Part shown: in pieces, positions 1 to 64,000 of the stretch
Layout of the letters: each line of letters begins with the position of its first letter
Numbering within the stretch: the stretch's first letter is position 1
From: Eledone cirrhosa
Lineage: Eukaryota
Reading direction: 5' to 3'
Assembly (NCBI GenBank): GCA_964016885.1
Contig: OZ024740.1
Span: forward strand, 434,001 to 498,000
Length of the DNA: 64,000 bases
Translations under genes and position numbers: made by a program
The notes under the pieces: model-generated
Told to the model about the DNA's origin: nothing
The model's input: the letters and a program-made list of their open reading frames with translations, nothing else
The model's database searches: none

Positions 1-1821
1 AGTAAAGGAGATGCACTATATAGAGGAAACTATAGAGGCATTAAATTAATTGACCAGGTCATGAAGGTCACGGAGAGCAAATTGATCTAGACGAAATGTA
101 GTTTGGGTTTGTGTCAGGTAAAAGAACCACAGACGCCCTTTTCCTTGTACGACAACTACAGGAGAAGTACCTAGCTAAAAGTAAACCCCTATACTTAGCT
201 TTTGTTGACTTGGAAAAAGCCTTTGACAGTGTCCCCCACTCCATTATCTGGTGGGCTCTCAGAAAACTAGGTGTTGATGAATGGCTTGTGAGAGCTATAC
301 AAGCCATGTATAAAGAAACAGTCAGCAAGGTTAGAATTAACAACAAATATAGTGAAGAGCTTAGCGTAAAAGTTGGTGTTCATCAGGGCTCTGTCCTCCC
401 CCCCCCCCTCCTATTTATTATTGCCCTTCAGGCTATAACAGAGGAGTTTAAGACCGCCTGCCCATGGGAACTCCTATATGCAGATGATCTAACGTTCATA
501 GCTGAATCAATGGCTGAACTAGAGAAGAAATTCCAAGCATGGAAGCATGGCCTAGAATCAAAAGGCCTTAAAATTAACTTGTTTAAGACTAAAGTTCTAG
601 TATGTAGGAAGGAAAATAGGGCACCGGTCCCATCTGGGAAATAGCCATGCTCAGTGTGTAGGAAAGGAGTAGGCAGAAATTCCATTTTATGTCCCAAATG
701 CAAAGTATGGGTGCATAAAAGATGTAGTGGGATCACAGGTAAGCTATCTAAGAACGTAGATTTTATATGTGGCCGGTGCTCAGGTGCAATAAGTAGCAAG
801 TGCCCACAGGATACTAGCTCCTTCTATTGCCCAGATGGTACTATAGAAATAGTGGACACCTTCCGTTACCTGGGTGACAAAATCAGCAGTGGGGGAGGGA
901 GCTCTGAAAGTACAGTAGCCAGAGTCAGAATGGTTGGAAAAAGTTCAGGGAGCTTATACCACTATTGGCCGCTAAAGGGTTGTCTCTAAAAATGAAAGGC
1001 AGGCTGTATGATGCCTGCATACGAACTGCAATGTTACATGGCAGTGAGACCTGGCCATTGTGTGCAGAGGACCTGCGCAGACTGGAGAGGAACGAAGCAT
1101 GCATGCTCCGCTGGATGTGTAATAGTAATATACGTGAACAGCAAAGCATAAATGAACTAAGTGAGAAACTAGGTATAAAAGGGATCAGATGCTGTTTACT
1201 CAAGAGAAGACTACGTTGGTATGGCCACGTGATGCGCATGAAAGACGTGGCCATACCAATGTATAAAAAAGTGCAGGGCGATCAAAATTGACGGAAGTTA
1301 CGTAGTAGACAGACCCAGAAAAACCTGGGACGATTTGATAAATTCCGACCTTACACACTTACACCTCTCCAAGATAATGTCACTGGACCGAGATCTTGAC
1401 GATATGCAGTAATACAGAAAACCCGCCTTGCCTAAGTACAAAGCGAAACCTACAGTCAGTAGGTACCTCTTAATCAAATATACACACCCCTCCTACTACC
1501 CCAACTCCCCCACCCCCCCATCAACACCACCTCTTTCTCTGTAAAGTTATGTTGGTACCACAACATCCAGTCCTAAATAAATGAGATTGTGTAGGTGTCA
1601 CGACAAAAACACACAGTCCACGCTGTAATGTGGTCATGTAGGTAACACGGTAAAAACCTCCCAGTCCACACTGTAAACGTGGTTGGTGTTAGGAAGGGCA
1701 TCCAGCCGTAGAAAACCTGCCAGACAGTCCTATACGAGCGAGACGACCAATCTTGCCTCAAGTGGGACAATTCCCATCTAAACCCATGCTAGCGTGGAAG
1801 ATAGACGTTAAATGATGATGA
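1..1821 (+). mobile_element. RTE-clade LINE, 3' part (RT, 3'UTR, (ATG)n tail), decayed; runs off the left edge of the window
   Basis: ORFs 111-644, 654-989 and 965-1291 give RT motifs FVDLEKAFD, GVHQGSVL, LLYADDL, FRYLG, MLHGSETW and RRLRWYGHV, broken by stops and frameshifts. Ends ...gacgttaaatgatgatg. Confidence 0.93.
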
Positions 1822-2226
1822 TATATATATATGCAATGAAACATCAGTTCCCAATGCCTCTCATGACAAACAATTTTTCCAAACATAAAACATCTTGGTT
1901 TATGAACGGTGTCTTGAGTAACAAGCTAGCTACAACAGTTGACAACAAGCTTGGAGTATCGGCGGGAGAGCATAACTGCTGTGTGATATCTATTTTTCTT
2001 TCACACTCTCTCTATCTCTCTCAACATTTCTTATCGGAAAAATACTGAGGTTCCACTGAATATTTAAAAATAAAAGGATATTGAAAATGAAATGAAAAAA
2101 TTATGTATAAAAGACAAAACGTTGGCATCTAATATCTTTCTTCTAAAAGATAAGTTTCTAGAGTGAAAACAAACAAACTAAAAGGATGGACAGTGTTAAA
2201 TAAGTTACGGTAGAGATGTTAGTTAA

Positions 2227-2430
2227 CTCTTTAGCATTTACATTATTCTATATATACTATCGCATTTTCCAAGTAAAGGCTTTACCTCACATAATATCAA
2301 ATCTATGAGATTTTGATATTATGTTGAGAACAATTCCTTAACATCAGCATGAGTGGTTAGTTACAGCCGGTTTGAACAGAAAGTGGTGAAAGAATTCTGG
2401 CTGGATACAGCCAGTTTAAATGTTAAAGAG
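2227..2430. mobile_element. TTAA-flanked MITE (piggyBac-like non-autonomous DNA transposon)
   Basis: TTAA|CTCTTTAGCATTTA ... TAAATGTTAAAGAG|TTAA terminal inverted repeats. A homologous copy in the opposite orientation lies at 28355-29009. Confidence 0.7.
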
Positions 2431-2849
2431 TTAAGAGAAGGATGTTTCTCTGCTTTCCATCAGCTCTGGTTACCCACCAAATTCTAAAATACTTACTGCC
2501 TTTGCTTTCTGACTTTTCTACCTATTCATCTGAACAATGCTTAGCTACCTACTTATTATTGCCACACACACATAAACAAAATATGGAGCTGTGCTTTAAC
2601 CTCTTTTATCAGGCCTTTCTTACAAGACAGTTGATTAAAGATAAGCTTGAAATTGAATGAAAAGGGAGGTGTGGCCTCTGACCTGGATTGTATTTTTAGG
2701 TGAAGTAAGTCATTTTCAGTTCATGTAAGCAATTCAATATTATGGGATAGGCATGAACATGAAATGCTAGGAATGGAAGTCTTATCAAAAACACCAAGAA
2801 ACTCCATATGAGGTCTGACTGGAACTTGTGGAGGCCTGAGCTATAGCAA

Positions 2850-3055
2850 CTGTTTCTAATTTTAGCCCAAGACCAGCAATTTGCTGGGAGGGTGGGGGGT
2901 TGATTACATGGACCTCAGTATTGAACTGGTACTTTATTCTATCTGGAAGGATGAAAAGCAATGTTGGTCTTGGTAGGATTTGAACTCAGAAAAAGCCACA
3001 ACAAATACTGTTAAGAATTTGTCCAATGCCCTGTTGCTGCCAATCCACCATCCTA
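2850..3055 (-). mobile_element. tRNA-derived SINE (Nin/Deu-like core), degenerate
   Basis: Reverse complement of the SINE seen at 45575 (ctggtactttatt...aaggatgaaaagca...gatttgaactcaga). Confidence 0.7.
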
Positions 3056-3248
3056 ATGGTCTGATCTATAAAAATATCATTATTATAACAGCACCTATTT
3101 ATTATCATCACCATAATGTACTCTCTCATTAAAGCATAACTCACATCAACCTAATACTATTTTCTGTTTTGTATGGTCTTTCTGACTTTCTCCATTGAAC
3201 CAAAGATCTCTGTTATTGTCTTTTCTCATCTACATATGCATATATATA

Positions 3249-3347
3249 CAGGGTGTCCCAAAAAATGCATACACACTTCCACATTATTCTAATAAATATT
3301 ACCTGTACAGGTAATCAAAGTGTGTATACATTTTTTGGGACACCCTG
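3249..3347. mobile_element. Tc1/mariner-type MITE (99 bp)
   Basis: About 30-bp TIRs CAGGGTGTCCCAAAAAATGCATACACACTT / AAGTGTGTATACATTTTTTGGGACACCCTG. TA on the left, TG on the right (probably a mutated TSD). Confidence 0.85.
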
Positions 3348-3420
3348 TGTATATATATATATGTGTGTATGTACATATATATTTTTTTATGTATATGTGT
3401 GTGTGTATGTATATATGTTG

Positions 3421-3935
3421 GGTCGCTCTCGAGTGCTACTGGTAACATTTAACCCAGTACAGCCTGTCTCATGGTCGGGTTGTCAGCGACTAAACCAGCA
3501 ACCCCACGAAGCTTACTTGGTTATGAGGGTGATATTTGCACACCCTGTGGGATGAAATACAAGACCCGGCAAAGGGCAAAGGAACTTAGCAGAGTCAACA
3601 GCCATCCAAATAGAACCTTTTTTTTTTCTATTTACCTGGGAGTGAAAGGTCCCCAGTTGTTATCACAACACCTTTCTAGGAGAGGGAAATTCAGGAAAAA
3701 AACCTGCAGCTTCAGAAGCATCCGATGATGTTGACCAGTTCTCCTTTTTGGGTAGTGTTTTCGATGCTCAGAGTTTCGATGGTCGAGTGCAAGGCATTTT
3801 CCCACTTTAAAAAAGCACAGGTATTGCTTGTTCAGGATATGTTACAGGTTTGTGTGGCTGGCTATAGCCTAAAAGTGCACCAAACTCTATAATCTGACAA
3901 GCGATTGCAGTACTCTTAGCAGAGTTTGTAGCCAT
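3421..3935 (+). mobile_element. Probable 5'UTR fragment of a non-LTR retrotransposon
   Basis: Higher-GC block between (TA)-rich tracts. Shares actaaaccagc, gagggt, acaaga and aaaggg..gaact motifs in the same order with 20750-21045. Confidence 0.4.
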
Positions 3936-3941
3936 CATGTA

Positions 3942-3945
<4 letters not shown>

Positions 3946-4021
<76 letters not shown>
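3946..4021. repeat. (TA)n microsatellite
   Basis: Direct reading. Confidence 0.97.
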
Positions 4022-4025
<4 letters not shown>

Positions 4026-5035
4026 TACAGTCGTTAGAGCATCAGATTAAATGCTTCTGTGTTTGTTCCAGTTCTGTGTATTTCACCATTCGTCCTTTTG
4101 TGATCAATGGAGTGGATTGAATCGTTAAAGTGTTGTGTTGGATATTTTGCATTCTAAGTTCATTTTTTACCTCATGTTACCAGAACAGTGGTCTTTTGTC
4201 GGGAGTTGCAATGGAAAGATCAATGGAAATTTATATGCCTATAGTTTGATCTAATTTGCAGTTTCTCTCCTCTTTCCTTATATATACATACAAGGTCTCG
4301 TAACTCCCAAGAGAGTCGTAGGAAACACTGTATAGACATATGGCGTTTCTAGGGCATTTTTAAACCTGGCAGAGCCTATCTCCTCTCCAGGTCTGAATAC
4401 AACAGATTTCTTCCAGAGAAAGATAGAGAGTGAGAGAAAGGAAGTGAGAAAGAGATATAGAGGAAGGATCAACCCCAATATTTGACTGGTACTTTTTTTA
4501 TCAACCTCGAAAGGAGGACAGGCAAAGTTGACCTCAGCGGGATTTGAACTCAGCAAGCCAAAACAAATACTGCAAAACACTCTATCCAACTTTCTAATGA
4601 CTGCCAATTTGGTGCCCATTTCCTTATATACACACACACACACACACACACTTATTCGAATATCCAAGGCCTGATCTCACGCAAAAGAACAGCCTATCCT
4701 ACCCATGCTTGTATGGAAGATTGACGTTAAATGATGATACACACACAAATACACATATATATACACACACACATACAAATATACATATATGCACATGCAC
4801 ACAGACACACAAACATATACATGTTTTGGTTGTAAAGGAACCATTTCAAGTTAAGATGACAGTGTAAGGTGATTTACAATTGTTTAATGAATTGACATCA
4901 ATCAAAGTTGTATTGTTTCTTATTTGCTGCAGTTAATTGTTGCTGCCATTAAATACTGCAGCAATTACATAATACAGTCTAGTGACAGTATTTAGTGCTG
5001 CTGACTTGGTAAATCATTGGAATCCATCACTACAC

Positions 5036-5462
<427 letters not shown>

Positions 5463-5685
5463 CCACAGTCCACGCTGTAATGTGGCCGTGTAGGCAACAC
5501 GGTAAAAACCTCCCAGACCCACACTGTAAATGTGGTTGGTGTTAGGAAGGGCATCCAACTGTAGAAAACCTGCCAGACAGTCCTATGCGAGCAAGACAAT
5601 CACTCTTGCCTCAAGTGGGACTACCCCCGTCCAAACCCATGCAAGCGTGGAACACGGACGTTAAACGTTGATGATGATGATGATG
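5463..5685 (+). mobile_element. RTE 3'-end fragment or RTE-tailed short element
   Basis: Near-identical to 62570-62797 and to the 3'UTR at 1610-1821; (GAT)n tail. Confidence 0.88.
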
Positions 5686-5889
5686 TGTGTGTATATACAT
5701 CACTCAGTCAAACGACCAGATTTCAACCCCAACATCTACAACAACAACACCGGCACTAATGTTCACAGCAACAACAGCTTCAGAATGAATTGAAATGAAC
5801 ATTTACAACAACAACAGTGGCATCAAAAGATAATAAAAACAAAAAAAATTAAAAAAACCACAAACAAACACACAAAAACTCAAAATAAC

Positions 5890-5957
<68 letters not shown>

Positions 5958-6353
5958 ACACAACAACATCAACTGCCACAACCACCACCACCGCCGCCGC
6001 CATCACCACCACCGCCGCCACCATCACCATCACCACCGCCGCCATCACCATCACCAGCAACCGGGCCTTAAAAAAACAACTTGAATTATTCTTCTGCTTT
6101 TGGCTTGGATCCAGCGACTGGTCCAGCGCATCACTGGTACTCTCTTTTGTTGACTCCGTGGGGAAGAATATATTGAAATACTTAACTAAAACACACACAC
6201 TCAAAACTAGAATGGCCTAACCAGCAAAAATCCAAACAGAACTGGTCTGATAATGAAATCGACATTCTAATAAACACATGGCATTGCCTTACCCAAACAG
6301 AAGACATAGATGCTTCATGTCTGAACGACATTGCTAAACGTACAGTTCACCTT

Positions 6354-7376
6354 TTGAAAACCCGATCTGAACAACAGATTCAAAATAAATTAAAGCAAAT
6401 CGAAGCTGCTTTTAAATTAATCAATAAACACTTGGATAAACTACGGTGTGTTTTTTCTTCGGATGCTGTCCAGCAGCAGCAACAGCAGCAACAACAACAA
6501 CAGCAGCAACAACGGCAACAGCTACAACAACAACAACAGCAACATCAACAACGACAACAACAACAACAGTGTGAACCACTCCTTGATTCATCAACAATGG
6601 CCGATCTACTAATTGAAACTATTGACCTCCCAGTAGCCACTGTCTTACAGCAGGAAACGCCTCTTCCTTTCTCTGCCCCAGCAGTCCAATCATCACCACT
6701 GCCAACATCTCCTCTGCCTACTACTACTACTACTGCTGCTACTATTACTACTACATCTTTGCCTACTGCTATCTCAAGAAATTTACCTTCTAATACCAGT
6801 ACAAGAACTCTCCATCCCACAGCCCACACAGGTCGTCAAAACCTACTCAAACTATCATCTACACCTCTCACAACACACACACACACATACATACCCACTC
6901 GAAACCCTATCATTTGCCGCTACTCTCTACGCTATAGAATATGTACGGATAGTGGCTGCAAATTCACCCATTTACCTAGGACAAAACGGTCTATCCCCAC
7001 AAACAGCCACCACCATAATACATACTCTAATTTAACACCAACACAACCACCAATAACTCAAACAAGGAATCCACAAATCTGCCGCTTTTCCCTGCGAGAC
7101 AGATTGTGTTTACACCGGGATTGTCCCTTTACCCATCTCCCGGGGACCCGTCGGACAAATGAAAATAAAAATAAAAATAAAAGCAAAAACAAAAACCATA
7201 ACGTACATAAAAATAACCACTACCACAGTCACCAACAGTCTCCTAAACAGGAAACTTCTTCCTCTTTTTTAGCTATAATGAATCTGGCAAAAGAACTGGA
7301 AAAAAACATTCGAGCTATCACCCAGCACCACCCTCCACTATCACCCCACTGCACAAACTCCCATTGCTGCCATTAA
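6354..7376 (+). CDS. CR1 ORF1-like protein: coiled-coil N-terminus, poly-Q, Ser/Thr/Pro linker, two CCCH zinc fingers
   Basis: 340-aa ORF immediately upstream of the APE domain, with two C-x8-C-x4-C-x3-H motifs. True start uncertain (the track start is TTG). Confidence 0.7.
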   Translation: MKTRSEQQIQNKLKQIEAAFKLINKHLDKLRCVFSSDAVQQQQQQQQQQQQQQRQQLQQQQQQHQQRQQQQQCEPLLDSSTMADLLIETIDLPVATVLQQETPLPFSAPAVQSSPLPTSPLPTTTTTAATITTTSLPTAISRNLPSNTSTRTLHPTAHTGRQNLLKLSSTPLTTHTHTYIPTRNPIICRYSLRYRICTDSGCKFTHLPRTKRSIPTNSHHHNTYSNLTPTQPPITQTRNPQICRFSLRDRLCLHRDCPFTHLPGTRRTNENKNKNKSKNKNHNVHKNNHYHSHQQSPKQETSSSFLAIMNLAKELEKNIRAITQHHPPLSPHCTNSHCCH

Positions 7377-10300
7377 CAAACAAACAAATTAACAACACAC
7401 CAAAGCAATTAAAACCATCCACTCTCGCCTCAACATTTTTGCTTAACGCCCAAGGCATCAGCCCTTCCACCAATACTCAAAAATGGAAGATCAAATTCCT
7501 GGAGGACTGGGTTGATGTCCATCCAAACCACATCCCTTTCTTCGTCCTCACTGAAACCCATCTCAGCAACCTCCACTTGGAAGCCGAGGTGAAAGTGAAA
7601 AATTTCAAAGCCATCCGTGCTGATCGCGCTGGCAGAAGAAAGGGTGGGACTGCCATTTATGTCCATAATTCTTTCTCAACAGAGGCTATGAACATATTTA
7701 CTAATGGATACTGCGAAGCAGTCACTGTATTCAGTCAAACCAACAACCTAATAGTAATTGGGCTCTATAGGCCACCCCAAACGCCTCTACCATGCTTCAA
7801 GGAATGCCTCAACAGCATAAAGTGTTTCATCCAAGAGTGTCACCCTGACAACATCTTAATGATGGGGGACTTCAACCTCCCGGAGTTGTCTGGTCCACAA
7901 ACAGCCTGCCACCAGGTTCTTCTGCCTCAACCTCTGACAGGGAAGCAGTGGAATCGCTTCTTGACTTCATGGGTGATTTCTTCCTGTCCCAACTGGTGCT
8001 CGAACCAACGAGGTGCCACAAAAACGTCCTAGACTTAATTTTCAGCAATCACACTGACACTATCCACAATATTGCAGTGGAGAAAACTCTACTCTCTGAT
8101 CATGACATGGTTCTCTGTGATCTGAGATTCCACCGTCCAATATACAAACCCAATGTCATCTCTCCTGTCCATCCGTTTGATGCTATGGATTTCCACAGTG
8201 CAAACTGGGAAGCGATCAGTCATGATTTGCACATGTCGACTGGTCCTTCACGCACACTCACACACCCACTAACATCAAAAAGTCCTGGCAGACATTTATG
8301 GACACTGTTACAAACATATGTGCAAAACACACCCCATTAAGAACTATAAACAAATCTAAGAGCAGAATCCCTAGAAATAGAAAAACGCTCATCAGGAAAA
8401 TTAAGAGAACTAACAAAAAAATCAACAAGCTGAAATACTGTCAGCAGCAACACATCAACTTGACTGCCATTTCATCACTAGAGATTAAAAAACATAAACC
8501 TCCAAAACAATATGATGTCTATCATCAACAATCAGAGAAGAGCTGAAGAGGCCTGGGCCATTGAGAAGATCAAACTCAATCCCAAAGTGTTCTTTTCATT
8601 TGCAAAAAAACACAAAATCACTGGCTCTACTGTTGGCCCTCTAATTGATGAAAATGGTACTCTTCAAGACAATGCTAAAACCATGGGTGAGATACTGCAG
8701 AAACAATACTGCTCTGTTTTCAGCAATCCTGATATGGCCGATCTGGGCTGTATCGGCGATGTTACTCCCCATTACACCTTATCGAACGTAACGTTTGGCG
8801 CCCCTGATGTCTTAGCGGCAATAAAGGAAATCAAGCATAATTCAGCAGTAGGTCCCGATAGGTTCCCTGCTTGTGTCTTGAAGGCGTGTCAACACCAACT
8901 TGCATCTCCTCTTGCCAATCTGTGGTGGAACTCACTGGATGCTGGATATGTGCCAGAAAACCTTCTATCCAGTCTGTTGTCCCAGTTTTCAAAAAAGGAA
9001 ACAAATCCCTTGCCGTGAATTACCGTCCAATCTCACTCACCTCTCATATCATTAAGGTATTTGAGAGAGTGGTGAGATCGCGAATGACTCACTTCCTTGA
9101 GAGTAACAATATGCTGAACTCAAACCAGCATGGATTCCGTAATGGAAGGGATTGCCTGACGCAGCTACTGCATCACTTTGATGACATTTTGAGAGCCTTG
9201 GGAGAGGGTTCCAACACTGATGTTATCTACCTTAATTTCAGCAAGACCTTTGACAGGGTTGATCACAACATTCTACTGAGAAAGCTGTCCAATATTGGTG
9301 TCACTGGAAAGCTGCTGCAGTGGATCAAGAGCTTCCTGTCAAACAGAACCCAACATGTTGTAGTCGAAGGAGTCAAATCCAGCCCAGCCAAAGTCAGTAG
9401 TGGGGTCCCACAAGGCACTGTGTTGGGCCCACTTCTCTTTATCATCTGTATTAATGACATCACTGACATCATCAAACACAGCAACATTAGAATTTTCGCT
9501 GATGATTCCAAGCTCCAAATGGTCATCAATGGTGTGGATGACCGGACAAGCCTTCAGTCAGACCTACTGGCTGTTACTCAATGGGCGGAAAAGAACAACA
9601 TGTTACTAAACGAAGACAAATTCGAACTGATCCACTTTGGAAAAGCGGATGCTCTGAAACTCCCGTACTCCCTGCCCTCTGGTGAAACTCTCATAGCATC
9701 TAACAACATCAGAGACTTGGGAGTAACCGTGGACAGCAACATAAGCTGGGCCACGCATATAAGCAGCAAAGTTGACATGGCCCGCAGAATGTGTTCCTGG
9801 ATCCTCAGAACCTTCCAGTCGAGAGATTCCCACACCATTATCCTTCTCTTCTCCACTTTTGCCTGACCACACCTTGAATACTGTTGTCCACTGTGGTCTC
9901 CCCACACGAAACAAAGTATCATGAAACTTGAAGCTCCCCAAAGGGCAATCACGAAAAAGATAGATGGCATGTCAGACCTTGACTACTGGGGTCGACTAGA
10001 AAAGCTGAAACTTTACTCACTCCAACGTAGCCGTGAGCGTTATATTATCTGCATGATGTGGAAAATGTCTCATCAGCACTGCCCAAATGATGTTGGCATC
10101 ACCTTCAAAATACACCCAAGGCTTGGGCCCCGTGCTATCTGTCCCAAACAAAAATCTAAATCGCAACTCATAACAACAATACGGCACAATTATTTCACCT
10201 CAATTGGTCCTGCTCTCTTCAACATCACACCAGGACATGTCAAAACAGAAACTGACCACACAAAACTCAAGAAGTCTTTGGACAAATTCCTCCAAGTAAT

Positions 10301-10382
10301 CCCGGACAAACCACCCACAACCGGATATGTCTCCGCAAACAGTAATTCCCTTCTCGAATGGGACATGGTGCCCAAATCCTGA
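7364..10382 (+). pseudogene. CR1 ORF2 (AP endonuclease + reverse transcriptase), disrupted
   Basis: Split across six ORFs (7364, 7948, 8298, 8512, 8871, 9921) by frameshifts and a stop at 9864-9866. Confidence 0.92.
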
Positions 10383-10467
10383 ATTGAAAGACTTCGCCAG
10401 TTGGTACTATTAAGTTAGACATGGCCTGGGCCAATATTGGCCGAAACATTTCAAAGTTATGTATATG

Positions 10468-12628
10468 TATCATCATCATCATCATCATCAACGTTTAACG
10501 TCCGTGTTCCACGCTTGCATGGGTTTGGACGGGGGTTTTCCCACTTGAGGCAAGAGTGATTATCTTGCTCGCATAGGACTATCTGGCGGGTTTTCTACAG
10601 CTGACACCTACACGATCTCATTTGTTTCGGCCTGGATGTTGTGGCACCAACATAACTTTACATTGAAAGGGGCGGTGTGGATGGGGTGGGACGGGGGTGT
10701 ATTTTGTTAGAGATGCCTACTGACTGTAGTAGGTTTTACTTTGTATTTAGGTAAGGCGGGTCTTCTCTATTACTGAGTACCGCCAAAGGTCTCGGTCCAG
10801 TGACATTGTCTTGGTGAGGTGTAAGTGTGTGAGGTCGGAGTTTATCAGCTCGTCCCAGGTTTTTCTGGGTCTGCCTATTCCGTGGCTACCGTCTATCTTT
10901 ATTGCCCTGCACTTTGTTATACAGCTATCGTCCTTCATGCGCATCACGTGACCATACCAACGTAGCCTTCTCTCTAGTAAACATCTGATCCCTCTTATTT
11001 CTAATTTTTTCCTTAGTTCGTTTATGCTTTGTCGTTCACGTATATTACTATTACACATCCAGCGGAGCATGCAAGCTTCGTTTCTCTCTAGTCTGCGTAT
11101 ATCCTCTGCACACAATGCCCAGGTCTCACTGCCATGCAACATTGCTGTTCGTATGCAGGCATCGTACAACCTGCCTTTCATTTTTAGGGAGAACCTTTTA
11201 GCGGCTAATAGTGGTATAAGCTCTCTGAACTTTTTCCACCCAGTTCTGACTCTAGCTACTGTACTTTCAGAGCACCCTCCCCCACTGCTGATTTTGTCAC
11301 CCAGGTAACGGAAGCTGTCCACTATTTCTATAGAACCCTCTGCGCAGTTGAAAGAGCTAGTATTTTGTGGGCACTTGCTGCTACTTATTGCCCCAGAACA
11401 CCGGCCACATGTAAAATCTATGTTCTTAGTTAGCTTACCTGTGATCCCACTACATCTTTTATGCACCCAAACTTTGCATTTGGGACACTAAATGGAATTT
11501 CTACCTACGCCTTTCCTACACTCCGCGCATGGCCACTTCCCGGAGGGGACCACTGCCTTATTTTCTTTCTTACAAACTAGAACTTTAGTCTTAGCCAGGT
11601 TAATTTTAAGGCGTTTTGATTCTAGGCCGTGCTTCCATGTTTGGAATTTCTTCTCTAGCTCGGCCATTGATTCAGCTATGAGCGTTAGATCATCTGCGTA
11701 TAGGAGTTCCCATGGGCAGCCGGTCTTGAACTCCACTGTTATAGCCTGAAGGGCAATAATAAATAGTAGGGGGCTGAGAACAGAGCCCTGATGAACACCA
11801 ACTTTTACACTAAACTGTTCACTATATTCCTTGTTAATTCTAACCTTGCTGACTGTTTCTTTATACATGGCTTGTATAGCTCTCACAAGCCATTCATCAA
11901 CACCTAGTTTTCTAAGAGCCCACCAGATAATGGAACGGGGGACTCTGTCGAAGGCCTTCTCCAAGTCGACGAAAGCTAAGTATAGGGGTTTACTTTTAGC
12001 TAGGTACTTCTCCTGTAGTTGTCGTACAATGAAAAGAGCGTCTGTGGTACTTTTGCCTGACACAAACCCGAACTACATTTCATCTAGACCAATTCGCTCT
12101 CTGATTAGTTGCGCTATTACTTTTTCCGTGACCTTCATGACCTGGTCGATTAATTTAATGCCTCTATAGTTACTCCTATCTAGGGCGACTCCTTTACCCT
12201 TATAACAGTTAACGATAATGCTGCTACGCCAGTCCTTCGGAACAACCCCATTCTGTATGACTTGGTTGACTATCCGGGTGACCATGGTGTGTCCCACCGT
12301 ACCAGATGCCTTCAGCATCTCGGCAACTATTTTCGAAGGCCCAGCCGCCTTACCCGTCTTCATATCTTTGATTGCCTTACTTATTATACTACCCTCGACT
12401 AACACTGCTGGTCCCTCTATTGGGTCGATGTGGGGGAGACTGTCTTTCTCCCATTTATTCTCCTCATTTAGTAGCCTTTCATAGTGACACTTCCAAGCTA
12501 CCTTCTTATCGGCGTCGGTGATGGCAAGTACACCGTCATCGTTAAGTACACACTTCTCCCCGACAATATCACTGTTTGCCTTGACACATTGCCTAGCAAT
12601 CCTGAACACCTCACGTTTTTGGTCCTCT
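10468..12628 (-). mobile_element. RTE-clade LINE, 5'-truncated, same family as 1-1821
   Basis: ORFs 12073-12628, 11488-12063 and 10747-11466 give KGKG..NYRGIKL, FVDLEKAFD, YADD and GRPRKTW. (CAT)n tail at 10468-10489 and an internal deletion in the 3'UTR. Confidence 0.95.
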
Positions 12629-12635
12629 ATATATG

Positions 12636-12690
<55 letters not shown>

Positions 12691-12704
12691 GTGTATATAT
12701 ATAT

Positions 12705-12748
<44 letters not shown>

Positions 12749-12749
12749 G

Positions 12750-12788
<39 letters not shown>

Positions 12789-12869
12789 GTGTGTATATGT
12801 ATATATATATATATGTGTGTATATATATATGTGTGTATATGTATATATATATATATATGTGTGTATATA

Positions 12870-12914
<45 letters not shown>

Positions 12915-13272
12915 GTATATATATATGTGTGTGTATATATATGTGTGTATATATATATGTGTGTGTATATATATATGTGTGTGTGTGTGTATATATATAT
13001 GTGTATATATATATATATGTGTGTATATATATATATGTGTGTGTGTATATATATATGTGTGTGTATATATATATGTGTGTGTATATATATATATGTGTGT
13101 GTGTATATATATATATATATGTGTGTGTATATATATATATATGTGTGTGTATATATATATATATGTGTGTGTATATATATATATGTGTGTGTGTATATAT
13201 ATATATATGTGTATATATATGTGTGTGTGTATATATATATATGTATATATATATATGTGTGTATATATATAT
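12629..13272. repeat. (TA)n(TG)n compound microsatellite
   Basis: Direct reading. Confidence 0.97.
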
Positions 13273-13497
13273 AAGTTGGAATAGGATGAAACAAAATTTC
13301 ATTTCTCACTCTTAGTACGGCATATATATATATACATATATACATACAGGTACACATATATATATATGTACGTATCAGTTTAGAGGACGTTTATTATAAC
13401 GCCCGCTTTGTCCGTTTGTAAACAAACGGACAGCCTGATTTATGCCGTACGGTGTTAAGGCAACCACGTCACCTTTTTGTTCAACACTGACACAGGA

Positions 13498-13540
13498 ACG
13501 ATGTACTAGTTTCAAGCTTCTTAGCTATCATCAACACCGT
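13498..13540 (-). ncRNA. Hammerhead copy in the opposite arm, C3U core substitution
   Basis: Reverse complement reads ACGGTG-TTGATGA-TAGCTAAGAAGCTT-GAAA-CTAG-TA-CATCGT. Confidence 0.7.
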
Positions 13541-13950
13541 ATACCCTTCTGCCAGATGGTTGAACGTTCGAAAGTATATACTTTCCTTATGAAAATTAAC
13601 GGCTGAGCAGCCTAATTTGCATATCGAGTGAGTTCAGTCGGCCAGGCGCACCGAAAACGATAAGTTGGAATAGGATGAAACGAAATTTCATTTCTCACTC
13701 CTAGTACGGCACTTACTTAAATGTAAGTATGTATGTATACGTACGTACATACATATATGTATACAGACGTACAGTAGCATGCATATATATATATATATAT
13801 ACATATATACATACAGGTACACATATATATATGTACGTATCAGTTTAGCGGACTATTCCAACTTATCGTTTTCGGTGCGCCTGGCCGACTGAACTCACTC
13901 GATATGCAAATTAGGCTGCTCAGCCGTTTTTTTTCATAAGGAAAGGGTAT

Positions 13951-13993
13951 ACGGTGCTGATGATAGCTAAGAAGCTTGAAACTAGTACATCGT
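13951..13993 (+). ncRNA. Minimal type-I hammerhead ribozyme, intact core
   Basis: ACGGTG-CTGATGA-T-AGCT(AAGA)AGCT-T-GAAA-CTAG-TA-CATCGT. Stem I is 6 bp with one GU, stem II is 4 bp, and stem III is the palindrome ACTAGT. Confidence 0.8.
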
Positions 13994-14220
13994 TCCTGTG
14001 TCAGTATTGAACAAAAAGGTGACGTGGTTGCCTTAACACCGTACGGCATAAAACAGGCTGTCCGTTTGTTTACAAACGGACAAAGCGGGCGTTATAATAA
14101 ACGTCCGCTAAACTGATACGTACATATATATATGTGTACCCGATAAATTAACGGAGGCATAGGCCCTCGCTATTCCCTGTAACCAATGTGCTCAAAGGAG
14201 AAGAAATCCTGTGCTCTTTA

Positions 14221-14491
14221 AAATACAATATGTTGAAAAGGTAACACACCAGAGAGAGATATACAGTGCGCTATGAATAAAACAGGGAAAAAAACCACCA
14301 GTATATGGAATCTATAACCTATGAAAGGCAGACTATAGACGCGATAATTAAAAATATAAATTAATTATCGTTTCTATAGTCTGCCTTTCATAGGTTATAG
14401 ATTCCATACACTGGTGGTTTTTTCCCCTGTTTTATTGATAGCGCACTGTATATCTCTCTCTGGTGTGTTACCTTTTCAACATATTGTATTT
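14221..14491. repeat. Near-perfect palindrome, arms about 130 bp, 9-nt loop
   Basis: aaatacaatatgttgaaaaggtaacacaccag...cgataattaa / ttaattatcg...ctggtgtgttaccttttcaacatattgtattt. Confidence 0.93.
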
Positions 14492-14745
14492 GTGGTTGGT
14501 GTTAGGAAGGGCATCCAGCAGTAGAAAACCCGCCAGACAGTCCACGGTGTAATGTGGCCGTGTAGGCAACACGGTAAAAACCTCCCACACTGTAAATGTG
14601 GTTGGTGTTAGGAAGGGCATCCAGCTGTAGAAAACCCGCCAGACAGTCCTATGCGAGCAAGACAACCACTCTTGCCTCAAGTGGGAAAACTCCCTTCCAA
14701 GCCCATGCAAGCGTGGAACATGAACGTTAAACGATGATGATGATG
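14491..14745 (+). mobile_element. RTE 3'-end fragment with an internal duplication
   Basis: gtggttggtgttaggaagggcatccagc...ccagacagtcc is present twice; (GAT)n tail. Confidence 0.85.
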
Positions 14746-14779
14746 TGTGTGTATATATATATATATATGTGTATATATA

Positions 14780-14867
<88 letters not shown>

Positions 14868-14897
14868 TAGTAACACAAAAAACACAAAGTATATATA

Positions 14898-14999
<102 letters not shown>

Positions 15000-15439
15000 T
15001 CTGCTGCTATTACTATGATGCTGCTGAGTAAGGTTGGTAGGTGCTTTAGAAGCAGACAGACCTTTTTTTAGAACTGATTAAATCTTACTGCACTGTGTAA
15101 GTGCATATAAACGATAGAAAATATAAATTGTCATTCAGTGATATGTTGTTATGATGTATGAAAGTTCTGTTGCTATTCATGTGTGAATGTTACCAGCCAT
15201 TGTTGAAGTTAAGCATTTCAAGTAGTATGGAGGAGAATGTTGTTACTATAATTCCATTCACTTCTTCTTATGTAACACTCTACCTAACTCTAACTAATCA
15301 ACTGTTTTAACACTCCCAGCTCATGATAAACTCATTGTTTTCTACACTGATTTGCTCTCTTTTTACTTTACTTTTTTTTTTTTAAGGGTTAAATAAAGCT
15401 GCTTCTTCTTCGTTCTTTCTTCTTCTCCTCCTCCTTCTT

Positions 15440-15668
15440 CACCTACTTATTCCTGATAGGGTCATGGGGGCAGAGCCTTCAAACGCCCTTTCCAGAAGGT
15501 CCTGTCAAGAGCAACCGTCTCCAACTAATCCTACTGGATCCCCAAGTGTGACCAACCAAGGTCACGGTTGTTATCCATCCATCTTGCTTAGGATCTACCC
15601 CTAGGTCTCTTGCCGATTGGTTTTGCCTGTAAAATCTGTCCGATTCTTTCCTGAGACATTCTAGCTAC
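15440..15668 (-). mobile_element. 3' end of an older RTE family, degenerate
   Basis: Similar to 36378-36570, whose minus strand reads RGKLRARWLDNI; (CTT)n tail on the + strand. Confidence 0.5.
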
Positions 15669-15997
15669 AAATAAAGCAACATAGATAAAGTCATAGATAA
15701 GCACCAGCATAGCTGTGTAATTGAGAAGTTCATTTTACAAGCATGAGGAGTTTTTATGTACGGCTAGTGTTTTCTATTGTAGATGAAAATTGTACAGAAA
15801 CCCATCATATATTTCAGCATGTCTTCAGAAAGATACTTCTTGGGCACTGGTTGGTATCTTTCCTCCTCTAAGTGATTACAAAATATTTTACAGTAAATTT
15901 TCAAATTGCTTTATTTTCAAACAAAAAGGGACTTAAAATGCTTGACTGGTTGACTACTTTTACCATTTTGACATAAAATAATAACTCATAACTCATT

Positions 15998-16074
<77 letters not shown>
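15998..16074. repeat. (TG)n microsatellite
   Basis: Direct reading. Confidence 0.97.
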
Positions 16075-16075
<1 letters not shown>

Positions 16076-17043
16076 ACACATGCTCTCTCACACGTGACCT
16101 ACCTCCTTCAACGCATTTCTTGAATCTCTCTCACTCTTTTACTTACTCTCTCTATATATATGGTGTCAAACTGATACTGGACCAATCAACACATCAAATA
16201 TATATTATTACCCGTTAAATTCCACTTTTTATCACTACACTATCCATTAATTTCTACTCTTTATCACTACCTGTCCATTAAATTCCATTCTTTTATTACT
16301 ATATCATCCCTTAAATTCTACTCTTTATAACTACACTGTCCATTGTCCTCTACCATTTTCCTTATTGCCATATTATTTATGAAGAGAATAATTATGTAGT
16401 AGTTGGATACAACAATCCCAGTGAGATGATGTTTTATAGTTTCTCGTTAAGTGTATCATGTTTCTAAATTCTAATGCTATGGTTACTGATTATCGTGACT
16501 AAAATATATACAAGTATTATGTTAATGGTCAACAAACAATATAGCAGTAATATATTAAAACACACAATGCTGTGTGTACACTGAGTTTTATAAAACTAAA
16601 CACACCTAATCCCTGCATGTTATAAAAGGTGACTAAAAGTGTTGGCATCTGGCTGTAAAACATTGTCACAAAGCATCCCCTGCAACCGATGCTAGCATAA
16701 AAATGTGAACACAAAAATAATGATGACATAGATACAGATACATACGTTTGTATGTGTATTTGAAAGAAGAATTATTTATTTAAACCAACATATTACTGGT
16801 ATTTACCTTAACGCCAATTAAATGACAGGATATGTCATCATCATCATTATCATCATCATCTATAGTTTTGTTTTCCACACTAACATAGGTTGAATGAGAT
16901 TTCCCTAGACAGAATTTTACAGCCATCCTGACATCAACCTCCCAGTGAGGTATGGCTAAACTACTAGACATCTGCTTATGTAGGTTATAAATGCAAGTTA
17001 CTCCCTGCATTAACCATATCAGACACAAAACAAACAAATATTA

Positions 17044-17225
17044 AGGCATGTGGCCTGGTGGTTAGAGTGTTGGACTCACCATCATAAGATCAGTTGCTGG
17101 ACTAGGCTGTTCATTGTGTTCTTTAGGGAAATGCTTCATTTCATGTTGCGCCAATCCACTCTGCTGCAAAATGAAATGAAAATGAGTACCAACAGCAGCT
17201 GAGTATTAACTGCTGCAATGGATTG
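17044..17225 (+). mobile_element. tRNA-derived SINE, second family, degenerate
   Basis: A-box-like tggcctggtggttagagtg followed by a core-like cttcatttcatgttg...ccactctgctgcaaaatg...gagtacc. Confidence 0.5.
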
Positions 17226-17520
17226 GAAACCTACGAGATGCAACCTTGTAGGAGGTCAGCTAAACTTGCATGGGTTTCAGCTGTAACGACACAACACACA
17301 GTCACACATGATGCGGTCCATTTTGTTTTTGTCTATCAAATCATTCAATTGTCATTGTTCAGCCTGTGACTAAAGTAGAAAGCACTGGCCCAAGGTGTCA
17401 CAGAGTGGGATAGAACCCAAAACCAAAACATTGTGAAGCAAACTTCATAATCACACAATCATATCTCTTGTTATTAGAATCCAATAATGGTGTGGTGATC
17501 ATTGGGGAACAAAATTCTTT

Positions 17521-19824
17521 CAATTGATCCTTTGTTTGATTCACAGTAACCTCAGCTGACTCTTTGGTTCACAGTAACACTAACTGATCCTTTGATTCAC
17601 AGTAACACTAGCTGATACTTTGGTTCACAGTAACACCAACTGATCCTTTGGTTTACAGTAACACTAACTGATCCTTTGGTTCACAGTAACACCAACTGAT
17701 CCTTTGATGCACAGTAACACCAACTGATCCTTTGATTCACAGTAACACCAACTGATCCTTTGGTTTATAGTAACACCAACTGATCCTTTGGTTCACAGTA
17801 ACACTAACTGATCCTTTGGTTCACAGTAACACCAATTGATCCTATGATTCACAGTAACACCAGCTGATCCTTTGGTTCACAGTAACACCAACTGATCCTT
17901 TGGTTCACAGTAACACCAATTGATCCTATGATTCACAGTAACACCAGCTGATCCTTTGGTTCACAGTAACACCAACTGATCCTTTGAGTCACAGTAACAC
18001 CAACTGATCCTTTGAGTCACAGTAACACCAACTGATCCTTTGGTTCACAGTAACACCAACTGATCCTTTGGTTCACAGTAACACCGACTGATCCTTTGGT
18101 TCACAGTAACACCGACTGATCCTTTGGTTCACAGTAACACCAACTGATCCTTTGGTTCACAGTAACACCAACTGATCCTTTGGTTCACAGTAACACCAAT
18201 TGATCCTATGATTCACAGTAACACCAGCTGATCCTTTGGTTCACAGTAACACCAACTGATCCTTTGAGTCACAGTAACACCAACTGATCCTTTGAGTCAC
18301 AGTAACACCAACTGATCCTTTGGTTCACAGTAACACCAACTGATCCTTTGGTTCACAGTAACACCGACTGATCCTTTGGTTCACAGTAACACCGACTGAT
18401 CCTTTGGTTCACAGTAACACCAACTGATCCGTTGGTTCACAGTAACACCAACTGATCCTTTGGTTCACAGTAACACCAACTGATCCTTTGATTCACAGTA
18501 ACACCAACTGATCCTTTGAGTCACAGTAACACTAACTGATCCCTTGATTCACAGTAACACCAACTGATCCTTTGGTTCACAGTAACACCAACTGATCCTT
18601 TGATTCACAGTAACACCAACTGATCCTTTGGTTCACAGTAACACCAACTGATCCTTTGATTCACAGTAACACCAACTGATCCTTTGGTTCACAGTAACAC
18701 CAACTGATCCTTTGATTCACAGTAACACCAACTGATCCTTTGAGTCACAGTAACACCAACTGATCCTTTGATTCACAGTAACACCAACTGATCCTTTGAT
18801 TCACAGTAACACTAACTGATCCTTTGGTTCACAGTAACACCAACTGATCCTTTGGTTCACAGTAACACCAACTGATCCTTTGGTTCACAGTAACACCAAC
18901 TGATCCTTTGATTCACAGTAACACCAACTGATCCTTTGGTTCACAGTAACACCAACTGATCCTTTGGTTCACAGTAACACCAACTGATCCTTTGATTCAC
19001 AGTAACACCAACTGATCCTTTGGTTCACAGTAACACCAACTGATCCTTTCATTCACAGTAACACCAACTGATCCTTTGATTCACAGTAACACCAACTGAT
19101 CCTTTGGTTCACAGTAACACCAACTGATCCTTTGATTCACAGTAACACCAACTGATCCTTTGATTCACAGTAACACCAACTGATCCTTTGATTCACAGTA
19201 ACACCAACTGATCCTTTGGTTCACAGTAACACCAACTGATCCTTTGATTCACAGTAACACCAACTGATCCTTTGAGTCACAGTAACACCAACTGATCCTT
19301 TGATTCACAGTAACACTAACTGATCCTTTGGTTCACAGTAACACCAACTGATCCTTTGGTTCACAGTAACACCAACTGATCCTTTGGTTCACAGTAACAC
19401 CAACTGATCCTTTGATTCACAGTAACACCAACTGATCCTTTGGTTCACAGTAACACCAACTGATGCTTTGATTCACAGTAACACCAACTGATCCTTTGGT
19501 TCACAGTAACACCAACTGATCCTTTGATTCACAGTAACACCAACTGATCCTTTGAGTCACAGTAACACCAACTGATCCTTTGATTCACAGTAACACCAAC
19601 TGATCCTTTGATTCACAGTAACACTAACTGATCCTTTGGTTCACAGTAACACCAACTGATCCTTTGGTTCACAGTAACACCAACTGATCCTTTGGTTCAC
19701 AGTAACACCAACTGATCCTTTGATTCACAGTAACACCAACTGATCCTTTGATTCACAGTAACACCAACTGATCCTTTGAGTCACAGTAACACCAACTGAT
19801 CCTTTGAGTCACAGTAACACCAAC
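17521..19824. repeat. 28-bp minisatellite, about 82 copies
   Basis: Unit aactgatcctttggttcacagtaacacc with variants ggtt/gatt/gagt; no spacers. Confidence 0.97.
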
Positions 19825-20749
19825 AGGTCCTGACAAAGAAAACATTTTATTTTTTTCTGTAGTGACTGAAAAGTACATTGAAATATGTGTTAACTCTGAA
19901 AAGAGCTTTTAACAAGGCATGAGCTGATAATATTGATTAATGCAAAAATTAAGTTTGCTAATTATAAAAGACATTCATGAATTATGGATGAAAAACTCCA
20001 GTTATTTTTGATTTTTGGCCTTAACATCATTAGAGTTGATGTTTTTAATAGCATTTTTTTTTTCATGCTATTTACGCTCTGAATAACTTGAATATGGCAT
20101 CGCTCCATGTGTTCAAATCTAAAATCATTTCACTATGTAATCTATGTGATCATGGATGTGGGAACATTTAACCTTTCTGATGCCAAACCACCTGAAACCA
20201 TGCTTGCTTATACAATACTAAGCTGCTTCTTCTTCACCCACTTATTCGTGAGAGGGACTGATCTCTCAATTCGGAGAAGTAGTGGCTCTACCTAGAGTGA
20301 TTCTCTGATCTCCGAACTATGCACTCTATTGAGTAATGTTACTCCAAAGACCCTTCAGGACCCCATTTCAACCGCTTGTATTTACTATTGTATTTTGGGG
20401 GTCATTATCCAGTTTTTTTTTGTTTTTTTTTGCCTGCAGACAGATACTCTAATTCTAGCTGAACATAAACAACGTGTCTCAGCAGTTTTACAAATATCAT
20501 GCCCAGTATCCATCCTCTTTTCATTAAATTATAAGAGATGAAAATAAACAAAGGAGATAAAAATCAATAACACTCTGTCTATATCATATCATATCATGTT
20601 ATGTTATATGTGTGCCACTTCCTATTACTGATTGGATCATTGTGGCAGCCCCATGGGGAGATTCAGAGTCATCAAATGTATCAAAAGATTGTCTGCCCTG
20701 TATGGCCCATATTTCTCCTAATCGTATATATCTTATAATAACACATAAA

Positions 20750-21045
20750 CATGGTTGAGTGGTTGGCAACTAAACCAGCTCCCTCACCAGACCAGAGTCT
20801 GGTGAGGAGGGTAAATGGAACCCCAGCAGCACAAAAAACAAGAGTTGTTAAAAGGGTAGATGAACTCCTCAGTCAACGGCTATCCACCCCAAATATGGGT
20901 TAAATAGCCTCACCAACCCACAATTTACCAAATATGGCGAGTATGGCTACACCCTTGGCATGACCAAAGCCAAACAGAAAGTGGTGGTGGTAAACTAGAG
21001 TGGAGTTTCTTCAACAAGAGTAAGAAAGCCCTGGATTGGATTAGG
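20750..21045 (+). mobile_element. Probable retrotransposon 5'UTR fragment
   Basis: Hairpin ctcaccagac-caga-gtctggtgag; motif order shared with 3421-3610. Confidence 0.4.
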
Positions 21046-21061
21046 ACATATAAACATAACC

Positions 21062-21535
21062 ATCTATCTATCTAAGGCGGGTAAAATTCCCGAGATCCAT
21101 GGACAAGTTCTCTCCAGCGGTCTCTGTCCCTCATTATCACTGCCATGTCCTGCATCTCCAACAGACCAGTGTCTGACCTTAGGGCATCAACATACGTTAA
21201 CCTTGGTCTTCCTCTTCTAGTGTGTCCATGTAGGGGCTCCCAAAGGAGTACTGAGTGCAATGTCAACTCTGGATGTCGGTGAGCATGTCCAGCTAACCTC
21301 AGTCTCCTCTGTGTCACTTTTGAGCTGACTTTTGGGATGCTCCCATACAGCTCTGAGTTTTTCATCCTCAGTGTGTACTGATTAATGTTCAGAGCCATCC
21401 TCAGCATTCTCGTGTAGCACCCATCCACCATCTGAGTGAGTTTCTTGGTCAGTGTCCAAGTCTCAGACCCGTACAGCAGCACAGACTCCACTACAGCAAT
21501 GAAGAGGCGGATTTTCAGGTCTCTATGTAACTCTG
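21062..21535 (-). mobile_element. RTE-clade LINE 3' fragment (different family)
   Basis: VESVLLYGSETW, YTRMLRMAL, RRLRLAGH, RGRPRLTY and RDRDRW are C-terminal RTE motifs. Confidence 0.9.
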
Positions 21536-24500
21536 AAAGTTCTGTAAAAGATATATTTATCAGATCTTAAAAATGTTCTTTTAAGAGACATGTCTATTGT
21601 ATTGGCTCTGAAATATTCAAAGAATTAGGATATTTCCTTGTAAAATGTTATATCTGCAATCAAAATGAAATGTTAAAAAGCCTTATTCTTAATTATTATT
21701 TTTTATTTATATATATAAGCTATTTCTAATTATTGTTGGAATGTTTCCTTAATTTGGGAGGAAATGGGTGGTGTATAAAAAAATAATGCTTTTGATGTGT
21801 GTGTGTGTGTGTGTTATTTGGAATTTTGCTAACAAAACTTAAAAGTACATCCAAATTAAAATAATCTATTTAGGTGTTGCTGTATTGTACATAGTAGGAA
21901 ACTAATTTTAATATTTTAAATGATTTCAACCACAAAATGATCTGTCTAAATATGGGAAGGATCAGGAGAGAGAACTCCTTGTTGGCATGTCCCCAGGAGG
22001 GGAACAACCTTTAAATATATATAGGTTAGCAGTGAATAAGGAAATAAATTTTCCTGGACCGAGCTCAGCTGCCCTTTTGGCAAAGTATAGGACTCAGCAA
22101 GCCTCAGACCACCTGATCTTATTAGATCACGATGGTGTCAAATTTGCAGGCATTAAAGCAAAGAAAAGAATGACTTGTGATATTTGTTGTTCTGAGTTCA
22201 AATATCATTGTGACCTGCTTGGGTATCAGATTTAATTGGTCACCCAGTTTAACACCACCACCACCTCAGGCTTGGGTGACTTTAATGGAATTCACTTTTG
22301 TTGCAAGTTTTCAGGCTATGTCTCCAGTTTAAGGACACCTTCCTCTGTCCCTCTTTTCAGTCCTGAAAGCCCCGATTAAAGAGAAAAACAGAAAAGAAAA
22401 AGTTCCACTCTAGAATCTTGGTTATTTTTTAAATGAATTGAAATACTTTCTAGTTTCCAAGAAGACCGTGGATCGGTTAAACGGTTAATATGCAATCTTT
22501 TAAAATTCGTAATATTGTATCTTTAATCACATGTAATTAATAACTAATTATTAAGTTTCTGTAAGTGTTTTTCAGTATAATAGTTTAAAGCTGAAACATT
22601 GGAATAAAAAATATAAAAGCAAACTCCATTAGTTTGATCCAGAAATATGTATCTTGAAATTTACACCTGTATTTACAGGAGATCGAAGCTTTCTTTTCTC
22701 TATTGTCTGCAAGATTATTGATAAAAATGTAACTTATATTCATCATTATCATCGTTCAACAATTGTAACAAACAGTCATAATTCTTCACTGTACTTTACA
22801 GCTTTTATAATCAGTTGTGGTCCCATAATTAGCCCTGATCATTGGTGAGACTGGAATACCTAGACAAAACTTGAACTTGACCACCCAGAACCAGAACTAA
22901 CACCACAAGGTATCCTGTCTGATATAACAATTCTCTCAATCCACCATCATAGATTAGTACATTATTTTATTGACCTTAGAAGAATAAAAGGTAAAGTTGA
23001 TCTCAGCAGGATTTGAACCCAGAACACACAGAGCTAAAACAAATACCACAAAGCATTTAATCCAACATTTGGAAACTGAACCAATTTACTGCCTTCAATG
23101 ATTATCACAGTAATAAATTAGAAGTGGTGTAGGGAAGACAGATTTTTAGCAAGCAAAGAAACTATTTTTGTTTTGTTTATTGTTTATTGTTTTTACGTTT
23201 CTCCATTCATATATTATTGCTAAATTGAAGTTGGCCAATTACTTGGCATGTTGTCAAATGGCACTTCATATAAAAGAACACCAGCAAATATGAATTGAAA
23301 TAAATCAATGTATTGCTGTATTGTTTCAGGTTTGCAGTAGAGAAGGTTTTTAATGTTGGCGGCTAACTGTACTTGGTAGTACTAGGTGGTCATTAGCTCT
23401 GAACTTATAGTTAATAAGTGACCACCTCATTCCAGGCTCGATTCCACTGAATTGCTCATGTCATCCAGTTTGCAGTAGTAACTGCTACTTTAATATCTAA
23501 TTGTAGTTATTTGTATTTGATGCATTATGCTTTTGTTGTTGTTTCTTAACTGTTTAATCAGGGTGGGGACAGTACCAATAACCTTTTTTTTTTTTTTCAG
23601 AGCTTTTTAGGCTAATAAAAAGGAGGGAAGCAGGTATTCTCAAGCCAAAGATCTGGCTTGAATGCTTGCTACAAAATGACTTGCTAATAGCACCCATCGA
23701 CTAGATAGTGGTGTTAAACTGGGCAAAAGATTAAAGTCTTCCACTTGAGTAAGCCACAGCAAGATTTGACAGCTATTTCTAGCAGGCCTAGTAACCTAGT
23801 ACCATGCTTTGCTGCAATAGAAGGAAGTGGTACTTTAAGATAATGAGTTATTCTCAGACCAGTGACCTTGTCCAAGTTTAATCAGACAAAAGGCTATATC
23901 TCCCACAATAGAACTGATACTGTTCATCTAACAGGCTTCCACAATGTTTGGTCAACCTGAAGTTATGGCAGAAGAAACTTGCCCAAGAAAAATCATATAG
24001 AATGAATGGGTGGTAAATTAAAGAAGTTGTCAAAGCATAGAACAAAATGCCCCTTGGCTTAAAGTTCAAATTCTGCTATAGTCAACCTTGCCTTTCGTCC
24101 TCTCAGGGCATCATAAAATACCAGTTCAACGTAGTGGATAAGCTGAATTTTTAAAGTGTTGCCTATTTACCAGGGAGGGAAGGATAATGCCTCTAAGACA
24201 ACTAGTCAACTAGTGCTGGTGAGAGAGGTGTCCCCAAACCAAGTGATAGATTAAGTCTACCACACAAGTATACCACTGGGATTTGAACTCAGACCACAAA
24301 AAGCCAGAGCAGATACTATAGGGCATTTCATTCAATGCTCTTTAACAATTCCTCTAATTCACTGCTCTAGATTGACAATTTATTTAATCACTCTCCACCA
24401 CCCCCACCCCCACCCACCCCGAAAGGTAAAGTTAATCTCCATGGGTAAAGTAGCAGAGTCACTCCTACTAAGTAGTTAATTTTATTTATTTTATTATATT

Positions 24501-24830
24501 TTTCTCCCCATTTTAATAGTATAAAATTATCCAGCAATTGTTGTCTTATCAGTGGTCCATACCATCCTGTCAGTTCATTAATTACAAAGGTTTTTTTGTT
24601 TTTTTGTTTTTTTGCTGATAAAAGAACATTCCATTCCAATGGGTGTCTTCTATCTTCTTAATTTATAGAAGTACACCTAGTAGAGCAGAAACCTTAACTT
24701 CATCAGGGATCCTCCAACTGTTTCCACGATGAGCATTCAGTTATTCAATCAACTAAGCATCCTACTCATTAAATTAAAGTGTAACTAGCTGACACATAAA
24801 GTGGTAATGTCACTACCTTGACAAAACGAA

Positions 24831-26445
24831 CCCAGTCCAAACTCTAAAGTAGTGGTAGTGCTGGTGTAATAATAAAATGTACCCAGTCCACACTATAAAG
24901 TGGTAGTGCTTGTGTAATAATAAAATGTACCCAGTCCACACTATAAAGTGGTAGTGCTGGTGTAATAATAAAATGTACCCAGTCCACACTATAAAGTGGT
25001 AGTGCTGGTGTAATAATAAAATGTACCCAGTCCACACTATAAAGTGGTAGTGCTTGTGTAATAATAAAATGTACCCAGTCCACACTATAAAGTGGTAGTG
25101 CTGGTGTAATAATAAAATGTACCCAGTCCACACTATAAAGTGGTAGTGCTTGTGTAATAATAAAATGTACCCAGTCCACACTATAAAGTGGTAGTGCTGG
25201 TGTAATAATAAAATGTACCCAGTCCACACTATAAAGTGGTAGTGCTGGTGTAATAATAAAATGTACCTAGTCCACACTATAAAGTGGTAGTGCTTGTGTA
25301 ATAATAAAATGTACCCAGTCCACACTATAAAGTGGTAGTGCTTGTGTAATAATAAAATGTACCCAGTCCACACTATAAAGTGGTAGTGCTGGTGTAATAA
25401 TAAAATGTACCCAGTCCACACTATAAAGTGGTACTGCTAGTGTCATGATAAAATGTACCCAGTCCAGACTCTAAAGTAGTGGTAGTGCTGGTGTAATAAT
25501 AAAATGTACCCAGTCCACACTATAAAGTGGTAGTGCTGGTGTAATAATAAAATGTACCCAGTCCACTATAAAATGGTAGTGCTGGTGTAATAATAAAATG
25601 TACCCAGTCCACACTATAAAGTGGTAGTGCTAGTGTCATGATAAAATGTACCCAGCCTACACTATAAAGTGGTAGTGTGGTGTAATAATAAAATGTACCC
25701 AGTCCACACTATAAAGTGGTAGTGCTGGTGTCATGATAAAATGTACCCAGCCTACACTATAAAGTGGTAGTGCTGGTGTAATAATAAAATGTACCCAGTC
25801 CACACTATAAAGTGGTAGTGCTAGTGTCATGATAAAATGTACCCAGTCCACACTATAAAGGGGTAGTGCTGGTGTCATGATAAATGTACCCAGTCCACAC
25901 TATAAAGTGGTAGTGCTAGTGTCATGATAAAATGTACCCAGTCCACACTATAAAGTGGTAGTGCTAGTGTCATGATAAAATGTACCCAGTCCACACTATA
26001 AAGTGGTACTGCTAGTGTCATGATAAAATGTACCCAGTCCACACTATAAAGTGGTAGTGCTAGTGTCATGATAAAATGTACCCAGTCCACACTATAAAGT
26101 GGTAGTGCTAGTGTCATGATAAAATGTACCCAGCCTACACTATAAAGTGGTAGTGCTAGTGTCATGATAAAATGTACCCAGCCTACATTGTAAAGTGGTA
26201 GTGCTAGTGTCATGATAAAATGTACCCAGCCTACACTGTAAAGTGGTGGTGCTGGTGTCATGATAAAATGTACCCAGTGCAGACTGTAAAGTGGTAGTGC
26301 TGGTGTCATGATAAAATGTACCCAGTGCAGACTGTAAAGTGGTAGTGCTGGTGTCAGGATAAAATGTACCCAGTGCAGACTGTAAAGTGGTAGTGCTGGT
26401 GTCATGATAAAATGTACCCAGTCCAGACTGTAAAGTGGTAGTGTT
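24831..26445. repeat. 48-bp minisatellite, about 34 copies, derived from the RTE 3'UTR repeat unit
   Basis: Unit cccagtccacactataaagtggtagtgctggtgtaataataaaatgta, followed by a degenerate remainder of the RTE tail (26520-26718). Confidence 0.95.
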
Positions 26446-28354
26446 GGTAGCACAAAAGAAGTTCACCCTGTCTGGTGATTGTGGTGGTGCCTCAAGAAAG
26501 TGAACCTGATACATGTTATGAAGTAGTTAGTGTTTTAAAGGACATCCAGCCATAGAAACCATACTGAAATAAAATGTGTATGTACAAGACACAGTCAAGT
26601 AACCTGTCTTCTAGCTTCAGAACATAACAACCCCATTTAACCCATGGAAGCACAGAAAATAGATGTAAGACGGTGTTGGTGATGACAATGGTGGTGGTGG
26701 TGCTGATGATGATGATGTTGCCATTCAATAAAATGTGACGTGTCGGAGTTACAGATGCAATCTCTCTGACAGACTTCTACACAGATTCTGTTTACATTCA
26801 CATTGTTTGGGTCAAGTCATTTTGCGGAATTGAACCCAGAAGATCATAATAATTTGATAACAGTCTATTAACTAAGGCCTACATCTGTTTTTTTTGTATA
26901 CCATATATATTATATATACATATATATAGCTGTAGAAACCAAGCAAAAATCAGTTCTGTATGAGCAAGACATGGTCACCTGACCTGGCCTTTCTCACAAC
27001 AGGACAACTCATCTAATACATGCTAGCATGGAAAAATTAACGTTAAACAGTGATGATATATATAAATACAGAATAGTGGTGCATTGTGACCTTAAACGAG
27101 GCACTTCACTTCACATTTTTCCAGTCAAGTTACCTTGGCTACTGACTGGTGTCTTCTCGATAATTTACTACTACAACAAAGGGAGGTAAGCTCCAGCATG
27201 AGGAACCTCCAGGCTTAAGAGAGAGACTTCAATTATAACTAACTAATTAATTAGTGAGCTACTCCCTTACAATAAATTGTGTCAATCATGTAAACAGAAT
27301 AGAAAGAGTTAATTATGTATTGATAATGAGATGTCTAGTGACCCAACTAATGATCTATTTATTAATGAAGAAAACAGTGGGTGTATTCTGTCATGTAATT
27401 AAAATGGCTGTGATGATTAGGTGACTAATGGTTTAAAAAAAAAGGAGATTTATCATTAAATCAGGGATGGGGTCAGAGTTTAGTGCAGAGCATCCTCATC
27501 TTTTTTCATTCTTCTACTTGAAGTTTTTATAGAAAAATCCAAACTAAGATGGTTTAATATTGTCAGCATCATCATCATCACTTTAATGATAATGAAAATT
27601 ATTGTGTACAGTGCTCAGGTGCACTACAACTCATCAAAGGTGCATGTATATTACATAGAATAATGTACAAATGTCAGGAAAATGAACTGTATGGATCATG
27701 TTATACACACAGATACATGTGTGTATATGAAGGAGGAATATCAGGTGTAGTGTTGACGAATTCATGTTTACTTTCCAGGCTGACATGGGTTAGATGGGTT
27801 GTCACTCAGAGTCACTTCTTATTTGGAGATACTGCTCGCTTAGATAGGACAGAGGACTACACCTTGCTCATATATTTCATTTTTTGTATGGTCTCACAGG
27901 TGACAACTTCGGTATGTGTCTTCTGCTGTGGCTTTCGATTGACCAATATATTTCATGGTTGAATTTCATAGATAAAACCTGTGAAAGAGTCCAGCACGCG
28001 TGTGTGTATTAAATGACTGGTAAGTTTCAGAAAGTCAGTACAATGTGGTAGAAATATATAAAGGGCAAAGGATGACAAACAAAACTAAACAAAGTAACAT
28101 TTTATCCAGTAAAAAACATTACTATTGTTAGTAATGAATTAATTGATAATGTTAGTAAATCTCTTCAAATTCTTCATTAATTAATTGAAATTAAGTCCAT
28201 TTCATTAGAAGTATAGTCAGAAAAGGGTTAAAAATATGTATTTTGTATCTAGCTGAGCATTTTTTTTTTGCTTATTAGTCAAGTTCGACGGTCAATCCAG
28301 TGACACTTTTCAAGGCCTCATAATTGTGGGACGTCAAGAGGAAGCTATCCTTAA

Positions 28355-29009
28355 CTCTTACTCATGTCCAGCCAGAATTCACTCACCTCTTTCTGTTCAA
28401 ATAAACCATAACTGGCTGCTCATACTTATGTTAAGGTATTGTTCTCAAAATAAATAATATCAAAATTTCATAGATTCGATATTATATGAGATAAAGCCTT
28501 TACTGTGAAAATATAATATTATATATAGAGTAATGTAAATGTTATGTGAGATATGTGAAGTAAAGTCTTTACTGTGAAAATACAATAGTATATATAGAGT
28601 AATGTAAATGTTATGTGAGGTAAAGCCTTTACTGTGAAAATACAATAGTATATATAGAGTAATGTAAATGTTATGTGAGATATTGTGTAAGGTAAAGCCT
28701 TTACTGTGAAAATACAATAGTATATATAGAGTAATGTAAATGTTATGTGAGATATTATGTAAGGTAAAGCCTTTACTATGAAAATACAATAGTATATATA
28801 GAGTAATGTAAATGTCATGTGAGGTAAAGACTTTACTGTGACAATACAATAGTATATATAGAGTAATGTAAATGTTATGTGAGATATTATGTAAGGTAAA
28901 GCCTTTACTATGAAAATACAATAGTATATATAATGTAAATGTCATGTGAGGTAAAGACTTTACTGTGAAAATACAATACTACATATAGAGTAATGTAAAT
29001 ATTAAAGAG
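28355..29009. mobile_element. TTAA MITE (same family as 2227-2430) with an internal 60/72-bp tandem expansion of about 8 units
   Basis: ttaa|ctctt ... taaatattaaagag|tttaa. The internal sequence is the reverse complement of 2227-2430. Confidence 0.75.
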
Positions 29010-29480
29010 TTTAACAATTCCACCAATCTACAACCCTGAACAGGTTCTTATTTTTATTGTTGCTGGAAGGATGGAAAGCAAAGTTCACCTCACCAGGATT
29101 TGAACTCAGGACATGCACCTGAATGCATTTGGTTCTATTCTCTAACAATTGACTCTGGCAATTCACTGCTTGAAAAGCATAATGTTCTTGCCTATAAGAA
29201 GAACCTTATGTAAAGAGACTGGCATGCAGAGAACCTTTACACTATGTTGTTTAATTTCACTCCATACAACTTGTATAGTACTGATAAGAAAGGCCATGTG
29301 CTTTGTGTTGAAAGTCTTAACATTAAGCCAGTAAAATAGTATCCTGGTCTATATAATAGCTGGGAAAGAATGGGTGATGATGGGAATAGAATTTGGTGAA
29401 ATACCAGTTTAAAATAGACATAAGAGGTCAATAGACAACTGAAAGTGTCACCACTGAATAACAGTCAGGAATAAATTAGA

Positions 29481-29610
29481 ATCATCATCATTATCATCGT
29501 TATCATCATTGTCATTATCACTATTATTATCATCATTGTCGTCATCGCCATTATTATCATTGTCAATATCATCATTGTCATCATCATCATCAGTGTCATC
29601 ATCGTCATTG
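29481..29610. repeat. (TCA)n-like trinucleotide tract
   Basis: Direct reading. Confidence 0.9.
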
Positions 29611-29752
29611 CTTTTACAGCAGGTTCCCATGCTTTTGAGATAGTATTTTACAGTGTGGTGCCCTTCTAGATGCTAACCCCAACTTATCAATGGTACTTTA
29701 TCTCACTGTTCTTCACAATTAAATAAATAAAAATCATAGATATATGGACAGG

Positions 29753-30014
29753 ACCCTGCTGTCTTCAGCTTTTTAAGGGGTCAGTTATGGTGAAACCTTG
29801 GGCAGTACCCTGCTATCTTCAGTTTTTTAAGGGGTCAGCTATGATGAAACCTTGGGCAGTACCCTGCTGTCTTCAGCTTTTTAAAGGGTCAGCTATGGTG
29901 AAACCTTGAACAGTACCCTGCTGTCTTCAGCTTTTTAAGGGGTCAGCTATGATGAAACCTTGGACAGTACCCTGCTGTCTTCAGCTTTTTAGGGGGTCAG
30001 CTATGATGAAACCT
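29753..30014. repeat. 54-bp minisatellite, about 5 copies
   Basis: Unit accctgctgtcttcagctttttaaggggtcagctatgatgaaaccttgggcagt. Confidence 0.93.
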
Positions 30015-30757
30015 ATTTTAGATCTGTTATGTGGGACATTAGATTATTGGAGAATGACAGGTGTGTAGATCTTTAGGTTTGGTTTTGTGAAGAAATAGCC
30101 ATGCTACCATCAATCACATAATATACTTTTCCAGTATCACAGGTAAAAATAGAAAAGCTAAATATAAACTGTAGACCTCATAGTATGTGTGTTTGTGAGT
30201 GTCTGTGTGCATATATGTGTCTGTATGTACATGTATGTGTCTGCATATGTCTGTCTCTGTGTGCATATATGTGTGTGTGTGTGTGTCTGCATGTGTCTGT
30301 CTCTGTGTGCATATGTCTGTCTTTGCATGTGTGTGTCTGCGTGTGTTAGTGTGTCCATGTCTGTGTCTGCGTTTGTTAATGGCGTGGCAAAACTATAAGA
30401 ATTTGTATTAAGACTGCTAGATATGAACAGATTGTTGTTGAATCTGTGATATATTAAGAACGATAAAAAATTCAGGAAGGACAGCAACCCATGACATGAC
30501 TACAATCAGGCATCGTGCCAAGATGTTGTAAGCAGTGGAATACTTAACTAAATGGCTTGGGAGACCAGAGGAGGGAAGGATTGTGCCACTGGCAATATTT
30601 CCCACAAATAACATAACATGATCAACACAAACTAATTTAATTCTTTAATTAAGAAAAGAAACATAGTTTTTGTCTGTGAGCCATTAAACTCATCAAATAC
30701 ATTCCATATAACTTGGTTACTGTGATCTATATTTTCAGAATCTGAAGATTATATATA

Positions 30758-32960
30758 TCATCATCATCATCACCGTTTTGCATCCGTTCTTCCACGCTAG
30801 CATGGGTTAGACGGGTTGTCCTGTTGTGGGCAGTGTCTGGTCGGCTGACCATGCCTTGCTTATACAGGAACTGATTTGGCTTGATTTCTACAGCTGGATG
30901 CCCTTCCTAACACCAACCTCATTTACAGTGAGTGCTGGGTGCTTTTTCGTGGCGCCTACACGTCCACTTTACAGTGTGGGCTGGGTGCTTTTTTGCCGTG
31001 GCACCTCCACGACCACCTTGCAGTGGGAGAGTGTGGGGGCATATTGTCTATATGCTTCAGCTTGTACCCATGGGAGGTCGGGTACTCTGTATTACTGCGT
31101 GACGCCAGGTCACGGTCGTGTGTCATCGCCTTTGAGAGGTGTAATTGGGTAAGGTCGGCTTTTATCACCTCATCCCAGGTCTTCTTGGGTCTCCCCACTC
31201 CGCGGTTTCCATTGACTTCTAGTGCTCTGCACCTTTTTATGCAGCTGTCATCCTTCATACGCATCACATGTCCATACCAACGCAACCGCCTCTCCTGCAC
31301 ACACCATTTGATTCCTCTTATGCTCAGTCTCTCTCTCAATTCATTTATGCTTTGTCGTTTGCGTATATTACAATTACACATCCATCAGAGCATGCAGGCT
31401 TCGTTTCTCTCTAATCTATGTAAGTCTTCCACCTTCAGCGCCCAGGTCTCACTACCATGTAACATTGCTGTTTGGATACATGCATCATACAGTCTGCCTT
31501 TCATTTTGAGGGAGAAGCCTTTTGCAGCTAGCAGTGTCAGTAGTTCCCTGAACTTCTTCCATCCCGTTCTTACCCTAGTTATTGTACTTTCTGAACACCC
31601 ACCTCCGCCTCTAATTCGGTCACCTAGGTAGCAGAAGCTGTCTACTGTCTCTACAGAGCCCTCCCAGAGATTGGTGGAACTTGTTTCCTGTGGCTGTTTG
31701 CTGCTTGCTACCCCAGCACAGCTGCTGCAAGTGAAGCCTACATTCTTAATTAAGCTTCCTGAGATCCCGCTACATCTCTTGTGTACCCATTGTTTGCATT
31801 TGGGGCAGAGAATGGAGTTCCTACCTACACCTTTCCTACATACTGAGCAAGGCCATTTCCCTGAGGGGATCTGGGTTCTGTTTTCTCGTCTACTTACAAG
31901 GACCTTAGTCTTTGTCATGTTGACTTTCAGACCCTTTCTTTCTAGTTCCTGCTTCCAAGTTTGAATTTCTTCTCTAGTTCTACCATAGATTCAGCTATAA
32001 GTGCGAGGTCATCAGCATACAGGAGTTCCCATGGGCATCCGGTCTTAAACTCTTCCGTTATTGCCTGCAGGACTATGATGAACAGGAGAGGGCTAAGAAC
32101 AGAGCCCTGGTGGACCCTGTACGCTAAATTCCTCGCTATACTCATTGCTAATCCTAACTTTGCTGACTGCTCCCCTATACATGGCTTGTACAGCTTTCAC
32201 AAGCCATTCATCTACTACTAGTTTTCTAAGAGCCCACCAGATTACAGCACGTGGAACTCTGTCAAAGGCTTTCTCGAGATCGACGAATGCCAGGTAGAGT
32301 GGCTTACTTTTAGCTAGGTACTTTTCCTGTAACTGCCTCACAAGGAAGAGGGCATCAGTGGTGCCTCTTCCTGGTACAAACCCAAATTGCATCTCATCTA
32401 GCTTCACCCGGTCCCTAATCAACTGTGCTATAACTCTTTCTGTTACTTTTATGACCTTGTCCATCAGCTTTATACCTCTATAGTTTCCTCTATCGAGTGC
32501 ATCACCTTTACCTTTGTAGCAGTTGACAACGATGCTACTGCACCAATCTTTTGGTATGACACCTTCTTGTATTACCTGGTTAACAATACGTGTGGTTATA
32601 GTGTGACCTACAGACCCAGATGCCTTCAGCATCTCGGCAGCTATACCCGATGGACCAGTTGCCTTCCCCAACTTTATATCTTTGATTGCCTTACTTACTA
32701 CGCTGCTGCTGACTTGTACTGCTGGCCACTCTATAGGGTCTCTTCTTCCCATGCATTCTCCTCATAGCTGTTCGATGCATCTTTCTTCTCAGCACTTGTG
32801 AGGGCAAGCTCACCTTTATCATTCCGGATACACTTCTCTCCAATGACATTACAATTCTCTCTGCCTCGCAATCTTGAACACCTCCTGTTTCTGGTCCTCA
32901 CGTTGCAAAACATGTTTGAATTTTCTATCCTCTGCTTCCCTCCTAGCTAAGTATACTTGT
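30758..32960 (-). mobile_element. RTE-clade LINE, 5'-truncated, sister subfamily of the 1-1821 and 10468-12628 copies
   Basis: ORFs 32093-32752, 31942-32145, 31385-31918 and 30956-31381 carry RT motifs and the same Cys/His finger; (CAT)n tail at 30758. Confidence 0.95.
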
Positions 32961-33277
32961 CACACATATATATATGTGTGTGTGTAGCTATAGGAAAATA
33001 GTCAGGGACCCGACGGCTGAACTCTGGCCGTTTTGACAGCTAGAGATATCTCTCTCTGTTTCTTTACATGAAGTTCTTCTCTTTATCTATCTTTCCATCT
33101 CTCTATTTTGTTGCATGCATTTCTTCCTTTTCTTCGTTTTCTTTCTTTCTTTCCTTCTTTCTTTCTTTCTTTCTGTTTACAATTTTTCACTGCCAAATCA
33201 ACTTTTTCAAATACAAGTCGATGTTGAACGGTATGTCAAATCTATTTATCTATAAAACTGTCTATATTGTATTTTGT

Positions 33278-33319
33278 CTGAAGAAGGCATAACATATTGT
33301 TAATATGATATCCCTGAAA
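33278..33319 (+). ncRNA. Degenerate hammerhead-like motif in a probable Penelope pLTR remnant (about 33000-33370)
   Basis: CTGAAGA, then a 14-bp stem AGGCATAACATATT(GTT)AATATGATATCCCT with 2 mismatches, then GAAA. Stems I and III are not recoverable. Confidence 0.5.
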
Positions 33320-33490
33320 TATATATAATGAAATAAATATGGTTTTATAAATATAGTTTCCATTTATTTAATATCGTATATATATATATATATATATATT
33401 GAATGTGGTATATACTAATGGCCTCAATGAAACCATTAACTGTAGCACTTGTTTTCCCATATGAGACATAAACAAACATCACCACTTGGT

Positions 33491-33525
<35 letters not shown>

Positions 33526-34223
33526 CCATCTATGTATAAGGGATGGTGTGAAAACCTTTGAGCAAAACAGGATAATGTAAGTAAATATGAAGAGGAATAT
33601 AAGGGAACATGAAATTAATGGAACTTTTTCTACTTGTACAGTTTGTAACAGAATCTGCCTGTCATAAGGTGGATTTCAATCTCACATAAGAGCACACAAT
33701 TGGACACTCCCTACTGACTACAAACCATACAAACTAGTTCCCCCTTATCAATGCCACATATGCCACAAAAAAAATCTGCATATCTCAGGGAGGTCTAAAG
33801 AGATATTTCAAGGTTCACCAAAATATATAGGCAGTCCAAAAGTATTGTGTAATTTCTGTGGACAGCTTTTTAAAAGCATGTCTGGTCTAAAGACCACATC
33901 AGATCTCATGCCAGAACTGAATATTATGTACACTGAAGTTGTCAAGCTTTGTATAACCATAATATTTATGTATAAATATATCATCATCATCGCCATTTTA
34001 ACGTTTGCTTTCTCTGCTAGCAAGGGTTGTATAGATCTACCTAGATCAAATCAGTACTGAAGCCGAGCCACTGATCTCTCAGACAGGCCAGGGAACTGTG
34101 TCTCACTTATGTATGGTCTCACGTTCCATCGAGTGCACAGGTGAGGTTGTCATGTTTTTGACTACACACATATCACTCAGTACTTGGCTTAAGGCTGTAC
34201 CTGTTCTGCTGTTTGAGAGTCAT

Positions 34224-34600
34224 TGGATTGGCAGTATCGGTAGGGGGTCGGACACCATGCTTTGCAGCAAAGAGTTACGGCCCTTTATGGTTTGAATTCA
34301 AATCCCGCTGAGGTTAACTTTGCCTTTCATCCTTATGGGGTCGATAAAATAAAGTACCAGTAATACACTGGGATAATTGCTGGCTTTGTGCCAAAAGTAG
34401 AAACAATTATTATGTGGATTGGCAGTATCGGTAGAGGGTCGCATGCCATGCTTTGCAGCAAAGAGTTACATCCCTTTATGGTCTGAGTTCAAATCCCGCA
34501 TAGGTTAGTTTTGCTTTCTTCCTTACGGAGTCGATAAAATAAAGTACCAGTAATATACTGGGATAATTGCTGGCCTTGTGCCAAAAGTAGAAACAATTAT
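34224..34600 (+). mobile_element. Two tandem tRNA-derived SINEs (Nin/Deu-like core)
   Basis: A box tggcagtatcggtag, B box gagttcaaatccc, core gcctttcatcct..ggggtcgataaaataaagtaccag, (ATT) tail. Confidence 0.88.
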
Positions 34601-35449
34601 GTAAATCTACACCAGTGGTTCCCTAATTTATTTTATTATATAACCTTCATTGACCCTACCATTCTCTAATTTTAATAAGCTATTAAATGAAACAAAAAAG
34701 GAATTTATTCGGCTAAAGATATTATAGATGTTTATTAAATGTTTTTATGTATTTAGGGTTTCTTGGAGGAACCCTACTTCGGGTTTTACAAAATTAGAAC
34801 CCCACAGACCGAGCTAACAGAGTCCTAAGCAGGAAAAACTGTATTTCTCTGCCTAGCTAGACATAGAGAAGAAAGGACTAGGTTTAAGTCATTCGTAAAA
34901 AAAAAAAATATCACCACCCTTTCCCCTCTTACCATCCACCTCCCCTATATCCTTATCTTCCTCCCGTCTCTCTTTCTCTTAATTTTTTACTGATGGTCAT
35001 ATATGATTATATAAAATCTCACTTGTTCACTGAACAAACTAGTTCAAAACTCTTGTAGTTTATAGGATAACTGGTGTAGCTGCTTTAGGTAAACAGACGT
35101 GGGTGGTTTACAAGAAAGAACATAAAAAATAAAAACTGAAGTTATATTGATTTTTGTGGCTGCATTAGGAGGCTTTTGTCGAGATAAAGATGAATTATAC
35201 CATTACATTCTGTTGTTTCCACCCTCCATTGTATGACTGACTCTCTACTATGTAGCCTCTTCTACATATATGTGTATGTATGAATATATACACACACAGA
35301 GCTAGTAAAGGACGTGTGAATAGATAGGTAAAGATATCCAAGGTATAGAGCAACCCAAGTCCGTAGGACAAGTTTGAATAAGATTATTAAGGCCAGGTAT
35401 GGCGCTGTTGTAGTAACTACCCTTATATATACATATATATATATAGTAT

Positions 35450-35550
35450 ATCATCATCATCATCGTTTAACGTCCATCTTCCACACTAGCATGGGTCTGG
35501 ACATAACCCATGCTAGCGTGGAAAATGGATGTTAAACGCAGATGATGATA
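35450..35550. repeat. Small fold-back made of two RTE 3' ends in inverted orientation
   Basis: catcgtttaacgtccatcttccacactagcatgggt / acccatgctagcgtggaaaatggatgttaaacg. Confidence 0.8.
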
Positions 35551-35666
35551 TTATATATATATATTTAGGTTAGTTGGTTCACCACTGGATAGAACTCGTC
35601 ATTCCGTATGGTCAATCTCGATGTAATATTATGGCGAGTACTCAACGTAATGCAACTTATATTTAG

Positions 35667-35724
35667 AATACCTGATGATATCACCGGATTCATACTGAAC
35701 CCGGTCATTGAAATGATCATAATA
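35667..35724 (+). ncRNA. Degenerate hammerhead-like motif
   Basis: AATAC-CTGATGA-T-ATCACCGGATTCA(TAC)TGAACCCGGTCAT-T-GAAA-TGATC-ATAAT. Stem II has 11 of 13 pairs, and the 3' part looks CpG-decayed. Confidence 0.55.
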
Positions 35725-36377
35725 TAATAAACTTTTCAAGGATTTACACCAGTCCAACCTCCTGTTATTTTATAATAATTATATATATATATATATATAT
35801 ATTCATGTGTCGTCCACTATTAGGTAATATTTCTATAATTTAATACAGTGTAATATCTACTTCAGTATTACTACTACTGTTGCTACCACCTCTACTATGG
35901 TTACTTTTATTAGTTTTACTTGTTACAACTCTCCACTTGTAAATATTGTTAATCAATATATTTACCTATTTCTTTTAACCAAATATTTTCTATTAATCCT
36001 CTTTACATTAATGTTTTTTTTTTTTTTTTTTTTTGTTTCTTCTCTCTGATAATAATTAATTTGCTTATTGGATTAAATACCAAATGTACTAATGTTCTAT
36101 ATGTCATACTTAGGGATTTCCTTATGTGGGGAAATTAGTTAGCTTCTGTTTTTTTGTTTTTTTAAACCTTATCAAGACTATTTTGACTACAAAATGGTTT
36201 TCTGACAAAATTAAATTTAAAAAAAAAATAAAACATACTGACATAATTGAAAAAAAAAGAAGAAAACTAAAGAAGCCAATTTTCCACATTTGACCAAGAT
36301 ATTCACTGGCTGACTCATATATACTAGGTGGCCTGAATCTCTGGAAAGGCACCTAAGAATGGCTATCAGGAGTGATA

Positions 36378-37100
36378 ATCCCTTCTTCTTCGCCCACTTA
36401 TTCCTGAGAGGGTCATAGAGGCAAACTTCTGAAACAATCCTTCCAGTGGGTTCTGACAGAAGCAACAAATTTCTAACTGATCCAGCTGGATCCCCACACG
36501 AGACCAGCCAAGCTCATGGATGTTATCCAACCATCTTGCTCGGAGTTTACCCCTTGGGTCTCCTCCCAATTTTCAAAAAGAGTGACAAGAGAGATTGCTC
36601 TAAATATAGGATTTGTTGCCCTGAAGTCACTATACAAATGCCCTAGTATTTGTGTTAAAAAAATGGCACTATGTCATGACCATTTAATGTGGATGTCAGT
36701 CTCCACCAAGGGTGTGTACTGTCACCTTTCCTCTTCATAATCATCATGAATAGGATTGACATGTGCAGCTGGGCTGGATGTGAAATCAAGACTGGCAGGT
36801 GTAGGATCAGTCAGCTGATATTGCAAATAACATGGTATTACTAAACTCATCTGAAGATGATCGCCGACATGCACTTGATAGGTTTAATGCCAAGTTCTGT
36901 ATGGCAGGAATGAAAATCAGTGCTGCAAAAACTGAGGCACTCATCCTCATAACGAAACCTGCGCAGTGCATTCTACATGTGAATGGAGTTACACTGAAGC
37001 AGGTGGAAGTGTTCAAGTTCCTCGGAGCCATGTTCATGAGTGATGGAAGGCAGGCGGCTGAATTAAGTGCAATAGTTACAGGTGCTGATGCAGAAATGTG
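36378..37100. mobile_element. Old RTE fragments, rearranged (minus-strand C-terminus plus plus-strand RT pieces)
   Basis: Plus strand: IFKKSDKRDCSKYR and MKISAAKTE...KQVEVFKFLG. Minus strand: RGKLRARWLDNI. Confidence 0.7.
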
Positions 37101-37169
37101 AGGTAGGTGTCTATATATATATAGACAATATACACTCCTCCTCACACACCCTACTCCATCCTCCCACTT

Positions 37170-37400
37170 CCGTCCACTGTAAAATGGTCGTGTAAGTGAC
37201 ATGACAAAAAGCACCCAGTCCACACTGTAAATGTGGTTGCTGTTAGGAAGGGCATCCAGCCATAGAAAACCTGCTAGAAACGGTTCTGTATGAGCGAAAC
37301 ACAGTCACCTGACCAATCTTGCCTCAAGTGGGACAAACCTGTCCAACCCATGCTAGCGGGGAAGATGGATGTTAAACGATGATGATGATGATGATGATGA
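37170..37400 (+). mobile_element. RTE 3'-end fragment or RTE-tailed short element
   Basis: cccagtccacactgtaaatgtggttg..ttaggaagggcatccagc ... gttaaacgatgatgat. Confidence 0.85.
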
Positions 37401-38227
37401 TCCACACACACACAAATGTAGTCTAGATAAGCACATGAAGTATGTGGGTTTAATAAACAGTTCCATCAGTACACACAGCTTTTGTATAAGGAGGTGGTTT
37501 CCAACAGGATATCAGCTACTTTGTTACAGGTTAGATTTGTTTTGTAAGTTATGTCAAGTATGGGAGTAAAATATCATTTGTGAATACCTCAAGGGACCCA
37601 TAATTATTCATAGCTGGTTCTGGTTTCAGTTTCTTAAGCAGAGCTCACTCTCCTTGTAGATTACATTGCAGTCTTATCACTTATACTCTTTCAAGAATGT
37701 CTGGAGTCTGTTCACAACAGATGCTGGAAGGGAGTTTATGAGAATTGACCTTGAAATTCTTAAGCTGATAATCCTGTGCTATCCTTCCTTGAGCCCTCAA
37801 TTCTTAATGGAGTTGTAGCATGTCTTGGATATTTTAAGCCTGGCAGAGTCCTAATCTCTGCATGTCTGACCATCCATCATTCCTTGAACTCTCAACTTCT
37901 GATAAATTTGTAGAAGTGCCATTGAGACATAGGGCATATCTCGGGTATTTTAAACCTAGTGGAGTCATCCCTCTCCAGGTATGACCACAGACACGACCAG
38001 GAAGAAAGAGAGATGGAGAAGAATCATTTCCACAACTGGACTGGTGATAATTTATCAATCCCAAAAGGGCGAATGACAAAGTTGACCTCAGTGGAATTTG
38101 AACTCTGAACACACAGAGCCAGAATGAATACCTCAAGTCATTGTATCTAATGCTTTAATCATCATCATCATTTTACATCTGCTTTCCATGTTGGCATCTC
38201 TTGGACTGGTCAATTCCTATTCAATAG

Positions 38228-38437
38228 GTTGGCAGTATCAGTAAAGTGTCGGGCAACATGCTTTATGGCATAGTTACACCCCTTTACGATCTGAGTTCAA
38301 ATCCTTCCGAGGTAGCTTTGCTTTTCATCCTTACGGGGTCAATAAAATAAAGTACCAGTAATGTACTGGGGTTGATTTAATCAACTTTCCCCTACCCAAA
38401 GATTGTTGGCCTTGTGGCTAAATCAGAAAGCATTATT
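38228..38437 (+). mobile_element. tRNA-derived SINE (Nin/Deu-like core)
   Basis: Same A box, B box and core as 34224; another copy lies on the minus strand at about 38040-38155. Confidence 0.82.
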
Positions 38438-38929
38438 TCTTCCCAACACTCACTGCTTAACAAAGTGTACTGGGTACATTTTATTGCAGCATTAATCCAT
38501 GAAAGGTTGTTGTAACCTTGACAAGATTGTTGGATTGTCAACCATATTACAAAGTCACTTTGCTTATTCTACTTCTGCCATGGTTTTTGGAATAGCCTCT
38601 ATTTACTTACAAACTTGTACATCTGGTTAATTATTTGTTCTTTCCCTTCAAATAAACTTCCCTAAATTCACGTGAATAGTCTAAAGTTTCACCTGTAATT
38701 AATTTTACACAGAAAAGCAATTCTACAAGTTCTAAGAACTTCAGGTGTTAAAATAGAAGTATTTCTATGACATAGCAGTAATAAGAAAAGCTTCAGTTTT
38801 GGTGGGTTTTTTGGGGTTTTTTATTGCAGTGAACTAGCCAAACAGATAAGATATTAAAAATAATTGGGGGCGAAGGAGTAGACTATAAGTTAATATCTAC
38901 TGAAGTTATTTTATTGTGCTTCTGTGCAG

Positions 38930-39070
38930 GTGTCTACCTGCCCAAGAAGATATATCTATCAGTTTTTTTTATGCAGAAGTCCAGTGTATTCTACCTGAGA
39001 ATATATTTTGGTTGGTTTTATGGTATGAAGTAGATAAATCTCTCATTGATTGGACATCCACACTTTGCAG
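38930..39070 (+). other. Candidate non-coding (5'UTR) exon of the HECW-like gene
   Basis: Acceptor ttttattgtgcttctgtgcag| and donor CAG|gtaacc bracket 141 nt of non-repetitive DNA. Splice signals are the only evidence. Confidence 0.25.
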
Positions 39071-39811
39071 GTAACCTTCTCAGATGATCTAGTTGCATTG
39101 AGGTAATGTACAGTTTCTACGTTGAAACTAAGAAATATTAGCAGCAAATTTGATCTTGTGGCCTTTACTCAATCATACTATCTCTACTATAGAATCACCA
39201 GTGACTGTTTTGAAATGTTTGGCATACAAAATACACCTCTCTTTCTCTGAATGGTTCTTAAGTCATGTACTCAAACTCTCTAATATATGTTTTTTTATCA
39301 ACATATTCTGACAATATGATGGGCACAGCATAAAATAGCTTTGGATAGAATATATCGTAATATTTGTTCTCGCGTTCAAATTTCACCATGGTCAGCTTTG
39401 TATTTCATCCTTTTGAGGTTGATATTATAAAGTACTAGTCGAGAGCAGGGAATTGTCAGACTGCCAGACAAAATGCCTTGCTGTATCCAGCACTTTGCAG
39501 TCTCAGCTCAAATTCCATCTAGGGTCTCAAGTCCCACCAATGGCCAGGGATCTTAGAACTACAACTGATATGAAATCAGCAATGTGTGGAGGATGATTGT
39601 GGCTGTGTGCTGCTGTAGTTGAACAATGATGGTTACACCTGTCTAATGTTGGTAACAATATACCCCTTGTATTTTTGTTGTGTATCATCTTATCTGGCAA
39701 ATTTGATATTCCCAGATCTGGTCTAAACTATTCTCCAAAGCCTTCTTTGATATATATATATAAACTAATTACATTTTATACTTGTCAATTAATATCAGAG
39801 AAGGACTTTGT

Positions 39812-41431
39812 ACCTGGTAGATCACTGGAGTAGTTAACTGTAAGAACACCTAGAAAACCTGGTAGATGACTGGAGTAGTTAACTGTAAGAACACCTAGAA
39901 AACCTGGTAGATGACTGGAGTAGTTAACTGTAAGAACACCTAGAAAACCTGGTAGATGACTGGAGTAGTTAACTGTAAGAACACCTAGAAAACCTGGTAG
40001 ATGACTGGAGTAGTTAACTGTAAGAACACCTAGAAAACCTGGTAGATGACTGGAGTAGTTAACTGTAAGAACACCTAGAAAACCTGGTAGATCACTGGAG
40101 TAGTTAACTGTAAGAACACCTAGAAAACCTGGTAGATGACTGGAGTAGTTAACTGTAAGAACACCTAGAAAACCTGGTAGATGACTGGAGTAGTTAACTG
40201 TAAGAACACCTAGAAAACCTGGTAGATCACTGGAGTAGTTAACTGTAAGAACACCTAGAAAACCTGGTAGATGACTGGAGTAGTTAACTGTAAGAACACC
40301 TAGAAAACCTGGTAGATGACTGGAGTAGTTAACTGTAAGAACACCTAGAAAACCTGGTAGATGACTGGAGTAGTTAACTGTAAGAACACCTAGAAAACCT
40401 GGTAGATGACTGGAGTAGTTAACTGTAAGAACACCTACAAAACCTGGTAGATCACTGGAGTAGTTAACTGTAAGAACACCTAGAAAACCTGGTAGATGAC
40501 TGGAGTAGTTAACTGTAAGAACACCTAGAAAACCTGGTAGATGACTGGAGTAGTTAACTGTAAGAACACCTAGAAAACCTGGTAGATGACTGGAGTAGTT
40601 AACTGTAAGAACACCTAGAAAACCTGGTAGATCACTGGAGTAGTTAACTGTAAGAACACCTAGAAAACCTGGTAGATGACTGGAGTAGTTAACTGTAAGA
40701 ACACCTAGAAAACCTGGTAGATGACTGGAGTAGTTAACTGTAAGAACACCTAGAAAACCTGGTAGATCACTGGAGTAGTTAACTGTAAGAACACCTAGAA
40801 AACCTGGTAGATGACTGGAGTAGTTAACTGTAAGAACACCTAGAAAACCTGGTAGATGACTGGAGTAGTTAACTGTAAGAACACCTAGAAAACCTGGTAG
40901 ATGACTGGAGTAGTTAACTGTAAGAACACCTAGAAAACCTGGTAGATGACTGGAGTAGTTAACTGTAAGAACACCTACAAAACCTGGTAGATCACTGGAG
41001 TAGTTAACTGTAAGAACACCTAGAAAACCTGGTAGATGACTGGAGTAGTTAACTGTAAGAACACCTAGAAAACCTGGTAGATGACTGGAGTAGTTAACTG
41101 TAAGAACACCTACAAAACCTGGTAGATCACTGGAGTAGTTAACTGTAAGAACACCTAGAAAACCTGGTAGATCACTGGAGTAGTTAACTGTAAGAACACC
41201 TACAAAACCTGGTAGATCACTGGAGTAGTTAACTGTAAGAACACCTAGAAAACCTGGTAGATGACTGGAGTAGTTAACTGTAAGAACACCTAGAAAACCT
41301 GGTAGATGACTGGAGTAGTTAACTGTAAGAACACCTAGAAAACCTGGTAGATGACTGGAGTAGTTAACTGTAAGAACACCTAGAAAACCTGGTAGATCAC
41401 TGGAGTAGTTAACTGTAAGAACACCTACAAA
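39812..41431. repeat. 45-bp minisatellite, about 36 highly homogeneous copies
   Basis: Unit acctggtagatgactggagtagttaactgtaagaacacctagaaa. Only two positions vary (gatga/gatca and ctaga/ctaca). Confidence 0.97.
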
Positions 41432-41461
41432 ATAAATATTTCTAATCCAAGAGCACTTCAT

Positions 41462-42124
41462 ACAAATAGTGAGTTTTTGTTACCTAGGTGACAATTAGTA
41501 ATAACAGTGAATGCTTTGAAAGCCTGGTAGCCAGAATAAGAATGTGGTAGAAAAGGTTTATAGAGCTATTATGCCTGCTGCCAACAAAGACACCCCCCCC
41601 CCCCCCCCCACACACACACACCCTTTCTCCCCCCCCCCCCCTCTCTCCCCCTCTCTCTCTTCCTCGCTCTCTCTGTAAGACAGATTATATGATGCTTGTG
41701 CATAAAATACAGTTTCAAGGTTCCGTAATATGGGCATTGTATGGAAAATTCCGTGATATGGCATGGCTGGAAAGAAATGAATTGGGCACTCTCTGTTATA
41801 TAATGTTATTGTTTTTGAACAGCACAGATAAGTTGAGGGAAAAATAGACTGGGTATAAGAGGAATCAGATGTAAACAAGACTGCACTGGTATGGACATGT
41901 GATTTGTGTGGATGATGGCAGTTTAGTAAAGAAGTGGCAGGATTTCCACATGGAAAGAAGACCAAGGAAGACATGATCAAAAGTTTTAAAATCTGATCTC
42001 AGGATGCTGAAGCTCATGAAAGAGATGGCAAATAATCATGGTACTTTGTTGAAGAACAACTGTCCAAACCATGTAATAATGAGGGGGGGGGGGAAACGGA
42101 TGTAAAAATGATGATGATGGTGAT
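41462..42124 (+). mobile_element. Highly decayed RTE 3' fragment
   Basis: ttttgttacctaggtgac (FCYLGD), ttatatgatgcttgt (LYDAC), tggtatggacatgtg (WYGHV), agaccaaggaagacatg; (ATG)n tail. Confidence 0.75.
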
Positions 42125-42210
42125 ATAAGAACCAGATGTTGATAAAAGAAAGCAATTATTGTTTAAGAAAAAAACTTTTCTTGGTGGTATTTATTAATCT
42201 ATTGATCTGA

Positions 42211-42253
<43 letters not shown>

Positions 42254-42619
42254 GTGTGAAATACTATAACTTCCCTAGTTGAGAGGTTTACTGCTAATTT
42301 ATTTTATATATTTTAACACTTCAAGCCCTCTCCTTACTATTTCTATGTGAAGAAAGATGGAAACTATTTTATTTCTGATCATCTTTACTGTTTTTTAAAT
42401 GTTATTGTTAATTGTTCATGTTCTCTCTCTCTCTTTCACTCTCAATTCTCCATCACTTTCTCTATCTCTCATTCCTTCTCTGTTTCTGCTTCCCTCCCTC
42501 TCCTTCTTTCTCTCTCTGTCTTCTCCAGTAAAACTTTAAATAATTATTTTGTGAATAATTAATTATTTAACATTCCTCACTATGACTTAATTTCCTTTAC
42601 ACCATTTGTTATTGTCACA

Positions 42620-43635
42620 GCAACAGATGAAGTACTTTGTCGCAGTTCTTTACGTTCTCTCTAAATCTTATCATCTTCAATTTTGCCTTCTTCCTTCTGG
42701 AGTCGATAAAATAAACTACCACCAGTTCATTAGTAAAGTTGATTTAACAGACTTTCCACCCACCCCCAAAAAAATTTGATGGGCTTTTTCTTATGTTATA
42801 AACCATTTTTATTTCAGTGGATTGACTGAATTATTAGTGTCTGACTAGCTTGTGGTATCAAGATAGTCCTTTGTGTCCTGAGTTCAAAACCTGCCAAGGT
42901 CATATTAACCTTTCGTCCTTCCAGCTTCAATAAAATAAAGTACCTGTTCAGTACTGGGCTCAATATAATCAACTTTCCCCCAAATTGCTGACCTTCAGTA
43001 TCAGTAGAGCATCGGACAGCATGCTTAGCAACACAGAGTTACGGCCCTTTACATTATGAGTTCAAATCTCGCTGAGGTTAGCTTTGCTTTCATTCTTATG
43101 GGATCGATAAAATAAAGCACCAGTTATGCACTGGGGTCGATTTAATTGAATTTCCCCTCCCTCAAAATTGTTGGCCTTGTGCCTAAATCAGAAGTATTAT
43201 TATTAAGGCAGTAGGGCGGTGGATTGGCAGTATCGGTAGAGCTCAGTATAATCAACTTTTCCTTTCTTCCCCAAAATTATGGTCTTATACCTAAATTAGA
43301 AACCATTATTATTATGCAGATGTGCTAATACGTATATATGACATTAATGCTAGAAATAATTGTTTCTACTTTTGGCACAAGGCCAGCAAATACCCAGTAC
43401 ATTACTGGTACTTTATTTTATCGACCCCGTAAGGATGAAAGGCAAAGTTAACCTCGGCGGGATTTGAACTCAGACCGTAAAGGGACGTAACTATGCTAGA
43501 AAGCATGGTGTCCGACTCTCTACTGATACTGCCAATCCACCGCCCTGGAAATAATTGTTTCTACTTTAGGCACAAGGCCAGCAATTACCCAGTGCATTAC
43601 TGGTACTTTATTTTATCGACCCCGTAAGGATGCTG
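42620..43635. mobile_element. Cluster of about 6 tRNA-SINE copies or fragments (plus strand to about 43315, minus strand 43355-43635)
   Basis: Repeated B box gagttcaaa, core gtcgataaaataaag and tail gtgcctaaa...attatt on both strands. Confidence 0.85.
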
Positions 43636-44006
43636 GAAATAATGCTATCTATAAATGCTTGATCTATACACTGCTAATGATTATTATTTTCTATTTCTAT
43701 TTAACTCTTCTTTATTTTATTTTTCAGAAACCAATATCATGGCATGAACATTTTTCATCGGAAACTGTTTTTTTTTAACTTTTGAAGATCAACATGGGGG
43801 GTTCAAATCTGTTGTTGGTACCTTCCTGACTATAAACATATTTTATTTTTAATTAATTAAATCCTTAGTGTTTTTGTTTTTTTTTCTTATGTATATTATA
43901 TAAGACATACAATTTGGTGTTGATGGAACAACATATAGTGTGGCCAGCTGGTATGGAGACTATGGCACATGGATGTTCCTCTTAGCCTCACGTTGTTTCC
44001 TAAACA

Positions 44007-44289
44007 ATGGCCAAGGCTGTTCCGTTTCATACAAGTTCAGAGTTCAATTTTGTTGATGACTTGTCTTTGCCAACCAGCCGAAGCTGTGGAATTCCTAGCG
44101 TTGGCAAACTGACTCTTCATGAAAGATCCAACAGTGATTCTAACCTTGCTCTGTGGAGTCCCGAGACTCGGTCAAGTCTTACATTGGATAAAGAGGAATT
44201 TACCTTGGGATCTGACAGTCAAGTTATAGTGGAATGGGACATCAAAGAGGATGTCACAGCAAATGATTGGATTGCATTATTTCCAGCAG
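44007..44289 (+). CDS. HECW: First coding exon of a HECW1/HECW2 (NEDL)-like HECT E3 ubiquitin ligase, HECW N-terminal domain
   Basis: ERSNSDSNL..ETRSSLT...FTLG...VIVEWDIKEDVTANDWIALF resembles the vertebrate HECW2 segment RANSDTDL..ESRSSLT..YTLG..IIFWDIKEEVDPSDWIGLY, recalled from memory. ATG context acaATGG. Phase-1 donor CAG|gtaaat at 44289/44290. A possible acceptor ttttattttttcag ends at 43727. Confidence 0.85.
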
Positions 44290-44534
44290 GTAAATAACCT
44301 TTTCTCTCTGCACTACAAGTTCTTCTGCTTCTTTGTTTTGTTGATTTTAGTTGTAGGTATGGCTACATGGTTAAAAAGAAGTTCACTTTGCACCTTGGAC
44401 AAATGTCTTCTACTCTAGACTCCGACCTATGACTTCTCAGTGCAATTTAGTAAATGAAAACTGTACCAAAGTCCATTATGTGTGTGTGTGTACTTACATA
44501 TATGTGTGTGTGTATATATGTATGTTTATGTCTC

Positions 44535-44755
44535 CATCATCGTTTAATGTCCATTTTCCACACTAGCATGGGTTAGATAAGTTGTCCCATTGTGAGACAG
44601 CCAGATCTGAGGACCATGTTTTGCTCACACAACTGATTTGGCTTAGTTTCTACAGATGGATGCCCTTCCTAATGCCAACCACATTTACAGTATGGACTGG
44701 GCACTTTTCGTCATGATACCTACACGACCACTTTACAGGGTGGACTGGGTGCTTT
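44535..44755 (-). mobile_element. RTE 3'-end fragment or RTE-tailed short element
   Basis: Reverse complement of the tail at 37170-37400; contains the 48-bp unit. Confidence 0.82.
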
Positions 44756-45573
44756 GTCTTAAATGATGCTGGTAATTACATTAACTATACATGTGACTGT
44801 GGAATCAGAACCTTACTTCTAATTCAAAGCGCCAACTATGCCATACACTGTGTCACACTGAATCCCATTGGGAATTGCATTAAATATACATGTTTATGTA
44901 TACTCAGCCACTTACATGTCCATTTCATGAATTAACTGCCCTGTTGGTCAAACAACTAAAATACTCACTGTTGAAACAGGCAGAAGTCCTTTTGTTGTTG
45001 TTTTATTTTTACACCTGGATGCAGCATGACTCAGCCACCTAGTGGTTAGTAGTGAGCTCATCATTAATGAGCTTCTTTTTCTTCTTCTTCTACTATTGAA
45101 CCTTTCGTTACCATATTTCTAATATATACAACAAGTTAGGAGGACTCTCAGTTGTGTGAAGGTCTTACTAGTGCTGGTGATCTACACAATGAAATCACCC
45201 AGTATATGCTGTAAAGGGGTTAGTGTTATGAAGGGTATCCAGCCATAAAAAGCTTGCCAAACAAGGGGTTAGGAATACCCTTTAGTTTGTGTCAAAAGAC
45301 ACAACTTCCCTATACTCGATAGAACATATGATCATAGGTTAGCAAGATACAGACCCCCTCAGTCTGTCTGGGAGGTCAGTAGCCCCACTTCAGTACTGAC
45401 TTGGTCTATGTAGACACATCAAACCCTTGCAGGGAAAGTGGACATTAAATGATGATGATCATCATACTGTTTATGTACTTCAATCATCTTTGAAAATAAT
45501 CAAGAATTTGCAGGTATTATATGAAATCATCATCAACGTTTAACGTCCATAACTGTAGTAATTATTATTTATT

Positions 45574-45753
45574 TGGCAGTATCGGTAGAGTGTCGGACGC
45601 CATGCTTTCCAGCATAGTTACGTCCCTTTACGATCTGAGTTCAAATCCCGCCGAGGTTGACTTTGCCTTTCATCCTTACGGGGTCGATAAAATAAAGTAC
45701 CAGTAATGCACTGGGTAATTGCTGGCCTTGTGCCTAAAGTAGCAACAATTATT
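45574..45753 (+). mobile_element. tRNA-derived SINE (Nin/Deu-like core), well-preserved copy
   Basis: tggcagtatcggtagagtgtcggac..ctgagttcaaatcccgccgaggttgactttgcctttcatccttacggggtcgataaaataaagtaccag. Confidence 0.9.
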
Positions 45754-45914
45754 TATCTCTGGTTTGGAACATAACAAATATTTTGGAAGGATTTGATTTT
45801 GATAAGAGAGAACTAGAAGTGGTGGTCACCAGTGGATTGGTTGAGTTTACAGACATGGTACTTTTTACTTTCTCTAGGGATCAGCTTCTGAATTTTTGTT
45901 GTATATTGTCTCTA

Positions 45915-45945
<31 letters not shown>

Positions 45946-46824
45946 AGACATAGTAGTGGTGGTGGGGAGCTAGAACCTTCCAGAATTGCTCCCCTGCCTC
46001 TTCCCTTCACCTACAGGCACTGACCTACAGGTGTTTAAACTAAATAAACCTCATTTTAGGAAGACTTGTAAAAGTCATGCCCAATGCTTCTCTTCTCTAT
46101 TCCCCCTCCCCTTCCTCCTTTCCACCCTATCCTCTTCCTCCTCACATCTTCCCCTTCTACCTCCTGCCATTCCCCTGTTCCAACCCCCCTTTCCACTGCC
46201 TCCTCATCTCCATCCCTACTTCCTACTCTTCCTATCTTATATCAACACATTCTATTCCTATTTATGTGTAGTATATCAGAGAGTTCAAAGTTCAAACCCT
46301 GTTGTATCCCGGGTAACAGCACCATATGGCTCTTGGCTGCCTTTAACAGAGTCCATTCTGTTGCAAGTATTCAGGCCAGCTCTCTGGTTTTAGGATACAC
46401 ACTGGGTTTCCACAGTTTCTGTCAACCAAATGTTAGTCACAAGACATTGGTGAACCAAAGGCTACCTATCATGAAAGATTTGTCATATAACATTATTCCA
46501 ATGTCTCACTTCAAAGTCTGGTAGAATAAGTGTTCAATGAAATCACAAAAAAAGCTATCAATTATCATATGAAGTATATGTATATGTGTGATGTCTGAAC
46601 ATGTATCCTCTACTTCAGACTGACTTGCTCTCTGCCTCTGGGAAAATGTATTGCCCCATAGGACTGCGAGGGAGACATGTTGGAACAACCACTCCATCAT
46701 GTTAACTGATGTTATGTCCTATAAAATGTTCATTTAATCTCATACAGGATTTATGGCCTTCATTAATGTTCTTTGAAACAGTTTTTTAAATTATTTATTT
46801 ACTTCAAATAAGTCAGCAGTAAAG

Positions 46825-47208
46825 CAGTTGCCAGAATGGTAGACAATGAGGGGGGAGTGGGGTACCATAGTAGCTGCTGGTAGACACTGAGGAGGGAGGG
46901 GGTACCATAATTGCTGGTAGACATTGAGGGGGGAGGGGTGCCATAGTTGCTGGTAGACACTGAGGGGGGAGTGGGGTACCATTGTTGCTGGTAGACACTG
47001 AGGGGGGAGCGGGGTGCCATAGTTGCTGGTAGACACTGAGGAGGGAGTGGAGTACTATAGTTGCTGGTAGACACTGAGGGGGGAGTGGGGTACCATTGTT
47101 GCTGGTAGACACTGAGGGGGAGTGGGGTACCATAGTGGCTGGTAGACACTGAGGGAGGAGTGGGGTACCATAGTTACTGGTAGACACTGAGTGGGGTGCC
47201 ATAGTTGC
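46825..47208. repeat. G-rich minisatellite, unit about 38-41 bp, about 10 copies
   Basis: Unit approximately ggtaccatagttgctggtagacactgaggggggagtgg. Confidence 0.92.
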
Positions 47209-47308
47209 AGCGAACTGTAATTCATTGAATTAAAGATAAGATACTACTCAGTCGCACAATACAATATTTTACATACTAAACTGTCTATTACAGCTACATT
47301 ATTATATA

Positions 47309-47820
47309 TGCTTTCCAGCATAGTGACGTCCCTTTACGATCTGAGTTCAAATCCCGCCGAGGTTGACTTTGCCTTTCATCCTTACGGGGTAGATAAAATA
47401 AAGTACCAGTAATGCACTGGGTAATTGCTGGCCTTGTGCCTAAAGTAGAAACAATTATTATATAAGAGTGTGTTGGTGACAAACTAAATTACTCACTAGA
47501 TGGCACCAACAATGATGATAATAATAGTAGCAATAATGGTTTCTTTATTAGTCACACAGGGTTTACATTATAAGGACGATGTGGGATAGTACAGTGCGAG
47601 GGAAAGGTTTATAATAGGTTTCAGATAGAGGCATAAGGCCAACAATTTTGTGGGAGGGGAAGTCGATTAACTCAACGCCCATGCATCGCTGGTACTTTAT
47701 TTTATCGACCCCATACGGATGAAAGGCAAAGCTAACCTCGGCAGGATTTGAAATGGGAATGTGAAAGGTCTATGTCACAAACCAAGGTGTCCAATGCTCT
47801 ACTAATACTGCCAATCCATT
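47309..47820. mobile_element. Two tRNA-SINE copies (+ 47309-47460, - 47630-47820)
   Basis: Same core as 45574. Confidence 0.85.
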
Positions 47821-48275
47821 TTACATACAACATTAACTATGTACCATATAATTTGAATTATGGTTTTTTAGATCTTGTATATAAGGCACACCTCCATTTT
47901 ACATACATTTACTATGTATTTTAACTTAAGTTTCTTTTTTTTTTATTATATTCAGTAGATAAGTTGCACTTACAACATTCACAATGTACCTTCAATTAAA
48001 GCTGTCTAGGTCGAGTAGTTATGTGCTGGTGTTTCACATATTTTCGTAGGAAAGATGCCACTTACACAAACATGTATATAGTAAACTACAGACATTGACA
48101 TAGGTGCATTCAATTCCATTATACATTTGTGAATAGATTACACTAGACACTTTATTAACCGCTCCATTAAACAGATGAGAAAAACATCTTTTAGCTTTTC
48201 TTCATCAAAGCAATCATCTAGAAATACCAGCACATATAAAAGATACTAAGATCCTACCATTCTGTGTCTCATTTT

Positions 48276-48310
<35 letters not shown>

Positions 48311-48329
48311 GTATATATCTGTATATATA

Positions 48330-49453
48330 TATTGCCATAGAGATCCTTATTTGTTGGGTGTTCCTTCCAAGATACGTTTAAAGCAGCACGGAGCATACGT
48401 GTGTATGCCCCGTCTAGCCTTTTCTCCAGTTTTGATGTTAGCGTCCAAGTGATAGAACCATAAACAAGCACAGATTCCACAGCAGCTCTGAAGAAATTCC
48501 TTTTCAGTTTGGCCGGTAGGTTTGATTTCCATGTTTTATCCATTGCATTCAATGCTCCCCAGGCTTTTCCCAGTCTGATGTTAACATCATGTTCTTTGGA
48601 GGCGATATAGCTACCCAGGAATTTGAAGTCATCAATTTGCTTGATTATATCGCCGTTTAGACTTCGCATACCAACTGAGGAGTATTGGTTCAGGCAAATA
48701 TATTCTGTTTTGCCTGCGTTGACATAGTCCGATTTCCTTTGCAACTGATTCGATGCTGTGAAGTAGTGATGTTGCATCCTTAAGGTAGTCAGCGAGGACC
48801 GCTAAATCATCCGCATAGTCAGCATCGGGGATTTTCTGAGCTGCATGGCGTCTACACTTTCGCTTTGTGAGAGTGAAACCAAGCTCTGAGTTTTCATCCA
48901 GGGCTTTTCTTAATACATAGTCGAGGCAGATGATAAAAATGTATGGTGCAAGAGTATCCCCCTGGAGTACTCCTGCAATGATGTCAAAGAAGTTTGTATC
49001 TCCATCAGGTGAGCGCACCAATGCGCGGGTGTTTTTATATAACATCATGATGGCATTTACTGTTTCCTTTGGCAAGCCATAGGCTAGAAGTATCTCTCTC
49101 ATCCTCCCACGATGGATGGAATCGAATGCTTTTGAAAAGTCAATAAATAGGAGAGTTGCTGGGAGGTTTTTGGCTTTTACGCCTTCCAAGATACGCCGAA
49201 TAGTAAGTATTTGCCCTGATGTTGATCTGCAACTTGAGGACGATACTGGAGCAAGCTCGACCTTCTACGACACGTTTCCTCCATCCATCTCTGTCTCTCA
49301 TAGCGTTTGCCAGTTCTTCCGCAGTGCATCCAGTATCGTCCTCAAGTTGCAGATCAACATCAGGGCAAATACTTACTATTCGGCGTATCTTGGAAGGCGT
49401 AAAAGCCAAAAACCTCCCAGCAACTCTCCTATTTATTGACTTTTCAAAAGCAT
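48330..49453 (-). mobile_element. RTE-clade LINE RT fragment with a rearranged, fold-back 5' junction
   Basis: [39 protein letters not shown]. Inverted arms at 49126-49250 and 49329-49453. Confidence 0.92.
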
Positions 49454-49478
49454 CCAGTATCCAGTGATAATGATGATG

Positions 49479-50456
49479 TACATATATAAAATTAAGTATG
49501 TGTCTGTGTATTACATATAGGGGCCTACATCTTACGACCGATTTTCATGAAACTTTACAGGCTCATAGATTAGTCATCGGGGAGTGTTTTCTATATATCA
49601 GCGTATCGTTTTTTTTATTCCGGGGTCATTCTGCAGATAAAAATCGCTAGGGGAGGTCACCTTTTTTTAGGTATCGAAAAATAAGATTTTTGGCTCTAGC
49701 TCCCACATTTTGCCACCGATTTCGTTAAAATTTTAAAGCAAAATAGAATTTATCATTGCACATCCTGTAATGGCTTTATATTTTGCATTTGTTGTTCAGG
49801 GACGGTGTGGCAGCCGCTTAAATATTTAAAAAATACCACTTTTAGACTCAAATTTCCACTTTTTCAACCACATTAATCAACCTACTTTGTTCAAATTTTA
49901 CACTTCGCTAGATCTGATTATTTCACGTCTTAAAGTGGCTTTACATTTTGGATTTTTTGTTCAGGAACGGCGTGGCAGCCGCTTAAATATTCTTAAATAC
50001 CACCTTTTCGCTCAAATTTCCGCCTTTTCGGCTCTTGCTCCCACATTTTTCAACCGATTTTGTTCAAATTCGAAACTTCGGCTGCACCTCACACATAAAT
50101 CAATTTATTTGGTTCAACTTTTATACTACGATAGAACCTATCATTGCACATCTTATAGATGGTCAAAATGATGGCCACTGACGTCGTCTGAGCTTTTAGT
50201 TTTGAGAATTCATCAGTTTCCAATCAAGTAGCATGAGGAAATTTGGCTTAGTGTTAGAGGTCATTACCTCCCTCCCCCAGCATGCCCCTTCGTCAGTCAC
50301 CCACGTTTCTCAGTGATAGAGGTCATCACCACCCTCCCTCGCATGGCCTGTGTGTGGCCATAGATGAGTCATCGAGAAGCAATCGCTAAGATCAACACTT
50401 TTCATCAAAGCAGATATTATTTTACCTACCCAGGCAACGCTGGGTACTGCTGCTAG
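49479..50456 (+). mobile_element. Non-autonomous Helitron-like element
   Basis: 3' hairpin TACCCAG-gcaacg-CTGGGTA (50427-50446) followed by CTAG|T. 5' end tacatatataaaa, then accgattttcatgaaactt. Internal degenerate repeats of about 170 bp. Confidence 0.75.
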
Positions 50457-50616
50457 TATATATATATATATATATATATCCAGGAAAACTTCAATGTTGA
50501 GTGCTTCTAATCTATTGTAAAACTGTATTCGTTGAGTAATCAACAAACCATATTAATCTTTGGTTTTATATATATATATATAGTTTGTCTGATTCAAATG
50601 TAATTTCACTGAGGAA

Positions 50617-51047
50617 TAATAATTGTTTTTATTTGGGTACAAGGCCAGTAGTTTCAAGAGAAGAAAAAGTACTTATTTGGTACTTTATTATATTGACCCC
50701 AGAAGGACGGAAGGTCAAGTTGACCATAATAAGATTTTATCTGAGAACGTAGAAAGTCATAACTAAATACCGCAAAACATTTTGTCCAACGCTCAACTGA
50801 TACTGCCAATCTACCACTCTCGGCCATAGTAATAATAATGGTTTCCGATTTAGGCAGAAGGCCAACAATTTTGGTGTAGGGAAAAGTTGATTAAATCGAC
50901 CCCAGTGTGTGACTGGTACTTCATTTTATCAACCCCATAAGGATGAAAGGCAAAGCTAACGCCGGCAGGATTTGAACACAGAACGTAACGGGCTGTAACT
51001 CTATGCCACGAAACATGTTGTCCGACACTCTACCAATACTGCCAATA
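50617..51047 (-). mobile_element. Two tandem tRNA-SINE copies
   Basis: Reverse complement of the 45574 consensus. Confidence 0.82.
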
Positions 51048-51627
51048 ATAATAACAATGATCATTGTTAACCTTGAACACATTTCTGCATATTCTCCAAA
51101 CTGTACCTAATTCTTGTTCCAAAACAGGAAACTCTTGATGTATTTCTCAAATCATAAATAATAATGATATTAATAATAATAATAATGTTGTGTACTGTTT
51201 CTACCTCTCTATCCCACTTGTACTACCTCTCTATCCCACTTGTTATTCTATGAACTCAGTCTTTTTCCTGCTTTGGTGCCACTTTGTCTCTTTCTCAATA
51301 AGTAGCTACTCAAAGATTTTTTTTTTTATTTTTATTTCACCCTGACTTGTTTCCTGCCATGTTCTTGTCTACCTTTTCCTCCCACCCATCCCCTCCATAT
51401 GCCTACTGTTTATATTTTATGGAGACCTTCCTTGTATTTAAAACACTTTGGTGACACTGAAATTTGAGATCTGGAATAGAGGTTTTCTTTCTTGTTTTTT
51501 ATTTTATTTCTGAATGGTTTATATGAAAGAAGCACCAGGACATTCACCATTAATTTACAGAGTCTAAGGTGCATTGCTGTGTAAGGTGTACCCTTATTTT
51601 AAAGAAAAAAGTGTAGGCAGAAAATGT

Positions 51628-51962
51628 TGGCATGACTGTGTGGTTAAGTGAGTTCACTTTGCAGCCACTTAGTTTCAGGTTCAATCACACAGTGTGTCAC
51701 ATTGGACAAGTGTCTTCTACTCTATCCTCAGGTTGACTTATACCTTGTGAGAGAAATTTGGTAGATAGAACCTGACAGAAGCCCATTGCATATATATATA
51801 TTTATGTGTGTGTGTGTGTGTTCCTTTGTCTGTGTACCATCCTGGTCAGCTGTCAACCATTGCTGGTAGGGAAAGTGAACATTAAATGATGATGATTGAT
51901 ATGATCAACTAAATCCCTTTACGGCAATGCTGCAGCATGGCACCACTCTAATAACTGAAACT
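51628..51962 (+). mobile_element. tRNA-derived SINE, third family, with a CR1-like tail
   Basis: Head ggcatgactgtgtggttaag..caggttcaatcac..ggacaagtgtcttctac, also seen at about 15705 and 44355. Tail cagcatggc..ctgaaac resembles the CR1 3' end at 59140-59203. Confidence 0.6.
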
Positions 51963-53578
51963 GATATTTTAAAAGGAGTATTATTCCAAACACAACAGCT
52001 CAAAATAGTTGTTTTGTGGAACTGAACAGGGATTATCATATATTTACAATGCTTTCACCCACATCGATGTGTGTGTGTATATATATATAGAGAGAGAGAG
52101 AATTAACCTTTGACCTCCTATATTGCATGAATTGACATTAGCAAGATATTCTTGAAAATTACAAAACTATGACTGCAATACATTAAAACTTAATGTATTT
52201 TCTCTAATACTACAAATTCGCACAACAATCTGTCCCCAAACAGAGATGCTATAAACATTTGAATTAACAAGCCCATTTTTAGATATTTTCTGCTAAATTA
52301 TTACAGGATGTTAGCCGAAGTGTAAAAAATCAATGTTAGTATTTAATTTAGTATTAAACTAAACTAGACCATGCATGCTTATTTCAATCTACTGCTATAC
52401 TTAATACTTGGTTTGGGGTATAATATATGTATATTATTATAATTATTATTCCATCCTTACGGGGTCGATAAGATAAAGTACCAGTAATGCACTAGAGTTG
52501 ATTTGATTGACTTTCTCTTCCCCCAAAATTGTTGGCTTTGTGCCTAAATCAGAAACCGTTATTTTATTGACCCCCAAAAGATAAAAGGCCAAGTTGACTT
52601 CAGCAAGATTTGAACTTAAGATTCAGATGACCATAACAATTGTTGCAAGGAATTTCTTCCTATGTTCTTACAACTCTGCTAATTCACTGCCAATTTTATA
52701 AACATGTGAGGAATAAGATACACTATCCTATCGTGGTTCCAGCAGCATCACAACTTCTTTCTCATTTGCCACATCACACCAACACATATACTTGTAGTCA
52801 TGGCAACTGGGCCTTCCCTGCATTATAGTACACAATCATAGCTTGATTATGAAACAAACCAGGTTACGTAGCCTACCTACCTACACTCACAATTAAAAGT
52901 AGATATCAAGGTAATTATAATGAACTAATCATATGTAATATCTATTACAAGTGTGAGGAGGTAGGGGAGATGTTATATGAAAATCTCTTTAAACATTGGA
53001 TCTTCTCCAAATTCCACCAAAATACTAACATTGACTATCAGCTATTTTCAATGCATTTGAAATAAAAGTAAAATCTTCTGTCTCAAGTGAATCTGGTGTG
53101 TTTTATTTCACTTCTTTATGAATAAACATTGCTAACTCCAATCAAGATGAAGTGAGAATATATTTGAATTCACAGAAAAATGAGAAAACTCTTTGGTTGA
53201 ACAGTTGTTAAAGCAGCCAAATGCTGTCAATGATAGAGAGCAAAAATGTCTCAGAGGACATAGATATATTTCATCAGCCTGTCACCTACCTTGTGGATTG
53301 TTTCTCTGCTGACTACTGGCCACTGGTCTCATGTCACCTCCACTCCAGCATTCCTTATCCCATTGTCTCTCTTGTGTCTACCCAACACACTCTCCACACT
53401 CCATACTACCTACTATATCCAGTCCTTCATACCCAGAATATTGAAGCACTGGAATTCTTTCTCTCCATATCTTTCCAAATTAACAGCATTGCTCTATCTG
53501 GTCTCAGGGGAGTTTTGAAAGCCATCAGTACTGCCCCTATCTCCAGACCTACAAAAACTATATATATATATATATATA

Positions 53579-53792
53579 TAGAAGTGGTTACACAACAGTT
53601 AGTTTACCATACCGAGAACAATTGTTTCACCTTCGCGACGGATATTACCTTCCAGTGTTCCAAGCTGAAGATCCACGAATGTGAAACAATTGTTCTCGGT
53701 ATGGTGAACTAACTGTTGTGTAACCACTTCTACCTAACTCGTCCCTTGGACTGAGTGCTCTACCACTACGGATATTACCTTCCAGTGTTCCA
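53579..53792. mobile_element. Penelope-like pLTR remnant: inverted arms, 25-bp direct repeat and hammerhead motif
   Basis: Arms 53579-53637 and 53674-53732; acggatattaccttccagtgttcca at 53638 and 53768; flanked by (TA)n. Confidence 0.65.
53660..53699 (+). ncRNA. Minimal hammerhead-like motif with a weakened stem II
   Basis: CCAAG-CTGAAGA-TCCACGAATGT-GAAA-CAATTG-TT-CTCGG. Palindromic stem III ACAATTGT; stem I has 4 of 5 pairs. Confidence 0.6.
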
Positions 53793-53793
53793 C

Positions 53794-53837
<44 letters not shown>

Positions 53838-53920
53838 ATAATAATAAATTTGAAGACTAAAATCCAAAGAGGGCTCGATAAGGATAAATATATATCAGAT
53901 ATATAAGAACCGTAGAGCAA

Positions 53921-54879
53921 ATATTTATAAAAATAACAGGTTAAAGTTTAAGCAAAGAATCGCTGCTTTGACCCTTGTATATATTACCTGTATGTTTTGT
54001 GAAGGTACGTATATCTGGTACATGTGCATTTGGTTATGTGTATACGTGAGATTTTGCGTCTGTGTGAGTATGCGGGTTCGTACGTATGTAGGGTGTGTGT
54101 ATATGTGTACTTTGTGTTTTGGTTGACGTACGTCCGGGAACATATGTGTATTTACATGTAGGTATGTGTGTGCGCGTTATATACGTATTTACGTGTGTAT
54201 ATTTATATACATTTATTTAATTATGTGTACACGCACACACACATATATATATTTTTTTAATATATATTTTATGTGTATTTGGTGTGCGGGTACAGGCGTT
54301 GCGTGGGTTCTGTATATGTGTGCGCGTTTTTTTTTTTTTTTTTTTTTTTGTGTACGTGCTTGTATTTGCATATCCCTGGCGTGTGTTTTCACGTCTGCTT
54401 GTGTATGTACGTATTTGGATGCGTGTATGTATATATTTAATTTCAATTACCTCTGTATTTTATTAACTTTATTCTTAACTCTGAAGCTGAGAATCATTCG
54501 GTTTCCTAAATAGAACTTTAGTCTATGACTTCAGTTTTGTCTTTGCGTGTAATTGTTCTTATCTTCGTTTTTTCCATTCATTGCCAGAGAACCACCTAAT
54601 AGAATATTAGTCTATGACTTCATTTATACCATAAACGCGGTTTTGTCTTTGCGTGTAATTGTTTTCATCGCACCAAATAATGACGTATTATCTTCAGTTT
54701 TTTCCGTTCTTTGCAAGGGAACGTTTCCACAAACCAAATTATCATCTTCCTGTCTTCCTTCGGTTGCAACGTTTTTTGAAATATTTACGTCTGCATTTAC
54801 AGATTGACTTTTTTAGTTTCAGAAGATCCCATTAAGGGTGAAAGCAGCGATTCTTTGCTTAAACTTTAATATGTTTTTT

Positions 54880-54888
<9 letters not shown>
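53921..54888. mobile_element. Element of about 970 bp bounded by inverted repeats of about 55 bp (Penelope-like remnant or MITE)
   Basis: 53921-53976 is the reverse complement of 54834-54888. A degenerate core CAGAAGA-T-CCC(ATTAA)GGG-T-GAAA lies at 54820-54843. Confidence 0.55.
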
Positions 54889-54912
<24 letters not shown>

Positions 54913-54996
54913 GTAAAAGGTAAACAGAAATAACACAATCGGTACAGTATATGGAAGGTATATATTAGGTTAACACTTGATATAGCAGGAAGAGGG

Positions 54997-55032
54997 TCTT
55001 AAAGTTTCGGACACTAGTCCTTCATCAGAAGA
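54997..55032 (-). ncRNA. Minimal hammerhead-like motif
   Basis: Reverse complement reads TCTT-CTGATGA-A-GGAC(TAGT)GTCC-GAAAC-TTT-AAGA. Stem I is TCTT/AAGA; stem III is imperfect. Confidence 0.65.
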
Positions 55033-55149
55033 AAGAATGAGAAATAAGATAGATTAAGGGGACGGACAGGATGGAATTGGAAAAAATGTCTCTAGATAAA
55101 AATAATAGGTCCATTCACATTGAAACCTCTTATATATATATATTTATAT

Positions 55150-55270
55150 GAACAAGTAAGACCCCGACGGCTGAGCTCAAGCCGTTTTGACGGCTAATTC
55201 TGGACTGAATTCCAGTCCAGAATTAGCCGTCGAGACGGCTTGAGCTCAGCCGTCGGGGTCTTACTTGTTC
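55150..55270. repeat. GC-rich palindrome, arms about 58 bp, 5-nt loop
   Basis: gaacaagtaagaccccgacggctgagctcaagccg...ctggactg-aattc-cagtccag...cggcttgagctcagccgtcggggtcttacttgttc. Confidence 0.92.
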
Positions 55271-55397
55271 CTATTACCCACTCTACTACCCTAAGTATTG
55301 AGTACTTTGGTGCGTTATGGTCCACCTGGTTCCTTACCACATTTCCTTCGTTATATATATTTATATATATATATTTATATTTATATATATTTATATT

Positions 55398-55436
<39 letters not shown>

Positions 55437-55468
55437 ATATATATATTTATATATATATTTATTTATAT

Positions 55469-55780
55469 ATCATCATCATCATCATCATCATCATCACCGT
55501 TTAACGTCTGTGTTCCACGCTTGCATGGGTTTGGACGGGGGTTTTCCCACTTGAGGCAAGAGTGATTGTCTTGCTCGCATAGGACTGTCTGGCAGGTTTT
55601 CTACAGTTGGATGCCCTTCCTAACACCAACCACATTTACAGTGTGAGACTGGGAGGTTTTACCGTGTTGCCTACACGGCCACATTACAGCGTGGACTGTG
55701 TGTTTTTTTGTCGTGACACCTACACGATCTCATTTGTTTCGGCCTGGATGTTGTGGCACCAACATAACTTTACATTGAAA
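55469..55780 (-). mobile_element. RTE 3'UTR fragment
   Basis: Near-identical to 10470-10668 and 63280-63575. Confidence 0.9.
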
Positions 55781-55863
55781 TATATATATTTATATCATCA
55801 TCATCATCATCATCATCATTTTACGTTCGCTTTTCCCTGCTTGCAAGGGTGGGACGGGAACTC

Positions 55864-58002
<2,139 letters not shown>

Positions 58003-58660
58003 CATTTATCCTGGTATTTAAATAGCCGATCTTCTCAAGGGGTAATTCCATATATGGTCAAAGTGATTGTCAAAAATCAGTAGTAATTCTGTGGTTGCAA
58101 ATTAGTAGGGGAGATGGTGGCTAAACCTGCCAGTAGGAGAAAGAGGGGAGGGGGTGGAGTAGACCCAATCAAGCGTTGGTAGTGCCAGCTACAGCTGGGC
58201 ATGAGGTCAAAGAAGATACAGGGGAGGGGGAGGGGGAGGAAGTCGGAACGGTAGGTAGAACAATGGGGGGTAGAAATAGGAAAGAAAAAATACTGAGAGT
58301 GAAGAAAAGCAAATAAGTGTAAAGAAAAAATTAAATTCTACGACCTAGGTGTCAGGCTATTGTAGGCGAGAATAAAATAAAGAAAGAAAGAAAGAAGTAA
58401 ATAAATAAATAAATAAATAAATAAGGAAATAAGTAAAAGAACTAGGTGGGACGAATTAGGCAAGGACCCTTTTAAGAGGTATAAGTACGTAAATGATACG
58501 GTGACTGGTCAACAAAAGGGGCCAAAATACTAAAGAGACTACCACGAAATAAACAATAAAGGTTTCCATCCCGGGCCAGCAACGACCCAGTGCAGCAAAG
58601 TGAACTTGTACGACATAATAATTCTGAGTCCCGAGAAAAATATATACTAATGCTAACTCT

Positions 58661-58926
58661 AAAAGATCTAAAACAAGCTACATGAGAGTTCGTACGAAAT
58701 AAAGGTAGAATACGGAGAAATAAATTCAGAATCCACCCCGCCCAGAAGAAAAGCGAAGCAAGAAATACTGAAACGAAAAAAATAAGGCATAAGTGCCACT
58801 AAGAAATATAGAGTTTCAGTATTTCTTGCTTCGCTTTTCTTCTGGGCGGGGTGGATTCTGAATTTATTTCTCCGTATTCTACCTTTATTTCGTACGAACT
58901 CTCATGTAGCTTGTTTTAGATCTTTT
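58661..58926. repeat. Inverted repeat with 114-bp arms and a 38-nt spacer
   Basis: 58661-58774 is the reverse complement of 58813-58926; no mismatch seen by eye. Confidence 0.93.
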
Positions 58927-59067
58927 TTCCAGTCCAGAATTAGCCGTCGAGACGGCTTGAGCTCAGCCGTCGGGGTCTTACTGGTTCCTATTACCCACTC
59001 TACTACCTCAAGTATTGAGTACTTTGGTGCGTTATGGTCCACCTGGTTCCTTACCACATTTCCTTCG

Positions 59068-59139
<72 letters not shown>

Positions 59140-60224
59140 ATTTTACTCTTTTACTCTTTTACCTGTTTCAGCCATCCGGCTGAGGCCATGCTGGGGCACC
59201 GCCCTTGTTGCTACACATTTTATCTCCAGCCTGTATAGGTTAGCCACTGGTGTAAGAGGGAGTTTGTTGCTGCTGCCCTTAGGTTTCCCTCGTGTCTTGC
59301 TGTGGGCTCATCCGGGATCCTGGATAACAAGGTGTCGAGATGTTTCTTAAAGACATCCACCTCCACGTCCTGCAAGTCTCTCAACTGCATGTTGTTTTCT
59401 TCCGCCCATTTGTATATGGCATCCAGATCCTGCTGTAAAAGGGCATCGTCAGCCGGGTTTTTGATTGCCTATGCTACCTTAGTGTCATCAGCATAGTTAG
59501 TGAGGGATGTTGTTGCATGCACCACAGAGGGCATGTCCGAGAGAGCCACCAAAAACAGTAGTGGTCCCAGGACTGTCCCCTGGGGCACCCCACTTGTTAT
59601 CGGTGTTTCCCTCGAGAGGGCCCCATTTGCTGCGACTGCCTGGCTTCTGTCCCTTAGGAAGCCATGCAGCCACTCACCTACTTTTCCAGTTATGCCGAGT
59701 CCGTGTAGTTTGTGACATATCATTCCGTGGTCGACCTTGTCAAAGGCCTTCACAAAGTCAAGATATATCACGTCCACATGTGAGCTGTCTAGTAGTTGTC
59801 TCAGTACCCAGTCGTAGTGATGTAGCAGCTGTGTAAGGCAGCTTCTTCCTGGGCGGAAGCCATGTTGCGTGCTAGTCAGGCGGTCATTTTCCTCGAGGAA
59901 AGTGATTAGTTTCTTTCTGACGACTCGCTCCATGACCTTACTGATATGCGATGTCAGGGAGACTGGCCTATAGTTCTTGGCCTCCGCTCTACTACCTCCT
60001 TTATGGATAGGGCATATTGTGCCTCCTTTCAGCTCGCTGGGTAGTACACCGCTAGCCAAGGAGCTTCTGAAGAGCATCTTCAGTGGAGTGGCTAAGGCCC
60101 GCTTACATATTTTTAAGAGAACTGCTGGGAATCCATCAGGTCCAGCAGCCGAGTCTGTTCTAATTTCATCAATGGCGTACACCACATCCTCCTCCGTTAT
60201 GTCTATGTGGTTGATGGTTGCCAT
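59140..60224 (-). mobile_element. CR1-like LINE (second family): RT fragment, internally deleted, with 3' tail
   Basis: AGPDG, NYRPVSLTS, QHGFR, YLDFVKAFD, GVPQGTVLGP and YADD, then the C-terminal IPDEP..TNSLL and a (GTAAAAGA)n tail. Confidence 0.92.
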
Positions 60225-60243
60225 ATATTTATATATATATATT

Positions 60244-60275
<32 letters not shown>

Positions 60276-60305
60276 TATATATATATATATTTATATATAT
60301 ATATT

Positions 60306-60339
<34 letters not shown>

Positions 60340-61772
60340 TATATAGGACAAACTAAACTCACACTCAGAAACAGAATGACAGTTCATCGCCAACAATTAC
60401 GAGATCCAACCACGAGACAGATACCACTAAGTGCACATCTAGACATTTGCACAAGTAATAAGACACCCAAATTCCAAGTCTTCCCATTTTACCTTTGCGC
60501 TAACAATACAACAGAACAAATGCGAATAAATAAGGAACATATGTTTATTCAAAAATATAGACCAACATTAAATAAGGTTTAATATACATTATGTCAACAC
60601 CACAATATGACATACACACACACACATAACACCTTCTACTTTAGAAAATAAAAACCCGAACTAAATAAACCTTAACATACGTTTGCACTGGCAATACAAC
60701 AGCAAACACGAAAAAGTAAGGAAAATATGTTCATTCAAAAATATTCCTACTGAAGGAATCACTTTCCTACACACACACATACACACACACACACAATATA
60801 TATATATATATATTGTCTTCATCTTAACATGCTAACCATACTCCCACACACATAACACCCATACACACATAACAACCCCCACACCTACAACTCTCTCCTC
60901 ATTTCTACTAATAGAACCACTTTCCTACACACACATATATATACACACACACAAAATATATATTCTCTCCATCTTAACATACTCGCACACACACACATAA
61001 CACCCATATACACACACACACAACTCCCTCCCCCATCACTACTAATAGAATCATCTTCCAATACACACATACACACACACAAGCACACAAATAAACATAC
61101 ATATCTTCACTTCAATAGAAAATCTGAACTCTGACACCCCAGCGAACTAACCATATTCACTGAACCAGAACAATTCTCCCAATCCCTTTTCTCTTGACCA
61201 CTATCTCTCCATTGTCATAACATTCACTATAAAGACTACAGAATAGTTTTCCAAATAAGGGCGCAAAAATGTAATGAAAACTTGTTCACGTGACAGCCAA
61301 ATTTCATTTATAACCAACCAAAAAAAAGCCTTCGTGAGCCTCCTTTTTTCAAGTAAAAAGAAATTCAAACGCTCATATATGAAAAAACAACCTGTGACAA
61401 CCCCCCCCCCCCCCCCCCCTCTCTTATTTGAAGAACTATTGTAACGCGAACTGGCGCGAAATTTATTATAATTATTGACAAACCAATCAAATTACTTCTC
61501 GAAAAACCTGGCATTTCGAGCCACTTTTTCCATATAAAACAAGTAACATTCAGAGACCAACCAGATGTGAGAAAAACCACAGACCCTCCATCTCAACTCA
61601 CCTTTTGAAAAGCAGAAGAACTGCGAAACCGGTAAAGGAACCAAATAAATATATATATTTTAAAAAAAAATAAGACTCCAGTTGCATTTTCGATTTCATC
61701 TCTTTTTCTTTATACTTTCACTCGTGTAGAACACCTCGGTTATTTTTCATTTTGTAAAAAAAACCTCACTTT
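60340..61772 (+). mobile_element. Penelope-like element 3' part: GIY-YIG endonuclease C-half plus 3' terminal repeat region
   Basis: YIGQT..TLRNRMTVHR...LSAH...KEHMFIQKYRPTLN* (60340-60582); hammerhead motif about 1 kb downstream. Confidence 0.85.
61601..61638 (+). ncRNA. Minimal type-I hammerhead with a U3/A8 variant core
   Basis: CCTT-TTGAAAA-GCAG(AAGAA)CTGC-GAAA-CCGG-TA-AAGG. Stems I and II are perfect and stem III is the palindrome ACCGGT. Confidence 0.72.
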
Positions 61773-61783
61773 CTAATATAAAT

Positions 61784-61855
<72 letters not shown>

Positions 61856-61910
61856 TATATATATATAATAGATATATAAATATATATATATATATATAAT
61901 ATATATATAT

Positions 61911-61943
<33 letters not shown>

Positions 61944-61971
61944 TAAATATATAAATATATATATATATATA

Positions 61972-62035
<64 letters not shown>

Positions 62036-62102
62036 TATAAATATATATAAATATAAATATATATATATAAATATATATAAATATAAATATATATATATAA
62101 AT

Positions 62103-62133
<31 letters not shown>

Positions 62134-62134
62134 A

Positions 62135-62167
<33 letters not shown>

Positions 62168-62191
62168 AATATATATAAATATATATATATA

Positions 62192-62798
62192 TGGTATGGA
62201 CACGTGATGCGCATGAAAGTCGATAGCTGTATAACAAAGTGCAGGGCAATAAAGATAGACGGTAGTCACGGAATAGGCAGACCTAGAAAAACCTGGGACG
62301 AGCTGATAAACTCCGACATCACACACTTACACCTCTCCAAGACAATGTCACTGGACCGAGACCTTTGGCGGTACTCAGTAACAGAGAAGACCCGCCTTAC
62401 CTAAATATATAGTAAAACCTACTCCAGCCAGTAGGCATCTCTAACAAATACACCCCGTCCCACCACCCCCACCCGATCCACACCACCCCGTTCTATGTAA
62501 AGTTATGTTGGTGCCACGCCATCGAGGCCGAAACAAATGAGATCGTGTAGGTGTCACGACAAAAAAACACACAGTCCACGCTGTAATGTGGCCGTGTAGG
62601 CAACACGGTAAAAACCTCCCAGACCCACACTGTAAATGTGGTTGGTGTTAGGAAGGGCATCCAACTGTAGAAAACCTGCCAGACAGTCCTATGCGAGCAA
62701 GACAATCACTCTTGCCTCAAGTGGGACTACCCCCGTCCAAACCCATGCAAGCGTGGAACACGGACGTTAAACGCTGATGATGATGATGATGATGATGA
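62192..62798 (+). mobile_element. RTE 3' fragment (ORF C-terminus, 3'UTR, tail)
   Basis: [20 protein letters not shown]; (GAT)n tail. Confidence 0.93.
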
Positions 62799-62801
62799 TA
62801 T

Positions 62802-62832
<31 letters not shown>

Positions 62833-62833
62833 A

Positions 62834-62888
<55 letters not shown>

Positions 62889-62889
62889 A

Positions 62890-62948
<59 letters not shown>

Positions 62949-62949
62949 A

Positions 62950-63018
<69 letters not shown>

Positions 63019-63019
63019 A

Positions 63020-63054
<35 letters not shown>

Positions 63055-63160
63055 AATATATATATATATCATCATTTCATTTTCATTTCATTTTACGTCC
63101 ACTTTTCCCTGCTTGCAAGGGTGGGACGGGAACTGATTATATATATATATATATATAAAT

Positions 63161-63249
<89 letters not shown>

Positions 63250-63278
63250 AATATATATATATAAATATAAATATATAT

Positions 63279-63916
63279 ATCATCATCATCATCAACGTTT
63301 AACGTCCGTGTTCCACGCTTGCATGGGTTTGGACGGGGGTAGTCCCACTTGAGGCAAGAGTGATTGTCTTGCTCGCATAGGACTGTCTGGCAGGTTTTCT
63401 ACAGTTGGATGCCCTTCCTAACACCAACCACATTTACAGTGTGGGTCTGGGAGGTTTTTACCGTGTTGCCTACACGGCCACATTACAGCGTGGACTGTGT
63501 GTTTTTTTGTCGTGACACCTACACGATCTCATTTGTTTCGGCCTCGATGGCGCGGCACCAACATAACTTTACATGGATCGGGTGGGGGTGGTGGTGGTGG
63601 GACGGGGTGTATTTTGTTAGAGATGCCTACTGGCTGGAGTAGGTTTTACTATATATTTAGGTAAGGCGGGTCTTCTCTGTTACTGAGTACCGCCAAAGGT
63701 CTCGGTCCAGTGACATTGTCTTGGAGAGGTGTAAGTGTGTGATGTCGGAGTTTATCAGCTCGTCCCAGGTTTTTCTAGGTCTGCCTATTCCGTGACTACC
63801 GTCTATCTTTATTGCCCTGCACTTTGTTATACAGCTATCGACTTTCATGCGCATCACGTGTCCATACCAACGTAGCCTTCTCTCGAGTAAACAACATCTG
63901 ATCCCTCTTATCTCTA
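63279..63916 (-). mobile_element. RTE 3' fragment, near-identical inverted copy of 62192-62798
   Basis: The same 66-aa translation appears in the ORF track (62204+ and 63657-), and the UTR is the same. Confidence 0.93.
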
Positions 63917-64000
63917 ATAAATATATATATATATATATATGTAAAGTTATATTTAAAATTGTTGGGTTACAACTAGTAAATATTTATAACTGATATAAAA

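What the first reader, a model, noticed from the sequence alone, without database searches (positions are those of the whole stretch)
61601..61638. Hammerhead with a U3:A8 double-variant core downstream of a Penelope GIY-YIG ORF
Seen: all stems are perfect, but the core reads UUGAAAA instead of CUGANGA, meaning C3U together with G8A. Established: positions 3 and 8 form a tertiary Watson-Crick pair, and compensatory double substitutions can retain activity. Inference: this may be a family-wide natural covariant that standard CUGANGA searches miss, rather than decay. Two independent transitions in a dead copy remain possible.
Basis: partly seen in the sequence, partly recalled or inferred. Interest (0 to 1): 0.72.

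Follow-up and report, generated by a model that had tools for sequence, protein, structure and literature searches.

The report
Penelope hammerhead with known U3:A8 core
This is a hammerhead-shaped RNA motif at the end of a very abundant jumping gene; its odd U-A core pair is the family norm and was already published for such elements, and it likely cuts its own RNA only rarely.

Summary
Window 61601-61638 is a type I minimal hammerhead in the terminal repeat of a Penelope-like retrotransposon. U3:A8 is the family state, not decay: 12,968 of 13,054 genomic matches are U3A8, 59 C3A8, 27 U3G8 and none C3G8. All 20 elements fetched for a long RT-endonuclease frame carry it. It is not new: natural U3-A8 was reported in 2011, and in Penelope hammerheads in 2014 with the same seven core letters. 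This scan also noted it before on other DNA.

(1) Most insertions start 5' of the cut site (74 of 84), so uncut RNA was likely the usual template. 3 of 84 start exactly at the predicted cut, and a targeted sample shows a small excess there (p about 0.003). This is weak indirect evidence of rare cutting.
(2) U3 can pair with A17 at the cut site, a predicted trap like the known C3-G17 one.
(3) A sister family (11,228 matches) shares U3:A8 but has fixed A13C.

Stem III forms only in a dimer. Cleavage itself is untested.

The parts
60339..61780 (+). 5'-truncated copy of a high-copy two-ORF Penelope-like retrotransposon, set between (TA)n-type microsatellites
   Evidence: 93% identity over 1,413 nt to the full-length genomic copy L057, and 97% over 61562-61780; flanks
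60340..60582 (+). Last 80 codons plus stop of the RT-GIY-YIG frame (ORF2)
   Evidence: PF01541 E = 2e-4; 150 scored genomic matches at 98-100% among 10,603 candidates; the full frame of L057 has RVT_1 and GIY-YIG
61453..61491 (+). Promoter-like words upstream of the inferred start (E2F-like and CCAAT-like; labels recalled, function inferred)
   Evidence: Sequence; 9-10-nt exact matches to these or neighbouring words in the sister family
61562..61573 (+). Main 5' end of genomic copies; inferred transcription start, about 70 nt upstream of the cut site
   Evidence: 47 of 84 insertions have their 5'-most end at L057 2010-2034, mostly 2018-2024; loose contig ends at 2018-2022 in DNA runs
61601..61638 (+). 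Type I minimal hammerhead: stem I 61601-04/61635-38, stem II 61612-15/61621-24
   Evidence: 10,256 exact copies of 61602-61638
61605..61611 (+). Core UUGAAAA with U3 (61605) and A8 (61610)
   Evidence: U3A8 in 12,968 of 13,054 matches; U3 108 of 108 and A8 108 of 108 aligned arms
61628..61633 (+). Palindrome ACCGGU, predicted to form a 6-bp stem III between two copies
   Evidence: Double-hammerhead fold -21.1 kcal/mol; monomer stem III not formed; same palindrome in C3G8 relatives L121, L128, L130
61634..61635 (+). Predicted cut site after GUA (A17 = 61634); A17 can pair with U3
   Evidence: 3 of 84 insertions start exactly here; excess at this position in the targeted sample; P(U3-A17) = 0.61
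61713..61780 (+). 'Tail' between the two fixed 3' ends of the family (L057 2169 and 2237), inferred reverse-transcription start sites; the window copy ends at the far one
   Evidence: 110 of 114 arms end at one of the two sites; 30 of 30 tight head-to-head pairs have one of each

Best explanation
It is a type I minimal hammerhead in the terminal repeat (pseudo-LTR) of a high-copy Penelope-like retrotransposon, whose U3:A8 core is the fixed family state and likely keeps a weak, dimer-dependent ability to cut the element's own RNA. Shown: the motif, its fixation, its place about 170 nt upstream of ORF1 in full elements, two fixed 3' ends, and the 5' ends of copies. Inferred: transcription starts near 61562 and the RNA carries the hammerhead in its leader. 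Two copies pair through ACCGGU to complete stem III, perhaps with help from the element's protein as shown for another Penelope element. U3 pairs with A8 in the active state but can instead pair with A17, which would hold most molecules inactive. Reverse transcription starts internally at two sites downstream of the motif and mostly copies uncut RNA back to its start; a few percent or less of insertions likely came from RNA cut after A17.
For: Fixation. Covariation across related elements in other hosts: of 28 distinct sense-strand motifs in 122 loci, 17 C3G8, 10 U3A8, 1 U3G8, 0 C3A8; 0 hits in 5 shuffles. An RT tree of 19 rows needs 4 switches of the pair, at least 2 forced by starred branches. 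Between the two sister families the 66 nt around the motif match at 74%, against 52-54% in the flanks (shuffles 45-49%) and 65% in ORF2 DNA, with a G-C to U-A swap in stem II. Cut-site footprint: 3 of 84 insertions start at the cut, against 7 over the other 80 positions of 2035-2115 (Poisson p about 1e-4). In the targeted sample the best spike among 9 positions is the cut site (34 single arms, weight 0.33, p = 0.003; 55 arms with short pairs, p = 0.009), and it is absent from 19 control arms with a long partner. Literature: U3-A8 in PLE hammerheads and low dimer activity (PMC4209133); protein-assisted PLE hammerhead, uncut RNA as main substrate, two RT start sites (PMC11167929); C3-G17 trap (PMC3884650).
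Against: No cleavage assay and no RNA reads were available. The cut-site signal is small; the two samples share two loci (L268 = L332, L318 = L335); one of the three exact starts carries a mismatch two bases in; TA flanks blur ends by 1-2 nt; p = 0.003 becomes about 0.03 if all 9 positions are counted; and a reverse-transcription stop at the palindrome duplex (ending 61633) could mimic it. About half of the copies (51 of 108) have only a 3-bp stem I. The sister family multiplied to over 11,000 copies with A13C, a change at a base reported to cost 10-100-fold (PMC4075628), so cutting may be dispensable. The conserved island extends about 90 nt upstream (72% over 123 nt), so some conservation may be promoter-related. 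A17 is rare in both core types in other hosts (0 of 11 U3A8, 1 of 17 C3G8), so avoidance of U3-A17 is not shown.
Confidence: 0.78

Rival explanations
1. The motif is a hammerhead by descent but no longer cuts in this lineage. It is kept for another role (RNA dimerisation through ACCGGU, protein binding, or overlap with the promoter and leader), and U3:A8 with A17 is an early step of catalytic loss that the sister family took further with A13C.
For: 74 of 84 insertions include the intact motif, so templates were mostly uncut. The sister family keeps the core region free of substitutions above 2% although it has C13, while its flanks vary at many sites; 97 of 100 listed matches have C13 (counted by eye). 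U3-A17 extends stem I by 1.4-1.7 kcal/mol. In vitro, hammerhead mutants did not block insertion of the anole element (PMC11167929).
Against: Excess of 5' ends exactly at the cut site. All catalytic bases are intact in this family, and the 3:8 pair stays Watson-Crick in 27 of 28 motifs of related elements.
Confidence: 0.19
2. Two independent transitions in a dead copy of a C3G8 family.
For: The window copy itself is 5'-truncated and cannot be autonomous.
Against: 0 of 13,054 matches are C3G8; the single revertants are 0.45% and 0.21%; all 20 long-frame elements have U3A8.
Confidence: 0.01
3. Chance resemblance to a hammerhead in A/T-rich repeat DNA.
For: No Rfam match; folding z only -0.94.
Against: Relatives with a homologous ORF1 or ORF2 carry canonical C3G8 hammerheads with the same ACCGGU palindrome between ORF2 and the next ORF1 (L121, L130, L128); compensatory change in stem II in the sister family; the descriptor finds 0 hits in shuffles.
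Confidence: 0.02

Closest known systems
U3-A8 minimal hammerheads of Cercyon Penelope-like elements, Schistosoma mansoni (Cervera and De la Pena 2014, PMC4209133; parts 1-2 of 4 read, supplement passages searched, file 1 not searchable)
   Same: Type I minimal motif in the pseudo-LTR; U3-A8 core; one listed example has the same UUGAAAA letters; short stem I; palindromic stem III region; mostly dispersed single or inverted copies.
   Different: Here there is no extra base between A9 and G10.1, stem II is 4 bp, the palindrome is 6 nt, and base 17 is A (the two U3-A8 rows seen in the supplement end in G and U by my reading of the garbled alignment). The family is very homogeneous (10,256 identical 37-mers) and the element has two ORFs.
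Natural U3-A8 core covariants (Perreault et al. 2011, PMC3088659; keyword passages and part 3 of 8 read)
   Same: Same swapped 3-8 pair, described as compensatory and earlier shown active in vitro (citing Przybilski and Hammann 2007, which was not held and not read).
   Different: That paper does not tie them to Penelope elements in the passages read; no U3 with A17 case seen there.
Hammerhead of the anole Poseidon element PAc (Frangieh et al. 2024, PMC11167929; parts 1-2 of 4 read)
   Same: Hammerhead in the pseudo-LTR near the ORF start; two internal RT start sites define a tail; uncut RNA is the main template; AT-rich targets.
   Different: PAc has C3-G8 and a single ORF; they found no reads at the cut site, whereas a few genomic copies here begin at it; the tail here is 68 nt against the 30-40 bp quoted there.
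G17 hammerheads and the C3-G17 trap (PMC3884650; abstract start and passages read)
   Same: A Watson-Crick pair between bases 3 and 17 stacked on stem I is proposed to trap an inactive form; U3-A17 is the direct analogue.
   Different: C3-G17 has three hydrogen bonds and was studied in tertiary-stabilised motifs, which stayed partly active; U3-A17 in a minimal motif is my inference and untested.
Neptune/Nematis-type EN+ Penelope-like elements (Craig et al. 2021, PMC8557442; passages read)
   Same: RT plus C-terminal GIY-YIG, CX2-5CxxC linker, pseudo-LTRs, tandem and inverted copies, microsatellite targets; the figure legend allows an optional ORF1 joined by a frameshift.
   Different: The exact clade was not placed against reference sequences.

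Membership tests
Type I hammerhead ribozyme | Core bases U4, G5, A6, A9, G12, A13, A14, A15.1, U16.1 and H17 in order | tested here: met
   All present at 61606-61634; each differs in at most 4 of 108 aligned arms
Type I hammerhead ribozyme | Watson-Crick pair between bases 3 and 8 | tested here: met
   U3:A8 in 12,968 of 13,054 matches; 27 of 28 motifs of related elements are C:G or U:A
Type I hammerhead ribozyme | Stems I and II with G10.1-C11.1; open end in stem I | tested here: met
   4 bp each in the minimum-energy fold; stem I is 3 bp in about half of the copies
Type I hammerhead ribozyme | Stem III | tested here: inconclusive
   Not formed in the monomer; 6 bp in a computed dimer, as described for PLE motifs
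Type I hammerhead ribozyme | Site-specific self-cleavage after H17 | not testable with these tools
   Only indirect: small excess of genomic 5' ends at the site
Rfam hammerhead families | Match to an Rfam covariance model | tested here: not met
   No hammerhead family among 76 matches in the window or 5 matches in 61500-61750 at E <= 10
EN+ Penelope-like element | RT with C-terminal GIY-YIG endonuclease | tested here: met
   L057 ORF2: GIY-YIG E = 4e-6, RVT_1 E = 5e-6; 714 relatives at E <= 1e-30
EN+ Penelope-like element | Pseudo-LTRs with a hammerhead; tandem and inverted copies; optional tail | tested here: met
   Motif on both sides of the ORFs in L054, L055, L057, L060; two fixed 3' ends and 30 head-to-head pairs among 84 insertions
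EN+ Penelope-like element | Single ORF (canonical form) | tested here: not met
   ORF1 of about 409 aa overlaps ORF2 in the -1 frame; PMC8557442 Fig. 1 legend lists an optional frameshifted ORF1
Neptune/Nematis clades | CX2-5CxxC linker before the endonuclease | tested here: met
   CX4CxxC in ORF2 of L057; definition from PMC8557442
Neptune/Nematis clades | Placement in the clade on an RT tree with named references | not tested
   No named reference sequences were available; the trees hold unnamed relatives only

The most novel reading that the evidence does not exclude
This family carries a self-throttled hammerhead: the U3:A8 swap together with an A at the cut site creates a U3-A17 trap, so that only a small share of RNAs are cut. 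That share is written into the genome as insertions beginning exactly at the cut. This would be a genomic record of in vivo cutting by an autonomous Penelope element's hammerhead, with the A13C sister family as a natural near-null control for whether these elements need the ribozyme.
Probability: 0.3. Interest if true: 0.58.

Novelty: new member of a known kind. Interest (0 to 1): 0.36.

Why it matters
The U3:A8 pair itself is published, so the finding as posed is a well-supported new example. Its value is as a test system for an open question, whether Penelope-like elements need their hammerhead. One genome holds about 13,000 copies with an intact U3:A8 core and about 11,000 copies of a sister family with an added A13C change, and the copy ends record which RNAs were used as templates. 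It also shows that CUGANGA-only searches and Rfam miss a large part of the hammerheads here.

Tried and rejected
Rfam scans gave no hammerhead; miRNA hits are microsatellite or inverted-repeat artefacts and the MALAT1 hit (E = 4.4) is chance. Folding z-scores were uninformative. No RNA holder was listed among public runs, which says nothing about expression. Contigs of DNA runs were masked over the cut site of this family and too coarse to test ends in the sister family. The pattern wrongly demanded an extra base after A9; it was replaced (45,927 loose C3G8 matches, control 3,234; 42,205 loose U3A8 matches, control 8,349; includes other families and false hits). The first tree (21 rows) held a long-branch row and near-duplicates; the second dropped L220, L157, L193 and near-duplicates, added five rows labelled by eye, and left out relatives without a called motif. 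Avoidance of A17 by U3A8 motifs in other hosts was tested and not supported. Seven fold-back pairs joined at 2093/2097 fit cut templates but also plain microhomology, so I did not count them as support. Eleven regions chosen by the hammerhead itself (L321-L331) were removed from the end counts; 17-18 of 98 targeted matches were dropped as internal indels or duplications. Przybilski and Hammann 2007 and Lunse et al. 2017 were not held, so activity values for U3:A8 and for PLE dimers are second-hand; supplement file 1 of PMC4209133 could not be searched and may hold further U3-A8 examples. Searches for U3-A17 or A13C with hammerhead found nothing relevant, within a library that lacks most subscription papers. 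The deep-mutational-scanning search was unhelpful.

Full report
Observation. Stem I is 61601-61604 with 61635-61638; the core UUGAAAA is 61605-61611; stem II is 61612-61615 with 61621-61624; then GAAA, the palindrome ACCGGU (61628-61633) and A17 (61634). All invariant bases are present except that C3 is U and G8 is A. Stem III cannot close in one molecule but gives 6 bp between two copies (double hammerhead -21.1 kcal/mol). Folding energy alone is not significant (z = -0.94) and Rfam finds no hammerhead.

The element. The motif lies in a 5'-truncated copy (60339-61780) between TA-type microsatellites. Only the last 80 codons of the endonuclease remain. The protein search of the 3.0-Gb genome gave 10,603 candidates, with the 150 scored at 98-100% identity. 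I fetched 20 places with frames of 734-842 codons. [quoted passage not shown] It is therefore part of the pseudo-LTR of an EN+ Penelope-like element of Neptune/Nematis type by its linker (PMC8557442, passages); the exact clade was not tested.

Is U3:A8 the family state? Yes. There are 10,256 exact copies of 61602-61638 (control 0). With bases 3, 7 and 8 free and stem II fixed there are 13,054 matches. Of these 59 have C3, all listed with A8, and 27 have U3 with G8, leaving 12,968 U3A8 and no C3G8. All motifs in the 20 long-frame elements have U3A8, as do 108 of 108 aligned arms.

A sister family. Its ORF1 is about 46% and its ORF2 about 55% identical in protein; it gives 11,228 pattern matches. 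It shares U3:A8, the palindrome and A17, swaps one stem II pair from G-C to U-A, has a stem I of three U-A pairs, and reads C at base 13 in 97 of the 100 listed matches (my count). DNA contigs show no substitution above 2% across its core. The 66 nt around the motif match between the families at 74%, against 52-54% in the flanks and 65% in ORF2. So U3:A8 is likely older than their split.

Related elements in other hosts. Among 122 loci from metagenome and genome collections (the prokaryote labels are likely host contamination, my inference), a strict descriptor found 28 distinct sense-strand motifs: 17 C3G8, 10 U3A8, 1 U3G8, 0 C3A8, with none in five shuffles. These are not independent, since many come from one assembly. 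Close relatives L121, L130 and L128 have C3G8 with the same palindrome. On an RT tree of 19 rows the pair state changes 4 times, at least 2 forced by starred branches. The swap is thus recurrent in this group; its direction here (C3G8 to U3A8) is likely but unrooted.

Does it cut? I mapped copy ends against the real copy L057 (window = L057 + 59544 at the motif; the cut is 2090|2091). Arms were picked by an anchor downstream of the cut (16,942 matches; the first 100 listed were fetched). After removing duplicates and 11 regions chosen by the motif, 114 arms in 84 insertions remain. 110 of 114 arms end at one of two 3' sites 68 nt apart, and all 30 tight head-to-head pairs have one of each, as expected from two internal RT start sites (PMC11167929). 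By 5'-most end, 27 insertions run further upstream, 47 start at 2010-2034 (inferred transcription start), 3 start exactly at 2091, and 7 fall on the other 80 positions up to 2115. So 74 of 84 include the uncut motif. A targeted pattern for ends at 2089-2097 gave 375 matches; the first 100 listed gave 98 arms. Among 34 single arms, a model with a spike fits best at 2091 (weight 0.33, p = 0.003; next best 2090, p = 0.09); adding the longer arm of 21 short pairs gives p = 0.009; 19 control arms with a long partner show no spike. Caveats: two loci are shared between the samples, TA flanks blur the ends, and a polymerase stop at the palindrome duplex could mimic the signal. I read it as weak evidence that a few percent or less of templates were cut.

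Why so little cutting? Minimal PLE hammerheads are slow even as dimers (PMC4209133), and the anole one needs its protein. In addition, U3 can pair with A17, extending stem I (probability 0.61 in the monomer; 1.4-1.7 kcal/mol). This is the analogue of the C3-G17 trap behind the NUH rule (PMC3884650). It is my inference; two searches found no paper on U3-A17 or A13C hammerheads. A17 is rare in both core types elsewhere, so selection against it is not shown.

What is known. Natural U3-A8 was reported by Perreault 2011, and in Penelope-like elements by Cervera and De la Pena 2014, with about 1,300 hits in Schistosoma and one example with the same UUGAAAA core. Earlier notes of this scan describe U3:A8 motifs in other families of this genome and in other genomes; they are unchecked AI notes and did not supply evidence.

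Verdict. Interest 0.36, resting on the cut-site footprint, the predicted U3-A17 trap and the A13C sister family, which together make the need for the ribozyme testable.

Noticed in passing
L112:2903-2932 (- strand), L063:8202-8230, L082-L101: Sister Penelope-like family with 11,228 pattern matches: U3:A8 core plus a fixed A13C change and a weak all-U-A stem I, yet conserved across its subfamilies; possibly a non-cutting hammerhead.
   Followed up: partly
L057:3392-3398 (ORF1/ORF2 overlap): A U-UUU-UUA slippery heptamer at the -1 overlap of ORF1 and ORF2, intact in 18 of 18 elements that hold the downstream anchor, and also present in the sister family (L112) and in L121 from another host; likely a programmed -1 frameshift. 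The label is recalled.
   Followed up: partly
L057:2232-3461: ORF1 of about 409 aa with no Pfam family; homologues in L121, L127, L130, L196, L124.
   Followed up: partly
window 61600-61601: Two subfamilies differ here (56 versus about 50 of 108 arms); the window type has a 4-bp stem I and is the type in all 20 long-frame elements fetched (a sample biased towards it), the other has 3 bp.
   Followed up: partly
G000:C1:30409-30446, 35449-35475, 5338607-5338637, 6519946-6521556: At least four other U3:A8 hammerhead-like families in this genome, one in a 316-bp tandem array; two also have A17.
   Followed up: no
L173-L194: One assembly holds several related Penelope-like families side by side, some with C3G8 and some with U3A8.
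   Followed up: partly
L345, L388, L411, L418, L425 and others: Recurrent fold-back junction of two short arms at L057 2093/2097, just inside the cut site; either two cDNAs from cut RNA annealed or a microhomology hot spot.
   Followed up: partly
window 62192-63869: Large inverted repeat (about 87% identical arms) of another element right after the Penelope copy.
   Followed up: no
window 58718-58869 and 58550-58925: Near-perfect inverted repeat that gives false miRNA-family hits.
   Followed up: no
window 59469-60242 (-), 8862-9866 (+), 32093-32761 (-), 48632-49264 (-): RT fragments of non-LTR retrotransposons (RVT_1), with an APE-type endonuclease fragment at 7247-8032 and PHD-finger fragments near 10747-11487 and 31385-31990.
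   Followed up: no
window 39785-41479 (-): Open frame of 564 codons with no Pfam match at E <= 0.1.
   Followed up: no
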